The notes under the pieces: model-generated
Told to the model about the DNA's origin: nothing
Database searches by the model: none
Seen by the model: only the letters and a program-made list of their open reading frames with translations
Source: Deltaproteobacteria bacterium TL4
GTDB lineage: Bacteria; SAR324; NAC60-12
Reading direction: 5' to 3'
Assembly: GCA_051382335.1 (NCBI GenBank)
Contig: JBBCAX010000114.1
Coordinates: 1-64,000 of the forward strand
Length of the DNA stretch: 64,000 bases
Part shown: positions 1 to 64,000 of the stretch, in pieces
Layout: each line of letters opens with the position of its first letter
Position numbering within the stretch: position 1 is the first letter of the stretch
Position numbers and translations under genes: made by a program

Positions 1-506
1 AAATAATAACCTTGCATTAATTCATTCATAAAATAAAACCACTGATATTATTGAATAATTAAAACTAAAACCATGAATCAAATGTTCAAAGTCCAGATTA
101 AATATGACAAGATGACATTCGAAGCAAGGGGAATGATCGCTTAAATATTTATCCCCAGTGATTTTAACGTTCCAAAATGAAACACCATCAGAAAAATCAG
201 TGTGATAGCCAAAACCCTCAGCTTGAATAACACTTAGGAATCCATGTAACAAGGGGCTCTGCGGGAGAATGGATCGCCCGTGATGGGAAAGCTTTGAGAG
301 GCTCCCCTGGAGAACAAATCGTTTCAGCCATGACTCATCAGAGCGAAGTCCTTGTGGCTCAATCCAGAATGCAAGGGATCAAGAGCAGTGAAATCCTGAG
401 TTTGGTGGGAAAAATATGAAAAAAAATCTTGATAATTGCAGGGACTCCGAACCCTTTTTTATGAATATACTTTGTCAAGTTGGTTTTTTATGAGAAAGCC
501 GTGCTA

Positions 507-518
507 TACCTACCCGAT
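507..518 (+). mobile_element. Extreme 3' end remnant of a group IIC intron (TACCTACCCGAT), abutting an attC inverse core
   Basis: 507-519 is identical to 3003-3015, the end of the clear DV/DVI remnant. It is followed by TGGGC; removing the intron would restore R'' GCCCAAC on the minus strand. Confidence 0.5.
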
Positions 519-593
519 TGGGCCTCATTTATCTGAGGTTGGGTTGGTGACAATTCAAGCAATTCGTCCCTGATTCAGCTAGGACATGGTGGC

Positions 594-2747
594 TCATTTT
601 TTAGGGAATAACTGAACGATGGTTTTACCGATCTCATCCAGTTTTTCGATGGAATCCACAATAGACGGGTTTTTCAAGTCCCGTGTGGAACCGCCTGCGA
701 TGCCTGTCTGCAGGGGATAAACCAGAATAAAACTGTTGGCCTGAAAATACTTGTTTAAATAAGCGGGGATCTTGTCCATTTCGCCGTGATAAGAAACTTG
801 AGCTTTCCTGCTCAAAACAATGATCAGGTTGTCATCGATTCTCATGTCACGGGATAGAATTAAAAAATCCTCCCACTCCGTGAATTCGGAAAAGTCACAT
901 TCAATGGGATGCTTGGCATGGATGCTCTTAATGTATTTCAAGGTTTCCGGCGCGGCATAGAAAACCAGCGTGGCTCCTGTATTGCGGGCGATGTTCCAAA
1001 CCTTGATGAGCCAAAAGGGAAACCCGATTTCTTTTTCCGCTTTTTTCGGCACAATGATTAAATGCCGTTTAATTGTAGCCAGCGGTTGAGATGGTTTGTA
1101 GATCCATGTGGTCGTATCACATTTGGTGAGAATTCCCTCAATCAGATTGCCTAAAAAGGAGTCGGATATTCCCTTTTTTTGGTGAAGTCCCAGAATGAGG
1201 TCAGTAATTTTATGCTCCTTTACAACGCCGGAGATCCCGTTGACAATATTGAGATCGTAGCGGAGTAACTCATGCAGGTAAGTATCGGTGGCGGAAGCAG
1301 TGACGGCGGCCTTATTCAAGATTTTTTTCGCGGCCTTCTCCGCGTTCTCGTCAGCGGTATGGTGGTAGAGAAGGCTTAAGGCATATAATCCGCTTTTATT
1401 GTTACTGGACTTGACGGTGACGCTCAAGTTGATGAGTTCATCCACGGTTTCAGGATTACTGATGGGAATCAAAATGCGTTCCACATGATCACTGTCTTCC
1501 TCGTCGGATTCTGACGCTGCTGCTAAAGCAAGATTTTTAGCGCCTTTTTGCGCGGTGAATGAGGCCAGGGTACAGGTGATCAAAATCATGATCAGCGTGC
1601 CGTTTAAGATGCTTTCTCCCAGCAATCGGATTGGTTCTCCCGTTTGAGTTTCACCCACAATGACGTTATACCCCACCAGCACTGCGGCCAGGGTCGCCGC
1701 TGCCTGTGCGTTGCTCAATCCAAAAATCAATCGGCGCTCATCCGTTGAAAAGTGATAGGTCTTTTGCGTAGCCCACGCGGCCAGAAATTTAGCGGCTGTA
1801 GCAATGAGTGTCATGACTGCCGCGACTTTGACGGTTTCCAAATCCTTAAAAAACGCCCTGTAATCCATGAGCATTCCAACACCAAGGAGAAAAAACGGGA
1901 TAAAAATGGCATTACCCACAAAATCGATACGGTTCATTAAAGGAGAGGTTTGGGGAATGAGTCTGTTCATCGCCAATCCCGCAAGGAACGCTCCAATAAT
2001 CGCTTCAATTCCCGCCAGTTCCGCCAGAAACGCACCCAAAAAAAGGATCACCAACACAAATATGTATTGCGAAATGTTATCGTCATATCGCTTAAAGAAC
2101 CAACGGCCAATCAAGGGAAATAACAGAATTACGATCAATCCGAAAGCAAGAATAGATACGGAAAGTCTGAGCCAAAACTCAGCGTTTACTTCGCCTTTTG
2201 TCATTCCTACAATAACGGCAAGTATCAGCAGCGCCAGGGTATCCGTAATGATAGTTCCCCCTACCGCGACACTCACCGCTTTATTTTTTGTAAGGCCCAG
2301 TTTACTGACAATGGGATAGGCGATTAACGTATGGGAAGCGAACATGCTGGCCAGTAAAACTGAAGTCAGGATTGAAAATTCAAGAATATAAATACCAGCA
2401 AGTGTTCCCATCGTCATTGGAATGGTAAAAGTGTACAAACCAAACACTAAACTTTTCCGCCGGTTTTTCTTAAAATCAGCTAAATCAATTTCCAATCCCG
2501 CCAAAAACATAATGTAGAGCAGTCCGGCGGTTCCTGAAAGAATGATGCTGCTGTCCCGCACCATCAGATTCAATCCATGGGGACCAATAACAGCACCGGC
2601 CACAATCAATCCCAGCAAGTGAGGAATTTTTATTTTGTTTAACAGGATGGGCGCAAACAAGATGATCAGCAGGATGAGCAGAAATTTCAATACCGGATTG
2701 GTCAACGGCAAAGTCATCTCAAATAGATTTAGCAATGTCATGTTCAT
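594..2747 (-). CDS. Cation:proton antiporter (CPA2/Kef-type Na+/H+ exchanger) with C-terminal USP-like cytoplasmic domains
   Basis: About 12-13 hydrophobic segments, motifs GLLYIMFLAGLEIDL and IIGAFLAGL; soluble C-terminus beginning RILIPISNPET. Confidence 0.9.
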   Translation of the reverse strand: MNMTLLNLFEMTLPLTNPVLKFLLILLIILFAPILLNKIKIPHLLGLIVAGAVIGPHGLNLMVRDSSIILSGTAGLLYIMFLAGLEIDLADFKKNRRKSLVFGLYTFTIPMTMGTLAGIYILEFSILTSVLLASMFASHTLIAYPIVSKLGLTKNKAVSVAVGGTIITDTLALLILAVIVGMTKGEVNAEFWLRLSVSILAFGLIVILLFPLIGRWFFKRYDDNISQYIFVLVILFLGAFLAELAGIEAIIGAFLAGLAMNRLIPQTSPLMNRIDFVGNAIFIPFFLLGVGMLMDYRAFFKDLETVKVAAVMTLIATAAKFLAAWATQKTYHFSTDERRLIFGLSNAQAAATLAAVLVGYNVIVGETQTGEPIRLLGESILNGTLIMILITCTLASFTAQKGAKNLALAAASESDEEDSDHVERILIPISNPETVDELINLSVTVKSSNNKSGLYALSLLYHHTADENAEKAAKKILNKAAVTASATDTYLHELLRYDLNIVNGISGVVKEHKITDLILGLHQKKGISDSFLGNLIEGILTKCDTTTWIYKPSQPLATIKRHLIIVPKKAEKEIGFPFWLIKVWNIARNTGATLVFYAAPETLKYIKSIHAKHPIECDFSEFTEWEDFLILSRDMRIDDNLIIVLSRKAQVSYHGEMDKIPAYLNKYFQANSFILVYPLQTGIAGGSTRDLKNPSIVDSIEKLDEIGKTIVQLFPKK

Positions 2748-2783
2748 TTCGATTTTCTAGCGACCATGTGTTTTTAGATATGT

Positions 2784-2812
2784 GCCCAACGATGAGGAAA
2801 TCCGTCAGCAAA
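2784..2812 (-). other. Partial attC site (R' core GTTGGGC and right arm); left arm deleted
   Basis: Minus strand reads ...CGGATTTCCTCATCGTTGGGC, about 40 nt before the antiporter ATG. GTTGGGC is complementary to the (GCCCA)AC inverse core at 519-523. Confidence 0.55.
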
Positions 2813-2864
2813 CTGGAAACTCTCCAAGACTCTTTCAACCAATAGGGGACTGACCCCTCTCTAT

Positions 2865-3014
2865 CTCCAAAAACAGGGACTTGTTTCTATCAGATAACTT
2901 TGGATCAAGTGTCACTATCCCGCAACAGCGCGATGATTTCTACGAACCGCCGTAGGCGGAGCCGCATGTACGGTGGTGGGGGAGGTGACGGAGAAAAACC
3001 GCTACCTACCCGAT
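2865..3014 (+). mobile_element. Group IIC intron 3' fragment: C-terminal remnant of the intron-encoded RT/maturase plus domains V-VI
   Basis: GAACCGCCGTAGGCGGAGCCGCATGTACGGTGGTGGGGGAGG...ACCTACCCGAT (2944-3014) is a class C DV/DVI with CCG triad. 2865-2936 reads LQKQGLVSIR*LWIKCHYPATAR*, resembling an IEP C-terminus, with an internal stop. Confidence 0.85.
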
Positions 3015-3409
3015 TAGCTGATCGAAAACCAGGATTCGGCAATGAGAATTAATGTGGCAATTGTTATAGAAATTAGTAAAAGAATCCGATTTCGCTCACT
3101 TATCAATAGACTTGCAATGATTGCAATGAAGGTGATGATCGCTTCGATCAGACTACTCAATAAGTAAATTTCCCTAGTTTTGTAACGCCATCCAGAACCT
3201 TCATGCCCAAATGGGTAAAAACTATTGTCTTGGGATACATTAATGACTTCGGTAAAATTAAGAGCGCATATCAATGCTATCCATAGAAATAAGATTACAT
3301 CTAAGACTTTTATAGAAGTTCTCAGTATTTTACTTTTAAAATCATGTTTCGCCCAAAAGAGAGAAATCTCATGGTAAAAAGTGTCATTCTGGAAGTTAAA
3401 TCGATGCAT
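3014..3409 (-). CDS. Small membrane protein (about 3 TM), possible partner or immunity gene of the upstream Tlde1-like gene; start codon uncertain
   Basis: Hydrophobic helices in the C-terminal ~105 aa. It overlaps the end of 3322..4035, and its stop codon lies in the attC inverse core. Confidence 0.55.
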   Translation of the reverse strand: MHRFNFQNDTFYHEISLFWAKHDFKSKILRTSIKVLDVILFLWIALICALNFTEVINVSQDNSFYPFGHEGSGWRYKTREIYLLSSLIEAIITFIAIIASLLISERNRILLLISITIATLILIAESWFSIS

Positions 3410-4035
3410 CCAGCCGAACCGGGTGTATCGCCTCCATGAATAGAAAAACCACTTCTGCCTAAAGTGACGGTTTTCCTTTTGGGTATCAACCACACTCTGT
3501 TTTTTCCCCATGCGCTTTCTCCCCAAGGCCAATTGCCTTGACCAATAAGTTCAAGTAAATCCTGGATCCAGTCAGCGCCTCTCGGCGGTTTACTTTGATA
3601 CCGATCTTGCCTTACGTACCATTCCCCTTCTAGTATCGGTCCTTTGTCTTTCAAGGATTGATACGCTGACGAAGTATAACCATCTGCTCCTGAAGTCGCA
3701 GGCCAACAATCCACAGCTTTTTTGTTCTCCATCCAACACAATTCTCTTCCATTGAAAAGAAGGTAAGGCTCGTATAAATCGGCTAATGCCGAAAAATTAT
3801 TGGATTGAGTATCGTCAGGTCTGGATCTCAAATAAGGCTTCTCGTTTTGAGGTTGTATCACAACGGCATTTATTTCCCTTTGTTCAGCCAGAAAAATCGC
3901 TTTTTCCTTGGAAATCCAACCTGTCTCTTCAATGAGGAATTCTTCAATTTCTCCCGATCTGCCTCGTCTGGCTCCGATAATTTTCTTTGTCTCTTTCATT
4001 TCATTTTTTTCATGAAAGGTTGAAGATGAATTCAT
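3322..4035 (-). CDS. DUF3892-like N-terminal domain fused to a DUF2778/Tlde1-like (L,D-transpeptidase fold) domain
   Basis: N-terminal YLRSRPDDTQSNNFSAL is typical of DUF3892. C-terminal GRSGFSIHGGDTPGSAGCID carries the H...SxGC catalytic motif. Confidence 0.75.
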   Translation of the reverse strand: MNSSSTFHEKNEMKETKKIIGARRGRSGEIEEFLIEETGWISKEKAIFLAEQREINAVVIQPQNEKPYLRSRPDDTQSNNFSALADLYEPYLLFNGRELCWMENKKAVDCWPATSGADGYTSSAYQSLKDKGPILEGEWYVRQDRYQSKPPRGADWIQDLLELIGQGNWPWGESAWGKNRVWLIPKRKTVTLGRSGFSIHGGDTPGSAGCIDLTSRMTLFTMRFLSFGRNMILKVKY

Positions 4036-4036
4036 C

Positions 4037-4137
4037 AGCTAATGCTTAGCATGACTGGCATCCGTTTGAGATCGTCGCCTGTTGATCAGTCTTCGTGCGC
4101 CAAAAATGGCTGTTGTGTGTCCAGTCAATGCGATTGT
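4037..4137 (-). other. attC recombination site (degenerate R' ATTAGCT), interrupted at R'' by a group II intron
   Basis: Arms GCATGACTGG / CCAGTCAATGC pair with one extrahelical base. The site ends in TTGT immediately before the intron 5' end. Confidence 0.75.
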
Positions 4138-4453
4138 GTACGCCCAGCATGGGCGTGATCTGATGGGATGAAGTCCCCTATAGGAAAGCCACTGGCTTTC
4201 AATGCTATGGAACTGATCATGCTGCACTGGCGGGAAACCAGCCAGCAAACAGCGAACAAACTGTGTTCCTAAGGTAATGAGTACCATGAACTATTAGCGA
4301 AAGGCAAGGGCTAAACCGTGAGGGCTCGTCTGAAGGCTTGTCCTGAGCGCAGTCGAAGGGAAGCCCGGAGCAACGCTTCGACAGGCTCAGCGACCAATTG
4401 ACAAGCCGACGGGCAGAAACCGCGTAGAAGGCTCACTTCCCTGGGATGAGTTA
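4138..4453 (+). mobile_element. Group IIC (attC-targeting) intron 5' fragment, domain I, truncated by a MITE
   Basis: Starts GTACGCCCAGCATGGGCGTG and contains GCAAGGG..CCGTG, CTGAAGG..GAAGC and GGGATGAGTT, as in class C DI. Highly similar to 46888-47180. Confidence 0.85.
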
Positions 4454-4554
4454 TAGTGTTTCAGAAAAGTATTTTGGGCTGGGAGCGCAGGCGTCCCGCC
4501 TGCTTTTGCGGGCAGAATGCCCGCGTTCCCAGGAAAGACTTATCTGAAAGTCTA
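4454..4554. repeat. MITE-like element family C (~100 bp) with internal GGGAGCG-type REP-like hairpin
   Basis: Ends TAGTGTTTCAGAAAAGT / ACTTATCTGAAAGTCTA; related copies at 18096, 33852 and 40299. Confidence 0.75.
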
Positions 4555-4753
4555 GGCACTGGTTCCGTTGAGTTCATAAAACCTTCTCCATGCGTAATGT
4601 TCTGGTAACTCTGCGTGCAAAGTCCGCCACACCGTAAGCGATATTCCGAACACCGGGTTTGAGCATGAAGCCTCCTGTCTTTCTTTTCTTGCCGCGTCGA
4701 ACCCACCCTTGATGAGGGTTCCAAATTACCAAACAGATTGAGAGAAAACGTAC

Positions 4754-5908
4754 TTACCCCTCATTTCCGATCTTGGCTTTAATGATTGAAAGGTGATGTC
4801 GATTTTTTGGGGACAGATCGTTTACTAAATCTCCCATGCCGTCAGCAACTCCAATGATCCGGGAGGGATTGCGGTAATTGTCAACGACGACATCATCCAG
4901 GAGTCCCATGTATCCACCGGATACCACAAAAACACCGGCTTCAATTTCTCGTCGGCCCATCTGATTAAACATGACCGCATGATTCTTTTGCATCGTGGCA
5001 ATGAGGCCATCGATGGCAGAGGAGATGTCACATCGAATGATGTTGATTTTTGCTTGAACCGCTTTTTCGATAGCGTCTTTAAATACGCTGCCTTTACCCA
5101 CATCTACAACAAGGCCCTCAGGTTTCATACTTTGAATCATTTCCCAGTTGATGGCGGGGACTCCATTCGTACATCCGATGAGCGCGTCACAATACAAGGC
5201 AGCCTGTAAGGCATCCTGATTATAATGGGCAATGGCCATGGTGGATTGGGGTTTCGCAATATTAATAACATCGGCCATCAGCATGCCTCGGGCCATATCA
5301 CGACGGACTAATTCCACATGACAGCCACATTCAACGAGTTTCAGCGCCAATTTGAAACCAATGTTTCCACCCCCTATGATCGCAATTCTTTTTTCGTTCA
5401 GAAGGTGGAACCAACTCGACAGGAAATGCCATACGGATTCAACGGTCATATCGTTAGGCTTGAACTCTCGAAATTGGCTTATTTTAACATGGAGCGCACA
5501 TGCGGCACTCAAATTTCCCATCTCCACATGAATCCTTGCCTTTGCCTTTTCAGAGGAAGGTTCCATGTTGAAATAGGTTAATACCTGATTATCTATACCA
5601 AGACTGATGCCTATTTTTTTCTCTGCATCCATGAGAACCTGGTCCACAATCCCGTCAATTCGCCGACAAAGCAAAATAGCCTGCGTCTGTGAAAAAACGA
5701 TGCTGCCTCCAATAAAACTGTGCGTAATGCGTCTCAGTGGCGTCAGAAAAGGATGGCCGTTCTCTCGGATTTTTGCCGTGGTGCTGATTGTAAAGATAGA
5801 TAAAGCGCCTGCCCTTTGAGCTTCCGCACGAAGTTCCCGAGCTAAATGTTCAGCGTCTTTCAGCCAATTTTCTAAATATTCGATGCTTTCCCGCATGTTC
5901 CCATTCAT
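4754..5908 (-). CDS. NAD(P)-binding Rossmann-fold protein of unknown function, last gene of the polysaccharide cluster
   Basis: IAIIGGGNIG motif and VVDVGKG; co-oriented with the glycan genes. Confidence 0.65.
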   Translation of the reverse strand: MNGNMRESIEYLENWLKDAEHLARELRAEAQRAGALSIFTISTTAKIRENGHPFLTPLRRITHSFIGGSIVFSQTQAILLCRRIDGIVDQVLMDAEKKIGISLGIDNQVLTYFNMEPSSEKAKARIHVEMGNLSAACALHVKISQFREFKPNDMTVESVWHFLSSWFHLLNEKRIAIIGGGNIGFKLALKLVECGCHVELVRRDMARGMLMADVINIAKPQSTMAIAHYNQDALQAALYCDALIGCTNGVPAINWEMIQSMKPEGLVVDVGKGSVFKDAIEKAVQAKINIIRCDISSAIDGLIATMQKNHAVMFNQMGRREIEAGVFVVSGGYMGLLDDVVVDNYRNPSRIIGVADGMGDLVNDLSPKNRHHLSIIKAKIGNEG

Positions 5909-5945
5909 GTTCGTGGTTTTGAATTTTCAACGTATCCTGGCCCGA

Positions 5946-7631
5946 TTATTCATCGTCCATGCTGCGATACTTCTTTTCAAAAATTTGTTGCAACCATAAT
6001 TCAAAAGCCACATAGCGTCCCAGTGCTTCCGCGTAATTATGACCTTGAAGATGTTTTTGCCAAAGCGTCAAGACCGCTTGTTTTGAAAGGAATTCACCGT
6101 AAAGCGCTTTAGGATTTTTCAGTACTTGCTGAAAAAAGGAACCAATCGGCTCTTGCCTCATCCAGCGGGCATAAGCGGCATACTCGCTATCATCCTGAAA
6201 GTGGTTTCCCAAAAAGGGAAGATCGCGAAGGAGCTTTCCCCTGACTTTTCTGACAAACAACGTTATTTGTTGTTGGGGTCTATACGCGCTCACGGGGAGT
6301 CCGGTATGCTGCCAGGGAATTGATTGGAAATAGTCAGGAAACCTGCGCAGTAACATCTGATGATAAATGTAAGAATTTTGACGCAACCGGGGAGGTATCG
6401 ACAAAATGAATTCAAACAATTCATTTTCAAAAAAGGGGAGTCGGCTATGCACACGAGACTGACACAAACGAACACCGTAAGTCACAAAACGCCTTCCACG
6501 ATGCGTTATTTTTTCGGTCATCGACCAACGGGGGTCGTTTAAATAGCTCCCGCCTAAAATCGCGTCGCCTAAAAACCCATCCAGTAGAATACGACAATGG
6601 GTACGCATCAGGGGGACTAAGCTCAAAATATGCATGTGGATTATATTTTTATGGCCTTCCGTTAACCAAACACCGGTTTGCCAACGTTGAATCCATGAGA
6701 ATTGATCTAACTCCAGCACATGATGTTCCGTGTTGCCCAGCGACGCCACTTGTTTAGCGATCTCGATATCCTCACAGCCGACTTTCCCGAAGGTGAAGGC
6801 TGGAATCGCTGTCGCTCTTGGGGAAAGTGCCGCCAAGAGGGCTCTTGAATCCAGGCCTCCGCTTAAAGCGATTCCGGTTGGACCCTGCTCCATTATTTTT
6901 ACGCTTTGGACAAAAAGTCGGCCTAATTCTTCAATAATTTCATCTTCGTTTAAATGGGCGCCTTTTTGAGGGAGCATGTCCCAATTCCAATAAACATGAA
7001 TTGCCTGAGTTTGAGTTTCCAGATCCCATTTAAGGACACTGCCAGACGGCAGCAACGTCACATGCTCAAACCAGGTGCGGTTGCCCAACAGATAACCGGT
7101 ATCAAAAAACTCCACCAGGGCACCTCGGCTGATTTGGGGCGTATATCCAGGAAATTCCAAAAGAGCTTTGATTTCGCTTGTCCAAATCAAATGCCGTTGG
7201 TGCACGGTCCAATGGAGGTGACGCAACCCATAACGATCCGTCAGCAAAAACACTTGCTTGCGCCTTGAGTCATAAATCACGGCGGCAAAAATACCATTGA
7301 TTTGTTTTAAAAATTCAAGGGAGGGGTCCCTTCGGATTAACTGCGCCAATAAAACGGGGTCTCTGTTGCCTGAGACCTGATAAGTGCGTTGCAATTCTGT
7401 CTGATTATAAAATTCACCATCTAACCAAACGGCCAGTCCTTCCGCTTCATAAGGTTGCGGCTCCAGTTGTATGGTATCCGTATGGACTCGTGTCGCCGCA
7501 ATTTGAGTGTCATGAAAAAGAGGATCCTGGACATAAAAGGGATAATGCGTCATTAACTGACTCATGCGCTCCAGGACCTCGGCAGATTTTGACAAAGCTG
7601 GAGTAAGGGTAAAACCGACAAGTCCGGGCAT
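5946..7631 (-). CDS. Asparagine synthase-like amidotransferase/ATP pyrophosphatase (glycan modification)
   Basis: DGEFYN, TDRYGLR, LSGGLDSR and LPFFENEL motifs. The N-terminus is MPG rather than MCG. Confidence 0.85.
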   Translation of the reverse strand: MPGLVGFTLTPALSKSAEVLERMSQLMTHYPFYVQDPLFHDTQIAATRVHTDTIQLEPQPYEAEGLAVWLDGEFYNQTELQRTYQVSGNRDPVLLAQLIRRDPSLEFLKQINGIFAAVIYDSRRKQVFLLTDRYGLRHLHWTVHQRHLIWTSEIKALLEFPGYTPQISRGALVEFFDTGYLLGNRTWFEHVTLLPSGSVLKWDLETQTQAIHVYWNWDMLPQKGAHLNEDEIIEELGRLFVQSVKIMEQGPTGIALSGGLDSRALLAALSPRATAIPAFTFGKVGCEDIEIAKQVASLGNTEHHVLELDQFSWIQRWQTGVWLTEGHKNIIHMHILSLVPLMRTHCRILLDGFLGDAILGGSYLNDPRWSMTEKITHRGRRFVTYGVRLCQSRVHSRLPFFENELFEFILSIPPRLRQNSYIYHQMLLRRFPDYFQSIPWQHTGLPVSAYRPQQQITLFVRKVRGKLLRDLPFLGNHFQDDSEYAAYARWMRQEPIGSFFQQVLKNPKALYGEFLSKQAVLTLWQKHLQGHNYAEALGRYVAFELWLQQIFEKKYRSMDDE

Positions 7632-7641
7632 AGTGAAACAC

Positions 7642-8487
7642 TTATAAAGATTCTGGGTTTAGGGGTTTTATCGCAAGAATGTTGATCATCCGTTCTTTAG
7701 TAAGCAAGGTTAAGAAGGCTTTGACCGTATATAAAAACTCTGCGACAAAGTCTGGGATTGCGAGACGCAAATGGGTTTTAAACACTTGTTGGACTTTTCT
7801 TTGGTTCAAGTCCATCACTTCATAGCCCTTTGTTTTCAGCAGTTCCGTAAGGCCTTTTTGACTGATCCGATTTAACGAATCCCAGCCAACGGTTGGACGT
7901 TTGAGCCAGGTGAGGAACTGTTTCGAATTCACGTGGCTAAGCTTGGGGAGGACCGGTAACCGATAATGCGGTTCAAAATAACTGCGTGAATAATCAGGCG
8001 CTTGAATATGAATGACGCCTTTGGGTTTTAAAATCCTGTCCATTTCATCAAGGCACTTTTCCACATCACTTACATGTTCCAAGGTTTGATAGCTTGAAAT
8101 GACATCAAAAGACGCGTTTTCAAACGGCAAGGCTTCACCATATCCGATCACAAACCGGGAGATCCATGCCTGGGGATACCCTTTGTCTTTAATCTTTAAG
8201 GCATTAAATTCCCGCTTCCATTGTTCCGGATCCAGACCCCAGACGTCATAACCGTTCAATAACCCATAAAACACAAAGGTGCCGCATCCGCAGGCCATAT
8301 CCAGAATTTTTTGCTTTTTGAGTTCAGAAACGTAATTTTCCAGAATTTGAAAACGTCCGCTGGAGTTGGATTCATCATTCAACCAGTCCTTGGTAACGTT
8401 TTCTATAAAACGGGGATCTGTCACTCCAAACACTTCGGCGCTTTCCCTTGTGAGATGCTGGGAGAGAAATTCTCGACTAGAGGTCAT
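7642..8487 (-). CDS. Class I SAM-dependent methyltransferase
   Basis: ILDMACGCG, LPFENASFDVI, LEHV and RILKPKG motifs. Confidence 0.9.
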   Translation of the reverse strand: MTSSREFLSQHLTRESAEVFGVTDPRFIENVTKDWLNDESNSSGRFQILENYVSELKKQKILDMACGCGTFVFYGLLNGYDVWGLDPEQWKREFNALKIKDKGYPQAWISRFVIGYGEALPFENASFDVISSYQTLEHVSDVEKCLDEMDRILKPKGVIHIQAPDYSRSYFEPHYRLPVLPKLSHVNSKQFLTWLKRPTVGWDSLNRISQKGLTELLKTKGYEVMDLNQRKVQQVFKTHLRLAIPDFVAEFLYTVKAFLTLLTKERMINILAIKPLNPESL

Positions 8488-9920
8488 GGTTCTTTTCCTA
8501 AAAGTTTTTTAATAAATAAAGGCCGTATCAGACAGGTTGACAAGGCATAGGCCAAAGCGCCCACTATAATCAGAATAATCAAATGACTCAAGTTGTGAGG
8601 CACCTGAACATAGGGTTTGATAGCAAGCACCACGCCAAGCATCACTAGGGATACCGCCAGGTTTTTAAACAGTTCCGCTCCATGCTGCCTTAGGGACATG
8701 CCAGTGAGTTTGTATCTCACATAGTAATCTTGCACCACTAAAAAAAGACTTCGCAACCCCACGTAAACGATTAAAAAATCCCAAAAATCTAATAACATTC
8801 CTAGAAGAAAGGTGAGAGACAGCACTATCAAATAGGAAACATTCATATAAAACCCGACATTCGTTTTGCCCAGAGCCATGAGGTAAGAGCCAATGGGATT
8901 TCCTGTGCTGATCACCAAGCCGATGATCCAGATCATATTTAAGATCTCAATGGTTTGTCCCCACCCTTCTCCATAAAAAACGTCAATCATTTCCTTGGCC
9001 ACCGCAAACATTCCAAGATAGAGGGGAAACGTAAAAAAAGTGATGCGGGCAATGTTATCAATATAAATCTGATTTAACCGCGCCAGATCCTGCTGTATTT
9101 TGGCGTAGACCGGAAAGGTCACTTTGTTGGCAATGGCATTAATGACGAAGATGGGTCGGGTCACCAGTTGAGACGCCAAATTATAGTGTCCCAGCAGTTC
9201 CATGCCGAAAAGTTTTCCGATCACCAGTTTGTCCAAATTGGAGGTAAAGAAATTAAGCGAACGCTCTCCTGTCTGGTAGAGTCCGAAGCTTAGAAATCCA
9301 TGCAAATCATCCCAACGGAAATGCAAGGAGGGCCGATGGAGTTTAAGTCCTGCCCAGACAAACATAATCGTGATGATCAAAGCATTGGAGAGCAGTTCAA
9401 AAACAAGGGCATAGATTCCAAAGCCTTCAATCGCCAAAGCCAGCGCAAGCACAAAACTGATGGTGCGTCCGACTATTTCGATTTTGGATAAAATAGAGAA
9501 CATCAGCTCTTTTTGGAGGAGGATCCTGAATTGCATCCCAAAGGGCAAAATCAGAAAAGAGACCGCCACCCAAGCGATCAATGCTATTAAGCGGGGTTCT
9601 TGGTAAAAGGAGGCAATCACGGGTAAAAACACAATCAAAATTCCAAACAAAAGAATGCCGGTGAGAATATTAAACCAATAGAGTGAACTCAGTTGTTCAT
9701 GCGAAACTTCCTGATGATGAATGATCGCATTGGAAACACCCATGTCGATAAACGCTTGAGCAAAACCGATGACCACAGAGACGATCGCCATCAACCCGAA
9801 CTCATCCGGCGTTAAAAAACGAGCAAGAATGGCCAGCAATGCCAGTTGAAGGATGGCGGTGATTAAGGTGGAGATGGCGGTCCATTGAACGCCGCGAATC
9901 ACTTTAAGATTTGAGGACAT
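8484..9920 (-). CDS. wzx: Wzx/MOP-family polysaccharide flippase (WzxC-like)
   Basis: LARFLTPDEFGL, NLDKLVIGK and LGHYNLA motifs; 12+ TM segments. Confidence 0.9.
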   Translation of the reverse strand: MSSNLKVIRGVQWTAISTLITAILQLALLAILARFLTPDEFGLMAIVSVVIGFAQAFIDMGVSNAIIHHQEVSHEQLSSLYWFNILTGILLFGILIVFLPVIASFYQEPRLIALIAWVAVSFLILPFGMQFRILLQKELMFSILSKIEIVGRTISFVLALALAIEGFGIYALVFELLSNALIITIMFVWAGLKLHRPSLHFRWDDLHGFLSFGLYQTGERSLNFFTSNLDKLVIGKLFGMELLGHYNLASQLVTRPIFVINAIANKVTFPVYAKIQQDLARLNQIYIDNIARITFFTFPLYLGMFAVAKEMIDVFYGEGWGQTIEILNMIWIIGLVISTGNPIGSYLMALGKTNVGFYMNVSYLIVLSLTFLLGMLLDFWDFLIVYVGLRSLFLVVQDYYVRYKLTGMSLRQHGAELFKNLAVSLVMLGVVLAIKPYVQVPHNLSHLIILIIVGALAYALSTCLIRPLFIKKLLGKEP

Positions 9921-9924
9921 GAGC

Positions 9925-11139
9925 TCAACTTGATGAAGAACCGGATGATTGCGAGTGATAGGAATCGATTACTTGTTCATAGAGCGATTCCAGTTTTTGA
10001 GCTTGATACGCGGAGTTGAAATCTCTTTCCATTTTTTGACGACCGGCTTTGCCCATTTGAAGACAGAGTGTCGGGTTTTCTAAAAGTGTTCGAAGTTTTG
10101 AGGCTAAGGCGTCCACATCCCGTTCAGGGACTAAAAACCCCGTTTTTTCATTTTCTATCACTTCTGGAATCCCGCTATGATACGTTCCGATCACAGGCAA
10201 CGATGTGGCAGAGGCTTCCATAAAAACCGTGGGCAACCCTTCGGAATCTCCATTTTTCGCGGTGACACTGGGCAAACAAAATACGGCGGCCTGTCGCAAT
10301 TTTTTGGCATATTCCTGATAAGACAAGGAGCCTAAAAAACGCACATAGCCTTGCAGTTGTAAGTGTTCCACCAGTTGAGTCAGCGTGGAGCGCAAAGGTC
10401 CGTCTCCAATAATCTCCAGACGAACCTTCGGAAATTGATCCTTAATCAGTACAATCGCCCGGATGAGATAGTCTATACCTTTTTTTTCCACTAGACGACC
10501 CGCCGTAAGAATGTGAAAAGGAGACACCGCCGAAGCGGTTTGAAACAGGGAAAGATCAATTCCCATATAATGCAGGAGAATCCGCTCCTCAGGAAAGCCC
10601 AGGTCCAGCAGACATTTTTGAATGAAACGGGAGTTTGCCAGAAAACAGTCACCTTTCTGAGACAGCTGACGCCTTTGGAGTAAATAGTTTACATGGGAAA
10701 TTTTTCTGGACCACAACAAACTTGCCGCCGTTTGCGATGCGTCAAAGCCATAAAATGAGGTAATCAGCGGAATGTTCAGGCGTTTTGCGAAAGGCAGGGC
10801 GTAAGTGCCCTCAACCCCGAAATGGGCATGTAGTAATTCGGGTTGAACCCTCTGCATGTGACGCAATAAAGCCTGGCTTTTGCCTGTTAAGGTGTAAATG
10901 AATTTTCGCCAAAGCCTCTCGTCCCCCTGAGGATTGAGCAAATGAAGGTTCGGAATTTCGAAGTCTCCATTTCCGCGCTCTCTTCCAAAAAAATGAGCTT
11001 CCCATTTCGAAAAATATTTAACCTGCTCCAGAATAAAGGTCTCTGTTATCGGAAGCAAAATATGGTGAAAAACCCCGATTTTTCGCTTGAGCTCCTGTGG
11101 TTCTTCCATGTCCTCTCTACATGATTCAAATGACTGCAT
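9925..11139 (-). CDS. GT4 glycosyltransferase (WcaL-like)
   Basis: HAHFG, GRLVEKKG, GDSEGLPTVFMEA and HSGIPE motifs. Confidence 0.9.
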   Translation of the reverse strand: MQSFESCREDMEEPQELKRKIGVFHHILLPITETFILEQVKYFSKWEAHFFGRERGNGDFEIPNLHLLNPQGDERLWRKFIYTLTGKSQALLRHMQRVQPELLHAHFGVEGTYALPFAKRLNIPLITSFYGFDASQTAASLLWSRKISHVNYLLQRRQLSQKGDCFLANSRFIQKCLLDLGFPEERILLHYMGIDLSLFQTASAVSPFHILTAGRLVEKKGIDYLIRAIVLIKDQFPKVRLEIIGDGPLRSTLTQLVEHLQLQGYVRFLGSLSYQEYAKKLRQAAVFCLPSVTAKNGDSEGLPTVFMEASATSLPVIGTYHSGIPEVIENEKTGFLVPERDVDALASKLRTLLENPTLCLQMGKAGRQKMERDFNSAYQAQKLESLYEQVIDSYHSQSSGSSSS

Positions 11140-11507
11140 AGGAAAATCAAAATGGCTGAGGGTTCATAACATCTGAAAATGTGTTTGTAAAGCATAATTT
11201 AGGTTATTTTCTGCGAGGATTCTCTTGTATCAGAAGCATGAGCTGGTGTGCGGAAGATTTTATGTTTTAACGGTTCTTCCTCGGCTTCTGCTTGAAATTA
11301 CTGAAAAAACTGATTATTAAACAGCGAGATTGCCCGGACACGGGTTCCGTTTAGTTTCTTTTATGACAAAAATATCCTTGTCTATCATCAACTTTTGTAT
11401 TAGTAAAGACCTCCGCTCCATAGCAAAGGCCTCGCAACACATAGTTTGTTTTTGTGCGGAAACACTTAATTGACCTAACTCGCCATTTCCTTTTTAAATT
11501 TAAAACT

Positions 11508-13040
11508 ATGAGTGCACGTTTACCTTTGATACTTGGCCTTAGCCTGATTCTGGTTTTTTTAATTTTATTTGGCTACAGCACTTATCGTCCAATCGATGGA
11601 GATGAAGGTTTTTACACGGTCGCCTCACAACTGACTTTTGAAGGTCGAACTCCCCACATTGACTACTTCTTCACTCAAGCCCCTGCGCTGCCCTATGTTT
11701 ATGGCGGATATTTGAGCTGGGTGCCCCCTTCACTCTTAGGCTTAAGAAGTCTTTCGGTCATTTTCAGCATGCTGCTGGTAATCCTTTGGAGCGGCTTTAT
11801 TTACAAAGAGTATCGGAATCAGCCTTTGATTGTCATCTTCACTTTGCTAATCATGTTACTCAATCCCTATTTCTACTCATGGGGAGTCGTTGTCAAAACT
11901 TATGCGCTTTCGAACCTGCTCATTTCTATCGTGTTCCTCTTGCTCTATGAGGCTCTTCAAAATCCCAAACCGGTCTATTTCTTTCTTGCGGGATTTTGTT
12001 TTTCTTTCTGCGCACAAGTTCGCCTTCTTTATTCATTGGTCGGCTTTTGTTTGTTTTTTTGGATTTTAGGCTTTCCTCAAAAACAACTCAAATTCACCCT
12101 GAATATTAAAGCCTCGCTCATTTTTATCTCAGGAGTCCTCATCAGTCTGATTCCTATAGTGGTGTTGTATCATAAGCACCAGGATGTTTTTCTCTTCAAC
12201 ATTTTGGAGTATCACCTCCTCCGTAAAGCAACACCCCCCGTTTGGGAACATGGACGATACATCCTATCCTTCCTGAAAAAAGTTTTTTCACTGCAGTACC
12301 TGCTGGTTCAGACGCTACTTGGGTTTGTGGGGTTTTATGCGCTGCTGAAACGGAAGGACTTCCAAAATCAAGATCCTCAGAGACCCTGGCTGTATCTCGT
12401 ATTTTCCTCTTTAATCACTTTCTTGGGATCATCGGCCCTTCCTTATCCTTTACATCAACAATATTTCACGGCTCCCCTGATGCCCTTCTATCTCCCCTTC
12501 ATCGCTTATGGGGTGGGGTTTATATTGACCAAACGCAATGGCGATAAATTTTGCCTCTTGCTGATCATCGTCGGGTTGATTTTTGTTGTACCCCATACAA
12601 CCAGGGAATCCTTAAGAAACTCGGAGCGAGATGTTTGGAAAATTTCAGAATATAATCGTGTCTCACAGTATCTGAAAACGCATTCGTCCCGGAAAGACAG
12701 GATCCTTTCCTTTTGGCCGGGTTATCAGTTTGAGGCACAACGGAACTACTATCCTGGAACCGAAAACAGTTTTGGAATTCGTGTGGCGGGAAAACTTGCT
12801 TATGATTTGGCTGAATCTTATCACTTGCTCACTAAGGAGCGAATATTTGAGTTAGTCCATAATCAAGTTCCAACTATTGTTCTTGTGGGAGCATGGATGA
12901 AGGAGTTTCACAACACCCTGTCCATGCGGGAATATCAAAATTTCTACAAAAATCTGGATCAACACTATCAACTTCAGCAAAGTTTTGGTGAGGTTAAATT
13001 CTACGTTAGAAGAAACCTTTCGATTCCTTTTCGTCTATGA
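11508..13040 (+). CDS. ArnT/PMT-like (GT-C) membrane glycosyltransferase
   Basis: DGDEGFY in the first periplasmic loop and many TM helices; ATG at 11508 preferred over GTG at 11454. Confidence 0.75.
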   Translation: MSARLPLILGLSLILVFLILFGYSTYRPIDGDEGFYTVASQLTFEGRTPHIDYFFTQAPALPYVYGGYLSWVPPSLLGLRSLSVIFSMLLVILWSGFIYKEYRNQPLIVIFTLLIMLLNPYFYSWGVVVKTYALSNLLISIVFLLLYEALQNPKPVYFFLAGFCFSFCAQVRLLYSLVGFCLFFWILGFPQKQLKFTLNIKASLIFISGVLISLIPIVVLYHKHQDVFLFNILEYHLLRKATPPVWEHGRYILSFLKKVFSLQYLLVQTLLGFVGFYALLKRKDFQNQDPQRPWLYLVFSSLITFLGSSALPYPLHQQYFTAPLMPFYLPFIAYGVGFILTKRNGDKFCLLLIIVGLIFVVPHTTRESLRNSERDVWKISEYNRVSQYLKTHSSRKDRILSFWPGYQFEAQRNYYPGTENSFGIRVAGKLAYDLAESYHLLTKERIFELVHNQVPTIVLVGAWMKEFHNTLSMREYQNFYKNLDQHYQLQQSFGEVKFYVRRNLSIPFRL

Positions 13041-13766
13041 CTTGAGGGCTGACTCGGGCTCACTAATAATTTTTTGAATGGTTTTCAATGTCAGGTATAA
13101 ATCGTGATTGGAAGCCTTGTCACATGATTTTTTTGCCCATGTCATCCACTCAACGAGATCTTTTCTGGTATCAATATCAATTTCTTGATCCAGCAGGGCA
13201 AAGGCCCGTTGATTGACTTCACATCGCCTTAGGACTTCCTGACAATCCGTGCCTTGACTCCATTGAATTCCTTCTTTCATCATTCCCCACGGTTTTGTGT
13301 AACCGACCAAATACATGCCTCCTGCATTGTCCGGTCCAATCACCACAGGGAATTGCCGAAGTAAAGTCAGCGCTTTTTGAATGTGGTGCTGAGATAAATG
13401 AGGAATATCACTACCGATCACAACCATCCGTTGATAGCCTTGCGCGGAAAACCGCTCGAAGCAATGTTCCATCAAAATTCCGATGTCTTGGGTGTGAGCG
13501 GGCATCGCTGAAATTTGTGCTGGTGTGAGCTCATAATGTGCTCGAAATAGTTCCAGTTCCTTGGCGTTCGCCCCGCCCAACATGATTTTAAAATCAAAGT
13601 GGTCTTGCTTTTGAAAACGTGGAATGAGGGCATCCAAAAAAGTTTGGTATAAACGGCAAGCCTGGACGGGGGGCACGGGGGGATCCGAAAATTCAGGACG
13701 GCTCAAACGTGTTTTTACTGTTCCTACTTTTGGATAGCGGGCGAATAAAATCAGGAGGGAGTTCAT
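13035..13766 (-). CDS. DUF2064/TIGR04282-type nucleotide-diphospho-sugar transferase
   Basis: FARYPKVGTVKTRL, IGSDIPHL, IGPDNAGGMYLVG and DIDT motifs. Confidence 0.85.
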   Translation of the reverse strand: MNSLLILFARYPKVGTVKTRLSRPEFSDPPVPPVQACRLYQTFLDALIPRFQKQDHFDFKIMLGGANAKELELFRAHYELTPAQISAMPAHTQDIGILMEHCFERFSAQGYQRMVVIGSDIPHLSQHHIQKALTLLRQFPVVIGPDNAGGMYLVGYTKPWGMMKEGIQWSQGTDCQEVLRRCEVNQRAFALLDQEIDIDTRKDLVEWMTWAKKSCDKASNHDLYLTLKTIQKIISEPESALKS

Positions 13767-13940
13767 TTTTATGGTTCCAAGGTTAAAGATTTTTTTTTAG
13801 GAAAATTGGATTGCGCCTAAGGTTCTCGCTCGCTATTCGCCGTTCCAGCATCAAGCCTGAGGAGGATTTATAAAAACCAGATAAGCTAAACTCATACTAG
13901 TTTATCCTGTGAATAATTTCAATATAAACATAGTTTTATA

Positions 13941-13969
13941 TTGACCTTTGAGTTACGTTTTTTTAGAGT
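13941..13969 (+). promoter_or_regulatory. Candidate sigma70 promoter of sdhCAB
   Basis: TTGACC-17 bp-TAGAGT, about 60 nt upstream of sdhC. Confidence 0.35.
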
Positions 13970-14027
13970 CCGGGTGTTTGTTATTTTCATGGTGGTTGAC
14001 AAGCGTAATTTCTGTTAAGGATTAATT

Positions 14028-14642
14028 ATGGATTCAGATTTTTTAAAACGTCGGATACACAGTTTGACAGGAATAATTCCTGTGGGTCTGTTCTTATTCT
14101 ATCATCTTTATTTACAGCTTTACCTTCATTCGGGGAAAGCGGTTTATAATCAACATGTGAACCAATTTTATGAGAGTCCTCTGGCTATTTGGATTCTTCT
14201 GTTTTTGGTCTATATTCCTCTCATCCTTCACGCTGGCTATGGAATCAAGTACAGTCTGGAAGCAAGAATTCAGCCTCAGTACCAGTACTTTGCCCATTTC
14301 ATGTATTGGATGCAGCGTTTGAGTGGCGTAGGTGTTTTACTGTTCATCTTCGGGCATCTGTTCTTCGCCAAGCTTCAACCGATGCTTGCCGGGAACTGGG
14401 GAGACCATTATACTCATTTGTACGAAGGATATCATGCTCCAACAGCTTGGTTAACCAAAGCGGTGTATTTACTTGGTATTTTAGGCGCGACATTCCATTT
14501 GTCCAATGGCATCAATACGTTTTGCATTACGTGGGGCATCACATTGACCCACAGCGCTCAGAAGCGTATGCGCAATATCAGCATTGGAATTTTCATTATT
14601 CTGCTGTTCAGTGCTTATTACGCCATTTCCGCAATTTGGTAG
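14028..14642 (+). CDS. sdhC: Succinate dehydrogenase cytochrome b558 subunit
   Basis: RIHSLTGIIP, QRLSG and FHLSNG motifs (Bacillus-type); upstream of sdhA. Confidence 0.92.
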   Translation: MDSDFLKRRIHSLTGIIPVGLFLFYHLYLQLYLHSGKAVYNQHVNQFYESPLAIWILLFLVYIPLILHAGYGIKYSLEARIQPQYQYFAHFMYWMQRLSGVGVLLFIFGHLFFAKLQPMLAGNWGDHYTHLYEGYHAPTAWLTKAVYLLGILGATFHLSNGINTFCITWGITLTHSAQKRMRNISIGIFIILLFSAYYAISAIW

Positions 14643-14736
14643 ACAGCTTATTCTCTAAAGGAAGCATAGCCTCATTTCAGTTTACTTCCGCTATTGAATC
14701 AATTTAAAAATTTGTTTAGAGTGATGGAGACAATTA

Positions 14737-16671
14737 ATGGCTAAACAACGAGTGATAGTAATCGGCGGTGGTCTGGCAGGTTTGTCAGCGACCATGAAGA
14801 TCGCCGAACAAGGCATGTCTGTGTTATTGGTTTCTTTCTTACCTGTGAAACGATCCCATTCGGTTTGCGCGCAAGGAGGGATTAATGGTGCGGTCAATAT
14901 TAAAGGGGAAGGGGATTCTCCTGATATTCATTTTTATGATACCGTAAAGGGCGGAGATTTCCTGGGGCATCAACCTTTATGCAAAGATATGTGTTACAAG
15001 GCTCCAGAGATTATTCATTTGCTGGACCGTATGGGAGTGACCTTCAACCGTACTTCTGAGGGACAATTAGATTTCCGAAGATTTGGAGGAACACTCCATC
15101 ATCGCACCGCGTTCGCTGGCGCCACGACAGGACAGCAGTTGCTTTATGCTCTGGATGAGCAGGTCCGTCGCTATGAAGTCGAAGGAAAAGTCGAAAAAAT
15201 GGAGTGGCATGAGTATTTAGGGAGTGTTCTCGATGGACAAGGCCGCTGTGTTGGCGCGGTGATCCACAATTTACGTTCAGGCGAGATACGCGCAGAACGT
15301 GGAAACGCGGTGATCTTGGCCACAGGGGGGAATGGCTTGGTTTATGGGCGTTCCACCAATTCGGCTGTTTGTACAGGAACCGCTACGGCGTCTGCTTATT
15401 TACAAGGGGCAAAATACGCGAATGGAGAGTTTATTCAAATCCATCCCACGGCAATTCCTGCCCATGATAAACTTCGTCTGATGAGCGAATCCGCTCGAGG
15501 AGAAGGGGGTCGTGTTTGGGTTCCCCGTAGAAAAGCGGATTCTCGTCCTCCAAGACAAATCCCGGAAGCAGAACGTTTTTATTTCCTTGAAGAACGATAC
15601 CCAAAATTCGGGAATCTGGTCCCGAGGGATGTCGGTTCACGTGAAATTTATGATATCTGTGTGAATGACGGCTTAGGCGTCAGAGGTGAGAATATCGTTT
15701 ATTTGGATCTGACTCACAAATCCCGAGAGTTTTTGGATAGCCGGTTGGGTGGCATCCTGGAAATTTATGAAAAGTTCACCGGAGCGGATCCTCACACGGA
15801 ACCTATGGAAATTTTCCCGGCCGTCCATTATACGATGGGAGGTGTTTGGACTGATTATGAACGAACCGCAGAGGGCTTGATCAACCACGGATCTCCTAGA
15901 AACCAGATGACTTCCATTCAAGGCTTATATGCGGCAGGAGAAGCCGATTACCAATACCATGGCGCCAACCGTTTAGGGGCAAATTCCCTGATGAGCTGTA
16001 TCTATACCGGTTTGATGATGGGACCGGGTGTGGTCAATTACGTCAAGAATCGTGGTAAGGCGGTTGAAGATTTGCCTGAAACCATTTATCACCAGGCAGT
16101 TCAGCAATGGAAAGAGCGTTTTGATTCCATTAAGAGAATGAACGGAACAGAAAATCCCTATAAGCTCCATCAGGAGATGGGTGAAATGATGATTGATAAT
16201 GTGCTGATTGTAAGAGATAACACCAGGCTACAGCGCACCTTGACGAAGCTTGATCAGATCGAAGAGCGTTGGAATGATGTGCAGTGTGTCGATACACAAA
16301 TTTGGACTAATCCGGTTCCAAGCTACATTAATCAACTTTACAATATGATTAAAATGGCCAAAGTCATCACCAAAGGGGCCTTGTTACGGGATGAATTTAG
16401 GGGCGCACATTATAAACCGGCTTTTGACTTAAACCAGCCTGAGGATTTCCGTCCGGAAGATTATTTGGAATACGTGAAACAAAAAGCAAGTGGTCAAGTT
16501 CAGGAAGGTGCTTTTACTCCGGAACATTTGGACTTTATGAAGCGTTTTGAAGCAAATAATGAAAAGTGGCTTAAGAGTACCATCGCGGTTTACAAGGACG
16601 GTCAACCCGATATCAGTTATGAGGCAGTGGATACATCGCTTATCCCTCCACGTCCAAGGAAATATGATTAG
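14737..16671 (+). CDS. sdhA: Succinate dehydrogenase flavoprotein subunit
   Basis: GGGLAG, RSHSVCAQGG, QIHPT and HGANRLGANSL motifs. Confidence 0.97.
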   Translation: MAKQRVIVIGGGLAGLSATMKIAEQGMSVLLVSFLPVKRSHSVCAQGGINGAVNIKGEGDSPDIHFYDTVKGGDFLGHQPLCKDMCYKAPEIIHLLDRMGVTFNRTSEGQLDFRRFGGTLHHRTAFAGATTGQQLLYALDEQVRRYEVEGKVEKMEWHEYLGSVLDGQGRCVGAVIHNLRSGEIRAERGNAVILATGGNGLVYGRSTNSAVCTGTATASAYLQGAKYANGEFIQIHPTAIPAHDKLRLMSESARGEGGRVWVPRRKADSRPPRQIPEAERFYFLEERYPKFGNLVPRDVGSREIYDICVNDGLGVRGENIVYLDLTHKSREFLDSRLGGILEIYEKFTGADPHTEPMEIFPAVHYTMGGVWTDYERTAEGLINHGSPRNQMTSIQGLYAAGEADYQYHGANRLGANSLMSCIYTGLMMGPGVVNYVKNRGKAVEDLPETIYHQAVQQWKERFDSIKRMNGTENPYKLHQEMGEMMIDNVLIVRDNTRLQRTLTKLDQIEERWNDVQCVDTQIWTNPVPSYINQLYNMIKMAKVITKGALLRDEFRGAHYKPAFDLNQPEDFRPEDYLEYVKQKASGQVQEGAFTPEHLDFMKRFEANNEKWLKSTIAVYKDGQPDISYEAVDTSLIPPRPRKYD

Positions 16672-16682
16672 GAGACCAAACC

Positions 16683-17432
16683 ATGGCAGAAACAACTGTA
16701 GAAATTAAAATCAAACGACAAGATTCTCGGGACTCAGAACCTTACTGGCAAACGTTTAACGCCACTCGTAAACCGAATGCTAATGTCATCTCGTGTTTAA
16801 TGGAGATACAGAGGAATCCGGTAACGACTGAAGGAAAGCGGGTCACACCTGTAGTCTGGGAATGTAATTGTCTCGAAGAAGTGTGTGGTGCATGTACGAT
16901 GCGGATCAATGGAAAAGTTCGTCAATCTTGCAGTGCTTTGATTGATAACTTGGAAAAACCCATCACCCTGGAACCCATGACCAAGTTTCCCATTGTACGG
17001 GATTTAATGGTGGACCGATCTCGTCTGTTTGAAGGCTTGAAGAAAGTCAAGGCCTGGAATCCTATGGATGGATTTTATAACTTGGGTTCAGGAGAAAAAT
17101 TCACGCAGGCAGAACACTCCATTGCTTACAAGCTCTCCGAGTGTATGACTTGCGGATGCTGCGTGGAAGCCTGTCCTCAATATAGCAAGGATGGAGATTT
17201 CATCGGCGCGGCGCCTATCAGTCAGGCTCGCTTGTTCAATATGAATCCCTCAGGGAAAAATCTCGCCAATGAGCGTTTGTCGGTCTTAATGAGTAAAGGC
17301 GGAATTGGCGACTGTGGCAATGCCCAAAACTGTGTTGAGGTTTGTCCGAAGTCTATTCCCTTAACGGAATCTATTGCGGAGATGGGGGCTCAGGTTTCCC
17401 GGAAATTCTGGAGAGATTTGTTCCGCGTATGA
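16683..17432 (+). CDS. sdhB: Succinate dehydrogenase iron-sulfur subunit
   Basis: CLEEVCGAC, CMTCGCCVEACP and CGNAQNCVEVCP clusters. Confidence 0.97.
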   Translation: MAETTVEIKIKRQDSRDSEPYWQTFNATRKPNANVISCLMEIQRNPVTTEGKRVTPVVWECNCLEEVCGACTMRINGKVRQSCSALIDNLEKPITLEPMTKFPIVRDLMVDRSRLFEGLKKVKAWNPMDGFYNLGSGEKFTQAEHSIAYKLSECMTCGCCVEACPQYSKDGDFIGAAPISQARLFNMNPSGKNLANERLSVLMSKGGIGDCGNAQNCVEVCPKSIPLTESIAEMGAQVSRKFWRDLFRV

Positions 17433-17732
17433 GATCCCGCACCTCTCAAAACTCCCCTCCTGCCTGATGTGTTTGTGGGCATGAGGGAACCTTGCAAAAA
17501 GGCCACAGAAAGGGGCCTGATGCGGGTTTTGATCTAGCCGACCCGTTTGTCGGCTTCCTCTTGTTTCCTATTCCCTGTGTCTCTTCCAGTCTGCTTTTTT
17601 CCAGTTTCGCTACTTTTTGCTGAGCCGTTAAATAATTCACTTTGTCTTATGATGATCTGTGCTTTGCCTGTTTAGAAATGGCACCAACAGTCAACTTCGG
17701 TCTCATTCGCAAGTTCCAGTTTGGGAACATCC

Positions 17733-17878
17733 TAGGAGGCTGTCCGAGAATAGAAGGTGAGCCTACGTAGGGTGCGCTTAAGCGAAGCGAGCGCGCCAAA
17801 AATAAGGGGACAGCAAGCTTTCTGGTGCGCTCGCTTCGCTGAAGCATACCCTACATCACAGCCTCAGACAGCCACCTA
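17733..17878. repeat. MITE-like element family B with internal GTAG-type REP doublet
   Basis: Ends TAGGAGGCTGTC / GACAGCCACCTA; internal GTAGGGTGCGCTTAAGCG...CGCTGAAGCATACCCTAC; second copy at 25361-25503. Confidence 0.8.
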
Positions 17879-18068
17879 TAGACGTTCATTTAAATAAATT
17901 CATTTGAGTCTAACCCCGACGGTGGAGTGCCAAAGCTTGCTTTGGCCAAAGGCAAAGAAAGGCCTTCGCCTTTCTAGCCAAAGCAAGCTTTGGCACTCCT
18001 GAAACAGCGTTGTTTAAACGGATCACGCAACAGGATGAGTTTTCTGAATCTATTTAAATGAACATCTA
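17879..18068. repeat. MITE family A (18-bp TIR) with internal GGAGTGCCAAAGCTTGCTTTGG hairpin
   Basis: TAGACGTTCATTTAAATA ... TATTTAAATGAACATCTA; other copies at 40680-40858 and 47475-47591 (partial). Confidence 0.85.
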
Positions 18069-18095
18069 GAGGAACGCCCTGAAAAACGGCTGCTA

Positions 18096-18196
18096 TAGTG
18101 CTCAAGATAAGTTTTGTCCTGGGAGCGAGGGCGTCCCGCCCTCCGGTGAGGGCAAGATGCCCTCGCTCCCAGGGAAAAAACTTTCCTGGACAGCTA
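18096..18196. repeat. MITE-like element family C
   Basis: TA on both flanks; internal GGGAGCGAGGGCGTC...GATGCCCTCGCTCCC hairpin. Confidence 0.8.
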
Positions 18197-18438
18197 TATC
18201 AACGTTAAACTTGCAAAACTAGGGTTGTTCTAAAATCTGAATTGACAGATGAACTTTTTTTTGACAGCTTTTAATGTGTAGCTGTTCATTCAAATAACCG
18301 CACGATGGAAGATGGTAGCCTCGGTTCCGTCTTGAGAAACAAGGAACTGATGCCCGGTCAACCTGCTTGTGAATTCTCAGATAACCTCTTGGTTGCACTT
18401 CTTGGTCCTAATAAAAGATGACATAGCATAAAGTCGAT

Positions 18439-19407
18439 ATGGAAAACACACTCAGTTCTTATAACTTGAAATACCCCAAAATTGAAGAAAAACAAAAGAC
18501 GCCTCTGGTTAGAGAGTTAATGGATGTCATCCATATACAAAATAAAATCATTCATAAACTTGAAAATGAAATAAAAAATCCCCCATCCCCTTCGGAACAG
18601 GAACTCGATTTTCGCAGGTTTAACATTTACAATGTTTTAAAAACCAAACGCACCTTTCAATTGATGCCGGACCCTATGTTAAGGTCGTTAGTCATCAATA
18701 TGAAGGTGTTACGTGTCAAAAAAGGCGAGAATGTTCTGGTTCAAAATGAACCGAGTCCTTATGTGTATTTGTTACTCCGTGGGAAGGTCGCGGTTTTGGT
18801 TGATGGAACCTTAATCTATAATTTTGCCCGGATTGGTGATATTTTTGGTGAAATCAGCTATTTGAATAAAACCCCTTGTACCGCAACCATTAGAGCGGAA
18901 GAAAACTTGGAGTTACTGGCGTTGACCCACAAAATCCTGGCGAAAATTGGAGGTACGGACTTTTATTTATGGTTGTGTCGTATCCTTTCAGATAAGCTGT
19001 CACGAACCTCTAAACAAATTTCTCAAAATGATCAAAACAAACCCAAACCCGCTCTTGCTCCTGAGAAAAAAGTGACACCTTTAGTTGACGAAACCTGTTA
19101 TGACACCGAGGACACACTGGCTCTGGAGCTTGAAGACATGACAGGGAATTCCTTTCCACTGGATCTGGAAGAGGCGAGTCTTGTCGCGACCGGAACTAAA
19201 AAAGCCTCAGCCACTCAAAATGAAGCGTTCCCTGAACCTGAGGCTCCAGCTAAAGAACCTTCTGCTAAAAAAATCGAAATCCCTAAAAATGAACCGGAAT
19301 ATGTGATGGGGGCAGAGGCTATAGAAGTGGAAGAAGGTGAAATGGCTGGTATTGATTCTGAAAAAATGAAGGAACTTCTAAAAAACATTAATAATTTAAA
19401 ACTATAG
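18439..19407 (+). CDS. Cyclic nucleotide-binding domain protein with N-terminal coiled coil and acidic disordered tail
   Basis: VYLLLRGKV, GDIFGEISYL and TATIRA motifs. Confidence 0.8.
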   Translation: MENTLSSYNLKYPKIEEKQKTPLVRELMDVIHIQNKIIHKLENEIKNPPSPSEQELDFRRFNIYNVLKTKRTFQLMPDPMLRSLVINMKVLRVKKGENVLVQNEPSPYVYLLLRGKVAVLVDGTLIYNFARIGDIFGEISYLNKTPCTATIRAEENLELLALTHKILAKIGGTDFYLWLCRILSDKLSRTSKQISQNDQNKPKPALAPEKKVTPLVDETCYDTEDTLALELEDMTGNSFPLDLEEASLVATGTKKASATQNEAFPEPEAPAKEPSAKKIEIPKNEPEYVMGAEAIEVEEGEMAGIDSEKMKELLKNINNLKL

Positions 19408-19587
19408 GTGGAGCGCTCGTTGGAGAGGTAGAAAGGTGTGAAGTTTCCCTGTTTGTGGAGGTGTGACCAAGAAAAATCCAAAGAATGATGGAATCTTCTT
19501 TAAAAAACCATTTTGAAAATGCTATCTATGAATAAGAGTGGTGCTAACGCCAATTTTTAATAACCTCTTAGCCACATAGATCATACC

Positions 19588-22500
19588 ATGAAAACAGACT
19601 CCCTTATTCATAGCCTTGTTGAACGCGCCCTATCACCCGATGAATGGCAAACCATCCCTTCGGCGTTTCAATCTCAACCCGAAATCACAGCGGAGACCCA
19701 CGGTCTTTTAGAACGTTGGCAAAAGCTGGTTCTGATAGGTGGAAACGATCCCCAAGCCTTTGAACAACGACTGGAAGCCATGCAGTTGACACGGGAGTTG
19801 GCCTTACAACGTTTGGGAAAACGGACGTTAACGCCAGGTGCGCCTTTACCTTCCTGGGCTCCGGTCATTTCGGCAGTCTTGACTCAAAATAACTTGGATC
19901 AACCGCTGTTTTCTCTGGATGATTTACGCAACTATTCTGAGGAAGAAGCCGACGTGTTACGAGCGCATGAACACCCGTCTTTCCCTGAATTTTTACATCC
20001 CTGGCTCTCTTACGCATGGGTGGAAATTCAAAAACAATTTTCCCAAACTTCGGATTATCTGTCTCCTGACGCGAAAAATCAATTAGCCCGCTATTTGCTT
20101 TTTCGCTTATCTAGAGTTTCAGCACGAACCCTTGCTTATGAAGTAAAACAATGCCGCTCACGAAATGAGTTAACGGGGAAAACACCAGAGCAACGGTATC
20201 AATATTATTTGGAGGAGGTGTTAGGCACCTTGGACCAACAGTTGGCGCTATTCGAAAAATATCCTGTCCTGGCAAGGCTGTTGGCAATCTGCACGGAATT
20301 GTTTATTCAGGAAATAACCAGACTTTTGGAACGTTGGAAAAAGGATCGGAAAGAGCTTGGTGCGCTTTTGAATCAAGGGAACACGCCTCAAGTCATTGAA
20401 TCCCTGATTATGGGATACTCCGACCCTCATCATGGAGGACAAACGGTGAGTGTGCTTGAGTTGGCGTCAAAACAGAAAATTGTTTATAAACAACGCTCAT
20501 TGGAAGTAGATTTAGCCTTTTATCGTGTTTTGGCGTGGTTAAACCAACTCAAGGCCTTACCGGAGTTGAAGCCGCTCAAGATTCTTGAAAAAAAGCAGTA
20601 CGGGTGGTGTGAGTTCATTGATGCCCGTGAATGTGATTCAGAGCGACACATTGAACGCTACTACTTCCGTCAAGGGATGCACATCGCGCTGTTTTACTTC
20701 CTGTGCGGTACCGATTTTCATCATCAAAACTTCATTCCTAATGGCGAGTATCCCATGCCGGTTGATCTTGAAGGGTTATGCTCTCCCGGACTTCATGTCA
20801 TGCCTCCGAAGACCCTTGAGACTCCTCCCAGTTATCAGTTGTTGGATTTTACGGTGATTACCACTTTGATGCTGCCGCGCTGGAGAGCCGGCGATTTTGA
20901 TCAACCGCTTTACCTGGATTCTGGCATCAATGGCCCGGGAAAACGTCCCTTTCCGCTCAAACGTCCCGTATGGCAGGGGTTTGGTACGGATTCTTTAAGA
21001 ATTGTCTGGGAATATAGTCAAAGTTCCGGGAACACTAAAAGTCCCTTACTCCACAGCCAGCGGATTCCCCTCAACGGATATCTGGAACAAGTGCTTGAGG
21101 GATTTAAAGAAACTTACAAAACCATGATGAAACACCGAGAGGAACTGCTTCAAGAAGCCAGCCCTGTTTCCGCCTTCAAACAGGTTTCCACGCGTTGGTT
21201 AAATCGGGATACCCAAACTTATTATGATGTCCTTTATTGGGCCAGTGCTCCAGACCAGCTCATCTCGGGGACCAAATATGATATTGCTCTCGAAATGATG
21301 GCCAGAACCCCTCCCGCGCTGGGACATCGTGCCTCTTTCAGTGATGATGAAAAAAAGAGTTTGTGGTTACAGGATATTCCCGTTTACTACGGCTGTCCTT
21401 CTGAAAAATCCATTCGCTCGGGGAATAACGATGTTTATGAAAAGGCCTTTGATTTCACAAGCTATTCACAGGTCGAAAAGCGGATAAGGAGTGCCTCTGA
21501 AGAAATATTGGAATGGCAAGTGGAAATCATACGCAGTAGTTTTCAGATGGCGCTTCAGGCGGATGCGCCAAGGGAGAAAAAAACGGAACAATATAACCTG
21601 GCAGACCCTGAGGACGTCAAGCAACTTTGTCTTCAATACGCGATTGAGATCGGGAATGTTTTGGAAAAAACAGCCCTCAAAGGTCAAGGCGGCAAATGTT
21701 GGTTGAGTTTGCAAAAAATGTCGATAATGGGCAACGTGGAGTATGTCCGGAGTGTGCCGTTTTTGTACTCAGGGACCGCGGGCATCGCTCTGTATTTGGC
21801 TAATCTTTACAGTGTCTGCAGGGAACAACGGTTTGAACAACTGGCAAGAGAGGCTTTGGCTTATGGCGAAACCGCGATTCAATGGTCGATTGAGGGAGGC
21901 GCCTTACGGGAAATTCCGCTTTCCGGTTTTAATGGCCTCACCTCGTTGGTCTATGCTTTGGTAGAGGCGGGACGTTGTTTACAGGATCATAAACTTTTTG
22001 ACAAGGCCTGGAAATGGTCACAAGTCCTACTTGATGAAACCTTAATGAATCAAGAGGATCCCGATGTTCTCAATGGAGCTGCCGGCACAATGCTCACCTT
22101 GATTAATTTGCATGAAGTCTTCCCTCAAGCGCGTCTCATTGAACAAGCGTCCTTGCTGGGAGACAGCATTCTCAAATGTCAATCCGAAGGCGAAGCCCAA
22201 GGCTGGCGGACTCCCATTGCGCCCAGGCCGTTACTGGGATTGGCTCATGGCGCGTCAGGCATTGCCTATGCGTTATTGAGACTCTACGCGTTGTCAGGAG
22301 AGAAAAAATTTTATGAAGCCGCGCTAAAAGGGTTGGCTTATGAAAAAGCCAATTTTTCAGAATCCCACAAAGATTGGCCGAACCTCCAAAATCAATCGCC
22401 CTATCTTCATTTCATGACAGGCTGGTGCGCCGGAGCGCCGGGAGCCGGATTAGCCCGTTTGGGAATTGCCGAACAATTTTCGGAGCTCCCTCAGCTCCAT

Positions 22501-22827
22501 GAGGAAATCGAAATCGCGGCCAATGCCACCTTAAGATATCTGGGCCAACCCTGTGAACACCTGTGTTGCGGGGAAGCGAGCCGGATTAGCTTTCTGATGG
22601 ATGCCGCTCAGCATTTAGGTCATGCAGAGTGGATCGCGGAGATTCACAAAGCGGCAGTGACCCTGCTTCAGTTCTACGAAAATAATGGATTCTGGAGACT
22701 TCAGCAATTCACGGAAGGCTGGATTATTCCCGATTTGATGTCTGGCGTTTCAGGCATTGGCTTAGCGTTACTGAAAGTGGCCGCCCCCCAAAGCATTTCA
22801 AAGGTGATGCTGCTGAAAGGACGATAA
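19588..22827 (+). CDS. lanM: Class II lanthipeptide synthetase
   Basis: Dehydratase motifs SDPHHGG, YKQR, TDFHHQN, VDLE and RDTQTY; LanC-like motifs GLAHGASG, WCAGAPG and LCCG. Confidence 0.92.
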   Translation: MKTDSLIHSLVERALSPDEWQTIPSAFQSQPEITAETHGLLERWQKLVLIGGNDPQAFEQRLEAMQLTRELALQRLGKRTLTPGAPLPSWAPVISAVLTQNNLDQPLFSLDDLRNYSEEEADVLRAHEHPSFPEFLHPWLSYAWVEIQKQFSQTSDYLSPDAKNQLARYLLFRLSRVSARTLAYEVKQCRSRNELTGKTPEQRYQYYLEEVLGTLDQQLALFEKYPVLARLLAICTELFIQEITRLLERWKKDRKELGALLNQGNTPQVIESLIMGYSDPHHGGQTVSVLELASKQKIVYKQRSLEVDLAFYRVLAWLNQLKALPELKPLKILEKKQYGWCEFIDARECDSERHIERYYFRQGMHIALFYFLCGTDFHHQNFIPNGEYPMPVDLEGLCSPGLHVMPPKTLETPPSYQLLDFTVITTLMLPRWRAGDFDQPLYLDSGINGPGKRPFPLKRPVWQGFGTDSLRIVWEYSQSSGNTKSPLLHSQRIPLNGYLEQVLEGFKETYKTMMKHREELLQEASPVSAFKQVSTRWLNRDTQTYYDVLYWASAPDQLISGTKYDIALEMMARTPPALGHRASFSDDEKKSLWLQDIPVYYGCPSEKSIRSGNNDVYEKAFDFTSYSQVEKRIRSASEEILEWQVEIIRSSFQMALQADAPREKKTEQYNLADPEDVKQLCLQYAIEIGNVLEKTALKGQGGKCWLSLQKMSIMGNVEYVRSVPFLYSGTAGIALYLANLYSVCREQRFEQLAREALAYGETAIQWSIEGGALREIPLSGFNGLTSLVYALVEAGRCLQDHKLFDKAWKWSQVLLDETLMNQEDPDVLNGAAGTMLTLINLHEVFPQARLIEQASLLGDSILKCQSEGEAQGWRTPIAPRPLLGLAHGASGIAYALLRLYALSGEKKFYEAALKGLAYEKANFSESHKDWPNLQNQSPYLHFMTGWCAGAPGAGLARLGIAEQFSELPQLHEEIEIAANATLRYLGQPCEHLCCGEASRISFLMDAAQHLGHAEWIAEIHKAAVTLLQFYENNGFWRLQQFTEGWIIPDLMSGVSGIGLALLKVAAPQSISKVMLLKGR

Positions 22828-22861
22828 GCGGGTTTACACGGAAGATCGGATCGTTGAAGTT

Positions 22862-23683
22862 TCAGTAAGTTTTCAGTTCTTTCCGCAACAGCGAAAAATT
22901 ATCTTCCAGGAGTTTCATGAGGGTGGGTATCTCAGACAGATCCTGGTGTTCTCCTTTTTTCTGCAAGACTTCGCAAATCATGGCCATCTGGCTGGCTCTC
23001 AGGGCTAAACAACTGCCTTTGAGATCATGGGCGTCTAAACTTAAATTGCGGAAATCCTCGTGCTCAATGTGGGTTTTGATTTGTTCAATCGAGAGGGGAG
23101 CCTGTTGCAGAAAAATTTTGATCAACTCCTTTCGTAACACGGGGTTCAAGGCTGAAAATATTTGTTTATTGATAATTTCCCGTTCCAATATTTCTTTTTG
23201 TAAGACAGAATAGGCTCCTATTTGCTGTCCCCACCGTGTTAAAACAGAAATGAGTTCATTTTCCATAATGGGCTTGCTGAGATAATCATTCATCCCTGCT
23301 TCCAGGCAGCGTTCTTTGTCGCCCTGCAGTGCGTTAGCGGTAACCGCGATAATTTTAGGACGACGCGCCTCAGGCCATTTATCAAGAATGTGACGGGTCG
23401 TTTCAAAGCCATCCAGCTCAGGCATTTGCACATCCATGAGGATGATGTCGTAATCCTGCCGTTTTAAACTATCCATAACCTCCCTGCCATTTGAGGCCAT
23501 ATCCGCGATATATCCCAACTCCTCTAACAGCGCGATGACGAGTACCTGATTGATACGATTATCTTCTGCGACCAAAATCCGTAAGGGGAGTCTTTCTCCT
23601 AATTTTTGAACGGGGACTCCTGATTTTGTAGCCGGAAGTTGATGCTGAATTTCAGGCTTTTGTTCCAAAGAGGCTTTCCCCAC
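22862..23683 (-). CDS. Receiver + Hpt domains; probably the C-terminal part of the upstream hybrid kinase, in the -1 frame
   Basis: [21 protein letters not shown] and AHDLKG motifs; overlaps the kinase ORF by 85 nt. Confidence 0.8.
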
Positions 23684-25341
23684 TCTTCAGAAATGGCTTC
23701 AACCTGGATGGTAAAGTAGAAAGTCGACCCCTGTCCTTCCTTACTTTCAACCCACATTTTGCCTTGCATCAACTGAGACAGTCGAATGGAAATCACCAGT
23801 CCCAACCCTGTGCCTCCATATTGACGCGTTGTGGATGAATCCACTTGAGTAAAGGCTGAGAATAAGCGATCTAATTTTGATTCGGGAATCCCTATTCCTG
23901 TATCCCGCACAGAAAACAACAGCTCAACGGTATTTTGCTGAGTCTGCTCTTTCCGAACGGAAATGGTGATTTTTCCCTCAGGCGTAAACTTTAACGCATT
24001 GCCCACAAGATTCACTAAAATTTGGCGTATTCGAATCTCATCTCCCTGAATAAAATGGGGAACCTCTTCCTCTATCCGGTACTCCAGTTTTATATTCTTT
24101 TCCTCCGCCTTGAAAGTGAACAGAATCAGGACATCTTCAATACAGTTATCAAGAGCAAAGATTCGTCGTTCCAGTTCCATTTTTTCAGCTTCAATTTTTG
24201 AGAAATCCAGGATGTTATTGATGACATCCAGTAAATGATTTCCGCTAAGCCGAATGGTATGGGTGTATTCTCTTTGCTTCGGTGTGAGTTCTGTTTTTAA
24301 GAGTAAACCTGCCATCCCAATCACACCATTCATCGGCGTACGGATTTCATGACTCATATTAGCCAAAAATCTGGATTTTGCATGGTTTGCGGCTTCCGCT
24401 TGTTTTTTGGCACTCAACAGCTCAAGTTCAACCTGTTTACGCTCAGTAATCTCCTCCTCAAGATGGCGTTGAGTTTCTTTGAGTTCCTCAATTTTACTTA
24501 TTAGATTTGTTTCACTCTGTTTCAATTCTTTAAACAGGAGCAGGTAAGGTCTGGCTAAACCTGTTTCGATGATGGACTTATAGATCAGGTAGAATGACGC
24601 TATTTTTAAATAATGGCCCACCAAATTGGAAAATCCATAATTACTGATATAAAAAGTAAAGGCCAGTTCTCCAAAGATCGTTAAAATAATCGACCACAAC
24701 AAGAGGTTCCGAATGTAACGGTCAAAGGCGTCCCGATTTTTATAAAGCGCGATCAGCGAGAGGAACAGGATCGAGCAAATGATGTATTCGCTCATAACTT
24801 TAAACGGAGTCAGCCCTTTCCCCTCCACAAAGCAAATCGGAAATATTTTCCAGTAGAACACTGAAGCCAGGATAAGACTGGTGACCACGGCATACAAAAC
24901 AAAGACGACCTTATAAGCAACTCGTTTCTGAGTTTGAACCAGGGAGAAAAAGCCCAGCAGCGTCAAACTTTCCAGATATCGGGCACCGATCCAAAGTTGA
25001 TTTGCGTAAAAATCATAATCCGTAAATATATTCATGCCCTTATAAGAAAGGACATGAAAAAAATCCAGAATTCCGATGAAAAGGTAGGCAACGCCCAAAT
25101 AGACAAGATAGGGGTTCAGGGTATGCCTTCGCGTATTCCATGAAATCATAAACACAGCGCAGGCAATGGCAATACTGAAAACCTCCGCAATACTGTGAAA
25201 TAAAAGATAACTGTAAAGGCTGGTAAGGTATAAGCCAACTATTATGAAAAGAAGGCCCAACAGGGAGTTGGACGCTTTGATCATCTTCGTAGAAGTGGGA
25301 AGTTGCATCATCATACCTATGGAAGGATCCTCATTGTTCAT
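23599..25341 (-). CDS. MASE3-domain sensor histidine kinase
   Basis: [14 protein letters not shown] sensor, [14 protein letters not shown] and GGTGLGL motifs; start placed at ATG 25341, downstream of the MITE. Confidence 0.88.
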
Positions 25342-25360
25342 AAAAAATAATTCTAGATCC

Positions 25361-25503
25361 TGGGAGGCTGTCCAAGAATAGAAGTTGACCCTAAGTAGGG
25401 TGCCGCTTAAGCGAAGCGAGCGCACCCCAATAAGGAGACAAGCTTTCTGGCGCACTCGCTTTGCTTAAGCACACCCTACCTCACATTCCCGGACAGCCAC
25501 CTA
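25361..25503. repeat. MITE-like element family B, second copy
   Basis: Aligns with 17733-17878; lies 20 nt upstream of the kinase start. Confidence 0.8.
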
Positions 25504-25550
25504 GCGGAGAGCTAGAATTGTCACAATATGATAAAAATTACAATTCTAAT

Positions 25551-26267
25551 TTATTGCGGCAGGACTGAGTCAGAATCAAGGTGTCGAGGTTTTTGATAAT
25601 AGAGTTGATAAATTTTTTCAGTATCCACCCCACAAAGATTGAGAAACAACACCTGATACATTAATAAGAGATATCGAATAAAACCAAGTTTATGAAATTT
25701 TCGGCTGGAGGGGGAGATCGGATGAGGAATGAAGCGAAACCGGAAGGCTTTTAAGGGTTTACTCATTTTCAAGTCTTCAAGCAAATAAACCTTGGGGAAT
25801 CCGCCAAGCTGTTGAAAAATAGATTTACGAACACATAAACCTTGATCGCCATAAATGATTCTTAAAAAACGACTGCGAGCATTTGAAAACGCTTCGAGCA
25901 TTCTAAATTTGAAGTGAGTCTCCTTAAAGTGTATTTTAAAACACGAATAATCACAGTGATCTGTTTCCCAGGTTGATTGCCACGCTTGTAAGGCTTCGGG
26001 GGATACCAGGGTGTCACTATGTAAAAATAAAATAAACGCTGCTTGAATGAAACCCGCGCCGACATTCCAGCATTCGCCTCTCGTCAGCGGAAAGGGTGGT
26101 TTGTAATACGTCACAGGAAAAGATCGGCAGATGTGGGGACTATTGTCCTGACTATGATTATCAACGATGACAATTTCTTCAAAAAGGGAGGTCAGCCTCG
26201 GGAGATTTTGTTGGAGTACTTCTTCCTCATTGTAAATGACAATCACGACACCAGGTTGCAGACGCAT
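25551..26267 (-). CDS. GT2 glycosyltransferase, TIGR04283-like
   Basis: IVDNHSQD, LFLHSD, YGDQGL, LLED and SSRKF motifs. Confidence 0.85.
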   Translation of the reverse strand: MRLQPGVVIVIYNEEEVLQQNLPRLTSLFEEIVIVDNHSQDNSPHICRSFPVTYYKPPFPLTRGECWNVGAGFIQAAFILFLHSDTLVSPEALQAWQSTWETDHCDYSCFKIHFKETHFKFRMLEAFSNARSRFLRIIYGDQGLCVRKSIFQQLGGFPKVYLLEDLKMSKPLKAFRFRFIPHPISPSSRKFHKLGFIRYLLLMYQVLFLNLCGVDTEKIYQLYYQKPRHLDSDSVLPQ

Positions 26268-26283
26268 ATTGGGATAGGAGATA

Positions 26284-27273
26284 TCAGGTTTCCGGATCCG
26301 GTTCTTCCTGAACTTTATATTCATGGCTGTAAAGAAAGTAGGGAATCCCTCCGAGCAGGAATACGGCTAATTGAATGATGACAAACATATTGAAAATATC
26401 CGCTCCGCCATTGATCCCAACCATGTGATACAGAGAGTCAAACGCGGCATGACCGACACCCACGCCACCCGGAGCGATGGGAATCGCAATCGTGATCAAG
26501 CCAATTGGCATGATGAATAACTGTGTGGTTAAATTCATGGAGGCCACCCCAATTAACGCCGCAATTTGAAAGAACAAAAACGCAATTGTGGAATGGATGA
26601 AAATAGAAATCAGGAGCGTATACAGCAGTGTCCATTTTTGATGTTGATAACTTTTAAACGCGGAGTAGATTTTAGTGATCAATTTTGAGGCAGGTAACTG
26701 TTTGAATAACCAGATAAAGGGGTCCCTGTCTTCTTCAAAGGGGAAAAGGACAATCATGTAAAACAAAACAGTTCCTAAAAACAAGAACCCGATCATCACC
26801 ACCAACGAATGTAAAACAGGCAGCGATAAAATAAATACCCAATTGGAGAGCAACGCGCAAAAGGCCATCACAATGAGTCCAAATAATCCCACAAAACGGT
26901 CAATCAATAACGTGGTGAAGGCTTTGGTTTTCCCCTCACTGGCCTGGGCTTTGATGATATAATACCCCTTCACTACATCACCACTGATTGCGCCTGGAAG
27001 CGTTGTATTAAAAAAGTTGCCAATCCAGGTTAGCAGGAAGGCCCTGGAAAAGGGAACATGCAGTCCAACGGCTCGCAGAAGCAACCACCAGCGTAATGCC
27101 GCAAGAGGGATGACGACCATAAGCAACGCCGCGACAATGCTGAACATGACTGAAGGCGTATCCAGAAATAGTTTCAAGCGACTGAAGTTTAAGCGTCCAC
27201 TGTCTACCAAGTAAAAAAGGATGCCGACAACAATACCTAATTTAGCTGCGGAAATAACAATTCGTTTCATCAT
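26284..27273 (-). CDS. Lysylphosphatidylglycerol synthase TM-domain (flippase-like) protein
   Basis: RWWLLL, FFNTTLPGAISGDVVK, DRFVG and PIAPGGVG motifs; RBS GAGGGAG before ATG 27273. Confidence 0.85.
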   Translation of the reverse strand: MMKRIVISAAKLGIVVGILFYLVDSGRLNFSRLKLFLDTPSVMFSIVAALLMVVIPLAALRWWLLLRAVGLHVPFSRAFLLTWIGNFFNTTLPGAISGDVVKGYYIIKAQASEGKTKAFTTLLIDRFVGLFGLIVMAFCALLSNWVFILSLPVLHSLVVMIGFLFLGTVLFYMIVLFPFEEDRDPFIWLFKQLPASKLITKIYSAFKSYQHQKWTLLYTLLISIFIHSTIAFLFFQIAALIGVASMNLTTQLFIMPIGLITIAIPIAPGGVGVGHAAFDSLYHMVGINGGADIFNMFVIIQLAVFLLGGIPYFLYSHEYKVQEEPDPET

Positions 27274-27409
27274 AGTTTGATGTGATGCTCCCTCGTAGGC
27301 GCTTTTCAGAAACTCAAGAACGTTGAAGTTGTTGGGTATAGCATAAAAGGATCGACGATCCCAAGTCAAAATTATAAATTTTCTACGCTTTGGGCAGAAT
27401 TCTTGTCTT

Positions 27410-30400
27410 TTATCCGATGATGTCTTTGATCAATTTGGGGATCTGTCTGGAGTTTCTTGAGGCCGAGGCTTCTTGAATTTTCGCCAGAGTTTGATGATAA
27501 GGAGAGTCATATTGTTCACAGAGTTCCTCCATTTGCCGCAACTTCTGGTGGACTTGTTTTACCAGGAAATGGGGAATTTTAGAAAACTTGATAAACTCTT
27601 TCCGAACTTGGTTATGGAGTTCAAGGAGTTGGTTGGTGAGCTCCTTGGCCTGCTTGGGGTATTGAATCAATAACATTTCTTCAACCTCCGCTAAAAATGA
27701 CTGATACCGGGTGTCATACCCTTCACAAAGCTGTTTCATTTGCGCCAGGAGTTCTTTGGCCTGGATTTCATCTTCCAGAACAAGCTGTGAAAACTGCTCT
27801 AATTTTTCAATCATTTGTTCTCTTGCGAATTGGGGCAGCGACGGTTCTGTTGGAAGCGTATTGGCCTTGACTTCGGGTTCAAGATATTTGACCAAAAGCG
27901 GCAGCAATTTATGAATTTGCAAGGGTTTGGTCAGGTAGTCAGAAACCCCCGCTTGACGCGCCTCAAGTTGTTGTTCGTTAAAAGCGTCGGCAGAAAAAGC
28001 GATAATGGGAATAGCTTCACATTGAGGAATTTTCTTAATTTCCCGGGTTGCCTCAAGACCATTCATCTCTGGCATATAGATATCCATAAAAATGAGCTGA
28101 GGTTGATAAGAGCGTGCCTTTTCAATGGCTTCCTTGCCATGATTTGCGATCTCAATGGTGAGTCCCAGTTTTTTAAACAAAACTTCCATCATTTTCTGGT
28201 TAATCTGGTTATCTTCGACGACGAGCACCCGACTGTCCGGAGAAAAACGATAATTAGCCCATTTGAGTTTTTCGGAGGAGGTTTCTTTGGGTGAGGCTTC
28301 AACCAGGGGAACTTTGGCGGTAAAACAGGAACCTTGCTCAGGAACACTTTCCACTTCAATACTGCCTTCCAAGAGCTCTACCATTTTTTTGGCGATGGCA
28401 AGCCCCAGCCCTGTTCCTTGAAAATGATACGCTGTACTTTTGTGAGCCTGTTCGAAGGCGTCAAAAATCACGGTCTGTTTCTCCTGCGGGATTCCAATCC
28501 CTTCATCTTTAACTTGAAACACAATTTTATGGGCCTCTCTCTGAGCAATCAGCTCAATCTTCTTTTTCGGAGGCGTGAACTTAATGGCGTTTCCAACCAG
28601 GTTGGTTAGGATCTGATTCAATTTATTGCGATCCGAGACAATCATTTCAGGGAGTTGCGGCGAAATGGAATAGTTGAACGTCAATTGCTTGTCCAGGGCA
28701 TTGGCTTTATGGACATGAAATATGCCCTGAATCAAGAGTTTCAAATTTAACTCTTCCGAAATAACATCCTGTTTTCCCGCTTCAATTTTTGACAAATCGA
28801 GGACGTTGTTCATCAATTCTGATAAATTGTTACTGCTCGTTTGAATCACCTCCAGGTAATGATGTATTTCCTTGGGGATGGGTTGATTTTGTAACTCCTT
28901 CAATAAAATTTGACAAAACCCGACAATCGCATTCAGCGGCGTTCGGATTTCATGACTCATATTGGCTAAAAACCGACTTTTCGCCTGAGTGGAGATCTCC
29001 GCCTGTTCTTTCGCGAATTGAAGCTCATCCTCCACGCGTTTCCGTTTATCAATATCGACCAGAACCCAAAGCACGCCTTGCGACAAGTTTGAGGCATCAA
29101 TGGCTTTTGCTGAAAGATGACACCATAACGTTGTCCCTTTTTTGTGTCTCATCAGCATTTCAACTGTGTAAATTCCACCTTGGGTGATGACGTTATGGGC
29201 TTCAATCCCAAATTTTTTATAGTCTTCATAACTGGCGTAAAAGACTTTCGTGAGTTTATTCGGCACTTCTCTTGCCGGATAACCAAACATTTCTGAAAAC
29301 TTTGAGTTATTCCAAACGATCTTCCGAGCCTTAAGCAGCACAATGCCCACAATGGTATTATCCAGCAGGGTTTGCTGTTGGGCCATGACCTTTCGCAATT
29401 CGACACGTTTTTGCTTTAATTTCTGATTGGTCATTTTCAAGGCGGAGGTTCTTTCCTCAACCAAGGCTTCGAGTTGTTGCTTGTATTGGAGCAATTCCTC
29501 TTTTGCCTGATCACGCGCTTTACGAGCTCGAAGTGAATTAATCCCATACACTAAATCATTAGCAAGCCCCCTCAAAAGTTCTAATTCTTTTTCATCAAAC
29601 GCATAGGCTTCGGTCGCATAAATATTCAAGGCGCCAAAGGCTTTGCCCTTTGATGTTAGCGGGATGGACACACTCGACGCATACCCTTGAAGAAGGGAGG
29701 GACTTCCTGTTTCAGCGCCCGTATCGTTGACTTGAATGTTGGTAACTATTTGGGGTTGCCCCGTGCGCATCGCGACTTTTGTCGGCCCCTGATTGAGGTC
29801 AGACCAACTCCCTTTCATTTGTTCCAAATCCACCCCCGCACTTAGCGAATGCCCTACAGGATGAACGTTTTCGCCGTTCCCTTCTTCAGGATATCCAACC
29901 CAGGCGAAACGATATCCGCCTTCCTCCACAATAATTTTACACAACTGCTGTAGCAATTGCGCCTCATCCTCCACACGGGCAAGTGCCTGATTGGCCGTAC
30001 TTCTGGTTTTTAAGGCGCGATTCACTTGATAGAGGTTGGCTTCTGCCCGTTTCCGTGCGGAAATATCACGAAGGATTCCACTGATAAAAAGTTCATTGCC
30101 CGTTTTCCATGAACCTATCGAAAGTTCCAAGGGAAACTCGGTTCCCTCTTTTGTCAAACCAACCAGCTCCAGTGGTTTCCCTGGAATTTTTTTTCCTGGA
30201 ATCTTGGCGGATTGTAAGAGGCCCTGTTGCTGAGCCTCGTCATAAAACAGGGGAATGATGGTTTTCAAAGAATGCATCAGGATCTCTTCTTTGGCATAGC
30301 CAAACATTTTTTGAGCGCCCTCACTCCAAAAAGTGATTCGATCATGGCTATCGAGGGAAAGGATCGCGTCATTGATGGACTGAGTGACCGAACGAAATTT

Positions 30401-31441
30401 GAGCTCTGAGTCAAGGATCGCGCCTTCCATCTGTTTGCGTTCCGTGATATCCGTACCCGTCATGATATAACCTGAGGTTTTTCCGCTTTTTAATTTTTGA
30501 GGCACCGCCAGCAATAAGACCCACCGTGGCGATTGATCCTCACGTTGAATTCGGCACTCAAGCTCCAAAGCGTTGCCATAGGCCAACTCTTTCCAATGAG
30601 CATGAACTCTCTCAAAATCATCGATGTGAATGATCATCATCCAATTGGTGCCATTCAGTTCTTCCCGGGTTTTTCCAGTAATTTCTTCCCACCGCTGATT
30701 AATGTACGAATAATTTCCCTCCGTGTCGGTGTAAAAAATGCCTACAGGCGAAATTTGGGTCAGGGTTTCAAACCAACGTTTCTGACCTTCAAGCAATGTG
30801 ATGATGGGTTGGCTGACGCGACCAAAAAGAATGGAGCCCAAACCAAACATTAAGATAAAAACGATGCCAATCAACAGTCCCGCTTTTTCAAAAGGGGCTC
30901 TAATTTCAGAGACATCAATTTTTGCGACAAGTCCCACTGCTTGGAAATTGAGCGGTTTGTAGGCGGCAAGCACTCGGGTTCCCCGGTAGTCCAGGGAGAC
31001 AATGGTCCCGGTTTCCTGAGTCAAGGCGAGACGCATCGGCTGGGCCATAGCGGAGTTCCAAGGGATGGTCAGGTCATTTTGAAGATAGTGCCGTTGATTC
31101 ACGTGAAGAATAACAATCTGGTCTTGAATCCGTTTGCCTAAAACAAACTCACCGGTTTCGCCAAAGCTCTGGTTAATTTTTCCGGTATCCAGCATCTCAT
31201 TCAAAATACGATGAATCGAGTTCTGATCTTCTTGAGACTCCCTTTGGGCGATCGATTCAATCAGCATTGCCTGGATGTGAACATTCTCTTTGAGTCGCTC
31301 TTTTTGCTGTTGGAACGAGGTGATATAGAGGATGTAAATCGCAATACCTCCGGCTCCCATCGCAATCACGAACAGAATGGTAAACAGCATGATAAACTGT
31401 TTTTTTCCATTGGTGTAAGGAGTTTGTTCTTTAGCATTCAT
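27410..31441 (-). CDS. Hybrid sensor histidine kinase (TM/Cache, PAS x3, GAF, HisKA, HATPase, REC)
   Basis: [16 protein letters not shown] and FMDIYMPEMNG motifs. Confidence 0.92.
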   Translation of the reverse strand: MNAKEQTPYTNGKKQFIMLFTILFVIAMGAGGIAIYILYITSFQQQKERLKENVHIQAMLIESIAQRESQEDQNSIHRILNEMLDTGKINQSFGETGEFVLGKRIQDQIVILHVNQRHYLQNDLTIPWNSAMAQPMRLALTQETGTIVSLDYRGTRVLAAYKPLNFQAVGLVAKIDVSEIRAPFEKAGLLIGIVFILMFGLGSILFGRVSQPIITLLEGQKRWFETLTQISPVGIFYTDTEGNYSYINQRWEEITGKTREELNGTNWMMIIHIDDFERVHAHWKELAYGNALELECRIQREDQSPRWVLLLAVPQKLKSGKTSGYIMTGTDITERKQMEGAILDSELKFRSVTQSINDAILSLDSHDRITFWSEGAQKMFGYAKEEILMHSLKTIIPLFYDEAQQQGLLQSAKIPGKKIPGKPLELVGLTKEGTEFPLELSIGSWKTGNELFISGILRDISARKRAEANLYQVNRALKTRSTANQALARVEDEAQLLQQLCKIIVEEGGYRFAWVGYPEEGNGENVHPVGHSLSAGVDLEQMKGSWSDLNQGPTKVAMRTGQPQIVTNIQVNDTGAETGSPSLLQGYASSVSIPLTSKGKAFGALNIYATEAYAFDEKELELLRGLANDLVYGINSLRARKARDQAKEELLQYKQQLEALVEERTSALKMTNQKLKQKRVELRKVMAQQQTLLDNTIVGIVLLKARKIVWNNSKFSEMFGYPAREVPNKLTKVFYASYEDYKKFGIEAHNVITQGGIYTVEMLMRHKKGTTLWCHLSAKAIDASNLSQGVLWVLVDIDKRKRVEDELQFAKEQAEISTQAKSRFLANMSHEIRTPLNAIVGFCQILLKELQNQPIPKEIHHYLEVIQTSSNNLSELMNNVLDLSKIEAGKQDVISEELNLKLLIQGIFHVHKANALDKQLTFNYSISPQLPEMIVSDRNKLNQILTNLVGNAIKFTPPKKKIELIAQREAHKIVFQVKDEGIGIPQEKQTVIFDAFEQAHKSTAYHFQGTGLGLAIAKKMVELLEGSIEVESVPEQGSCFTAKVPLVEASPKETSSEKLKWANYRFSPDSRVLVVEDNQINQKMMEVLFKKLGLTIEIANHGKEAIEKARSYQPQLIFMDIYMPEMNGLEATREIKKIPQCEAIPIIAFSADAFNEQQLEARQAGVSDYLTKPLQIHKLLPLLVKYLEPEVKANTLPTEPSLPQFAREQMIEKLEQFSQLVLEDEIQAKELLAQMKQLCEGYDTRYQSFLAEVEEMLLIQYPKQAKELTNQLLELHNQVRKEFIKFSKIPHFLVKQVHQKLRQMEELCEQYDSPYHQTLAKIQEASASRNSRQIPKLIKDIIG

Positions 31442-31487
31442 AATGCGACCTTGAATAAAGGGCTTGAAGAATAAATAAACTCAGCAC

Positions 31488-33104
31488 TTATAAGTCAAGC
31501 AGGAGTGTTTCCAAGCGATCCATGTCTACAGGTTTCGTAAAAAACTTAAGAATCCCATAATCCCTAAAGTTTTCTTCCGCAACAACCGCACTATAGCCTG
31601 TTGCCAGAATGATGGGCAATTCCGGTTGCAGTTGATGCAATTCCGCGCTGAGCTGGACTCCTGTCATTTTAGGCATGGCCTGATCCGTTAATACCAAATC
31701 AAACTTATCAGGATCTTGCTTGAATAGTTGGAGTGCCTCTTCACCATTATTGCATAAGGTGACCTGATGTCCCTGATGCGTTAAAGCTTCCTGATAATAC
31801 TCACCAATTTCAACTTCATCTTCAGCAATCAGGATCCGAAGACCGTTGACCGCCTCGATCAGCACGGGTTTTTCTTCAGCAACAGGTTCTTCCCGCACGG
31901 GAATGGTAATGCCTTCAGCGGTTGCCGGTAAGTACAAATGAAAAGTTGAGCCTTTGCCTTGCTCACTTTCAACCGAAATAGCGCCTCGATGATTGTGAAT
32001 GATATTATAGACCATCGACAGGCCCAGCCCTGTGCCCTCTCTGGAAGCTCCAATCTCGGTTCCGCCTAAACCTTTGGTGGTGAAAAAAGGATCAAAAATA
32101 CATTCCTTTTCTTCAGGAGACATCCCCTTCCCTGTATCACGAATTTTTAGATGAACGTAACGTCCTTGAGAAATTTCAAGCATTTGAGCGGACGCTTCGT
32201 TAAACTCAATCGGTTCCAGTGTGATCCCTAAACAGCCCTTTGGAACTTCTTCCATAGCCTCTTTGGCATTAATACAAAGATTGACCATGACTTGATAGAT
32301 TTGAGTCGAGTCGGCCAAAATCGCGGGGCAATTGGAATCAAAGTGGGTGCTGAGTTCGATGTTGGAAGGCATGGTGATTTTTACAATCTCCAAAGCCTCA
32401 TTGAGCGTCGGAATAATATTGATGGCTGTCTGATTGTGTTCTTTCGTCCGAGCAAAATTGAGCAGTTGGGACACTACATTCTGGGCGCGTTTCACCGCAT
32501 TATAGATGATGTTTACCGATTTTACAATTTTCCCCTGGTTGGAAAATTCATACAGTACCAACTCCGATTGCCCTAAAATTATAGATAAAATATTGTTGAA
32601 ATCATGAGCAATGCCGCCTGACAGCGTACCCAGCGCTTTCATTCTCTGTGCGTAACGTAGATGGCTTTCTGCCTGAACCCGCAGTTCATCGGAGTGTTTT
32701 CGTTCCCTGATTTCATTTTCCAGTTGATTGATGTAATCCTGACGAGATAAAGCCAAATTGATCCTGGCCCGTAAGACCACATGATTGACGGGCTTATGAA
32801 TAAAATCCACGGCCCCCGTATTCAAACACTCTTCCTGAAGATGTACGTCTACATCGCCTGTTAACATGATAACGGGAATGGTGCTGAATTGTGCCTGTCT
32901 TTTTAACTGCTTGAGTAAGCTCACCCCATCAATCCCGGGCATGTTGATATCGAGTAATATCAGATCCACGTTTAGATTCTCCAAAACCTGAAAGAGAAAC
33001 TCCGGCTCAGCGAGTGATTCCGAGTGGTAACCATAGGAGTCAATCAGTCTTGTCAATAAGTCCAATACGCTTTGATCATCATCAATTATTAGAATATTTG
33101 CCAT
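31488..33104 (-). CDS. REC-HisKA-HATPase-REC hybrid kinase (CckA-like H box)
   Basis: GGIAHDFNN, DPFFTTK and two receiver domains. Confidence 0.92.
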   Translation of the reverse strand: MANILIIDDDQSVLDLLTRLIDSYGYHSESLAEPEFLFQVLENLNVDLILLDINMPGIDGVSLLKQLKRQAQFSTIPVIMLTGDVDVHLQEECLNTGAVDFIHKPVNHVVLRARINLALSRQDYINQLENEIRERKHSDELRVQAESHLRYAQRMKALGTLSGGIAHDFNNILSIILGQSELVLYEFSNQGKIVKSVNIIYNAVKRAQNVVSQLLNFARTKEHNQTAINIIPTLNEALEIVKITMPSNIELSTHFDSNCPAILADSTQIYQVMVNLCINAKEAMEEVPKGCLGITLEPIEFNEASAQMLEISQGRYVHLKIRDTGKGMSPEEKECIFDPFFTTKGLGGTEIGASREGTGLGLSMVYNIIHNHRGAISVESEQGKGSTFHLYLPATAEGITIPVREEPVAEEKPVLIEAVNGLRILIAEDEVEIGEYYQEALTHQGHQVTLCNNGEEALQLFKQDPDKFDLVLTDQAMPKMTGVQLSAELHQLQPELPIILATGYSAVVAEENFRDYGILKFFTKPVDMDRLETLLLDL

Positions 33105-33300
33105 AATCACCCTCAAAACTTAGGTTTCCAGTTCAATGAGACCTAAAAATTTAATTTATTTTTAAGGCTTTTCGTGTGTTTCGTGGACTGAGTCGTTAGA
33201 ACCTTTTCTTTCTATCCCTAACATCTTCAATCGAAATTTTAAATCATTATCTTCAGGATCTGCTCAGATTTTCCCCCAATTGCCGTATGCGTCCAGAGCC

Positions 33301-33485
33301 CAATACCCGTGAGTGAATTCGGGACTGTCATTAACAAGTGACCTTAATTACAGTGAGTTATGCGCTTAAAACAGGTTATCCTGAACTGATGGCGAAACGT
33401 TCGTAGTTCCGCCTTCAGGCGGCTTTTCAGCAGGGGTTTCCGCCTAAAGGCGGGACTACAAACCTGATTTCACTCACGGATATTG
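33301..33485. repeat. MITE family D (CAATA ends, 10-bp target duplication) with internal GTAG REP doublet
   Basis: TIR CAATACCCGTGAGTGAA / TTCACTCACGGATATTG; flanks GTCCAGAGCC and GCCCAGAGCC; internal GTAGTTCCGCCTTCAGGCGG...CCGCCTAAAGGCGGGACTAC. Confidence 0.8.
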
Positions 33486-33659
33486 GCCCAGAGCCCCTCC
33501 CCTATCCCAAGGTGGTTGTTCGGAAAGAGAAGGTGACTTTGTAGTGAGATAACTAGCACAAAGGCTCAAATACGCAATAAGTAACTTAAATAATGAACGT
33601 TCCAGAGTGATTTAATTGCTTGACTTCCCTCTGATCCAATGCGATAACGTGGAACGTCA

Positions 33660-33740
33660 CTAACGGCACGGGGTGCCCTGCAGGCTGAGAACAAACCCGC
33701 TATTACCTGAACTGGATAATGCCAGCGTAGGAATTGTCGA
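33660..33740 (+). promoter_or_regulatory. TPP riboswitch
   Basis: GGGGTGCC...CTGAGA...ACCC...ACCTGAACTGGATAATGCCAGCGTAGGAA, upstream of the thi operon. Confidence 0.93.
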
Positions 33741-33851
33741 ATCGCATAGGAAATCGTCAAGACCCTTTCCCTTTATTGTCCATTCGCCGAACATCCCTTA
33801 GCTCTAATAATCCGGTTTTTCAAACGGTTAGAAATAATCTTCGTTCAGGTA

Positions 33852-33950
33852 TAGTGCTCAAGGAAAGTTTTGTCCTGGGAGCGAGGGCCTCTTGCCCTCA
33901 CCGGAGGGCGGGACGCCCTCCCCCCGAGACAAAACTTTTCTGGACATCTA
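33852..33950. repeat. MITE-like element family C in the thi leader
   Basis: TA duplication on both sides; similar to 18096-18196. Confidence 0.8.
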
Positions 33951-33991
33951 TACGTTTGTCTGCGGCTGAATCGTTAAGAATTAGGAGCTTT

Positions 33992-34633
33992 ATGAGTGTT
34001 GAAGGCATATATTTGGTCGGTGGGATTCGGTTTCAGCAAACAACGGACACCTTCTTGAAAGCGGTTGACGACGCTTTAAGGGGGGGAGTTCGCATATTTC
34101 AGTTACGAGTCAAAACTCATTTGTCCGATCGGGAACATTTGGCTTTGGCCCGTGAGGTTCGAGCGCTCACACGAAGTTACCAAGCGACTTTTGTGATGAA
34201 TGATCGTCCTGATTTGGCTGTTCTTTGTGAGGCGGATGGCTTGCACCTGGGACCGGAAGACATGAGTGTTTCGGACGCGCGGAAGATTGTAGGGAGACTC
34301 CTGATAGGCAAATCCTCCCATTCTCATCAACAAGCGCTAGACGCCCTGCGGGAAGACATCGATTACCTTTCAGTCGGCCCTGTTTGGGATACGGATTGTA
34401 AGTCGGTTCCTGATGAAATCGTAGGTTTGGAACTCCTCAAAACGGTACGTTCCCAGATCCAAGTTCCCCTTGTCGCGATTGGAGGTATTACGGTGGAACG
34501 TGTTCCCGAAGTACTGAAAACCGGAATTCGTTGTGTGGGATTGATCCGGGGGATCATGGCCGCGGACAATATTCAGGTAGCCGCCCAACGGTACACCAAA
34601 GCCTTTAACTTGTCGCTATCACCAGAGTCATAA
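33992..34633 (+). CDS. thiE: Thiamine-phosphate synthase
   Basis: QLRVK, MNDR, HLGPED, GKSSH and VAIGGI motifs; RBS AGGAG before ATG 33992. Confidence 0.93.
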   Translation: MSVEGIYLVGGIRFQQTTDTFLKAVDDALRGGVRIFQLRVKTHLSDREHLALAREVRALTRSYQATFVMNDRPDLAVLCEADGLHLGPEDMSVSDARKIVGRLLIGKSSHSHQQALDALREDIDYLSVGPVWDTDCKSVPDEIVGLELLKTVRSQIQVPLVAIGGITVERVPEVLKTGIRCVGLIRGIMAADNIQVAAQRYTKAFNLSLSPES

Positions 34634-35487
34634 TGTTTCCTCAGACAACATGGCGTCTGCCTGTCACCTTAACGATTGCTGGCTCAGATAGTAGTGGAGG
34701 CGCGGGAATTCAAGCGGATTTGAAGACATTTTCCGCGCTGTCGTGTTATGGCATGTCGGTCATAACCGCCATAACCGCCCAAAACACTCAGGGGATCCAA
34801 GCCGTATCAGGCGTGAGTCCGGAATGTGTTCGCGCGCAACTGCACGCGGTACTCAGTGATATCAAAACCGATGCGATTAAAACCGGAATGCTCTACTCTA
34901 CGGAGATTGTCGCGGTCCTTGTCGACTATTTTAAAAATCAATCGGTTTCTAACTTGGTTGTAGATCCCGTAATGCTGTCCAGTAGCGGCACCTCGTTATT
35001 GGACGCAGCCGCGACAACCTTATTGATCGAACAACTTTTTCCCCAGGCAACCGTGGTCACCCCCAACCGTACAGAGGCCTCGGCCTTGTTAAAAAGAGCA
35101 TTGACTTGTTATGCTGAAGTTGAAGAAGCCTGTCAGGAATTATTAGCCATGGGGATGAAGGCCGTGTTGTTGAAAGGCGGAGACTTCGAGGAACACACCA
35201 GTAGCGATTGTCTCAGCTATTACGAACCCTCAGGCCAATTGGTGGTAAAGTGGTTTTCCTCTCCCCGTTTACAAACAAGAAATACTCATGGGACAGGATG
35301 TACTCTGTCTTCAGCGATTACCGCGTATTTAGCTCGGGGCTTGTTGCTGCAAGACGCGGTAAGCGCAGCAAAAACGTATCTCACCGGAGCCTTGAACGCA
35401 GGAAGGGCCTTGAACATCGGCAAAGGGAAAGGACCTCTTCAACATTTTTGGAAAAGGAACATGGATGAAGGAGCAGATAAAAAATGA
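34633..35487 (+). CDS. thiD: Hydroxymethylpyrimidine/phosphomethylpyrimidine kinase
   Basis: IAGSDSSGGAGIQAD and THGTGCTLS motifs. Confidence 0.96.
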   Translation: MFPQTTWRLPVTLTIAGSDSSGGAGIQADLKTFSALSCYGMSVITAITAQNTQGIQAVSGVSPECVRAQLHAVLSDIKTDAIKTGMLYSTEIVAVLVDYFKNQSVSNLVVDPVMLSSSGTSLLDAAATTLLIEQLFPQATVVTPNRTEASALLKRALTCYAEVEEACQELLAMGMKAVLLKGGDFEEHTSSDCLSYYEPSGQLVVKWFSSPRLQTRNTHGTGCTLSSAITAYLARGLLLQDAVSAAKTYLTGALNAGRALNIGKGKGPLQHFWKRNMDEGADKK

Positions 35488-35687
35488 AAGTAACCGTCAA
35501 TGATGACCTTGTTGAAATCGAACCTGGTTCTTCAATTCGCAAGCTGTTGGAACTGATGGAGCAAGGGGTTTCAGAAGGAATTGCGCTGGCACTCAATGAG
35601 CACATTATTCCCCAAACCTTATGGGAACAGACTCCATTACACGAAGAGGACCAGATATTCATTGTGAAAGCAACTCAAGGAGGCTGA
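35484..35687 (+). CDS. thiS: Sulfur carrier protein
   Basis: 67 aa ending in GG, within the thi operon. Confidence 0.95.
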   Translation: MKVTVNDDLVEIEPGSSIRKLLELMEQGVSEGIALALNEHIIPQTLWEQTPLHEEDQIFIVKATQGG

Positions 35688-35754
35688 TCCCAGTAATCCG
35701 TCGACCTATCAGGCTGATGCCTTTGTGGCCAAGTTACAATTCTTTATCAAGTAA

Positions 35755-37662
<1,908 letters not shown>

Positions 37663-37777
37663 GCCACACTCCACAGAAACGGTTATTAAATGGCTCACGA
37701 ATTTACACGGATCCACTGGATAAAAAAAATCAAAATGAGAAGTTCTCTCTATGAACCCTAATGAAGCAGGTAGGACC

Positions 37778-38557
37778 ATGATTCAACCTTTGACGATCAA
37801 AGATAAAACCTTCAATTCCCGTCTCTTTCTGGGGACGGGAAAGTTTCATGCCAATAGTGTGATGCAACAAGCGATTGAAGCTTCCGAAAGCGAGTTGGTA
37901 ACGGTTGCTTTAAAACGACTCAACCTCAAAGAAGTTAATGACGATCTTTTAAAACATATTCAATGCGCTGGTGTCCATTTACTCCCTAATACTTCGGGGG
38001 TTCGTACCGCGAAAGAAGCCATTTTTGCCGCGGAACTGGCGCGAGAAGCGCTGGGAACCAATTGGCTTAAATTGGAAATTCACCCCGACCCCCGATATTT
38101 GTTGCCGGATCCCCTGGAAACTTTAAATGCCGCGGAAGCTCTGGTTAAAAAAGGTTTTGTGGTTCTGCCTTATATTCAAGCGGACCCTGTTTTATGTAAA
38201 CGCCTTGAAGATGTAGGGGTTGCCGCCTTGATGCCTTTGGGTGCCCCCATTGGCAGCAATCAGGGGCTACAAACCAGAACCATGATCGCCATCATCGTGG
38301 AACAAAGCAATGTGCCCGTCATTGTTGACGCCGGTTTGGGAGCGCCCTCTCATGCGGCAGAAGCGTTGGAAATGGGCGTTGACGCTGTTTTAGTCAATAC
38401 GGCTATTGCGGTTGCTGGAGATCCTGTGCGAATGGCTTTGGCCTTTAAACTAGCGGTCACTGCGGGTAGAATAGCCTTTGAGGCAAAACTCGGTAAAATT
38501 TCAAAAATCGCTCAAGAGAGCAGTCCCTTAACTGCGTTTCTTGGAAAATCAGCATAG
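37778..38557 (+). CDS. thiG: Thiazole synthase
   Basis: [20 protein letters not shown] and PIGSNQG motifs; start at the second ATG. Confidence 0.96.
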
Positions 38558-38572
38558 CCCAAAGGAGTAAAC

Positions 38573-39718
38573 ATGAGTGGATTTCGCAGTGTCTTTGATC
38601 AATATCAATGGCAAGACATACAAACTCAAATTGCGTCTCAGACCTCAGCCGATGTAGAACGAGCTCTCTCCCGTGTTGGTTCTCGAAAACTGGAAGACTT
38701 CATGGCTTTAATTTCTCCTGTGGCACAAGAATATCTGGATACGATGGCCGAGCTGAGTCACCGCTTAACCAAACAGCGTTTTGGAAACACGCTGCAAATG
38801 TATATCCCTCTTTATGTATCCAATGAGTGCAAAAACCTATGCACCTATTGTGGTTTCAGTCACAATGTCAACATTCCCCGTCTCACCTTGAACGAAGAAC
38901 AACTGTTGAAGGAGGTGGAGATCATCAAAGCCTATGGCTACGAGCACATCTTACTGGTCTCCGGAGAGGATCCCAAACAGGTGGGAATCGAATACTTTAA
39001 AAAGGTTTTCCAGTGGATCCGCCCTCACTTCGCTCACATTTCAATGGAAGTTCAACCCCTGAGCCGGGAGCATTATGAGGAGTTGATTGCTTTAGGTCTG
39101 AACACGGTGTTGGTTTATCAGGAAACCTATGGCCCTGGTTATGCGCAGTTTCACCCCAAAGGCAATAAATCCAAGTTTGATTACCGCCTCGAAACACCAG
39201 ATCGTCTGGGGGAAGCACAAATTCATAAAATTGGCTTGGGCATTTTGCTGGGACTCGACGATTGGCGAAGTGATTCCTGGTTTGTGGGACTGCATCTGGA
39301 TTATCTGGAAAAGAAATATTGGAAAACCAAATTCTCTGTTTCCTTTCCTCGTTTACGACCCGCGACAGGCTGTCAACCGCCCAAAGTTGAAATGACGCCA
39401 CGAGAACAGGTTCAGTTGATTTGCGCGTGGCGTTTGTTCAACCCTGATGTCGAATTGTCGCTCTCTACCCGAGAGTCTGCTGTCTTTCGAGATAACGTGC
39501 TTAAGCTGGGAATTACCTCGATCAGCGCGGGTTCTTGCACCGAACCAGGAGGCTATGCTTTAAAAAAAGCAGCCTTGGAACAGTTTGAAACGGATGATAA
39601 ACGATCCCCTCAAGAAGTTGCCGCGATGATACGGTCTCAGGGCTACGAACCGGTTTGGAAAGATTGGGATATTCATTATGGCACCTCTTCAGCTTATGCG
39701 AATCTTGCCGTTAGCTAA
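38573..39718 (+). CDS. thiH: 2-iminoacetate synthase (radical SAM)
   Basis: CKNLCTYC, YQETY and SLSTRE motifs. Confidence 0.95.
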   Translation: MSGFRSVFDQYQWQDIQTQIASQTSADVERALSRVGSRKLEDFMALISPVAQEYLDTMAELSHRLTKQRFGNTLQMYIPLYVSNECKNLCTYCGFSHNVNIPRLTLNEEQLLKEVEIIKAYGYEHILLVSGEDPKQVGIEYFKKVFQWIRPHFAHISMEVQPLSREHYEELIALGLNTVLVYQETYGPGYAQFHPKGNKSKFDYRLETPDRLGEAQIHKIGLGILLGLDDWRSDSWFVGLHLDYLEKKYWKTKFSVSFPRLRPATGCQPPKVEMTPREQVQLICAWRLFNPDVELSLSTRESAVFRDNVLKLGITSISAGSCTEPGGYALKKAALEQFETDDKRSPQEVAAMIRSQGYEPVWKDWDIHYGTSSAYANLAVS

Positions 39719-39734
39719 TTTTAAAGGGAATGGA

Positions 39735-40289
39735 GTGAAAATCGGGCTATTCATGGCTCTTGTTCTCAGCATCAGCGCCTGCGCTGAAGACCGTTATCAC
39801 TCCGTCCCTTATGAAAACTTTGAAAGGGTCGGTATTCTGGGACATGGTCGAGGGGTTTTGGGAGATCTTCAAATCAATTACTATGGCCTTGAGCGGCGCT
39901 GTGATACCTGTCACACCGTTAGTCCTGAAGCCCATTCAGCTTTAGGAACCTGTAATCGCTGCCACCAGCCTTATCAATCGAAAGGCTGGAAAGATTCATT
40001 GTTTGCGCCAAAACATAAAAAAGTTCTTGTCTTGGAAGGCAAGCTTTATCATAACCTGGCATGTACCGGATGCCATCCCCAATCTCAATCAAGCGCTCTG
40101 TTTAAAAAAGCGGCGTGTATCCACTGTCACAACCATAGTCCCAGGGATATTCGATACGCTCACGCCTTGATGGACGATCCCTTCGACATGAAAGTCGAGA
40201 ATACAGACCAGCGGTGTGTCGATTGCCATGCGCTAACAGGAAAAGAGTATGAAAAATTTTATGATCCGGAGACAGGATATCCACGTTAA
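39735..40289 (+). CDS. Pentaheme cytochrome c lipoprotein
   Basis: Five CXXCH motifs; signal peptide [16 protein letters not shown] with lipobox. Confidence 0.8.
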
Positions 40290-40298
40290 CTCTTGCTA

Positions 40299-40374
40299 TA
40301 GACTTTCAGATAAGTCTTTCCTGGAAACGCGGGCATCCTGCCCGCAAAAAGCAGGCGGGACGCCTGCGCTCCCA
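40299..40374. repeat. Truncated MITE family C at the hsdR deletion end
   Basis: Near reverse complement of 4479-4554. Confidence 0.75.
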
Positions 40375-40379
40375 CAAGT

Positions 40380-41507
40380 AAGCTCTTCAAGGTTTCATAG
40401 TAGGCTTTGGCAGCATCGACACTGCTCACGGCAAACAGGGTGTTAAAGCCTTTGTTACTCCCTTGCAGTCGATGGGTTTTCTGTTTGAAGTTGTTGAGAA
40501 GGTACTGAGAAATTTCTTTGATACGCTCGGGGGTGCAGTAAAGCTTGTTTGTTTTCTGCGGCACTGAGTTTTTTCTCGTCCAGTTCGGATTCAATCGTCT
40601 TAAACTGGGGGCGTACATCGTTGTAGTCCACTTTGAATTTCAATACTTTTTCATCTCTGATCGCATCGGTAATGACATATAGATGTTCATTTAAATAAAT
40701 TCAGAATGTATATTTCGGACGATCCATTTAATCGACTCATTATTAGGAGTGTCAAAGCTTGCTTTGACCAGAAAAGCCAAAGCTTTTCTTTGAATTTTGC
40801 CAAAGCAAGCTTTGGTACTCCACATTGATTCCAATGAAATTATTTAAATGAACGTCTATAGGAGTACAATTCAGTACCAAAAACGAGGGCGGTGGTTTCT
40901 GCACCCAAGGCATTTTGTGGGAAAATCGGCGTACCGGTAAACCCGAACTGGCAGAACTTTTTGAACTTTTTTTTGAGGTTCTTTTGAGCTTCCCCAAATT
41001 GCGAACGGTGGCATTCGTCAAAGATAAACACTACTTGCTTGCCGTAGATGGGCAGGTCGGCTCACCTTTTATGAGGTTGTTCAGTTTTTGAAGGGTGTTT
41101 ACGATGATTTTATTGCGGGCAATGTTCTTTTTGTCCACGAGGTAGATGTTTTGGATAGGTCCCTCATCAAAGACAAAATCGTGGATATAGTTATCGTGGA
41201 TTTTACGGGTTTTGTCGAGGGTGGTATCGCTGGGTTTATCTAAAAACTCTTCAACAAAGCGAGACCATTCGCCTTCTGAAAACTGCACCTTGTTGAGGGT
41301 TTGCAACTGCACCCGCACATTGGCAAGCATTGTTTCGGGGGTGGTGAGATTGGGGAGGTGTTCATAGCCCTGATTTTTCAGGTCAGCGATAAATTCGTTT
41401 TCTAACTGGTATTCGGTTTGATAGGATTCACATACCAGCCAACCTCTGTCGTATCTATCTAAAACGATGAAGTTGTTTGATTCTGCTATGGTTTTATAGT
41501 CGGTCAT
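40380..41507 (-). pseudogene. hsdR: Type I restriction subunit (EcoR124I-like), fragmented
   Basis: [12 protein letters not shown] start, [10 protein letters not shown] and FTGTP motifs; internal deletion, frameshifts, MITE insertion and C-terminal truncation. Confidence 0.92.
40680..40858. repeat. MITE family A inserted in hsdR with TA duplication
   Basis: Removing it and one TA restores ...[15 protein letters not shown]. Confidence 0.9.
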
Positions 41508-41526
41508 TTATTTGACTCCTTTTTCT

Positions 41527-41708
41527 AACCACGGAATACACAGAAAACACAGAAAGGTTTTTAAGAACATTCTTTTTCCGTGTATTCAGTGTGTTCTGTG
41601 GTTTAATCATTTATTGTGGGTTCTTTTTTCTAACCACGGAATACACAGAAAACACAGAAAGGTTTTTAAGAACATTCTTTTTCCGTGTATTCAGTGTGTT
41701 CTGTGGTT
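41527..41708. repeat. Two identical 77-bp hairpin units (41527-41603, 41632-41708)
   Basis: AACCACGGAATACACAGAAAACACAGAAA...TTTCCGTGTATTCAGTGTGTTCTGTGGTT, 105-bp period. Confidence 0.9.
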
Positions 41709-41711
41709 CCA

Positions 41712-42872
41712 TTATTCCCCTGCCTTTGGAAAGCTCAACAGCATTTCACGGTAATACTCGTACTGCTTTTGACGCAGTTCGATTTCACGGGGCAAGCCTT
41801 CGGTGATGGAGTTGGTAAGGGCATCGAATTTGTCGAGAATGGAAGCTGTACGCTCTTGTATGGCAGGGGATGGAACAGGAATGACCAAGCTCTCAAGTTT
41901 ACCAACCGCCAACCCTGGTTGAGCTGATTTTGAAGCATACTGATTTAGATTCATATGTGTTAGCTTATGAAAGAACCAGTCTATATTCATGCCAGGTTTT
42001 GCCGTGACTACAACAGCATGTTCCGTAGCATAAAATTGCCCATTCATTCGTTGTATATTGCCACATAGAGCACCTTGGCGACCAATAAACAAATGGTTTC
42101 CATCATGACTTTTAGTTTTAACAAAGCCACGAATTCCATTACCTCCAAAACATGGAAATTGATAATCATCCACAGGAGTGGGCATAATATTGTTAGCAGA
42201 GATATGTTGACCTGCACGCATTTGAATCACCTCCCCCAACGCCTTCCATTCCACTTGCCCCTCTTCAAAGGTCAGGAGTTGGTCGCTGTAGTAGGTGTAT
42301 TGCTTTTTACGGGCTGTAAGCTCGGCTGTAAGCTCGGCTGTAAGCTCGGTGAAGGTGTCCAGAATGCGGACGATTTCGGATTGGATTTCGAGGGGGGGGA
42401 TGGGGATATTGACGACTTTTAATACATTTGCATTGAATTGTGGTTGTCCACCACCAGATACCAATCTTTCCGCCTGATTCCAAAACAAGGTACTTTGTGC
42501 GAAGTGCCAATAATATTTGGGGTTGATGATTTTCTTATCAAAACTAAGTTTTATCAAAAAGCCTGCGTAAATAGCTGGATAATCTTCTTCAAAAATCATT
42601 GTTTTACCATAGGTTGCCCCTGTACGAGCCATTAGCAAATCATTTTTTTTCAGAAGATATCTTTCGTTTTCTTCTGAAATATCAATGAATTTTGCATTTG
42701 TCGGTATCAGTTTACCATTCATGTTTATGTCTGTAATCCTGACAAATCTGGCATCACCCGAATCCTGAGCTTTTGCAGCGTAGCCATATGTAAACTCTCC
42801 CACCTCCCCCAAAGCCTTCCATTCCACCGCCACCCCCTCAAGCAGTCTCTCCATTACATTTTGATTTTTCAT
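41712..42872 (-). CDS. hsdS: Type I R-M specificity subunit (type IC-like, TAEL repeats)
   Basis: VEWKALGEV x2, IPIPPLEIQ, FTELTAELTAELTARKKQY and GLPREIELRQKQYEYYR motifs. Confidence 0.95.
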   Translation of the reverse strand: MKNQNVMERLLEGVAVEWKALGEVGEFTYGYAAKAQDSGDARFVRITDINMNGKLIPTNAKFIDISEENERYLLKKNDLLMARTGATYGKTMIFEEDYPAIYAGFLIKLSFDKKIINPKYYWHFAQSTLFWNQAERLVSGGGQPQFNANVLKVVNIPIPPLEIQSEIVRILDTFTELTAELTAELTARKKQYTYYSDQLLTFEEGQVEWKALGEVIQMRAGQHISANNIMPTPVDDYQFPCFGGNGIRGFVKTKSHDGNHLFIGRQGALCGNIQRMNGQFYATEHAVVVTAKPGMNIDWFFHKLTHMNLNQYASKSAQPGLAVGKLESLVIPVPSPAIQERTASILDKFDALTNSITEGLPREIELRQKQYEYYREMLLSFPKAGE

Positions 42873-43980
42873 GCTTCAATCCCCTCTGCTTTTAATTCTT
42901 TTTCAATAAAGCTCTTTAAATCCTGTTCGGAAGGAAGATTCAGTTTGTATTTGCTTACAAAAAGGCGGTCTTTTTCGTTGGCGGTGGCGTACTCAACCAA
43001 GGCCGTGTTTTTATCGGTTACCAGTAAAATACCTATAGGCGGATTATCATTTTCTTCCATCATGTTTTGTTTATAGTAATTGAGATAGGTTACCAGTTGG
43101 GAAACATGGGAATGGGAAAAACTATCCACTTTTAGTTCAATTACCACATGACACTTTAAGATGCGGTGATAAAATATCAGGTCTGCAAAAAAATACTCAT
43201 CACCAATCAACATTCGTTTTTGTCTCGCCTCAAAACAAAAACCATTTCCAAGCTCAATCATAAACTGTTGCAAATGATTGATAACGCAATCTCAAGCTCA
43301 GATTCTTCAACTTGTTCAGGGGTGTTTAGACCTAAAAATTCAAAGAAATAATGTGACTTAATAATGTTTTGCGGTAGCGACGGGGTAATTTTTTGAGTAA
43401 GTTGTGAAAAGGCTTTTTCTTTATCTGCCGACATCCCTAATCGTTCATAACTCAGTGTTGCAATCTCTCTTTTTAACGCTTTGACTGTTGGCTGTGTTTT
43501 CAAAATGAGAAGTTCATAGTATTTGCGTTTGACTGGATTCTCAATTTTAACCAATTCTATAAAATGAGAATAAGACAAAGAGGCCATGAGATTATTCTCT
43601 CCGCTAAGCAATTTTTGGGATGCCGTCCCAAGAATCTGATCGGTTGTTACAGAGAGGCTTTTTTTATCACTCACACTGCAAATCAAATCTTGGGTTACTG
43701 ACCCAAGAATCTTTGGATATACAGTATAGAACTGGCGGCATCGTGACAGCTCCGGGGTGGTCAGTCCTTTAATTGCGATGTTCCGGGCGATATTAGAAAG
43801 TAACGCTGTGCCGTATTTGGCTCTATCATCGCCATTCTGTTCAAATTCAACGATATAAAAACCAATGAGCCAGTTTCGTAGGGTTAAACCGACATTGACC
43901 GATTTTACCACCTGCTCCTGAAAGGAAAGATGGGTTTGCTGAATGGTTTCAATTAAGCTGTTAAAACTCAAATTACTCAT
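42869..43980 (-). pseudogene. DUF1016/YhcG PD-(D/E)XK nuclease-family gene split by a 1-nt frameshift near 43284
   Basis: RNWLIGFYIVEFEQ in the N-terminal part; FMIELGNGF, ADLIFYH, IELK and PIGILL in the other frame. Confidence 0.85.
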
Positions 43981-44000
43981 GCTTCGCCCTCGCCTTTTTT

Positions 44001-44077
44001 AACCACGGAATACACAGAAAACACAGAGGGTTTCCAATTACAGTTCTTTTTCCGTGTCTTCGGTGTGTTCTGTGGTT
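44001..44077. repeat. Third 77-bp hairpin unit
   Basis: Near-identical arms to 41527-41603, with a different loop. Confidence 0.88.
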
Positions 44078-44095
44078 CCATTGTTTTTAGAGTGT

Positions 44096-45151
44096 TCATG
44101 CGTCACAGCCTTCCATTCCCTGTAATTCCCGTTCAATAGCCTCAATACTCGGCAGTTGCGTTTGCAGATTCACCGGCAGAGATTCAAGCAGTTTAAATTC
44201 AGCAATACCCATGGGTTGGCTTTTATCAGCCAAAGCATATTCAGCAACCACTTTGTCCTTACTTTTGCACAAGAGTAATCCAAGGGTGGCAGTGTCCTGT
44301 TCGGCTTTTATTTGTCGATCCACGGCTGTCATATAAAATCCCAGTTGCCCCAGGTGTTCCGGCTTGAATTTGTCGGCTTTGAGTTCAATCACCACATAGC
44401 AGCGCAACTTCAGGTGATAAAACAGCAGGTCTATAAAAAATTCTTCCTCACCAACTTGAAGCAATACTTGCCGACCTACAAAGGCAAAGCCTGCACCCAG
44501 CTCTAACAAAAACTGCGTCACATGCTGAACCAACGCACCTTCAATTTCCCGCTCTTGCGCTTCTTCGGTCAGCCCCAGAAAGTCGAATCGATAGGGGTCT
44601 TTGAGAGATTCGCGCGCAAGATCGGAGTCTGGCTTGGGCAAGCGTTGTTCAAAATTAGTGACGGCATTGCCCTGTCGCTCTAATAATCGGGTTTCGATTT
44701 GCATCACCAACACATTGCGTGACCAGTTATGGGTGATCGCCTTTTGCGCGTACCAGCGGCGATCTTCCTCCGTTTTGAGCTTATCCAGTAAGGCGATCTG
44801 GTGATACCAGGGCAATTGTGCAAGCACCCCTTGCACAAATTCCAAATCAGGCCAGGCTTCGGCAAAGGTACGCATGTATTTCAGGTTGCGCGGTGAAAAT
44901 CCTTTCATGTTTGGGAATGTAGTGCGCAGATCATGGGCCAGCCGCTCAATCACTTTAGCCCCCCAGCCTTGCTCATTTTGTCGCGTTAAGATGTCTTGCC
45001 CGATTTGCCAATAGAGCAACACCAGTTCTTGATTCACCCGCAAGCTCGCCCGTTGTTGAGCCGTGTGAATGCGTGCTTTAAGGTCTGTAAGCCAACTATT
45101 GTAGCCCTCAGGGGTATTTGTTAAAGCGATGGACTGTTCTGTTTTATTCAT
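44096..45151 (-). CDS. DUF1016/YhcG family PD-(D/E)XK nuclease
   Basis: [41 protein letters not shown] motifs. Confidence 0.93.
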
Positions 45152-46689
45152 GCTTCAATCTCCGCCACAATTGCATTAATCTCCGTTCGGAGCCGGTCAA
45201 TCTTTGCCACGGTGGTTTTAATCTCTTCATTCAGTTTGGTAATATTGATCACCTCGCGGGTGTCTTCGGCAACCACATAGGAGCTTACGGAGAGGTTGTA
45301 GTCGTTGGCTTCAATGGCTTCAAAGTCAACGGATTTCGCCAAATACGCGACATCGGCTTTACGGTCAAAGGCTTCCATGATCTGAGCGATATGGTCAGCG
45401 GTGAGGGTGTTGTTATTGGTCTCTTTTTTAAAGAGGGCACTGGCATCAATAAACTGGGTTTTGTTGTCGGTCTTGTGTTTGGAGAGCACCAGGACATTAA
45501 CGGCAATGGTGGTTCCAAAAAAGAGATTGGGAGCCAGGGAGATAACGGTTTCAACGAAGTTATTAACGATCAGATATTTACGGATTTTCTGTTCCGCGCC
45601 GCCACGATAAAAGAGGCCGGGGAAGCAGACAATGGCGGCACGGCCTTTACTTGAAAGGTAGCTGAGGGCATGGAGCGCAAAGGCAAAATCGGCTTTGGAT
45701 TTGGGAGCCAGTACACCGGCAGGGGCAAAGCGTTCATCGTTGATCAGCGTGGGGTCATCGCTTCCAATCCAGTTCACCGAATAGGGTGGATTTGAAACAA
45801 TGGCATCAAAGGGTTTGTCATCGCCAAAATGGGGATCTAAGAGCGTATTGCCTAGGACTATATTGAACTTGTCGTAGTTGATGTTATGGAGAAACATATT
45901 CATACGGGCAAGGTTGTAGGTGGTGTGGTTGATCTCCTGCCCGAAAAAGCCCTCTTCGATGATATGAGCGTCAAAGTGTTTTTTAGCTTGAAGGAGCAGA
46001 GAGCCGGAACCTGCCGCGGGGTCATAAATTTTATTGACCGATGTTTGTTTGTGCATCGCCAGCTGGGCAATGAGCTTGGAAACATGCTGCGGGGTGAAAA
46101 ATTCACCGCCCGATTTACCGGCATTGGCGGCATAGTTGGAGATGAGAAATTCGTAGGCATCACCGAAGAGATCAATGTGGTTATCTTGAAACTCCCCAAA
46201 GTTCAGCCCCGCAACGCCCTTGAGTACGGCGGCAAGTCGGCTGTTTTTGTCTTTGACGGTGTTACCCAGGCGGTTGCTGGTGGTGTCAAAATCGGCAAAG
46301 AGACCTTTGATGTCCATTTCGGAGGGGTAGCCGTTGGCGGAGCTGTCGATCGCGGAGAAGATGGCGGCCAAATCGGTATTGAGGCTTTCATTGGTATTGG
46401 CACCGGCTGCGATGTTGGCAAAGAGCTGGCTCGGGTAGATGAAATAGCCTTTGGTTTTTGTGGCATCGTCTTTGATTTCAGGGGTAATCACCGCATCGGA
46501 GAGCGTTGCGTAGTTGATACTTTCATCACCCCCTTCAATGTAGCTTGCGAAGTTTTCGCTGATAAAACGATAGAAGAGCGTACCCAATACATACTGTTTG
46601 AAATCCCAGCCATCGATGGAGCCACGAACCTCGTTAGCGATTTTCCAGATTTGGGCTTGTAGTTCGGCTCTTTGTTGAATACTCGACAT
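45148..46689 (-). CDS. hsdM: Type I R-M methyltransferase subunit (EcoR124I-like)
   Basis: [18 protein letters not shown] and NPPY motifs. Confidence 0.97.
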
Positions 46690-46807
46690 TTCTGTTACTC
46701 CTGTACATTTCAGTTTAATCGACTTTTTATTTTACAACAAAATCCGGTATTATTGAATGCTACGTGATTCATATTCCGTGACCTAGGTGCGCATGCTGAA
46801 TTTGTAT

Positions 46808-46887
46808 GCATAACGTTGAGTTCAGCCTTGCTTTGGAGCAGAACGAGGTACGAGTAGCGCGGAAAAGCATAGGCCGAAGCGCCTTGT
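46808..46887 (-). other. attC site (R' GTTATGC) interrupted at R'' by a group II intron
   Basis: Minus strand ACAAGGCGCTTCGGCCTATGCTTT...AAAGCAAGGCTGAACTCAACGTTATGC; TTGT precedes the intron on the + strand. Confidence 0.8.
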
Positions 46888-47474
46888 GTACGTCCAGCAT
46901 GGGCGTGATCTGATGGGGTGAAAGTCCCCTATAGGAAAGCCACTGGCTTTCAATGCTATGGAACCGATTATGCGGCACTGGCGGGAAACCAGCCAGCAAA
47001 CAGCGAACAAACCGTGTTCTTAAGGCAATGAGTACCATGAACTATTAGCGAAAGGCAAGGGCGAAACCGTGAGGGCTCGTCTGAAGGCTTGTCCTGAGCG
47101 CAGTCGAAGGGAAGCCCGGAGCAAAATGACGAGCCGACGGACAGAAATCGCGTAGAAGGCTCACTTCCCTGGGATGCGTTAGCACAACATAATGAAATCC
47201 TGTGCTTGGGGGATAGGGTAAACGCGGCGGCAGTGTCATGAAAGATCACGTTCTTATCTGGGGAGATCTGTCCAGCGCGCGGTCTGGTTCTTCAAAGAAG
47301 ACTGGAAGACGGAAACGGAGCACTCCCCTTGTTTTGGAAAATCACTCAGCATCTCATGGAGTAATTCATGAGATGACTGGACAGAAGTCAGCCGAAGCCA
47401 TAGGTGCCAAAGGCCTGCCGTAAGGGGCAGGACAGGGTGAAGGGCTGAACGTAGAAAGGAATGCTATGACCTTG
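46888..47474 (+). mobile_element. Group IIC-attC intron, domains I-III and start of the IEP ORF; remainder lost
   Basis: GTACGTCCAGCATGGGCG start, TTCTTATCTGGGGAGATCTG, CAGAAGTCAGCCGAAGCCATAG and GAAGGGCTGAAC, then AGAAAGGA-N5-ATG at 47466. Confidence 0.88.
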
Positions 47475-47591
47475 ATTTGAGTCTAACCCAGACTGTGGAG
47501 TGCCAAAGCTTGCTTTGGCCAAATCCAAAGAAAGGCCTTCGTCTTTATGGCCAAAGCAAGCTTTGGCACTCCTGAAACAGCGTTGTTTAAA
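47475..47591. repeat. Partial MITE family A (hairpin core) truncating the intron
   Basis: Matches 17902-18018. Confidence 0.8.
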
Positions 47592-47714
47592 ATGGCATGG
47601 GGCAATTTGTATAAACCGCTGGTTATGAAGTCTAACATAACCAGCATTTTTGTAAACTAAGGTGGGACATTTTTCGACGGCCACTGTGGTACACTTTTAT
47701 CTTGCCATAATCAG

Positions 47715-49088
47715 CTAACTACTGGCTATCGTTAATTCATCAATCAGAATATCTATATCCGCCTCTCTGGTTTTATAACTGGTAATACACGCTCGTAATG
47801 CCGATCGCTCGCCATTCAAACTTACTTTTGAGAGCCAGCATTTTTTGCGTTGCATCACTTTATTCAGAATTTCTTCTGTGGAGTATTTGGAGCTTGGATG
47901 TGAAAAACAGACAATGGGTAAGGGCGAACTGTTTTCCACAGTCCAGCCTGTGGCTTTCAAGCTTTGTAATAAATATTTTCCCATGGAAAACTGATGCTCT
48001 ATCATTTGAGCCAACCCGTCTTTTCCCAATTCGGCAAGAACCATAAACACTTTTAGACCAATAAACCGTCTGGACCATGGGAGTCCCATTTTATAAAGGT
48101 CAAGCTGTCCTTCAACTTCATCAGGAATATACGAGGCGCTGACGTTGAAGGTTTTTTTTACGGATTCTTTATGCTTACATAAAAAATAGCCAGCCCCCAA
48201 GGGGATAGGAAGGGACTTGTGGGGATCCCAAGTGATGGAATCGGCGTCTCCAAGGCCTTTAAGGTATTTTTTGGTTTTATTGGAGAAAACAAAGCCACCG
48301 CCCCATGCGGCATCCACATGAAGCCATAGATTTTCTGACTGACAAAACCGGGACAGTTCCGGCAATGGATCAATAGCGCCTCCGGCCGTGGTTCCTGCTG
48401 TAGCAATGACTAAAAAAGGTTTAGCCTTGAGGTCCCGATCTTGTGCCACTTGTTTTGTGAGGAGATCCAGATTCAGGCGTTGCTTTGAATCCGTTGGAAT
48501 TCGAGAAATCGCCCCTCTGCCTAAACCCAGTTGATGTGCTATTTTCACGATAGAATCGTGTGCTTCTGTGGAAACATAGATTTTGGGACGCCCTGTAAAA
48601 CCAACCAGCCCGTCCTGGGCATAATGTGGGAAAAACTGAGTCAGAGCACACAATACGGCGGTCGTTGTTGATTCCGACCCGCCTGAGGTGAAACTTGAAA
48701 AGATGTCTTTGGGCTTGAAGCCAAACTTTTTTGAGATAAAGGTCAGAGCATGTTTTTCAATTTCATTAGCCGCTGGCGAAAACCACCAAGCTCCGACTTG
48801 CGGGTTATACGCAGCGACCAAGGCGTCCGCAATGACCCCAATGTTTCTTAAACTGGGCTGGTACAAACCAAAATGACGCGGATGATTTGTTTGTGTAGAC
48901 CAAGTGGACAACATCGTGCTGACGTTTTCGGTTATTTCAGCAACAGAATGCGGCTGAGCAAAGGAAAAATGTTTGGAAAGAAATTCATCCATTTGTGGCA
49001 GGTCAATCTCAGGAACAGCATCAGCTTTGCTGATTTGCGCATAAAGTTCATCCACTGCATTCGCAAGATGGAGTAATTCGTTTTTCAT
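47715..49088 (-). CDS. Group II PLP-dependent amino acid decarboxylase
   Basis: FTSGGSE, AGTT, WLHVDAAWGG and WDPHK motifs. Confidence 0.92.
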   Translation of the reverse strand: MKNELLHLANAVDELYAQISKADAVPEIDLPQMDEFLSKHFSFAQPHSVAEITENVSTMLSTWSTQTNHPRHFGLYQPSLRNIGVIADALVAAYNPQVGAWWFSPAANEIEKHALTFISKKFGFKPKDIFSSFTSGGSESTTTAVLCALTQFFPHYAQDGLVGFTGRPKIYVSTEAHDSIVKIAHQLGLGRGAISRIPTDSKQRLNLDLLTKQVAQDRDLKAKPFLVIATAGTTAGGAIDPLPELSRFCQSENLWLHVDAAWGGGFVFSNKTKKYLKGLGDADSITWDPHKSLPIPLGAGYFLCKHKESVKKTFNVSASYIPDEVEGQLDLYKMGLPWSRRFIGLKVFMVLAELGKDGLAQMIEHQFSMGKYLLQSLKATGWTVENSSPLPIVCFSHPSSKYSTEEILNKVMQRKKCWLSKVSLNGERSALRACITSYKTREADIDILIDELTIASS

Positions 49089-49097
49089 TGAGTGTGC

Positions 49098-49931
49098 TCA
49101 CCAAATGAGTTCTGAAGAACTTTGAGGAATCCAGGTATTACGTCCGTCAAGAAGTTCAATTTGATACCATTCCTTACGTTGTTCCAATAAACGAAATTCC
49201 GTTCCGGCATGTAGCGGATCCTTAAAGCTTTGTTGATAATTTTCTCCATCCCCTTTACGGGCAATCACCTCTTGAGTGGTGATGACCCCGTCGTGGTAAT
49301 GAGCTTCCCAATAGGATTCTGTGAGCATGGACCCCAAAAAGAGCAGGGCCAGGCTTGCCAGCAAAACACCAGCCCATCGGGGGAACTTGTTTTTAAACAA
49401 CAAGCGAAAGATCGCCCCTGCCCAAAATCCGGTAACACAAGTAAAAAAGAGCAAAAACCGAGTCCAGAATGAAAAATCATAATGCCAAAATAACAACGTC
49501 TTGAGGACTTGCTGCTGGGGTGGAACCTCAATTTTATCTTGTCGGCGACTACGGGCATAGTTGAGATTTTGCAGTAAGTTGGGTTCGTTGGGCAAATAAC
49601 GTAACGCTTTGCGATAGTATAAGATCGCTTGTCCCAAGTTGTGCATGTGAAAATGGGTATTTCCGATATTATAAAAAATTTTCCCATTTTGAATATGGCC
49701 TTCCCGAACAATTTTTTCAAACCGGATCAAGGCTTTTTGATATAAATCCTGAGCACCTTCCGGGTTTTGAGGGGCCATTTCGTTGGCCTGACGGAAATAG
49801 GTCTTGGCCTGACTGTAGAGATCCTGAGTTTCTTCCTCACCCAGACTCTTTCCCCAGGCCTTGGGAACACTCAAATTCAGGCAAATAAAAAAGAAACTCA
49901 AAAGAGAGATAAGTCGAATAAAAACTGTCAT
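49098..49931 (-). CDS. batE: BatE-like TPR/SH3 protein
   Basis: YNIGN, AILYYRKA and LHAGTE motifs; last gene of the bat cluster. Confidence 0.8.
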   Translation of the reverse strand: MTVFIRLISLLSFFFICLNLSVPKAWGKSLGEEETQDLYSQAKTYFRQANEMAPQNPEGAQDLYQKALIRFEKIVREGHIQNGKIFYNIGNTHFHMHNLGQAILYYRKALRYLPNEPNLLQNLNYARSRRQDKIEVPPQQQVLKTLLFWHYDFSFWTRFLLFFTCVTGFWAGAIFRLLFKNKFPRWAGVLLASLALLFLGSMLTESYWEAHYHDGVITTQEVIARKGDGENYQQSFKDPLHAGTEFRLLEQRKEWYQIELLDGRNTWIPQSSSELIW

Positions 49932-51820
49932 TTCAAAATCCGATTCAGAGTTTTTGCCAAGGCTTGTGCTTCTTTTAGAAATGAGGCAGGGTCTTCGACA
50001 CCGATACTTCCACCGGCATAACGTTTTGCTTCACACTCATCAAATAATCGTTTCACCCGCTCTAAGGTCTCGTCATCCACGCCTCTGTGCAAGAGTTTGT
50101 CGCGGACATCAGGATAAGTTAAGGCCGCAGACGCAAGGTTGAGTTTGGTTCCCAGGTATTGCCGGACAGCCCCCAGAATGACCGCATAGCCTTCCTTGGC
50201 ATTTTTTTGCGTCAAGGACGTCGCCTCTTTGATCGCTTTGAACAAAGTTCCATAAGCTCTCCGAATTTGACGATTTTCAGTCTCAGAGTCCCGGTGACGT
50301 ATAAAAAGCAAAAGCCCCAATAACGTAAAATACAGTCCTGGCGGTATCATCAACAAAATCAGCCACAAGGGTTCCGTCCAAAGGGCTCCGCCTTTGGGCT
50401 GATTCTTAAGTACAGACAGATCTTCATAGTTATAAGCGATTCCAGCCGTCCATGTTTGAAGTTCCACTTTTGTTGATTCCGCGGCGGCCACCCCTTCCGC
50501 ATCTTTGGCGGTGATGATGCGTGCTGAATTGACTTGTAGGGGAATAGCCTGAGTTTTTGCGATAGCGTATTGCCCTGTGTCCGTATCAAAATAAGGAAGT
50601 TCAAGGGAAGGGATTTCGCTAACTTCAGGAGCATTGGCTCGCAAGGTTTGTGTAAACGTGATAACCCCTCCGGCAAGCGTCCCTGCCGCCATGTCTTTAG
50701 GAATTTTAAAACGACGACTCAATTCAGGGTGCGTGTGGAGGGGGGGCAATTTAACATTCCCTAAATAATTCGGACCGGTTATTTGCAGTGTCAGGGTAAT
50801 CGGGTCTCCTACGCGGACCTCTGTTGGCGCGGCACTGGCGACAATACGGTAGCTCCCTACCAAGCCGGTAAAATGGGGGGGCTGTCCCTGGGAGGGTAAC
50901 GGCAGAACATTCAGGTTGAGTCTATTTGAGGGAACCACAAACTTTTTCTGTACGGATTGTTGCCGATTTCCAAAGAAAAAATCATCCCCGAAAAAGTTAT
51001 CCATCGCGCTGCCACTTCTCCTGGATTTTTGATACCCCATGACGGCAGTAAAGGCCACGGTCGCCTCCGGTAGGGAAAGGTTTCCCGGCTGGTTCGGAAT
51101 GAGCGAAATCTGGAATTGAACCGTTGAATACTGACGATTTGCCAAGGTGCCCTGCCCTTGCTTCGCAATGATCTCCAGATTGGGCGCGGGGATTTTCAGA
51201 TATCGCTGTTGCTGCTGAGGATCAATAACCGGATTGGCTTCAATTACCTGAAAGCGGGAGTCTGAAAGAATCGGAAGACTGAACTGATAATCCTCCACAT
51301 TTTTGCCGATATACCACGTAAAGGTGAGATCAATAGGCTGACCGACATAGGCTTGAGTTGAGGAAAGCTGCATCCTCAATTTAAAATCATCCGTTTCCGC
51401 GGGTTGACTGGCTCTGATTGGAACCCCTTGAGTCGAAACATTTCCTGCTCCGGCATGAACCGTGATCGCAGGAATTTTAAGGCTGCCCACGCGCTTAGGC
51501 GTCAATTGATATGAAAAAATGTAGCCCCGCTTTTCGTTTCTTGAAATTTGCCCATTGATGATTGTGACCGAAGAACTGCTGTTTTGACGTCCGCCTTGAT
51601 ATTCAACTATAAAATCCTGGATCCCGGAGACATCGGGTGTGTCTGGAGCATCATGACCTTCAACCTGAACTTGAAAAACAAAAGGCTCGCCCATAAACAC
51701 TTCCGTTTTTTCCACTGCGGCGTGAGCGGAAAAAGACTGCGCGTAAGCCATCCCCTGAAACAGTATCCAGAAAAGCATGATCCCGAATGGCCTAAAATAC
51801 CTAAGATTCCTCAATTGCAT
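49928..51820 (-). CDS. batD: BatD-like protein
   Basis: NSSSSVTIING, AYVGQPI and FTGLVG motifs; C-terminal TM. Confidence 0.85.
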   Translation of the reverse strand: MQLRNLRYFRPFGIMLFWILFQGMAYAQSFSAHAAVEKTEVFMGEPFVFQVQVEGHDAPDTPDVSGIQDFIVEYQGGRQNSSSSVTIINGQISRNEKRGYIFSYQLTPKRVGSLKIPAITVHAGAGNVSTQGVPIRASQPAETDDFKLRMQLSSTQAYVGQPIDLTFTWYIGKNVEDYQFSLPILSDSRFQVIEANPVIDPQQQQRYLKIPAPNLEIIAKQGQGTLANRQYSTVQFQISLIPNQPGNLSLPEATVAFTAVMGYQKSRRSGSAMDNFFGDDFFFGNRQQSVQKKFVVPSNRLNLNVLPLPSQGQPPHFTGLVGSYRIVASAAPTEVRVGDPITLTLQITGPNYLGNVKLPPLHTHPELSRRFKIPKDMAAGTLAGGVITFTQTLRANAPEVSEIPSLELPYFDTDTGQYAIAKTQAIPLQVNSARIITAKDAEGVAAAESTKVELQTWTAGIAYNYEDLSVLKNQPKGGALWTEPLWLILLMIPPGLYFTLLGLLLFIRHRDSETENRQIRRAYGTLFKAIKEATSLTQKNAKEGYAVILGAVRQYLGTKLNLASAALTYPDVRDKLLHRGVDDETLERVKRLFDECEAKRYAGGSIGVEDPASFLKEAQALAKTLNRILK

Positions 51821-51827
51821 AAGCCTC

Positions 51828-52997
51828 TCACCAATCTCTATCGGATGCGCGATATCCTCCTGGGACTCGCATTTGTCTTTGTTCACGGTTCTTCTGTTCT
51901 TCGTCAAGAATATCTTTCGCATTTTCATCTTGAATCATTGCCGCTTTTTGTTGTTGCTCTTCTTCAGCCTTCTGCTGGTTTTGATCCTGTTGTGCCTGGG
52001 CTTGTTGAGGCTCTCCTTGTTGCGGATCCTCTTGTCCCTGTTGTTGCTCTTGCTGTCCCTGTTGCTGCTCTTGCTGTCCCTGCTGATTTTTTTCTTGTTG
52101 ATGCTGTTGCTTTTGAAGCGTTTCCAGTGCTTTCTTTAAATCATCGGCGGACTGCTTTTGTGAGGACTGTGCTTGCGACAAGTTGTTTTGTTGTAATTCC
52201 TGTGTCGCTTGTCCCTGTGTTTCCGCTGATTGTTGCAGATGTTCCTTAACTTGCTTTAACGTGGGATCTTCTTGTCCTTGAGGCGACTGTAACGACTGTG
52301 TCAACTGTTCGGTTTCGGTTTTTAAGGTTTGTTGTTGAGCTGCTAAAGCTTGAGACTGCTTTTGTTTGTCGGGGTTGGGATCGTTTTGCAGTGCCTGATT
52401 TTCTGAGGCCAACTGTTCCTGTCGTTGCAGCAATTCCTGAATTTTTTTTGCGGCTTGTTGCTGTTGTTCTTGCTTTGCTTTGGCCTCTTCCTGCTGCTTT
52501 TTGATTTCATCCAAAAGCCGCTTCACGGTAATGCGGGCAACTTCCATGTTATGTGCCGCATCTTTAAAGTCAGGGTCGAGTTTCAGGGTTTGCTGATAAC
52601 TTTTGATACTTTTTTCCAGAAACTGCAGGCTTTGTTTTGCATCACTGTCCCGCTGCCTTTCACTTTCTTTAAAATAACTATTGCCCAAATTAAACTGACT
52701 TTTGCTTTCCAACCGCAAATCCTTGCTTTTCATCGCGGCTTGTTCAAACTGTTCGGAGGCCTTTTTAAAATCCCCCTTCATGTATAAGGCGGTTCCCTTG
52801 TTGTAATAGAGGTAGGGGGATTCCGGCTCATCCACAGAGGCCTTTTCATAAGCCTCCAGGGCGGCTTCATAATTTCCGGCCTGATAGGAACTGTTGCCTT
52901 TGGAAATCAAGCGGCTGGAAGATTCCGCACTCAACGGGGAAATTCCCCAACAAAGGAATATAAATGAAAAGAGAAAAATGAGGTAAGCATGTTTCAT
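51828..52997 (-). CDS. batC: BatC-like TPR protein with Gln-rich tail
   Basis: Signal peptide, TPRs, poly-Q region, ends in DW. Confidence 0.8.
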   Translation of the reverse strand: MKHAYLIFLFSFIFLCWGISPLSAESSSRLISKGNSSYQAGNYEAALEAYEKASVDEPESPYLYYNKGTALYMKGDFKKASEQFEQAAMKSKDLRLESKSQFNLGNSYFKESERQRDSDAKQSLQFLEKSIKSYQQTLKLDPDFKDAAHNMEVARITVKRLLDEIKKQQEEAKAKQEQQQQAAKKIQELLQRQEQLASENQALQNDPNPDKQKQSQALAAQQQTLKTETEQLTQSLQSPQGQEDPTLKQVKEHLQQSAETQGQATQELQQNNLSQAQSSQKQSADDLKKALETLQKQQHQQEKNQQGQQEQQQGQQEQQQGQEDPQQGEPQQAQAQQDQNQQKAEEEQQQKAAMIQDENAKDILDEEQKNREQRQMRVPGGYRASDRDW

Positions 52998-53052
52998 AAT
53001 GGAATCCCGTATCATTAACAACACCTTCTGAGCAGGCTGAGTTACTAAATTT

Positions 53053-54069
53053 TCAGTTCTTTTTTATTTTTTTACGTTCACTCAAGAGCATTTCCACGCA
53101 AAGTAAAATGAACATCAAGCCTAAGAAAATTTGAAATTTTTCCTCATAACGTTTCACGGTTTTGGATTCAAGATCTTTTTTTTCTGCAGACGCAATCAAT
53201 TTGGCATAGACGTCCCCCAAATCAATAGTCCCTGTGGCGACATTCAAGTAACGCCCTCCCGGGGTTGCGTTGACCATTTTTCTTAAAGTATCCGCATCTA
53301 ACTTGGACCAAACTTCCTGACCTTTGTATTTTAAAAAAGTTTTCTGACCGTTTTCATCCGTGACTGGAATTCGTTTTCCCTGATCTTCATCGCCAATGCC
53401 GATCGCAATCAGACGAATCCCGCGATTACCCGCATCGGACGCCGCTTCAACAGGGAAGCTGTCATGGTCTTCACCGTCAGTGATCAGGATCATATCTTTG
53501 TATTTTTTTTCCTGATCATCAAAAACCTCATCCAGGGCTTTACGGATAGCGTCTCCAAGCATGGTTCCTCCTCGGGAAACACTATCCATTGAAATATCCT
53601 CCAGCATCATCCGGAAAAAACCATAGTCCAGGGTTAAAGGACATTTGACCACCGCATTCCCCGCAAAAACGATCAGTCCGACCCGATCCCCCTCCAGTTT
53701 TTCAATCACGTCCAAAATGGCGATTTTTGCTCTTTCCAGTCGATTGGGCAGTAAGTCTTCCGCCAACATACTTTTGGAGACATCTAAAACAAAAATAACA
53801 TCCCGCCCCTGACGTTCCAGTTTTTTGGGAAGGGGATTCCATGCGGGTCGAGCCGCGGCAATTACCCCCAAGGTGAAGGCCAGTAAAAGTAACACCGCTT
53901 TCCAACGTCTGCGCGTCAAGCTGATGGAAGTATTGATCAAGGGGAGTAACTTGGTATCCGCAAAGCGCGCCAAGGCTTGTCTGCGTTTATGCGCCGCATA
54001 AATATAAACCCCCGCCAAGACAGGAACCATCCAAAGCAATAACAAATATTCCGTATTAAAAAATCGCAT
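53053..54069 (-). CDS. batB: vWA domain protein BatB
   Basis: DVSKSM, PLTLD and ITDGED motifs. Confidence 0.88.
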   Translation of the reverse strand: MRFFNTEYLLLLWMVPVLAGVYIYAAHKRRQALARFADTKLLPLINTSISLTRRRWKAVLLLLAFTLGVIAAARPAWNPLPKKLERQGRDVIFVLDVSKSMLAEDLLPNRLERAKIAILDVIEKLEGDRVGLIVFAGNAVVKCPLTLDYGFFRMMLEDISMDSVSRGGTMLGDAIRKALDEVFDDQEKKYKDMILITDGEDHDSFPVEAASDAGNRGIRLIAIGIGDEDQGKRIPVTDENGQKTFLKYKGQEVWSKLDADTLRKMVNATPGGRYLNVATGTIDLGDVYAKLIASAEKKDLESKTVKRYEEKFQIFLGLMFILLCVEMLLSERKKIKKN

Positions 54070-54164
54070 AGTTTATTTCAAGATCTGATGTTGCGCTCAT
54101 GATTTTTGCGGGACACTGTGATCCTCCGCAAAAGTAATCAAACTCCAAGCAAGAGGGCTTGGGG

Positions 54165-55226
54165 TTAAGGAATTTTTCTAAACACCGTATTGGAAAGAAT
54201 CATTTCCAAGGTCAGTAAGCTCAGTGTGATCAACAAAAAAGGAAGAAACTGTTCACGATAGTCCAAATAACGAACGGACTGAATTTCACTACGCTCCAAC
54301 GCATCAATTTCTTTATAAATCGCACGTAGAGAATCCGCGTCATCCGCTGTGCGAAAAATACCACCTGTAGTATCCGCGATCGACGTCAGCATTTTTTCGT
54401 CAACACCGGCACCTCCCATACGCATCAGAAAATTTCCGAGCAGACCTTGCTGTCGCGTCATGCCTTCAGAGCCACCCACACCAATCGTGTAAATTTTTAT
54501 GCCCCATTCTTTCGCCATTTTGGCAGCATCAACCGGGTCTCGCTTGCCCACGTTGTTTTGACCATCCGTGAGTAAAATAATGATCTTGCTCTTTATTTCA
54601 AAATTTTTTTCTTGTTGCTCCGCTTGACGCAGCATGGTTTTTTCTGCCGTTTGTAAACGAGCGGAGGCTAGCGCAATCGCATCACCTATGGCGGTTCCCT
54701 CCTCATCACGACGTTTAACCAATTGCACATTATCAATAAATTGAGATAACGCGCCATGAGCTAACGTCAGGGGGGCCACCGTATCCGCATATCTGGCAAA
54801 GGCGATCATCCCGATCAAATCGTTGGAACGACCCGGGAGTTTACCGCCTTTTCCGGTCACAAATTCTTCAAAAACGCGTTTAACCACATCGAGGCGGTTT
54901 AAATTCTGGTTTTCAAACTCCATTTCCGCACTCATACTTCCTGACCGGTCCACCACCATTTCAATCGCAATCCCCTGGCTGATGTCTCTGACTTTTTCCT
55001 TGCCTTCTTGAGGTCGCGCAATGGTTAATACGAGAAAAATCAACACCAGGATTCGTAAAATCACAGGTACCGCAATCAACCGTTGCTTCAAAGAGGGTTT
55101 GACCCGTTTGGCGTGTGCCGTGGAGGAAAATTTCAAACTGCCTCTGCCTTTCAAGCGATAATAGCCATAAAGCAAAAAGGGAAGCAGGAGCAGCAGTAAT
55201 AAGGCCCAAGGTGCGTCAAATCTCAT
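54165..55226 (-). CDS. batA: vWA domain protein BatA
   Basis: DRSGSM, TAIGDAI, LLTDGQNN and IYTIGVG motifs. Confidence 0.9.
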   Translation of the reverse strand: MRFDAPWALLLLLLLPFLLYGYYRLKGRGSLKFSSTAHAKRVKPSLKQRLIAVPVILRILVLIFLVLTIARPQEGKEKVRDISQGIAIEMVVDRSGSMSAEMEFENQNLNRLDVVKRVFEEFVTGKGGKLPGRSNDLIGMIAFARYADTVAPLTLAHGALSQFIDNVQLVKRRDEEGTAIGDAIALASARLQTAEKTMLRQAEQQEKNFEIKSKIIILLTDGQNNVGKRDPVDAAKMAKEWGIKIYTIGVGGSEGMTRQQGLLGNFLMRMGGAGVDEKMLTSIADTTGGIFRTADDADSLRAIYKEIDALERSEIQSVRYLDYREQFLPFLLITLSLLTLEMILSNTVFRKIP

Positions 55227-55261
55227 AAGAGTCTCTCCTTCGTTTTATGGCACACTCCCAT

Positions 55262-56368
55262 TTAGACCTCATTTTCCAGGAGTGTTTCTTTTATAAACTG
55301 TTTACAAGCATCAAATACCCCTTGGATTTCGTCATTTTGGGGTTGGTGTTTCGCAAATTTAACCATGTCACAATGCCGTAAAAATTGCTTTAAGACTTCT
55401 TTTTGGGACGGAGCCAGGGTCTCTGTGCCTTTGAGCTCATGCAGGAATTCTTCGGTAGTTTGTTCAGGAGCTCGTAACAGGAATCGGTTTTCAATGTAAT
55501 GCCTGAGAATATTCGATACCTGGAAATAGAAAAGTTTGACCTCGCCTTTCTCCACCAGTTGTTCCGCAAGGAGACGTTCAAGGGCATCATAAGCAATTTC
55601 ATGAGCCGAGCGATAGGCTGTTTTCTGAACAACATCACGACGCTGATACCACCAATAAAAGCCGCCTATGCCAAAGAGAACCAGCCCTCCAACCCCTGCA
55701 AGAACATACATCCAGGGTTTAATAACAAAAGGTATTTCAACAGGCGGCGCGATTTCTTTAAGGCGGAGTTCAGCGTAAGCTTCAGGCAAAAGGGATGTTA
55801 CCTTGATCGTGAGAGGCTCACTTTCAACCTCATGCGGAGTTTCCCCCTCTTTCCCTTTTTGCCAGAAGGCAACTTTCATGGGAGGAAGGGTATATTCTCC
55901 GGAAAGAAAAGGTTCCAATTCATATTTTTTCAGATATCGGATTTTCCCTTCTTCCATCAACTGGGGCGCGGGTGATCGGTAGTTTACAATGCCAAATTGA
56001 TCTAACTTCTCTCCGAACTCTGGTAATTTAACCTCATTGTCTTCGTTGAGATGGACTTCCATCACCAATTCGAGCTTGTCCGCAATGGTGATTTCCTTTT
56101 GACTGACTTTAACCAAAAAGGTCAAAGGCCCACGTTTATATTCTTTTTCAATTTCATATTTCGTTTCCGCAACCTTGGCAAGTTGATCGGTTTTGCATCC
56201 CGACAAAAGCAGGAATGGAATGATCAGCAGACAAGCACAGCTTACCCCAAACACCATTCCGGCTTTGAGACGCTCTGCTTTGAGTGGAGCAAAACCTTGG
56301 AGAAAACGCATTTCCGCCCACTTCGAAGGCTTGCTTTTAATAGGTGTATGAAATTTCATAAGCCTCAA
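55262..56368 (-). CDS. Bat-cluster membrane protein (putative lipoprotein); start uncertain
   Basis: LSGC lipobox-like, TM, APEQTTEEFL and DMVKFAK motifs. Confidence 0.7.
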   Translation of the reverse strand: MRLMKFHTPIKSKPSKWAEMRFLQGFAPLKAERLKAGMVFGVSCACLLIIPFLLLSGCKTDQLAKVAETKYEIEKEYKRGPLTFLVKVSQKEITIADKLELVMEVHLNEDNEVKLPEFGEKLDQFGIVNYRSPAPQLMEEGKIRYLKKYELEPFLSGEYTLPPMKVAFWQKGKEGETPHEVESEPLTIKVTSLLPEAYAELRLKEIAPPVEIPFVIKPWMYVLAGVGGLVLFGIGGFYWWYQRRDVVQKTAYRSAHEIAYDALERLLAEQLVEKGEVKLFYFQVSNILRHYIENRFLLRAPEQTTEEFLHELKGTETLAPSQKEVLKQFLRHCDMVKFAKHQPQNDEIQGVFDACKQFIKETLLENEV

Positions 56369-56392
56369 TATTCCAGGTTATACGTCTGGCCT

Positions 56393-57781
56393 TTACTTGA
56401 CAGGGTCTGAAACCACAGGCGTTTCTTGAGTTTTAGAATTATGAATCACAACGTTATAACGTGCTCTAAGTTCGCTAATCAGTGATTGTTGCACTTCTCG
56501 TTCTTTTTGTGTTCGCAGCGCTTGATAGGCTTTGGATTGCGCCTGCTCCAAGGTTTGCTGGGTTCCCGACTGCCGTTCTCTGACTTTGATGATATGAAAA
56601 CCACGCTCCGACTGAATAGGTCGCATGGCGACCTGCGTCTTTTCAGTATTAAAAATGACTTCAGAGACAGTGGGCGCATTGATTCCAGGAACAGTTCCAC
56701 CTTGAGTGATCCAGCCCTCAATCAGACCGCCTTTGTTTTTTGTCGCCTCATCCATCGAGTATTGTGGAACCAGTTCTTCAAAAAGAGAGCCCTCGTTGAG
56801 CTGCTTTAAAACCTCATAAGCCGTGGCTTGATCTTTCACCAAAATATGGCTGATCTGGGCTTTTCCTGCCTCTGTGAATTGAGACTTGTTGGCTTCATAG
56901 TAATTTTTCACATCGTCAGCGCTGATATGAATATAGTCCTTGACGGCTTTGTTCAAAACCTGCTGTGCCAAAATACCACGTTCTGTTGCTTTGATGAGGG
57001 AACGAACTTCAGGCGCTTCAATCAGTTTGTCTTCCCGCGCTTTACGATATAAGATTTCCTCCAGGACCATTTGATTGAGGAGTTGACCCCGTTCAGGCCC
57101 CGTTGAATAGCGCTTAAGGAGGGACTCTTTTTGAGTGGCAAGTTGTTCTTGGGGCAAATACGAGGCTAAAGAGGATAACTGAAGTTCTATTTGTTTTTCA
57201 ACCCTTTGATCTACCTCTGATTTGGTGATCTTAGACTCCCCAATTTCCGCAAGAATTTCCTGCCCCTTCTGCTGGTCTGCTTCAGACAGGCCCACCCGAT
57301 CCGCTAATTCATAACGTAAGGCGGCAAACTTTCCTAACAGTTCCAAGCTTTCCTGAATACGACGATTCAAATCGGTTTGTATGTCAGCTAACGACGCTAA
57401 ACTTTCTGAGCGGTAATAAGCCGTCAAGGCGTTTTCGTAGCTTTCAGCACTTTGATACAGTTTCCCTAGACGATACCAGATTTTTGCCTCTTCTTGCTTG
57501 TCCAGAGGTGTTTGCTCCAGGTATTCTTTCCAAATCACAGCAGCGGGCTGAGGCAGGTTCTGATTCTCCAATTTTAAGGCCAAAGTCTTATAGCCCTCCG
57601 GTTCCAACGAGGTATTGTTAGACATCTTTGGCCTGGAAATATGAGGGAGCAGGGTCAACACCAAAGTCAAACTGCTGATCAATAAAATAGCGCTCAGCAG
57701 GATCCCCATTCCTGGCGATGGTTTGGCCTGTGTGCTTTTTCGTTCGGGCAAGGTTAAGTTGATTTTTTCAGTCATGATCAC
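56393..57781 (-). CDS. TPR + PpiC (parvulin) peptidyl-prolyl isomerase, membrane-anchored
   Basis: SHILVK, YSMD..TKNKGG and GFHIIKV motifs. Confidence 0.85.
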   Translation of the reverse strand: MIMTEKINLTLPERKSTQAKPSPGMGILLSAILLISSLTLVLTLLPHISRPKMSNNTSLEPEGYKTLALKLENQNLPQPAAVIWKEYLEQTPLDKQEEAKIWYRLGKLYQSAESYENALTAYYRSESLASLADIQTDLNRRIQESLELLGKFAALRYELADRVGLSEADQQKGQEILAEIGESKITKSEVDQRVEKQIELQLSSLASYLPQEQLATQKESLLKRYSTGPERGQLLNQMVLEEILYRKAREDKLIEAPEVRSLIKATERGILAQQVLNKAVKDYIHISADDVKNYYEANKSQFTEAGKAQISHILVKDQATAYEVLKQLNEGSLFEELVPQYSMDEATKNKGGLIEGWITQGGTVPGINAPTVSEVIFNTEKTQVAMRPIQSERGFHIIKVRERQSGTQQTLEQAQSKAYQALRTQKEREVQQSLISELRARYNVVIHNSKTQETPVVSDPVK

Positions 57782-57787
57782 TCCTGT

Positions 57788-58663
57788 TTATTTTCGTTTT
57801 TCTCTTGAACGAAAGAATTTGACGAGTTCTTTAACATAATTTCTTCCTGTGACTAATTCCGCATAGTCAACGCCAATAGAACGGAAAAGCTCCCGCAGTT
57901 TTTGCGAACGAGCGGTTCCTAACTGTTCGTATTCATTCCGGACTTGAAGGCTGCTGGTGTCAATCAGAATCATTTCACCCGTTTCCGCGTCTTCTAACTC
58001 CACCAAGCCAAGATCGGGCATCGTCATTTCTCTGGGATCCGTTACAGAAAGAGCAATGAGATCATGACGTTTATTGAGGACACTGAGTGGTTTTTCAAAG
58101 GCTTCGGCTTGAAAGTCAGAAATCAGGAAAACGACGCAGCGTTTATGAAGGACTCTCCCCAGGTAATCCAAGGCGGCATTCAAGTTGGTTTGGGTCTCAG
58201 TCGGTATAAAATTGAGCAGTTCACGAATCAATCGCAACACGTGAGACACCCCCTTTTTAGGAGGAATAAACATTTCAATATCGTCGGTAAAAACGATCAA
58301 GCCCACTTTGTCATTATTTTTAACCGCAGAAAAAGACAGTAACGCGCAGAGTTCCGCCGCAACTTCATTTTTTGTTTTTTCAACAGTACCGAACGTGCCT
58401 GAAGCGGAAAGATCGACGAGAAACATGATGGTCAGTTCACGTTCCTCTACAAAGCGCTTGACGTAGGGGTGCCCCACTCGTGCCGTAACATTCCAATCAA
58501 TTGTACGGATTTCATCGCCCGGCGTATATTCTCTCACCTCGTCAAACTCCATTCCCCGACCTTTAAAAACACTTTCGTATTCTCCGGCAAGGACGTCGTT
58601 GACCGCTCGTTTCGTATAAATCTCGATGTATCGGATTTTTTTCGCCAGCTCTTTTGGGATCAT
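57788..58663 (-). CDS. DUF58 domain protein
   Basis: FKGRGMEFDEVREY, IDWNVTAR and ISDF motifs. Confidence 0.93.
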   Translation of the reverse strand: MIPKELAKKIRYIEIYTKRAVNDVLAGEYESVFKGRGMEFDEVREYTPGDEIRTIDWNVTARVGHPYVKRFVEERELTIMFLVDLSASGTFGTVEKTKNEVAAELCALLSFSAVKNNDKVGLIVFTDDIEMFIPPKKGVSHVLRLIRELLNFIPTETQTNLNAALDYLGRVLHKRCVVFLISDFQAEAFEKPLSVLNKRHDLIALSVTDPREMTMPDLGLVELEDAETGEMILIDTSSLQVRNEYEQLGTARSQKLRELFRSIGVDYAELVTGRNYVKELVKFFRSREKRK

Positions 58664-59649
58664 GGGACTTCCACAGTATCAAAAATCATTTTCACAATAT
58701 CTTCAGACGATTTTTCCTCGGCTTCGGCTTCGTAGGTAAGGATCACGCGATGACGTAACACGTCCATGCCAATCGCTTTGACATCTTGAGGGGTTACATA
58801 GCCCCGACCTTCCAGAAACGCGTGAGCTTTGGCCGCAATCGCTAAAAATATAGTTGCTCTGGGAGATCCTCCATAACGAATCCAATCTTGAATAGGAAGT
58901 TTATACGCCGCGGGATTACGAGTCGCCTCAACGATATTGACGATATAATCCACAATCTGCTCATCGATGTAAACCTCATAGACTAATTCTCTCAAACCGA
59001 TAATTTCCTGAGGGGTGATCACAGGCTGGACCTCAACTTTTGAGCTGGAATTCGCCATCTTTTTCAAGATTTGCCGTTCCTGATCTTTGGTAGGGTAGGT
59101 GATTTTCAATTTCAGCATGAAACGATCGACTTGCGCTTCAGGCAAAGGGTAAGTTCCTTCTTGTTCCACCGGATTTTGAGTTGCCAACACCATAAAGGGT
59201 TCTTCTAATTTGAAACTCTCATCTCCAATCGTAACCTGACGCTCCTGCATGGCTTCCAACAAGGCACTTTGAACTTTGGCCGGCGCTCTGTTGATTTCGT
59301 CAGCGAGAATGATATTGGCAAATAAAGGCCCTTTCTTGGTGGTGAAATCTCCTGTTTTAGGGTTATAGATCAACGTACCAATCAAATCTGCGGGTAACAA
59401 ATCAGGCGTAAACTGAATGCGTTGAAATTTCGCGTGAATTGCCTGTGCCAACGTGGTGACTGAAAGCGTTTTTGCCAAGCCTGGCACACCTTCAATCAGG
59501 ACATGCTGGTTACACAATAAACACAGGATTAACCGATCAATCAGATAGCCCTGCCCCACAATCACTTGACTGAGTTCTTTTCTGACTAATCCGATCATCG
59601 CACTTTTTTCAGCGACTTTTTCTCCGATTTGTTTAACATCCACGGCCAT
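58660..59649 (-). CDS. moxR: MoxR-family AAA+ ATPase
   Basis: GVPGLAKT, IQFTPDLLP, DEINRA and ATQNP motifs. Confidence 0.96.
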   Translation of the reverse strand: MAVDVKQIGEKVAEKSAMIGLVRKELSQVIVGQGYLIDRLILCLLCNQHVLIEGVPGLAKTLSVTTLAQAIHAKFQRIQFTPDLLPADLIGTLIYNPKTGDFTTKKGPLFANIILADEINRAPAKVQSALLEAMQERQVTIGDESFKLEEPFMVLATQNPVEQEGTYPLPEAQVDRFMLKLKITYPTKDQERQILKKMANSSSKVEVQPVITPQEIIGLRELVYEVYIDEQIVDYIVNIVEATRNPAAYKLPIQDWIRYGGSPRATIFLAIAAKAHAFLEGRGYVTPQDVKAIGMDVLRHRVILTYEAEAEEKSSEDIVKMIFDTVEVP

Positions 59650-60208
59650 AGTTGCTCCTTCTGTTACAGAACTTTAATAATCAAAATTGACAGTGTGCTA
59701 GCGCTCATGCGCTATCTTTCAAAAAAAAATAGAGGACGTCGGGTGTCCCAGAAGACTTACCATCACCTCACATTTACAGTTATTTCCATGAAAAGCAGAA
59801 GTCGGAAACGTTGTCATCCCAGGATTGCCCTGGAATCCGAGTGCGTCAACGCTCATTTTTGGGATTCTTAATCATGTCTGTACGACACATCAACTTGGCA
59901 AAGCTACTGAGCTAATCACAAAATTTCCAACTCCAATTTCATATTTTATCTTCAAGACAAGGACACAAGGAATACCTTCAGGTTTTTTATGATTTAGATG
60001 CAGGCGGACGACAATAATACCTCGCTAAAAAATTGCTTCAAGTTTAAAATTCATAATTTTTATAACGACTCCGCAACTAAGGATCTGAAGCGTCCCTGAA
60101 CGATTTGTGCCTTATTTGATAAGAGGTACTTGTGGTTTCTTTCCTTAATTTGTATCTAATCTACCATGATTCAGCAAAATTTCTGACAAATTGTAACTGG
60201 AGGGTCCC

Positions 60209-62548
60209 ATGAAATATCGAAAGCACACTAACGGTGGAACACGAAGAGGATACGCCTTCGCGATCATTATCATTTCCTTGATGTCCATGGCTATCCTTGC
60301 TTACATCATTTTTCCCTTGAAACATAAGATTTCGCAAGTTGAGGATGAACAAAGCAGAGTTGATGATTTCAACTTAATCCGAGAGTCCTTGCTCCGCTAC
60401 TATAAAGACGTGGGTGAATTTCCGCCCAAGTCGATCAATGGCAAAAGGGTACAATTAGCAGGTTTGCTAGAAAATCCCTATGCGCGGAACGATGCGCACT
60501 ATGCCCTCTGGAATGGTCCTTATATTTCAGGAATTGAGATTCCTCGCTTTCGTTCCATCTGGTTGAAACGGGACTACATTTATATCCTGGGTCCTACACT
60601 CAATGGAGAGAAAGCCACAAATCAAGTCGTATTGGTTTTAGACCGGGGAAAAAACCGCATACTGGACAGTTTACGAAAAAATAAAAACCCCACAGATCCC
60701 GTGTATGACGCAGACAATTGGCTCAGTTTAGACTCGATCAATGATTACTATACCCTGGTCAAAGCGGATGCTGCGTCTTTGCAGTATGACACCGTTAAAA
60801 TTCAAAATAACATCGAATATATGATGGACATCGCCTGTTTTACTGGTGTCACCCGAGATGTGATGGACTGGGCGGAAAAAGTGGGCTGGGGCATTAATGT
60901 CGCAGCGCCTTCAGGGAGTCAGTTAAACACAGCGGATATCAGAAAATGGATCCCGGAAGCCGGACCCGGGGGAGCGGCGAGTGTTTTATTAAACACCGGA
61001 CTGCTTGGAAAATTTAATGTGATGGATTCTAACAAACAATTCATCCGATGGGCGGTGTTGCCCAAAACAGGAGGCTTTTTTTATGCCGTTGGTGTGGATC
61101 GGGAAGATCAAACGTGTTTGGGGAATAAACAGGAATGTCAACTGCCCGGCGATTATAATTATTTCGAAAGCTATGATCCTGTTTCTAATAGTTGGGCGAT
61201 TATTGGCGATGATATTCCCACCAAACCCGTCGTTGAATTCCGGGCCTTTTTACGTTGGCCTGTGCTTGAAGTTGGAGATATCGCTTGTACCAACTACGAA
61301 ATAAGAGGGAAGTGCACTAATGCCGATGTGGACATGTCCCTTAAATATATTCCTGCCAAAGGTGTTGACTTGAAGGAAAGTCTGCTTTATTGGGAAAGCC
61401 AGGATAAAAAAGGCAGCGGCAGAGGCCGTGTGAATCCCACAGACAATCCGGAGTATTTTGATAGTCAGGGCCATCTACATCCCAACATCCTCATGGGCGA
61501 TGTTCCCGTTTTTCTGGATGTGGATACGATTCCAAGGGATTGGGGTGTGAAAGATCCCATGAACCCCACCAAATGGATTGAAGATCTTTATTTTGTGGGG
61601 ACTCCCCCTTTTGGAACCTATATTGTGGGCGTGAATACTTACCAAAAATATTTGGATCAGGAACCGATTCAAATGGAACTGGAAGTTTATCAAGGGTTTT
61701 GCAAATCAGGCTTAATCAATAAAGACACCCTTGCGCCCAATCAAAAACCTTTTGGAACGTACTTTGTTGAAGGTTATCCTAACAAGACAGATCCTCGGGT
61801 ACACAAAGCCGAGGTGTTTTCTCCTCCAGTCACAGAATGGCAATTTGATCCTCCTCTTGCGAAAATCATCATTGGTCCAGGCGGTGGTGCGATTCAGGAC
61901 GTTCTTTTGGCTACGGGAACCAATATCGCGCCGGGGAGTAAATGTTCGACAAAAGGCTATTACTCCGCGGGGTTCTGGCAAACAGGACGTCATGGCGCGG
62001 GAGAAGTCGCGACGCCTCTAAGAACATGGTCTGCTTACGATTCAAAACAACCTTTGAAAACGTCTAATTATCAGTGGGTGTCCTTATGTGTCCGAGAAAC
62101 CAATGTCTCTGATTATTTCAAACAAGTCAGCGATGTGCGTATTGAAATTCGCAAGGCCGATTGTATTGCCAATGATTGCGATTCTCAAAGCCAAATATTG
62201 AATAATGGGTACTTGGGATGTTCCTCACTGAATTATGAGCATCGAGGTTTTTGGGATGCCTCCGCCGAAGTTAACGCGAAGTCAGGAGGGATTCACAATT
62301 ACGATAATTCTCGAAGGACCACGTTTTTCGCGAACCTCTGCATTAAACGTGATAAAATTGAAAAAACACAGCCCAGAGTTCAGCAAATCTTTTTGGATAA
62401 CAAAAATTCCGATTGTGTCAACAGCAATTATCGGGGATCCTGGGATGTTGGCTCACCCAGTACAGGCATTCCTTCAGATAAACCCGAAGAAACGAGTTCT
62501 AACCGTGATCCCATGCGTTTATGCGTCAAGTCAGGGGTGAGTTTATGA
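60209..62548 (+). CDS. Large pseudopilin-like protein: GspG-like head plus extracellular domains with three Cys-bounded repeats
   Basis: RRG|YAFAII leader with hydrophobic helix; YYKDVGEFPP and WNGPYI motifs. Confidence 0.65.
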   Translation: MKYRKHTNGGTRRGYAFAIIIISLMSMAILAYIIFPLKHKISQVEDEQSRVDDFNLIRESLLRYYKDVGEFPPKSINGKRVQLAGLLENPYARNDAHYALWNGPYISGIEIPRFRSIWLKRDYIYILGPTLNGEKATNQVVLVLDRGKNRILDSLRKNKNPTDPVYDADNWLSLDSINDYYTLVKADAASLQYDTVKIQNNIEYMMDIACFTGVTRDVMDWAEKVGWGINVAAPSGSQLNTADIRKWIPEAGPGGAASVLLNTGLLGKFNVMDSNKQFIRWAVLPKTGGFFYAVGVDREDQTCLGNKQECQLPGDYNYFESYDPVSNSWAIIGDDIPTKPVVEFRAFLRWPVLEVGDIACTNYEIRGKCTNADVDMSLKYIPAKGVDLKESLLYWESQDKKGSGRGRVNPTDNPEYFDSQGHLHPNILMGDVPVFLDVDTIPRDWGVKDPMNPTKWIEDLYFVGTPPFGTYIVGVNTYQKYLDQEPIQMELEVYQGFCKSGLINKDTLAPNQKPFGTYFVEGYPNKTDPRVHKAEVFSPPVTEWQFDPPLAKIIIGPGGGAIQDVLLATGTNIAPGSKCSTKGYYSAGFWQTGRHGAGEVATPLRTWSAYDSKQPLKTSNYQWVSLCVRETNVSDYFKQVSDVRIEIRKADCIANDCDSQSQILNNGYLGCSSLNYEHRGFWDASAEVNAKSGGIHNYDNSRRTTFFANLCIKRDKIEKTQPRVQQIFLDNKNSDCVNSNYRGSWDVGSPSTGIPSDKPEETSSNRDPMRLCVKSGVSL

Positions 62549-63363
62549 GTCCGGATCCTGCTAAAAAAGGGTTTAGTCTTTTTGAAATCGTCGCTACTTT
62601 GGCGGTGCTGAGTATTTTGCTTGGCACCGTGACGCCTGTTGCCATGAATATTTCGGATACTAGCGATGAGCTGCTGACCTTAAAACAGTTGGAAGTTATC
62701 GAAGCGGGACTCCAATTGTATTACGAGGATGTGAGTGATTTTCCGCCTGAGACTGTTAATTTGCGGAATGGTCAGGTTGCGGCCATAGGTTTGAAGGCCT
62801 TGCTGGAACAACCCGTGAACGCCTCATTGACGCCTTTTATCCTAAGCGCCGCACAATTAAGTACCATCCAATGGCGTGGTCCTTATGTTTCGGGATCCAC
62901 AAAGGAGATACTTCAGGACGCTTGGGGAATTCCTTTTCGTTATCAAATTCAAAAAGACAGTACGGGTTTGAACGTAGTGTCCGCCACCATTTCATCAACG
63001 CATGGACCTTCAAATGTCGTCTACAAAGCGGACATCCGGGAACAGTCAAAAAAAGAAGTCAATGAGATGATCAGTCTCCTTATGGAAGTGGTTCAGGTTG
63101 ATTTGCTCGGGAGTTTAAGACAAGAATCACAAAAGGCGGATCCTGCCGCGGCCATTGATTTTTTAATTCAAAGTATGGATGACCAGGGACGGCCGTTATT
63201 GAGTCCTTTTTATCGAAAGGATCCTTGGGGGCAACCTTATCGCTGGCATTACGAGCTTTTACAATTTTACAGCACAGGTCCCAACCGGGTGATCGACGAA
63301 CCGGCCAAAGCTATTTGTGATGCCACCTATGCCATCTGCGGAGACGATATTGATGGCTTTTAA
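62545..63363 (+). CDS. GspG-like pseudopilin with N-terminal methylation motif
   Basis: KKG|FSLFE, WRGPY, DAWGIPF and DPWGQPY motifs. Confidence 0.85.
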   Translation: MSPDPAKKGFSLFEIVATLAVLSILLGTVTPVAMNISDTSDELLTLKQLEVIEAGLQLYYEDVSDFPPETVNLRNGQVAAIGLKALLEQPVNASLTPFILSAAQLSTIQWRGPYVSGSTKEILQDAWGIPFRYQIQKDSTGLNVVSATISSTHGPSNVVYKADIREQSKKEVNEMISLLMEVVQVDLLGSLRQESQKADPAAAIDFLIQSMDDQGRPLLSPFYRKDPWGQPYRWHYELLQFYSTGPNRVIDEPAKAICDATYAICGDDIDGF

Positions 63364-63397
63364 GGAAAGTTACCCTCGAAGATTTTATAAAAAAAGC

Positions 63398-64000
63398 ATG
63401 ATGATGAAAAACAAAAAACGGACTCATAAGGGATTTAGCCTGGTTGAAATAGTGGTTTCCCTGGGTGTGTTTTCTGTATTGGTGGGAAGTTTGTTACCCT
63501 TGTCTAAAAATTTCACCAACCAAAACAACAATATTAAAACAGCGGGGGAGATGGCAGAAATAGGAGACGCCCTGACGAACTATTACCGGGATACAGGAAG
63601 TGTTCCTGCCAGTGGACTGCTGATCAGCTTGTTTGAACAACCGACAGGAAGTTCCGGTACCTATTGGAGAGGTCCTTATATCACAGGAAATCAGTTTGAG
63701 ATCCTCCATGATTATTGGGGTTCCCCCTATTCATACGTCAGAAGCCCCAAAATTAACGGTCAAAATACGGTGAATGATAATCGAAGCCTTCTTCTTTCTC
63801 CCGGCGCAAACCGGACACAAGAGTGGATCCTCAATTCAGGAGATTATACCCGTGTTGGTGTGGGCGATGATTTGTTCCGTATTATTTCTATCGAAGCGAC
63901 GAAACGTGCGTTTGAAAAAGAAACACGGAATCGTATCAAAACGATCATGCAGAACTTCATGGAAAATCGCGCCAGTGTCTCCTTTGACGAGCTCGATGTT
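63398..64000 (+). CDS. GspG-like pseudopilin, partial (runs off the window; absent from the ORF track)
   Basis: MMMKNKKRTHKG|FSLVEIVV..., YYRDTG, WRGPYI and DYWGSPY motifs. Confidence 0.85.
   Translation, partial: MMMKNKKRTHKGFSLVEIVVSLGVFSVLVGSLLPLSKNFTNQNNNIKTAGEMAEIGDALTNYYRDTGSVPASGLLISLFEQPTGSSGTYWRGPYITGNQFEILHDYWGSPYSYVRSPKINGQNTVNDNRSLLLSPGANRTQEWILNSGDYTRVGVGDDLFRIISIEATKRAFEKETRNRIKTIMQNFMENRASVSFDELDV

Follow-up and report, generated by a model that had tools for sequence, protein, structure and literature searches.

Structure of the locus

The window analysed here, the first 64,000 nt of contig JBBCAX010000114.1 of the TL4 genome (forward strand), carries two gene cassettes bordered by group IIC-attC intron pieces, with the contig end lying 506 bp to the left of the array. 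The array and its borders comprise:

229..503, plus strand: ISAs1-family insertion sequence, internally deleted, its right end adjoining the tip of intron 1
507..518, plus strand: intron 1, 12-nt 3' tip (end of DVI)
519..2789, minus strand: cassette B, with core at 2790/2789 and inverse core at 519-523
594..2747, minus strand: cation/H+ antiporter of 717 aa with a weak Usp domain (cassette B)
2784..2813, plus strand: R' box and 23-nt stub, the remainder of the attC2 body
2814..3014, plus strand: intron 2, 3' piece (IEP C-terminus, DV and DVI), joined by deletion to the attC2 stub
3015..4042, minus strand: cassette A
3014..3412, minus strand: small hydrophobic membrane ORF, start uncertain, ending at the inverse core (cassette A)
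3322..4035, minus strand: DUF3892-Tlde1 fusion protein, 225-237 aa (cassette A)
4037..4137, plus strand: attC3 bottom strand, the body of a lost cassette, ending in TTGT
4138..4451, plus strand: intron 3, 5' piece (domain I with a repeat insertion), stopping just before the EBS1 loop
4452..4554, no strand assigned: palindromic MITE of 103 bp inserted at TA, with 55 matches

All three intron/exon junctions proposed in an earlier sequence-only reading lie where it had placed them: TTGT/GTACGCC at 4137/4138, CCCGAT/TAG at 3014/3015 and CCCGAT/TGG at 518/519. The introns are oriented along the attC bottom strand, opposite to the cassette genes; both 3' exons begin with T, and TTGT occupies 4134-4137. 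The 12-nt left remnant is not a chance match, its 12-mer occurring 33 times in the genome (0.7 expected), 32 of them at intron ends found by BLAST. The intron 2 piece, which is 95% identical to a 1985-nt copy on contig C217 and has a premature stop in the IEP C-terminus (2814-2936), matched the Rfam model Intron_gpII (RF00029) at 2945-3014 with 42.5 bits (cut-off 40). For intron 3, no Rfam D1D4 model matches 4138-4451, but the region aligns with domain I of the family. EBS1 itself is absent from this piece.

The truncation points of the intron pieces coincide with the ends of multicopy MITE and IS elements. No further intron sequence was found past the MITE; the intron copy on contig C398 also has a MITE at the same TA. 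The ISAs1 end has 23 matches, a longer copy on contig C56 being identified as NF033564. The 3 nt between this end and the intron tip (504-506) are without explanation. The window contains intron pieces only, and none combines complete DI-DVI with an intact IEP.

The attC sites and cassettes survive to different extents. Paired unit ends had been proposed for both cassettes; those of cassette A match over 8 nt, but the 5-nt match of cassette B carries little weight, as TGGGC is also the most frequent 3' exon (9/40). Similarly, an attC site had been assigned to each intron remnant, and the attC3 body is indeed intact, but attC2 is reduced to its stub, for which relatives were sought and none found, and the attC1 body is gone. 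Since attC2 and attC1 are beyond rebuilding, a single one of the three sites shows TTGT. The attC3 site has an L'/L'' stem with an extrahelical base and 5-6 nt spacers, and falls within the attC range of 57-142 nt; the stability of its fold is unremarkable (z -0.71). Its core reads AAT, compared to AAC in most family copies, and so departs from the AAC/GTT triplets described as conserved in attC sites (PMC2727003). Model R1, built from 12 free attC sites, does not detect attC3, and misses its family.

A CALIN comprises two or more recognisable attC sites in a cluster. The array, with only one intact attC body, one stub and one inverse core, falls short of that number, although contig C114 matches the CALIN definition in having no neighbouring intI. 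The description of the array as integrase-less holds for the 67-kb contig, but not for the genome, which encodes two full integron integrases; the fragment lies far from any integrase gene.

Among the cassette genes, the antiporter is most similar to proteins of Bacteroidota, with identities of up to 81%. A formal end-match test of cassette B relatives was positive for 2/71, both spurious, and no syntenic empty site was found for the right-flank gene among 30 relatives. The small hydrophobic ORF had no family match, and an immunity role for it would be a guess.

Target choice in the TL4 genome

Analysis of 43 intron 5' ends in the TL4 genome revealed that 26 follow TTGT, 5 TTGG and 4 TTG; of the remainder, 4 follow another intron, 1 follows TCTT and 3 are eroded. 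Introns occupied 34/85 attC sites, comprising 34/48 of the TTG(T/G)-type sites and 0/37 of the others, which include a 29-copy GAGT family. When only sites found by the model built from free attC were considered, 17/31 TTG-type and 0/30 other sites were occupied, and the difference persisted after removal of the large GAGT family (17/31 vs 0/8, p=0.006). This census scored 150/3146 candidates, so free attC sites may be undercounted, and it excluded 17 unclear rows, mostly partial duplicates, except for C287, which was reclassed as occupied. An occupancy of about 80%, obtained with rule-based attC detectors, was rejected because model R1 revealed many more free sites.

The EBS1 loop holds ACAA in 13/15 family copies; among the few linked copies, variants of EBS1 did not match variants of the junction. 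In a relative, G015 (91% complete), we found 9 junctions and 26 scattered attC matches but no IntI. Among these model matches, introns occupied 2/12 TTGT sites and 0/10 others, with 4 unclear. This replicate is weak, and the junction search in G015 required TTGT.

Forms of the intron family

An ORF-less form of about 700 nt accounts for 14/40 intron 3' ends in the TL4 genome. This conserved attC-targeting form, 700-780 nt long, is common there and in the relatives G015 and G009, and represents 7/22 complete introns sampled from metagenomes. These were located with an HMM, after a strict DV pattern had given no metagenomic neighbours. The earlier reading had called for a search for a full-length IEP; each of the three longest IEPs of the main family has a frameshift in domain X, indicating that the mobilising enzyme is missing from the assembly except in the diverged introns C6 and perhaps C177. 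The C217 and C197 IEPs fall in a clade with class 1 integron IEPs (support 100/99) in a tree without a known terminator-type IIC outgroup.

On 4 contigs, the long DII/DIII type showed pairing with either domain IV, IEP-coding or ORF-less, and a domain I insertion was likewise found with both domain IV types. This mosaicism suggests that intron copies recombine.

A search for outward promoters found no consensus site in 4138-4451, and 8 sites in 400-4800 compared to 6.9 expected; promoter retention as a cause of the survival of the 5' piece thus has no support from this search.

Origin of the array

We consider it quite probable that the locus is a two-cassette integron fragment with IIC-attC intron pieces at all three attC positions, whose cassettes were joined by IntI before the invasion and which has since eroded. 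One group IIC-attC intron family likely retrohomed separately into the three positions, and the later truncations were likely caused by a deletion next to the MITE, an internal deletion and the insertion of ISAs1. The proposal of three invasions followed by erosion finds support, and a visible agent (MITE, deletion or ISAs1) accompanies each cut. We predict that the intron recognises the attC bottom strand in its folded form and that the ACAA of the EBS1 loop pairs with TTGT in the R'' spacer; this would account for the restriction of occupancy to TTG(T/G)-type attC sites. ORF-less copies would have spread alongside IEP-coding ones, presumably in trans. The cassettes are now predicted to be immobile because attC2 lacks L'' and the loop, attC1 lacks its body and the attC3 core is mutated; the freezing proposed earlier would owe more to the AAT core and the deletions than to the introns.

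Alternatively, cassettes A and B could have been united without IntI by homologous recombination between introns in different attC sites. Introns would then provide portable homology through which cassettes are shuffled and orphan arrays arise. The mosaic copies are in line with this, as are the introns at both ends of 9/16 intron-bounded units, the 8/14 occupied attC sites on contigs >10 kb, and the junctions and scattered attC matches of G015. Nevertheless, no junction in the window requires such an event, two IntI genes are present in the genome, and mosaics could also stem from RT template switching or repeat assembly. Moreover, the ends of the 16 intron-bounded units match at 3.94/6 positions compared to 2.59 when shuffled (0/5000), indicating that these units were pre-formed cassettes, although pre-formed cassettes may have been shuffled between introns later. 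A pair of contigs tried for attC swapping, C362 and C196, had genes 69-85% alike. Three occupied sites in a row have a probability of about 0.18-0.36 at the occupancy rate of the genome, and are therefore unremarkable. Assembly by intron-intron recombination, which the sequence-only reading had offered as its alternative, is in our view unlikely.

The same matched ends argue against an intermediate of de novo cassette formation, as in the Leon and Roy model (summarised in PMC3053210 and PMC7923331), in which an intron located after the antiporter gene recombined with an attC-borne intron and captured a chromosomal-type gene. The antiporter is large, only 75 nt separate its stop from the intron junction, and many of its relatives are without cassette borders, as this model might predict; however, the close relatives L057 and L072 already resemble cassettes by eye, with an inverse core directly following the stop codon, and in L077 that inverse core carries a separate IIC intron piece, making this origin very unlikely. 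Least probable is that the truncated pieces are artefacts of a repeat-rich draft assembly of 445 contigs, many of which break inside these introns, since the window junctions lie inside a 67-kb contig and the overlap between their partners, no more than 2-3 nt, would not suffice for the collapse of repeats.

Comparison with known introns

IIC-attC introns are described as targeting TTGT/T on the attC bottom strand (PMC7923331, PMC3001079), and the TL4 introns resemble the S.ma.I2 type in bottom-strand insertion at this site opposite to the cassette genes (PMC3001079). They also share the GTACGCCC start with introns in class 1 integron plasmids. In contrast to the S.ma.I2 type, the TL4 family combines high attC occupancy with many ORF-less 3' ends, and the 5' piece in the window lacks an outward promoter consensus (PMC3001079). 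The introns UHB.F1 and H.ha.F1/F2 from CALINs are also 5'-truncated and lie in integrase-less clusters, two of them in one (PMC7923331). However, the two-intron cluster of Sonbol and Siam 2021 is IIB, whereas TL4 has three IIC-attC pieces at consecutive sites, and the TL4 introns, unlike those in the CALINs of that study, belong to a family expanded genome-wide (PMC7923331). Tandem introns, also present in TL4, are listed for Shewanella putrefaciens (PMC3001079).

ORF-less bacterial group II introns, likewise protein-less ribozymes beside related IEP-coding introns, are described as rare (Zimmerly and Semper 2015, PMC4424553; Miura 2022, PMC8919778), and the main text of Miura 2022 makes no mention of attC. 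Neither saturation across a genome nor an attC lineage without ORFs was described in the literature surveyed, although part of this may be covered by Centron and Roy 2002, Leon and Roy 2009, Quiroga and Centron 2009 and Simon 2008.

Implications

The likely cause of the locus is the genome-wide intron expansion in TL4. Because only attC sites with the matching four-letter code are filled, the locus is likely a decayed by-product of this invasion, a relic of it and not a new way of building gene arrays. A more far-reaching idea, which we regard as doubtful, is an arms race in which a mostly non-autonomous IIC-attC swarm fills TTGT-type sites to saturation and, through recombination between its copies, scatters and reshuffles cassettes independently of IntI, while the resident attC family of the host escapes with GAGT or TGGT at the four bases needed for pairing with the intron. 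If true, it would explain why most integrons hold few introns, a scarcity that Leon et al. 2010 (PMC3001079) called perplexing. RT-based surveys and attC finders miss such sites. In sum, the locus taken by itself is an ordinary, if dense, relic. The surrounding genome amounts to a natural experiment on why IIC-attC introns are scarce in integrons: occupancy follows four bases in the R'' spacer in an all-or-none manner, and a large share of the copies belongs to a protein-less form. Target choice and the shuffling of cassettes by introns can thereby be tested directly at the bench.

Layout and erosion of the cassette array

Two minus-strand cassettes make up the array, and the three intron/attC junctions proposed by the sequence-only reading were confirmed at their exact positions.

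Features of the array in plus-strand order
229-503, ISAs1 remnant, leftmost
507-518, intron tip of 12 nt, with exact copies at other intron ends
519-2789, minus strand, cassette B, 717-aa cation/H+ antiporter
2784-2813, R' box and 23-nt stub, the remains of attC2
2814-3014, intron 3' piece, with Rfam DV-DVI within
3015-4042, minus strand, cassette A, DUF3892-Tlde1 fusion and small hydrophobic ORF
4037-4137, attC3 body, folding
4138-4451, intron 5' piece
4452-4554, MITE, with capsule-type chromosomal genes next to its right

An Rfam search of 1-6000 matched DV-DVI at 2945-3014 and nothing else. Because 32 of the 33 exact genome copies of the 12-nt sequence sit at intron ends, against 0.7 copies expected, the tip at 507-518 is genuine. 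The attC3 sequence forms a fold containing an L box and an extrahelical base, and gives a full attC hairpin once an inverse core is appended; its core is AAT (AAC in most family copies), its fold stability is not unusual (z = −0.71), and it was missed by R1, our covariance model built from 12 free attC sites. At attC2 the R' box and stub alone remain, joined directly to the C-terminus of the intron-encoded protein (IEP), and at attC1 only the inverse core is left. The intron 5' piece ends at the TA where the MITE starts, just short of EBS1, the loop predicted to pair with the target; the intron copy on contig C398 also has a MITE at this TA but shows no deletion there. Since these boundaries coincide with identifiable elements or a deletion, the erosion appears real, with three identifiable agents. 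A small palindromic repeat at 4334-4400 lies inside intron domain I and recurs, whole or in part, in five other copies.

The cassettes, which the earlier proposal took to be frozen by invasion and erosion, are predicted to be immobile, and loss of attC sequence by deletion together with the AAT core is explanation enough. Excision by IntI1 of a cassette carrying an intron was reportedly observed by Centron and Roy (2002), so an intron by itself may not immobilise one. "Integrase-less" describes the 67-kb contig, on which no IntI was found, but not the genome, which has two full IntI genes (C186 and C413). The first cassette on C186 is common to small contigs bearing a 29-member attC family, which for this reason likely forms the resident array. 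This GAGT family (29 copies; C31, C40, C246, C265, C283 and others) flanks paralogous cassettes like that first cassette and is never intron-occupied.

Elsewhere in the window, a TPP riboswitch (33659-33751) lies upstream of thiamine genes, and a second attC with a 590-nt 5' intron piece (46808-47477; TTGT junction), cut by another palindromic repeat, lies immediately upstream of the hsdM gene of a type I R-M system; a search downstream of it found no inverse core.

Genome-wide intron expansion and target choice

BLAST of the genome revealed 43 intron 5' ends and, besides the 12-nt tip, 40 3' ends. The 5' ends were preceded by TTGT (26), TTGG (5), TTG (4), another intron's 3' end (4) or TCTT (1), or were eroded (3); for comparison, the genome holds 25,921 TTGTT sites. 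A census uniting model, rule and homology matches gave 85 attC sites, 34 occupied and 51 free, although free sites may be undercounted as 150 of 3146 candidates were scored. Occupancy was 34/48 for TTG(T/G)-type sites versus 0/37 for other types (GAGT 27, TGGT 7, three singles), counts that include related, non-independent sites. Counted by attC family, it was 16/21 versus 0/6 (p=0.0016); among sites from the model built on free attC, 17/31 versus 0/30, or 17/31 versus 0/8 without the large family (p=0.006). In 13 of 15 copies the ID3 loop carries ACAA, which is complementary to TTGT, and together with the occupancy pattern this agrees with the established TTGT/T target of IIC-attC introns (PMC7923331). 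At these rates three consecutive occupied sites have a chance of 0.18-0.36; the intron-filled sites of this array are likely the outcome of a genome-wide cause.

At nine 5' junctions (C3, C26, C34, C345, C441, C7, C9, C43, C415) TTGG or TTG stands in place of TTGT, and three 3' exons begin with TT, possibly reflecting imprecise or shifted insertion. EBS1-loop variants on C138, C362, C161 and C125 mismatch their own 5' exon where linked.

Intron forms and array assembly

Intron forms include a 1985-nt IEP form on C217, an ORF-less 707-nt form on C362 with all Rfam domains present, and others with internal deletions or in tandem; the 40 3' ends divide into 14 ORF-less, 18 IEP-type and eight other. 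Frameshifts in domain X disrupt the main-family IEPs of C217, C197 and C309; a diverged intron on C6 encodes an intact 443-aa IEP, 66% identical to those of class 1 integron plasmids. All of these IEPs fell in one 100/99 clade of a tree made without a terminator-type IIC outgroup. The ORF-less form would be mobilised in trans. At C217:475/476, C177:102/103, C152 and C400 one intron's 3' end is joined directly to another's 5' end, as would be expected if an intron had inserted again at an attC junction already occupied.

The ends of 16 intron-bounded units match at 3.94 of 6 bases, above shuffled ends (2.59) and close to 27 units following free attC sites (4.41), which marks these units as pre-formed cassettes and argues against fresh capture of genes. 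Introns flank nine of the 16 on both sides, though in a few of them an attC may have escaped detection. The alternative that intron-intron recombination assembled the array gains from the mosaic structure of the copies, which indicates that exchange between them occurs, but none of the window junctions needs it. The nearest relatives of cassette B are Bacteroidota genes; two relatives (L057, L072) have cassette borders by eye and many others have none, and at the same inverse core a Cellulophaga MAG homolog (L077, 2230-2360) bears an independent IIC intron that is truncated at its 5' end. A formal comparison of end matches among 71 relatives of cassette B gave two positives, both spurious.

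Occurrence beyond the genome and significance

The identical intron 5' junction occurs in ~1700 metagenome stretches. In a sample of 119, the sequence extended 1 kb or more upstream in 63; a further intron 3' end lay within 3 kb in 14 of the 63, and the junction was clean in 12 of those. Seven of 22 complete metagenome introns are 702-779 nt, without IEP trace and 67-92% alike, a share that may be raised by the easier assembly of short introns. The junction is present in 7 of 88 phylum genomes, with 20 exact matches in TL4, nine in the related genome G015 and 1-3 in the others. G015, in which no IntI was found, has, at its nine junctions, four introns of ~700 nt, one of 512 and two of 1953 among those measured. 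Neighbouring occupied attC sites are thus recurrent, and TL4 is the extreme of the genomes searched. In L110, a fragment of another group II intron (RF02005; 645-937) lies on the cassette strand, close beside the attC of the ORF-less intron.

It is known that these introns insert in attC, may be truncated, can lie in CALINs and occur as tandem copies (PMC3001079, PMC7923331, PMC9229058); the scarcity of IIC-attC introns in integrons is termed perplexing (PMC3001079) and bacterial ORF-less introns rare (PMC4424553). A search of the openly accessible literature yielded no account of introns saturating attC sites genome-wide, of this ORF-less lineage, or of four bases deciding occupancy in an all-or-none manner across natural attC families. 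The locus itself is ordinary debris; its genome context is moderately interesting.
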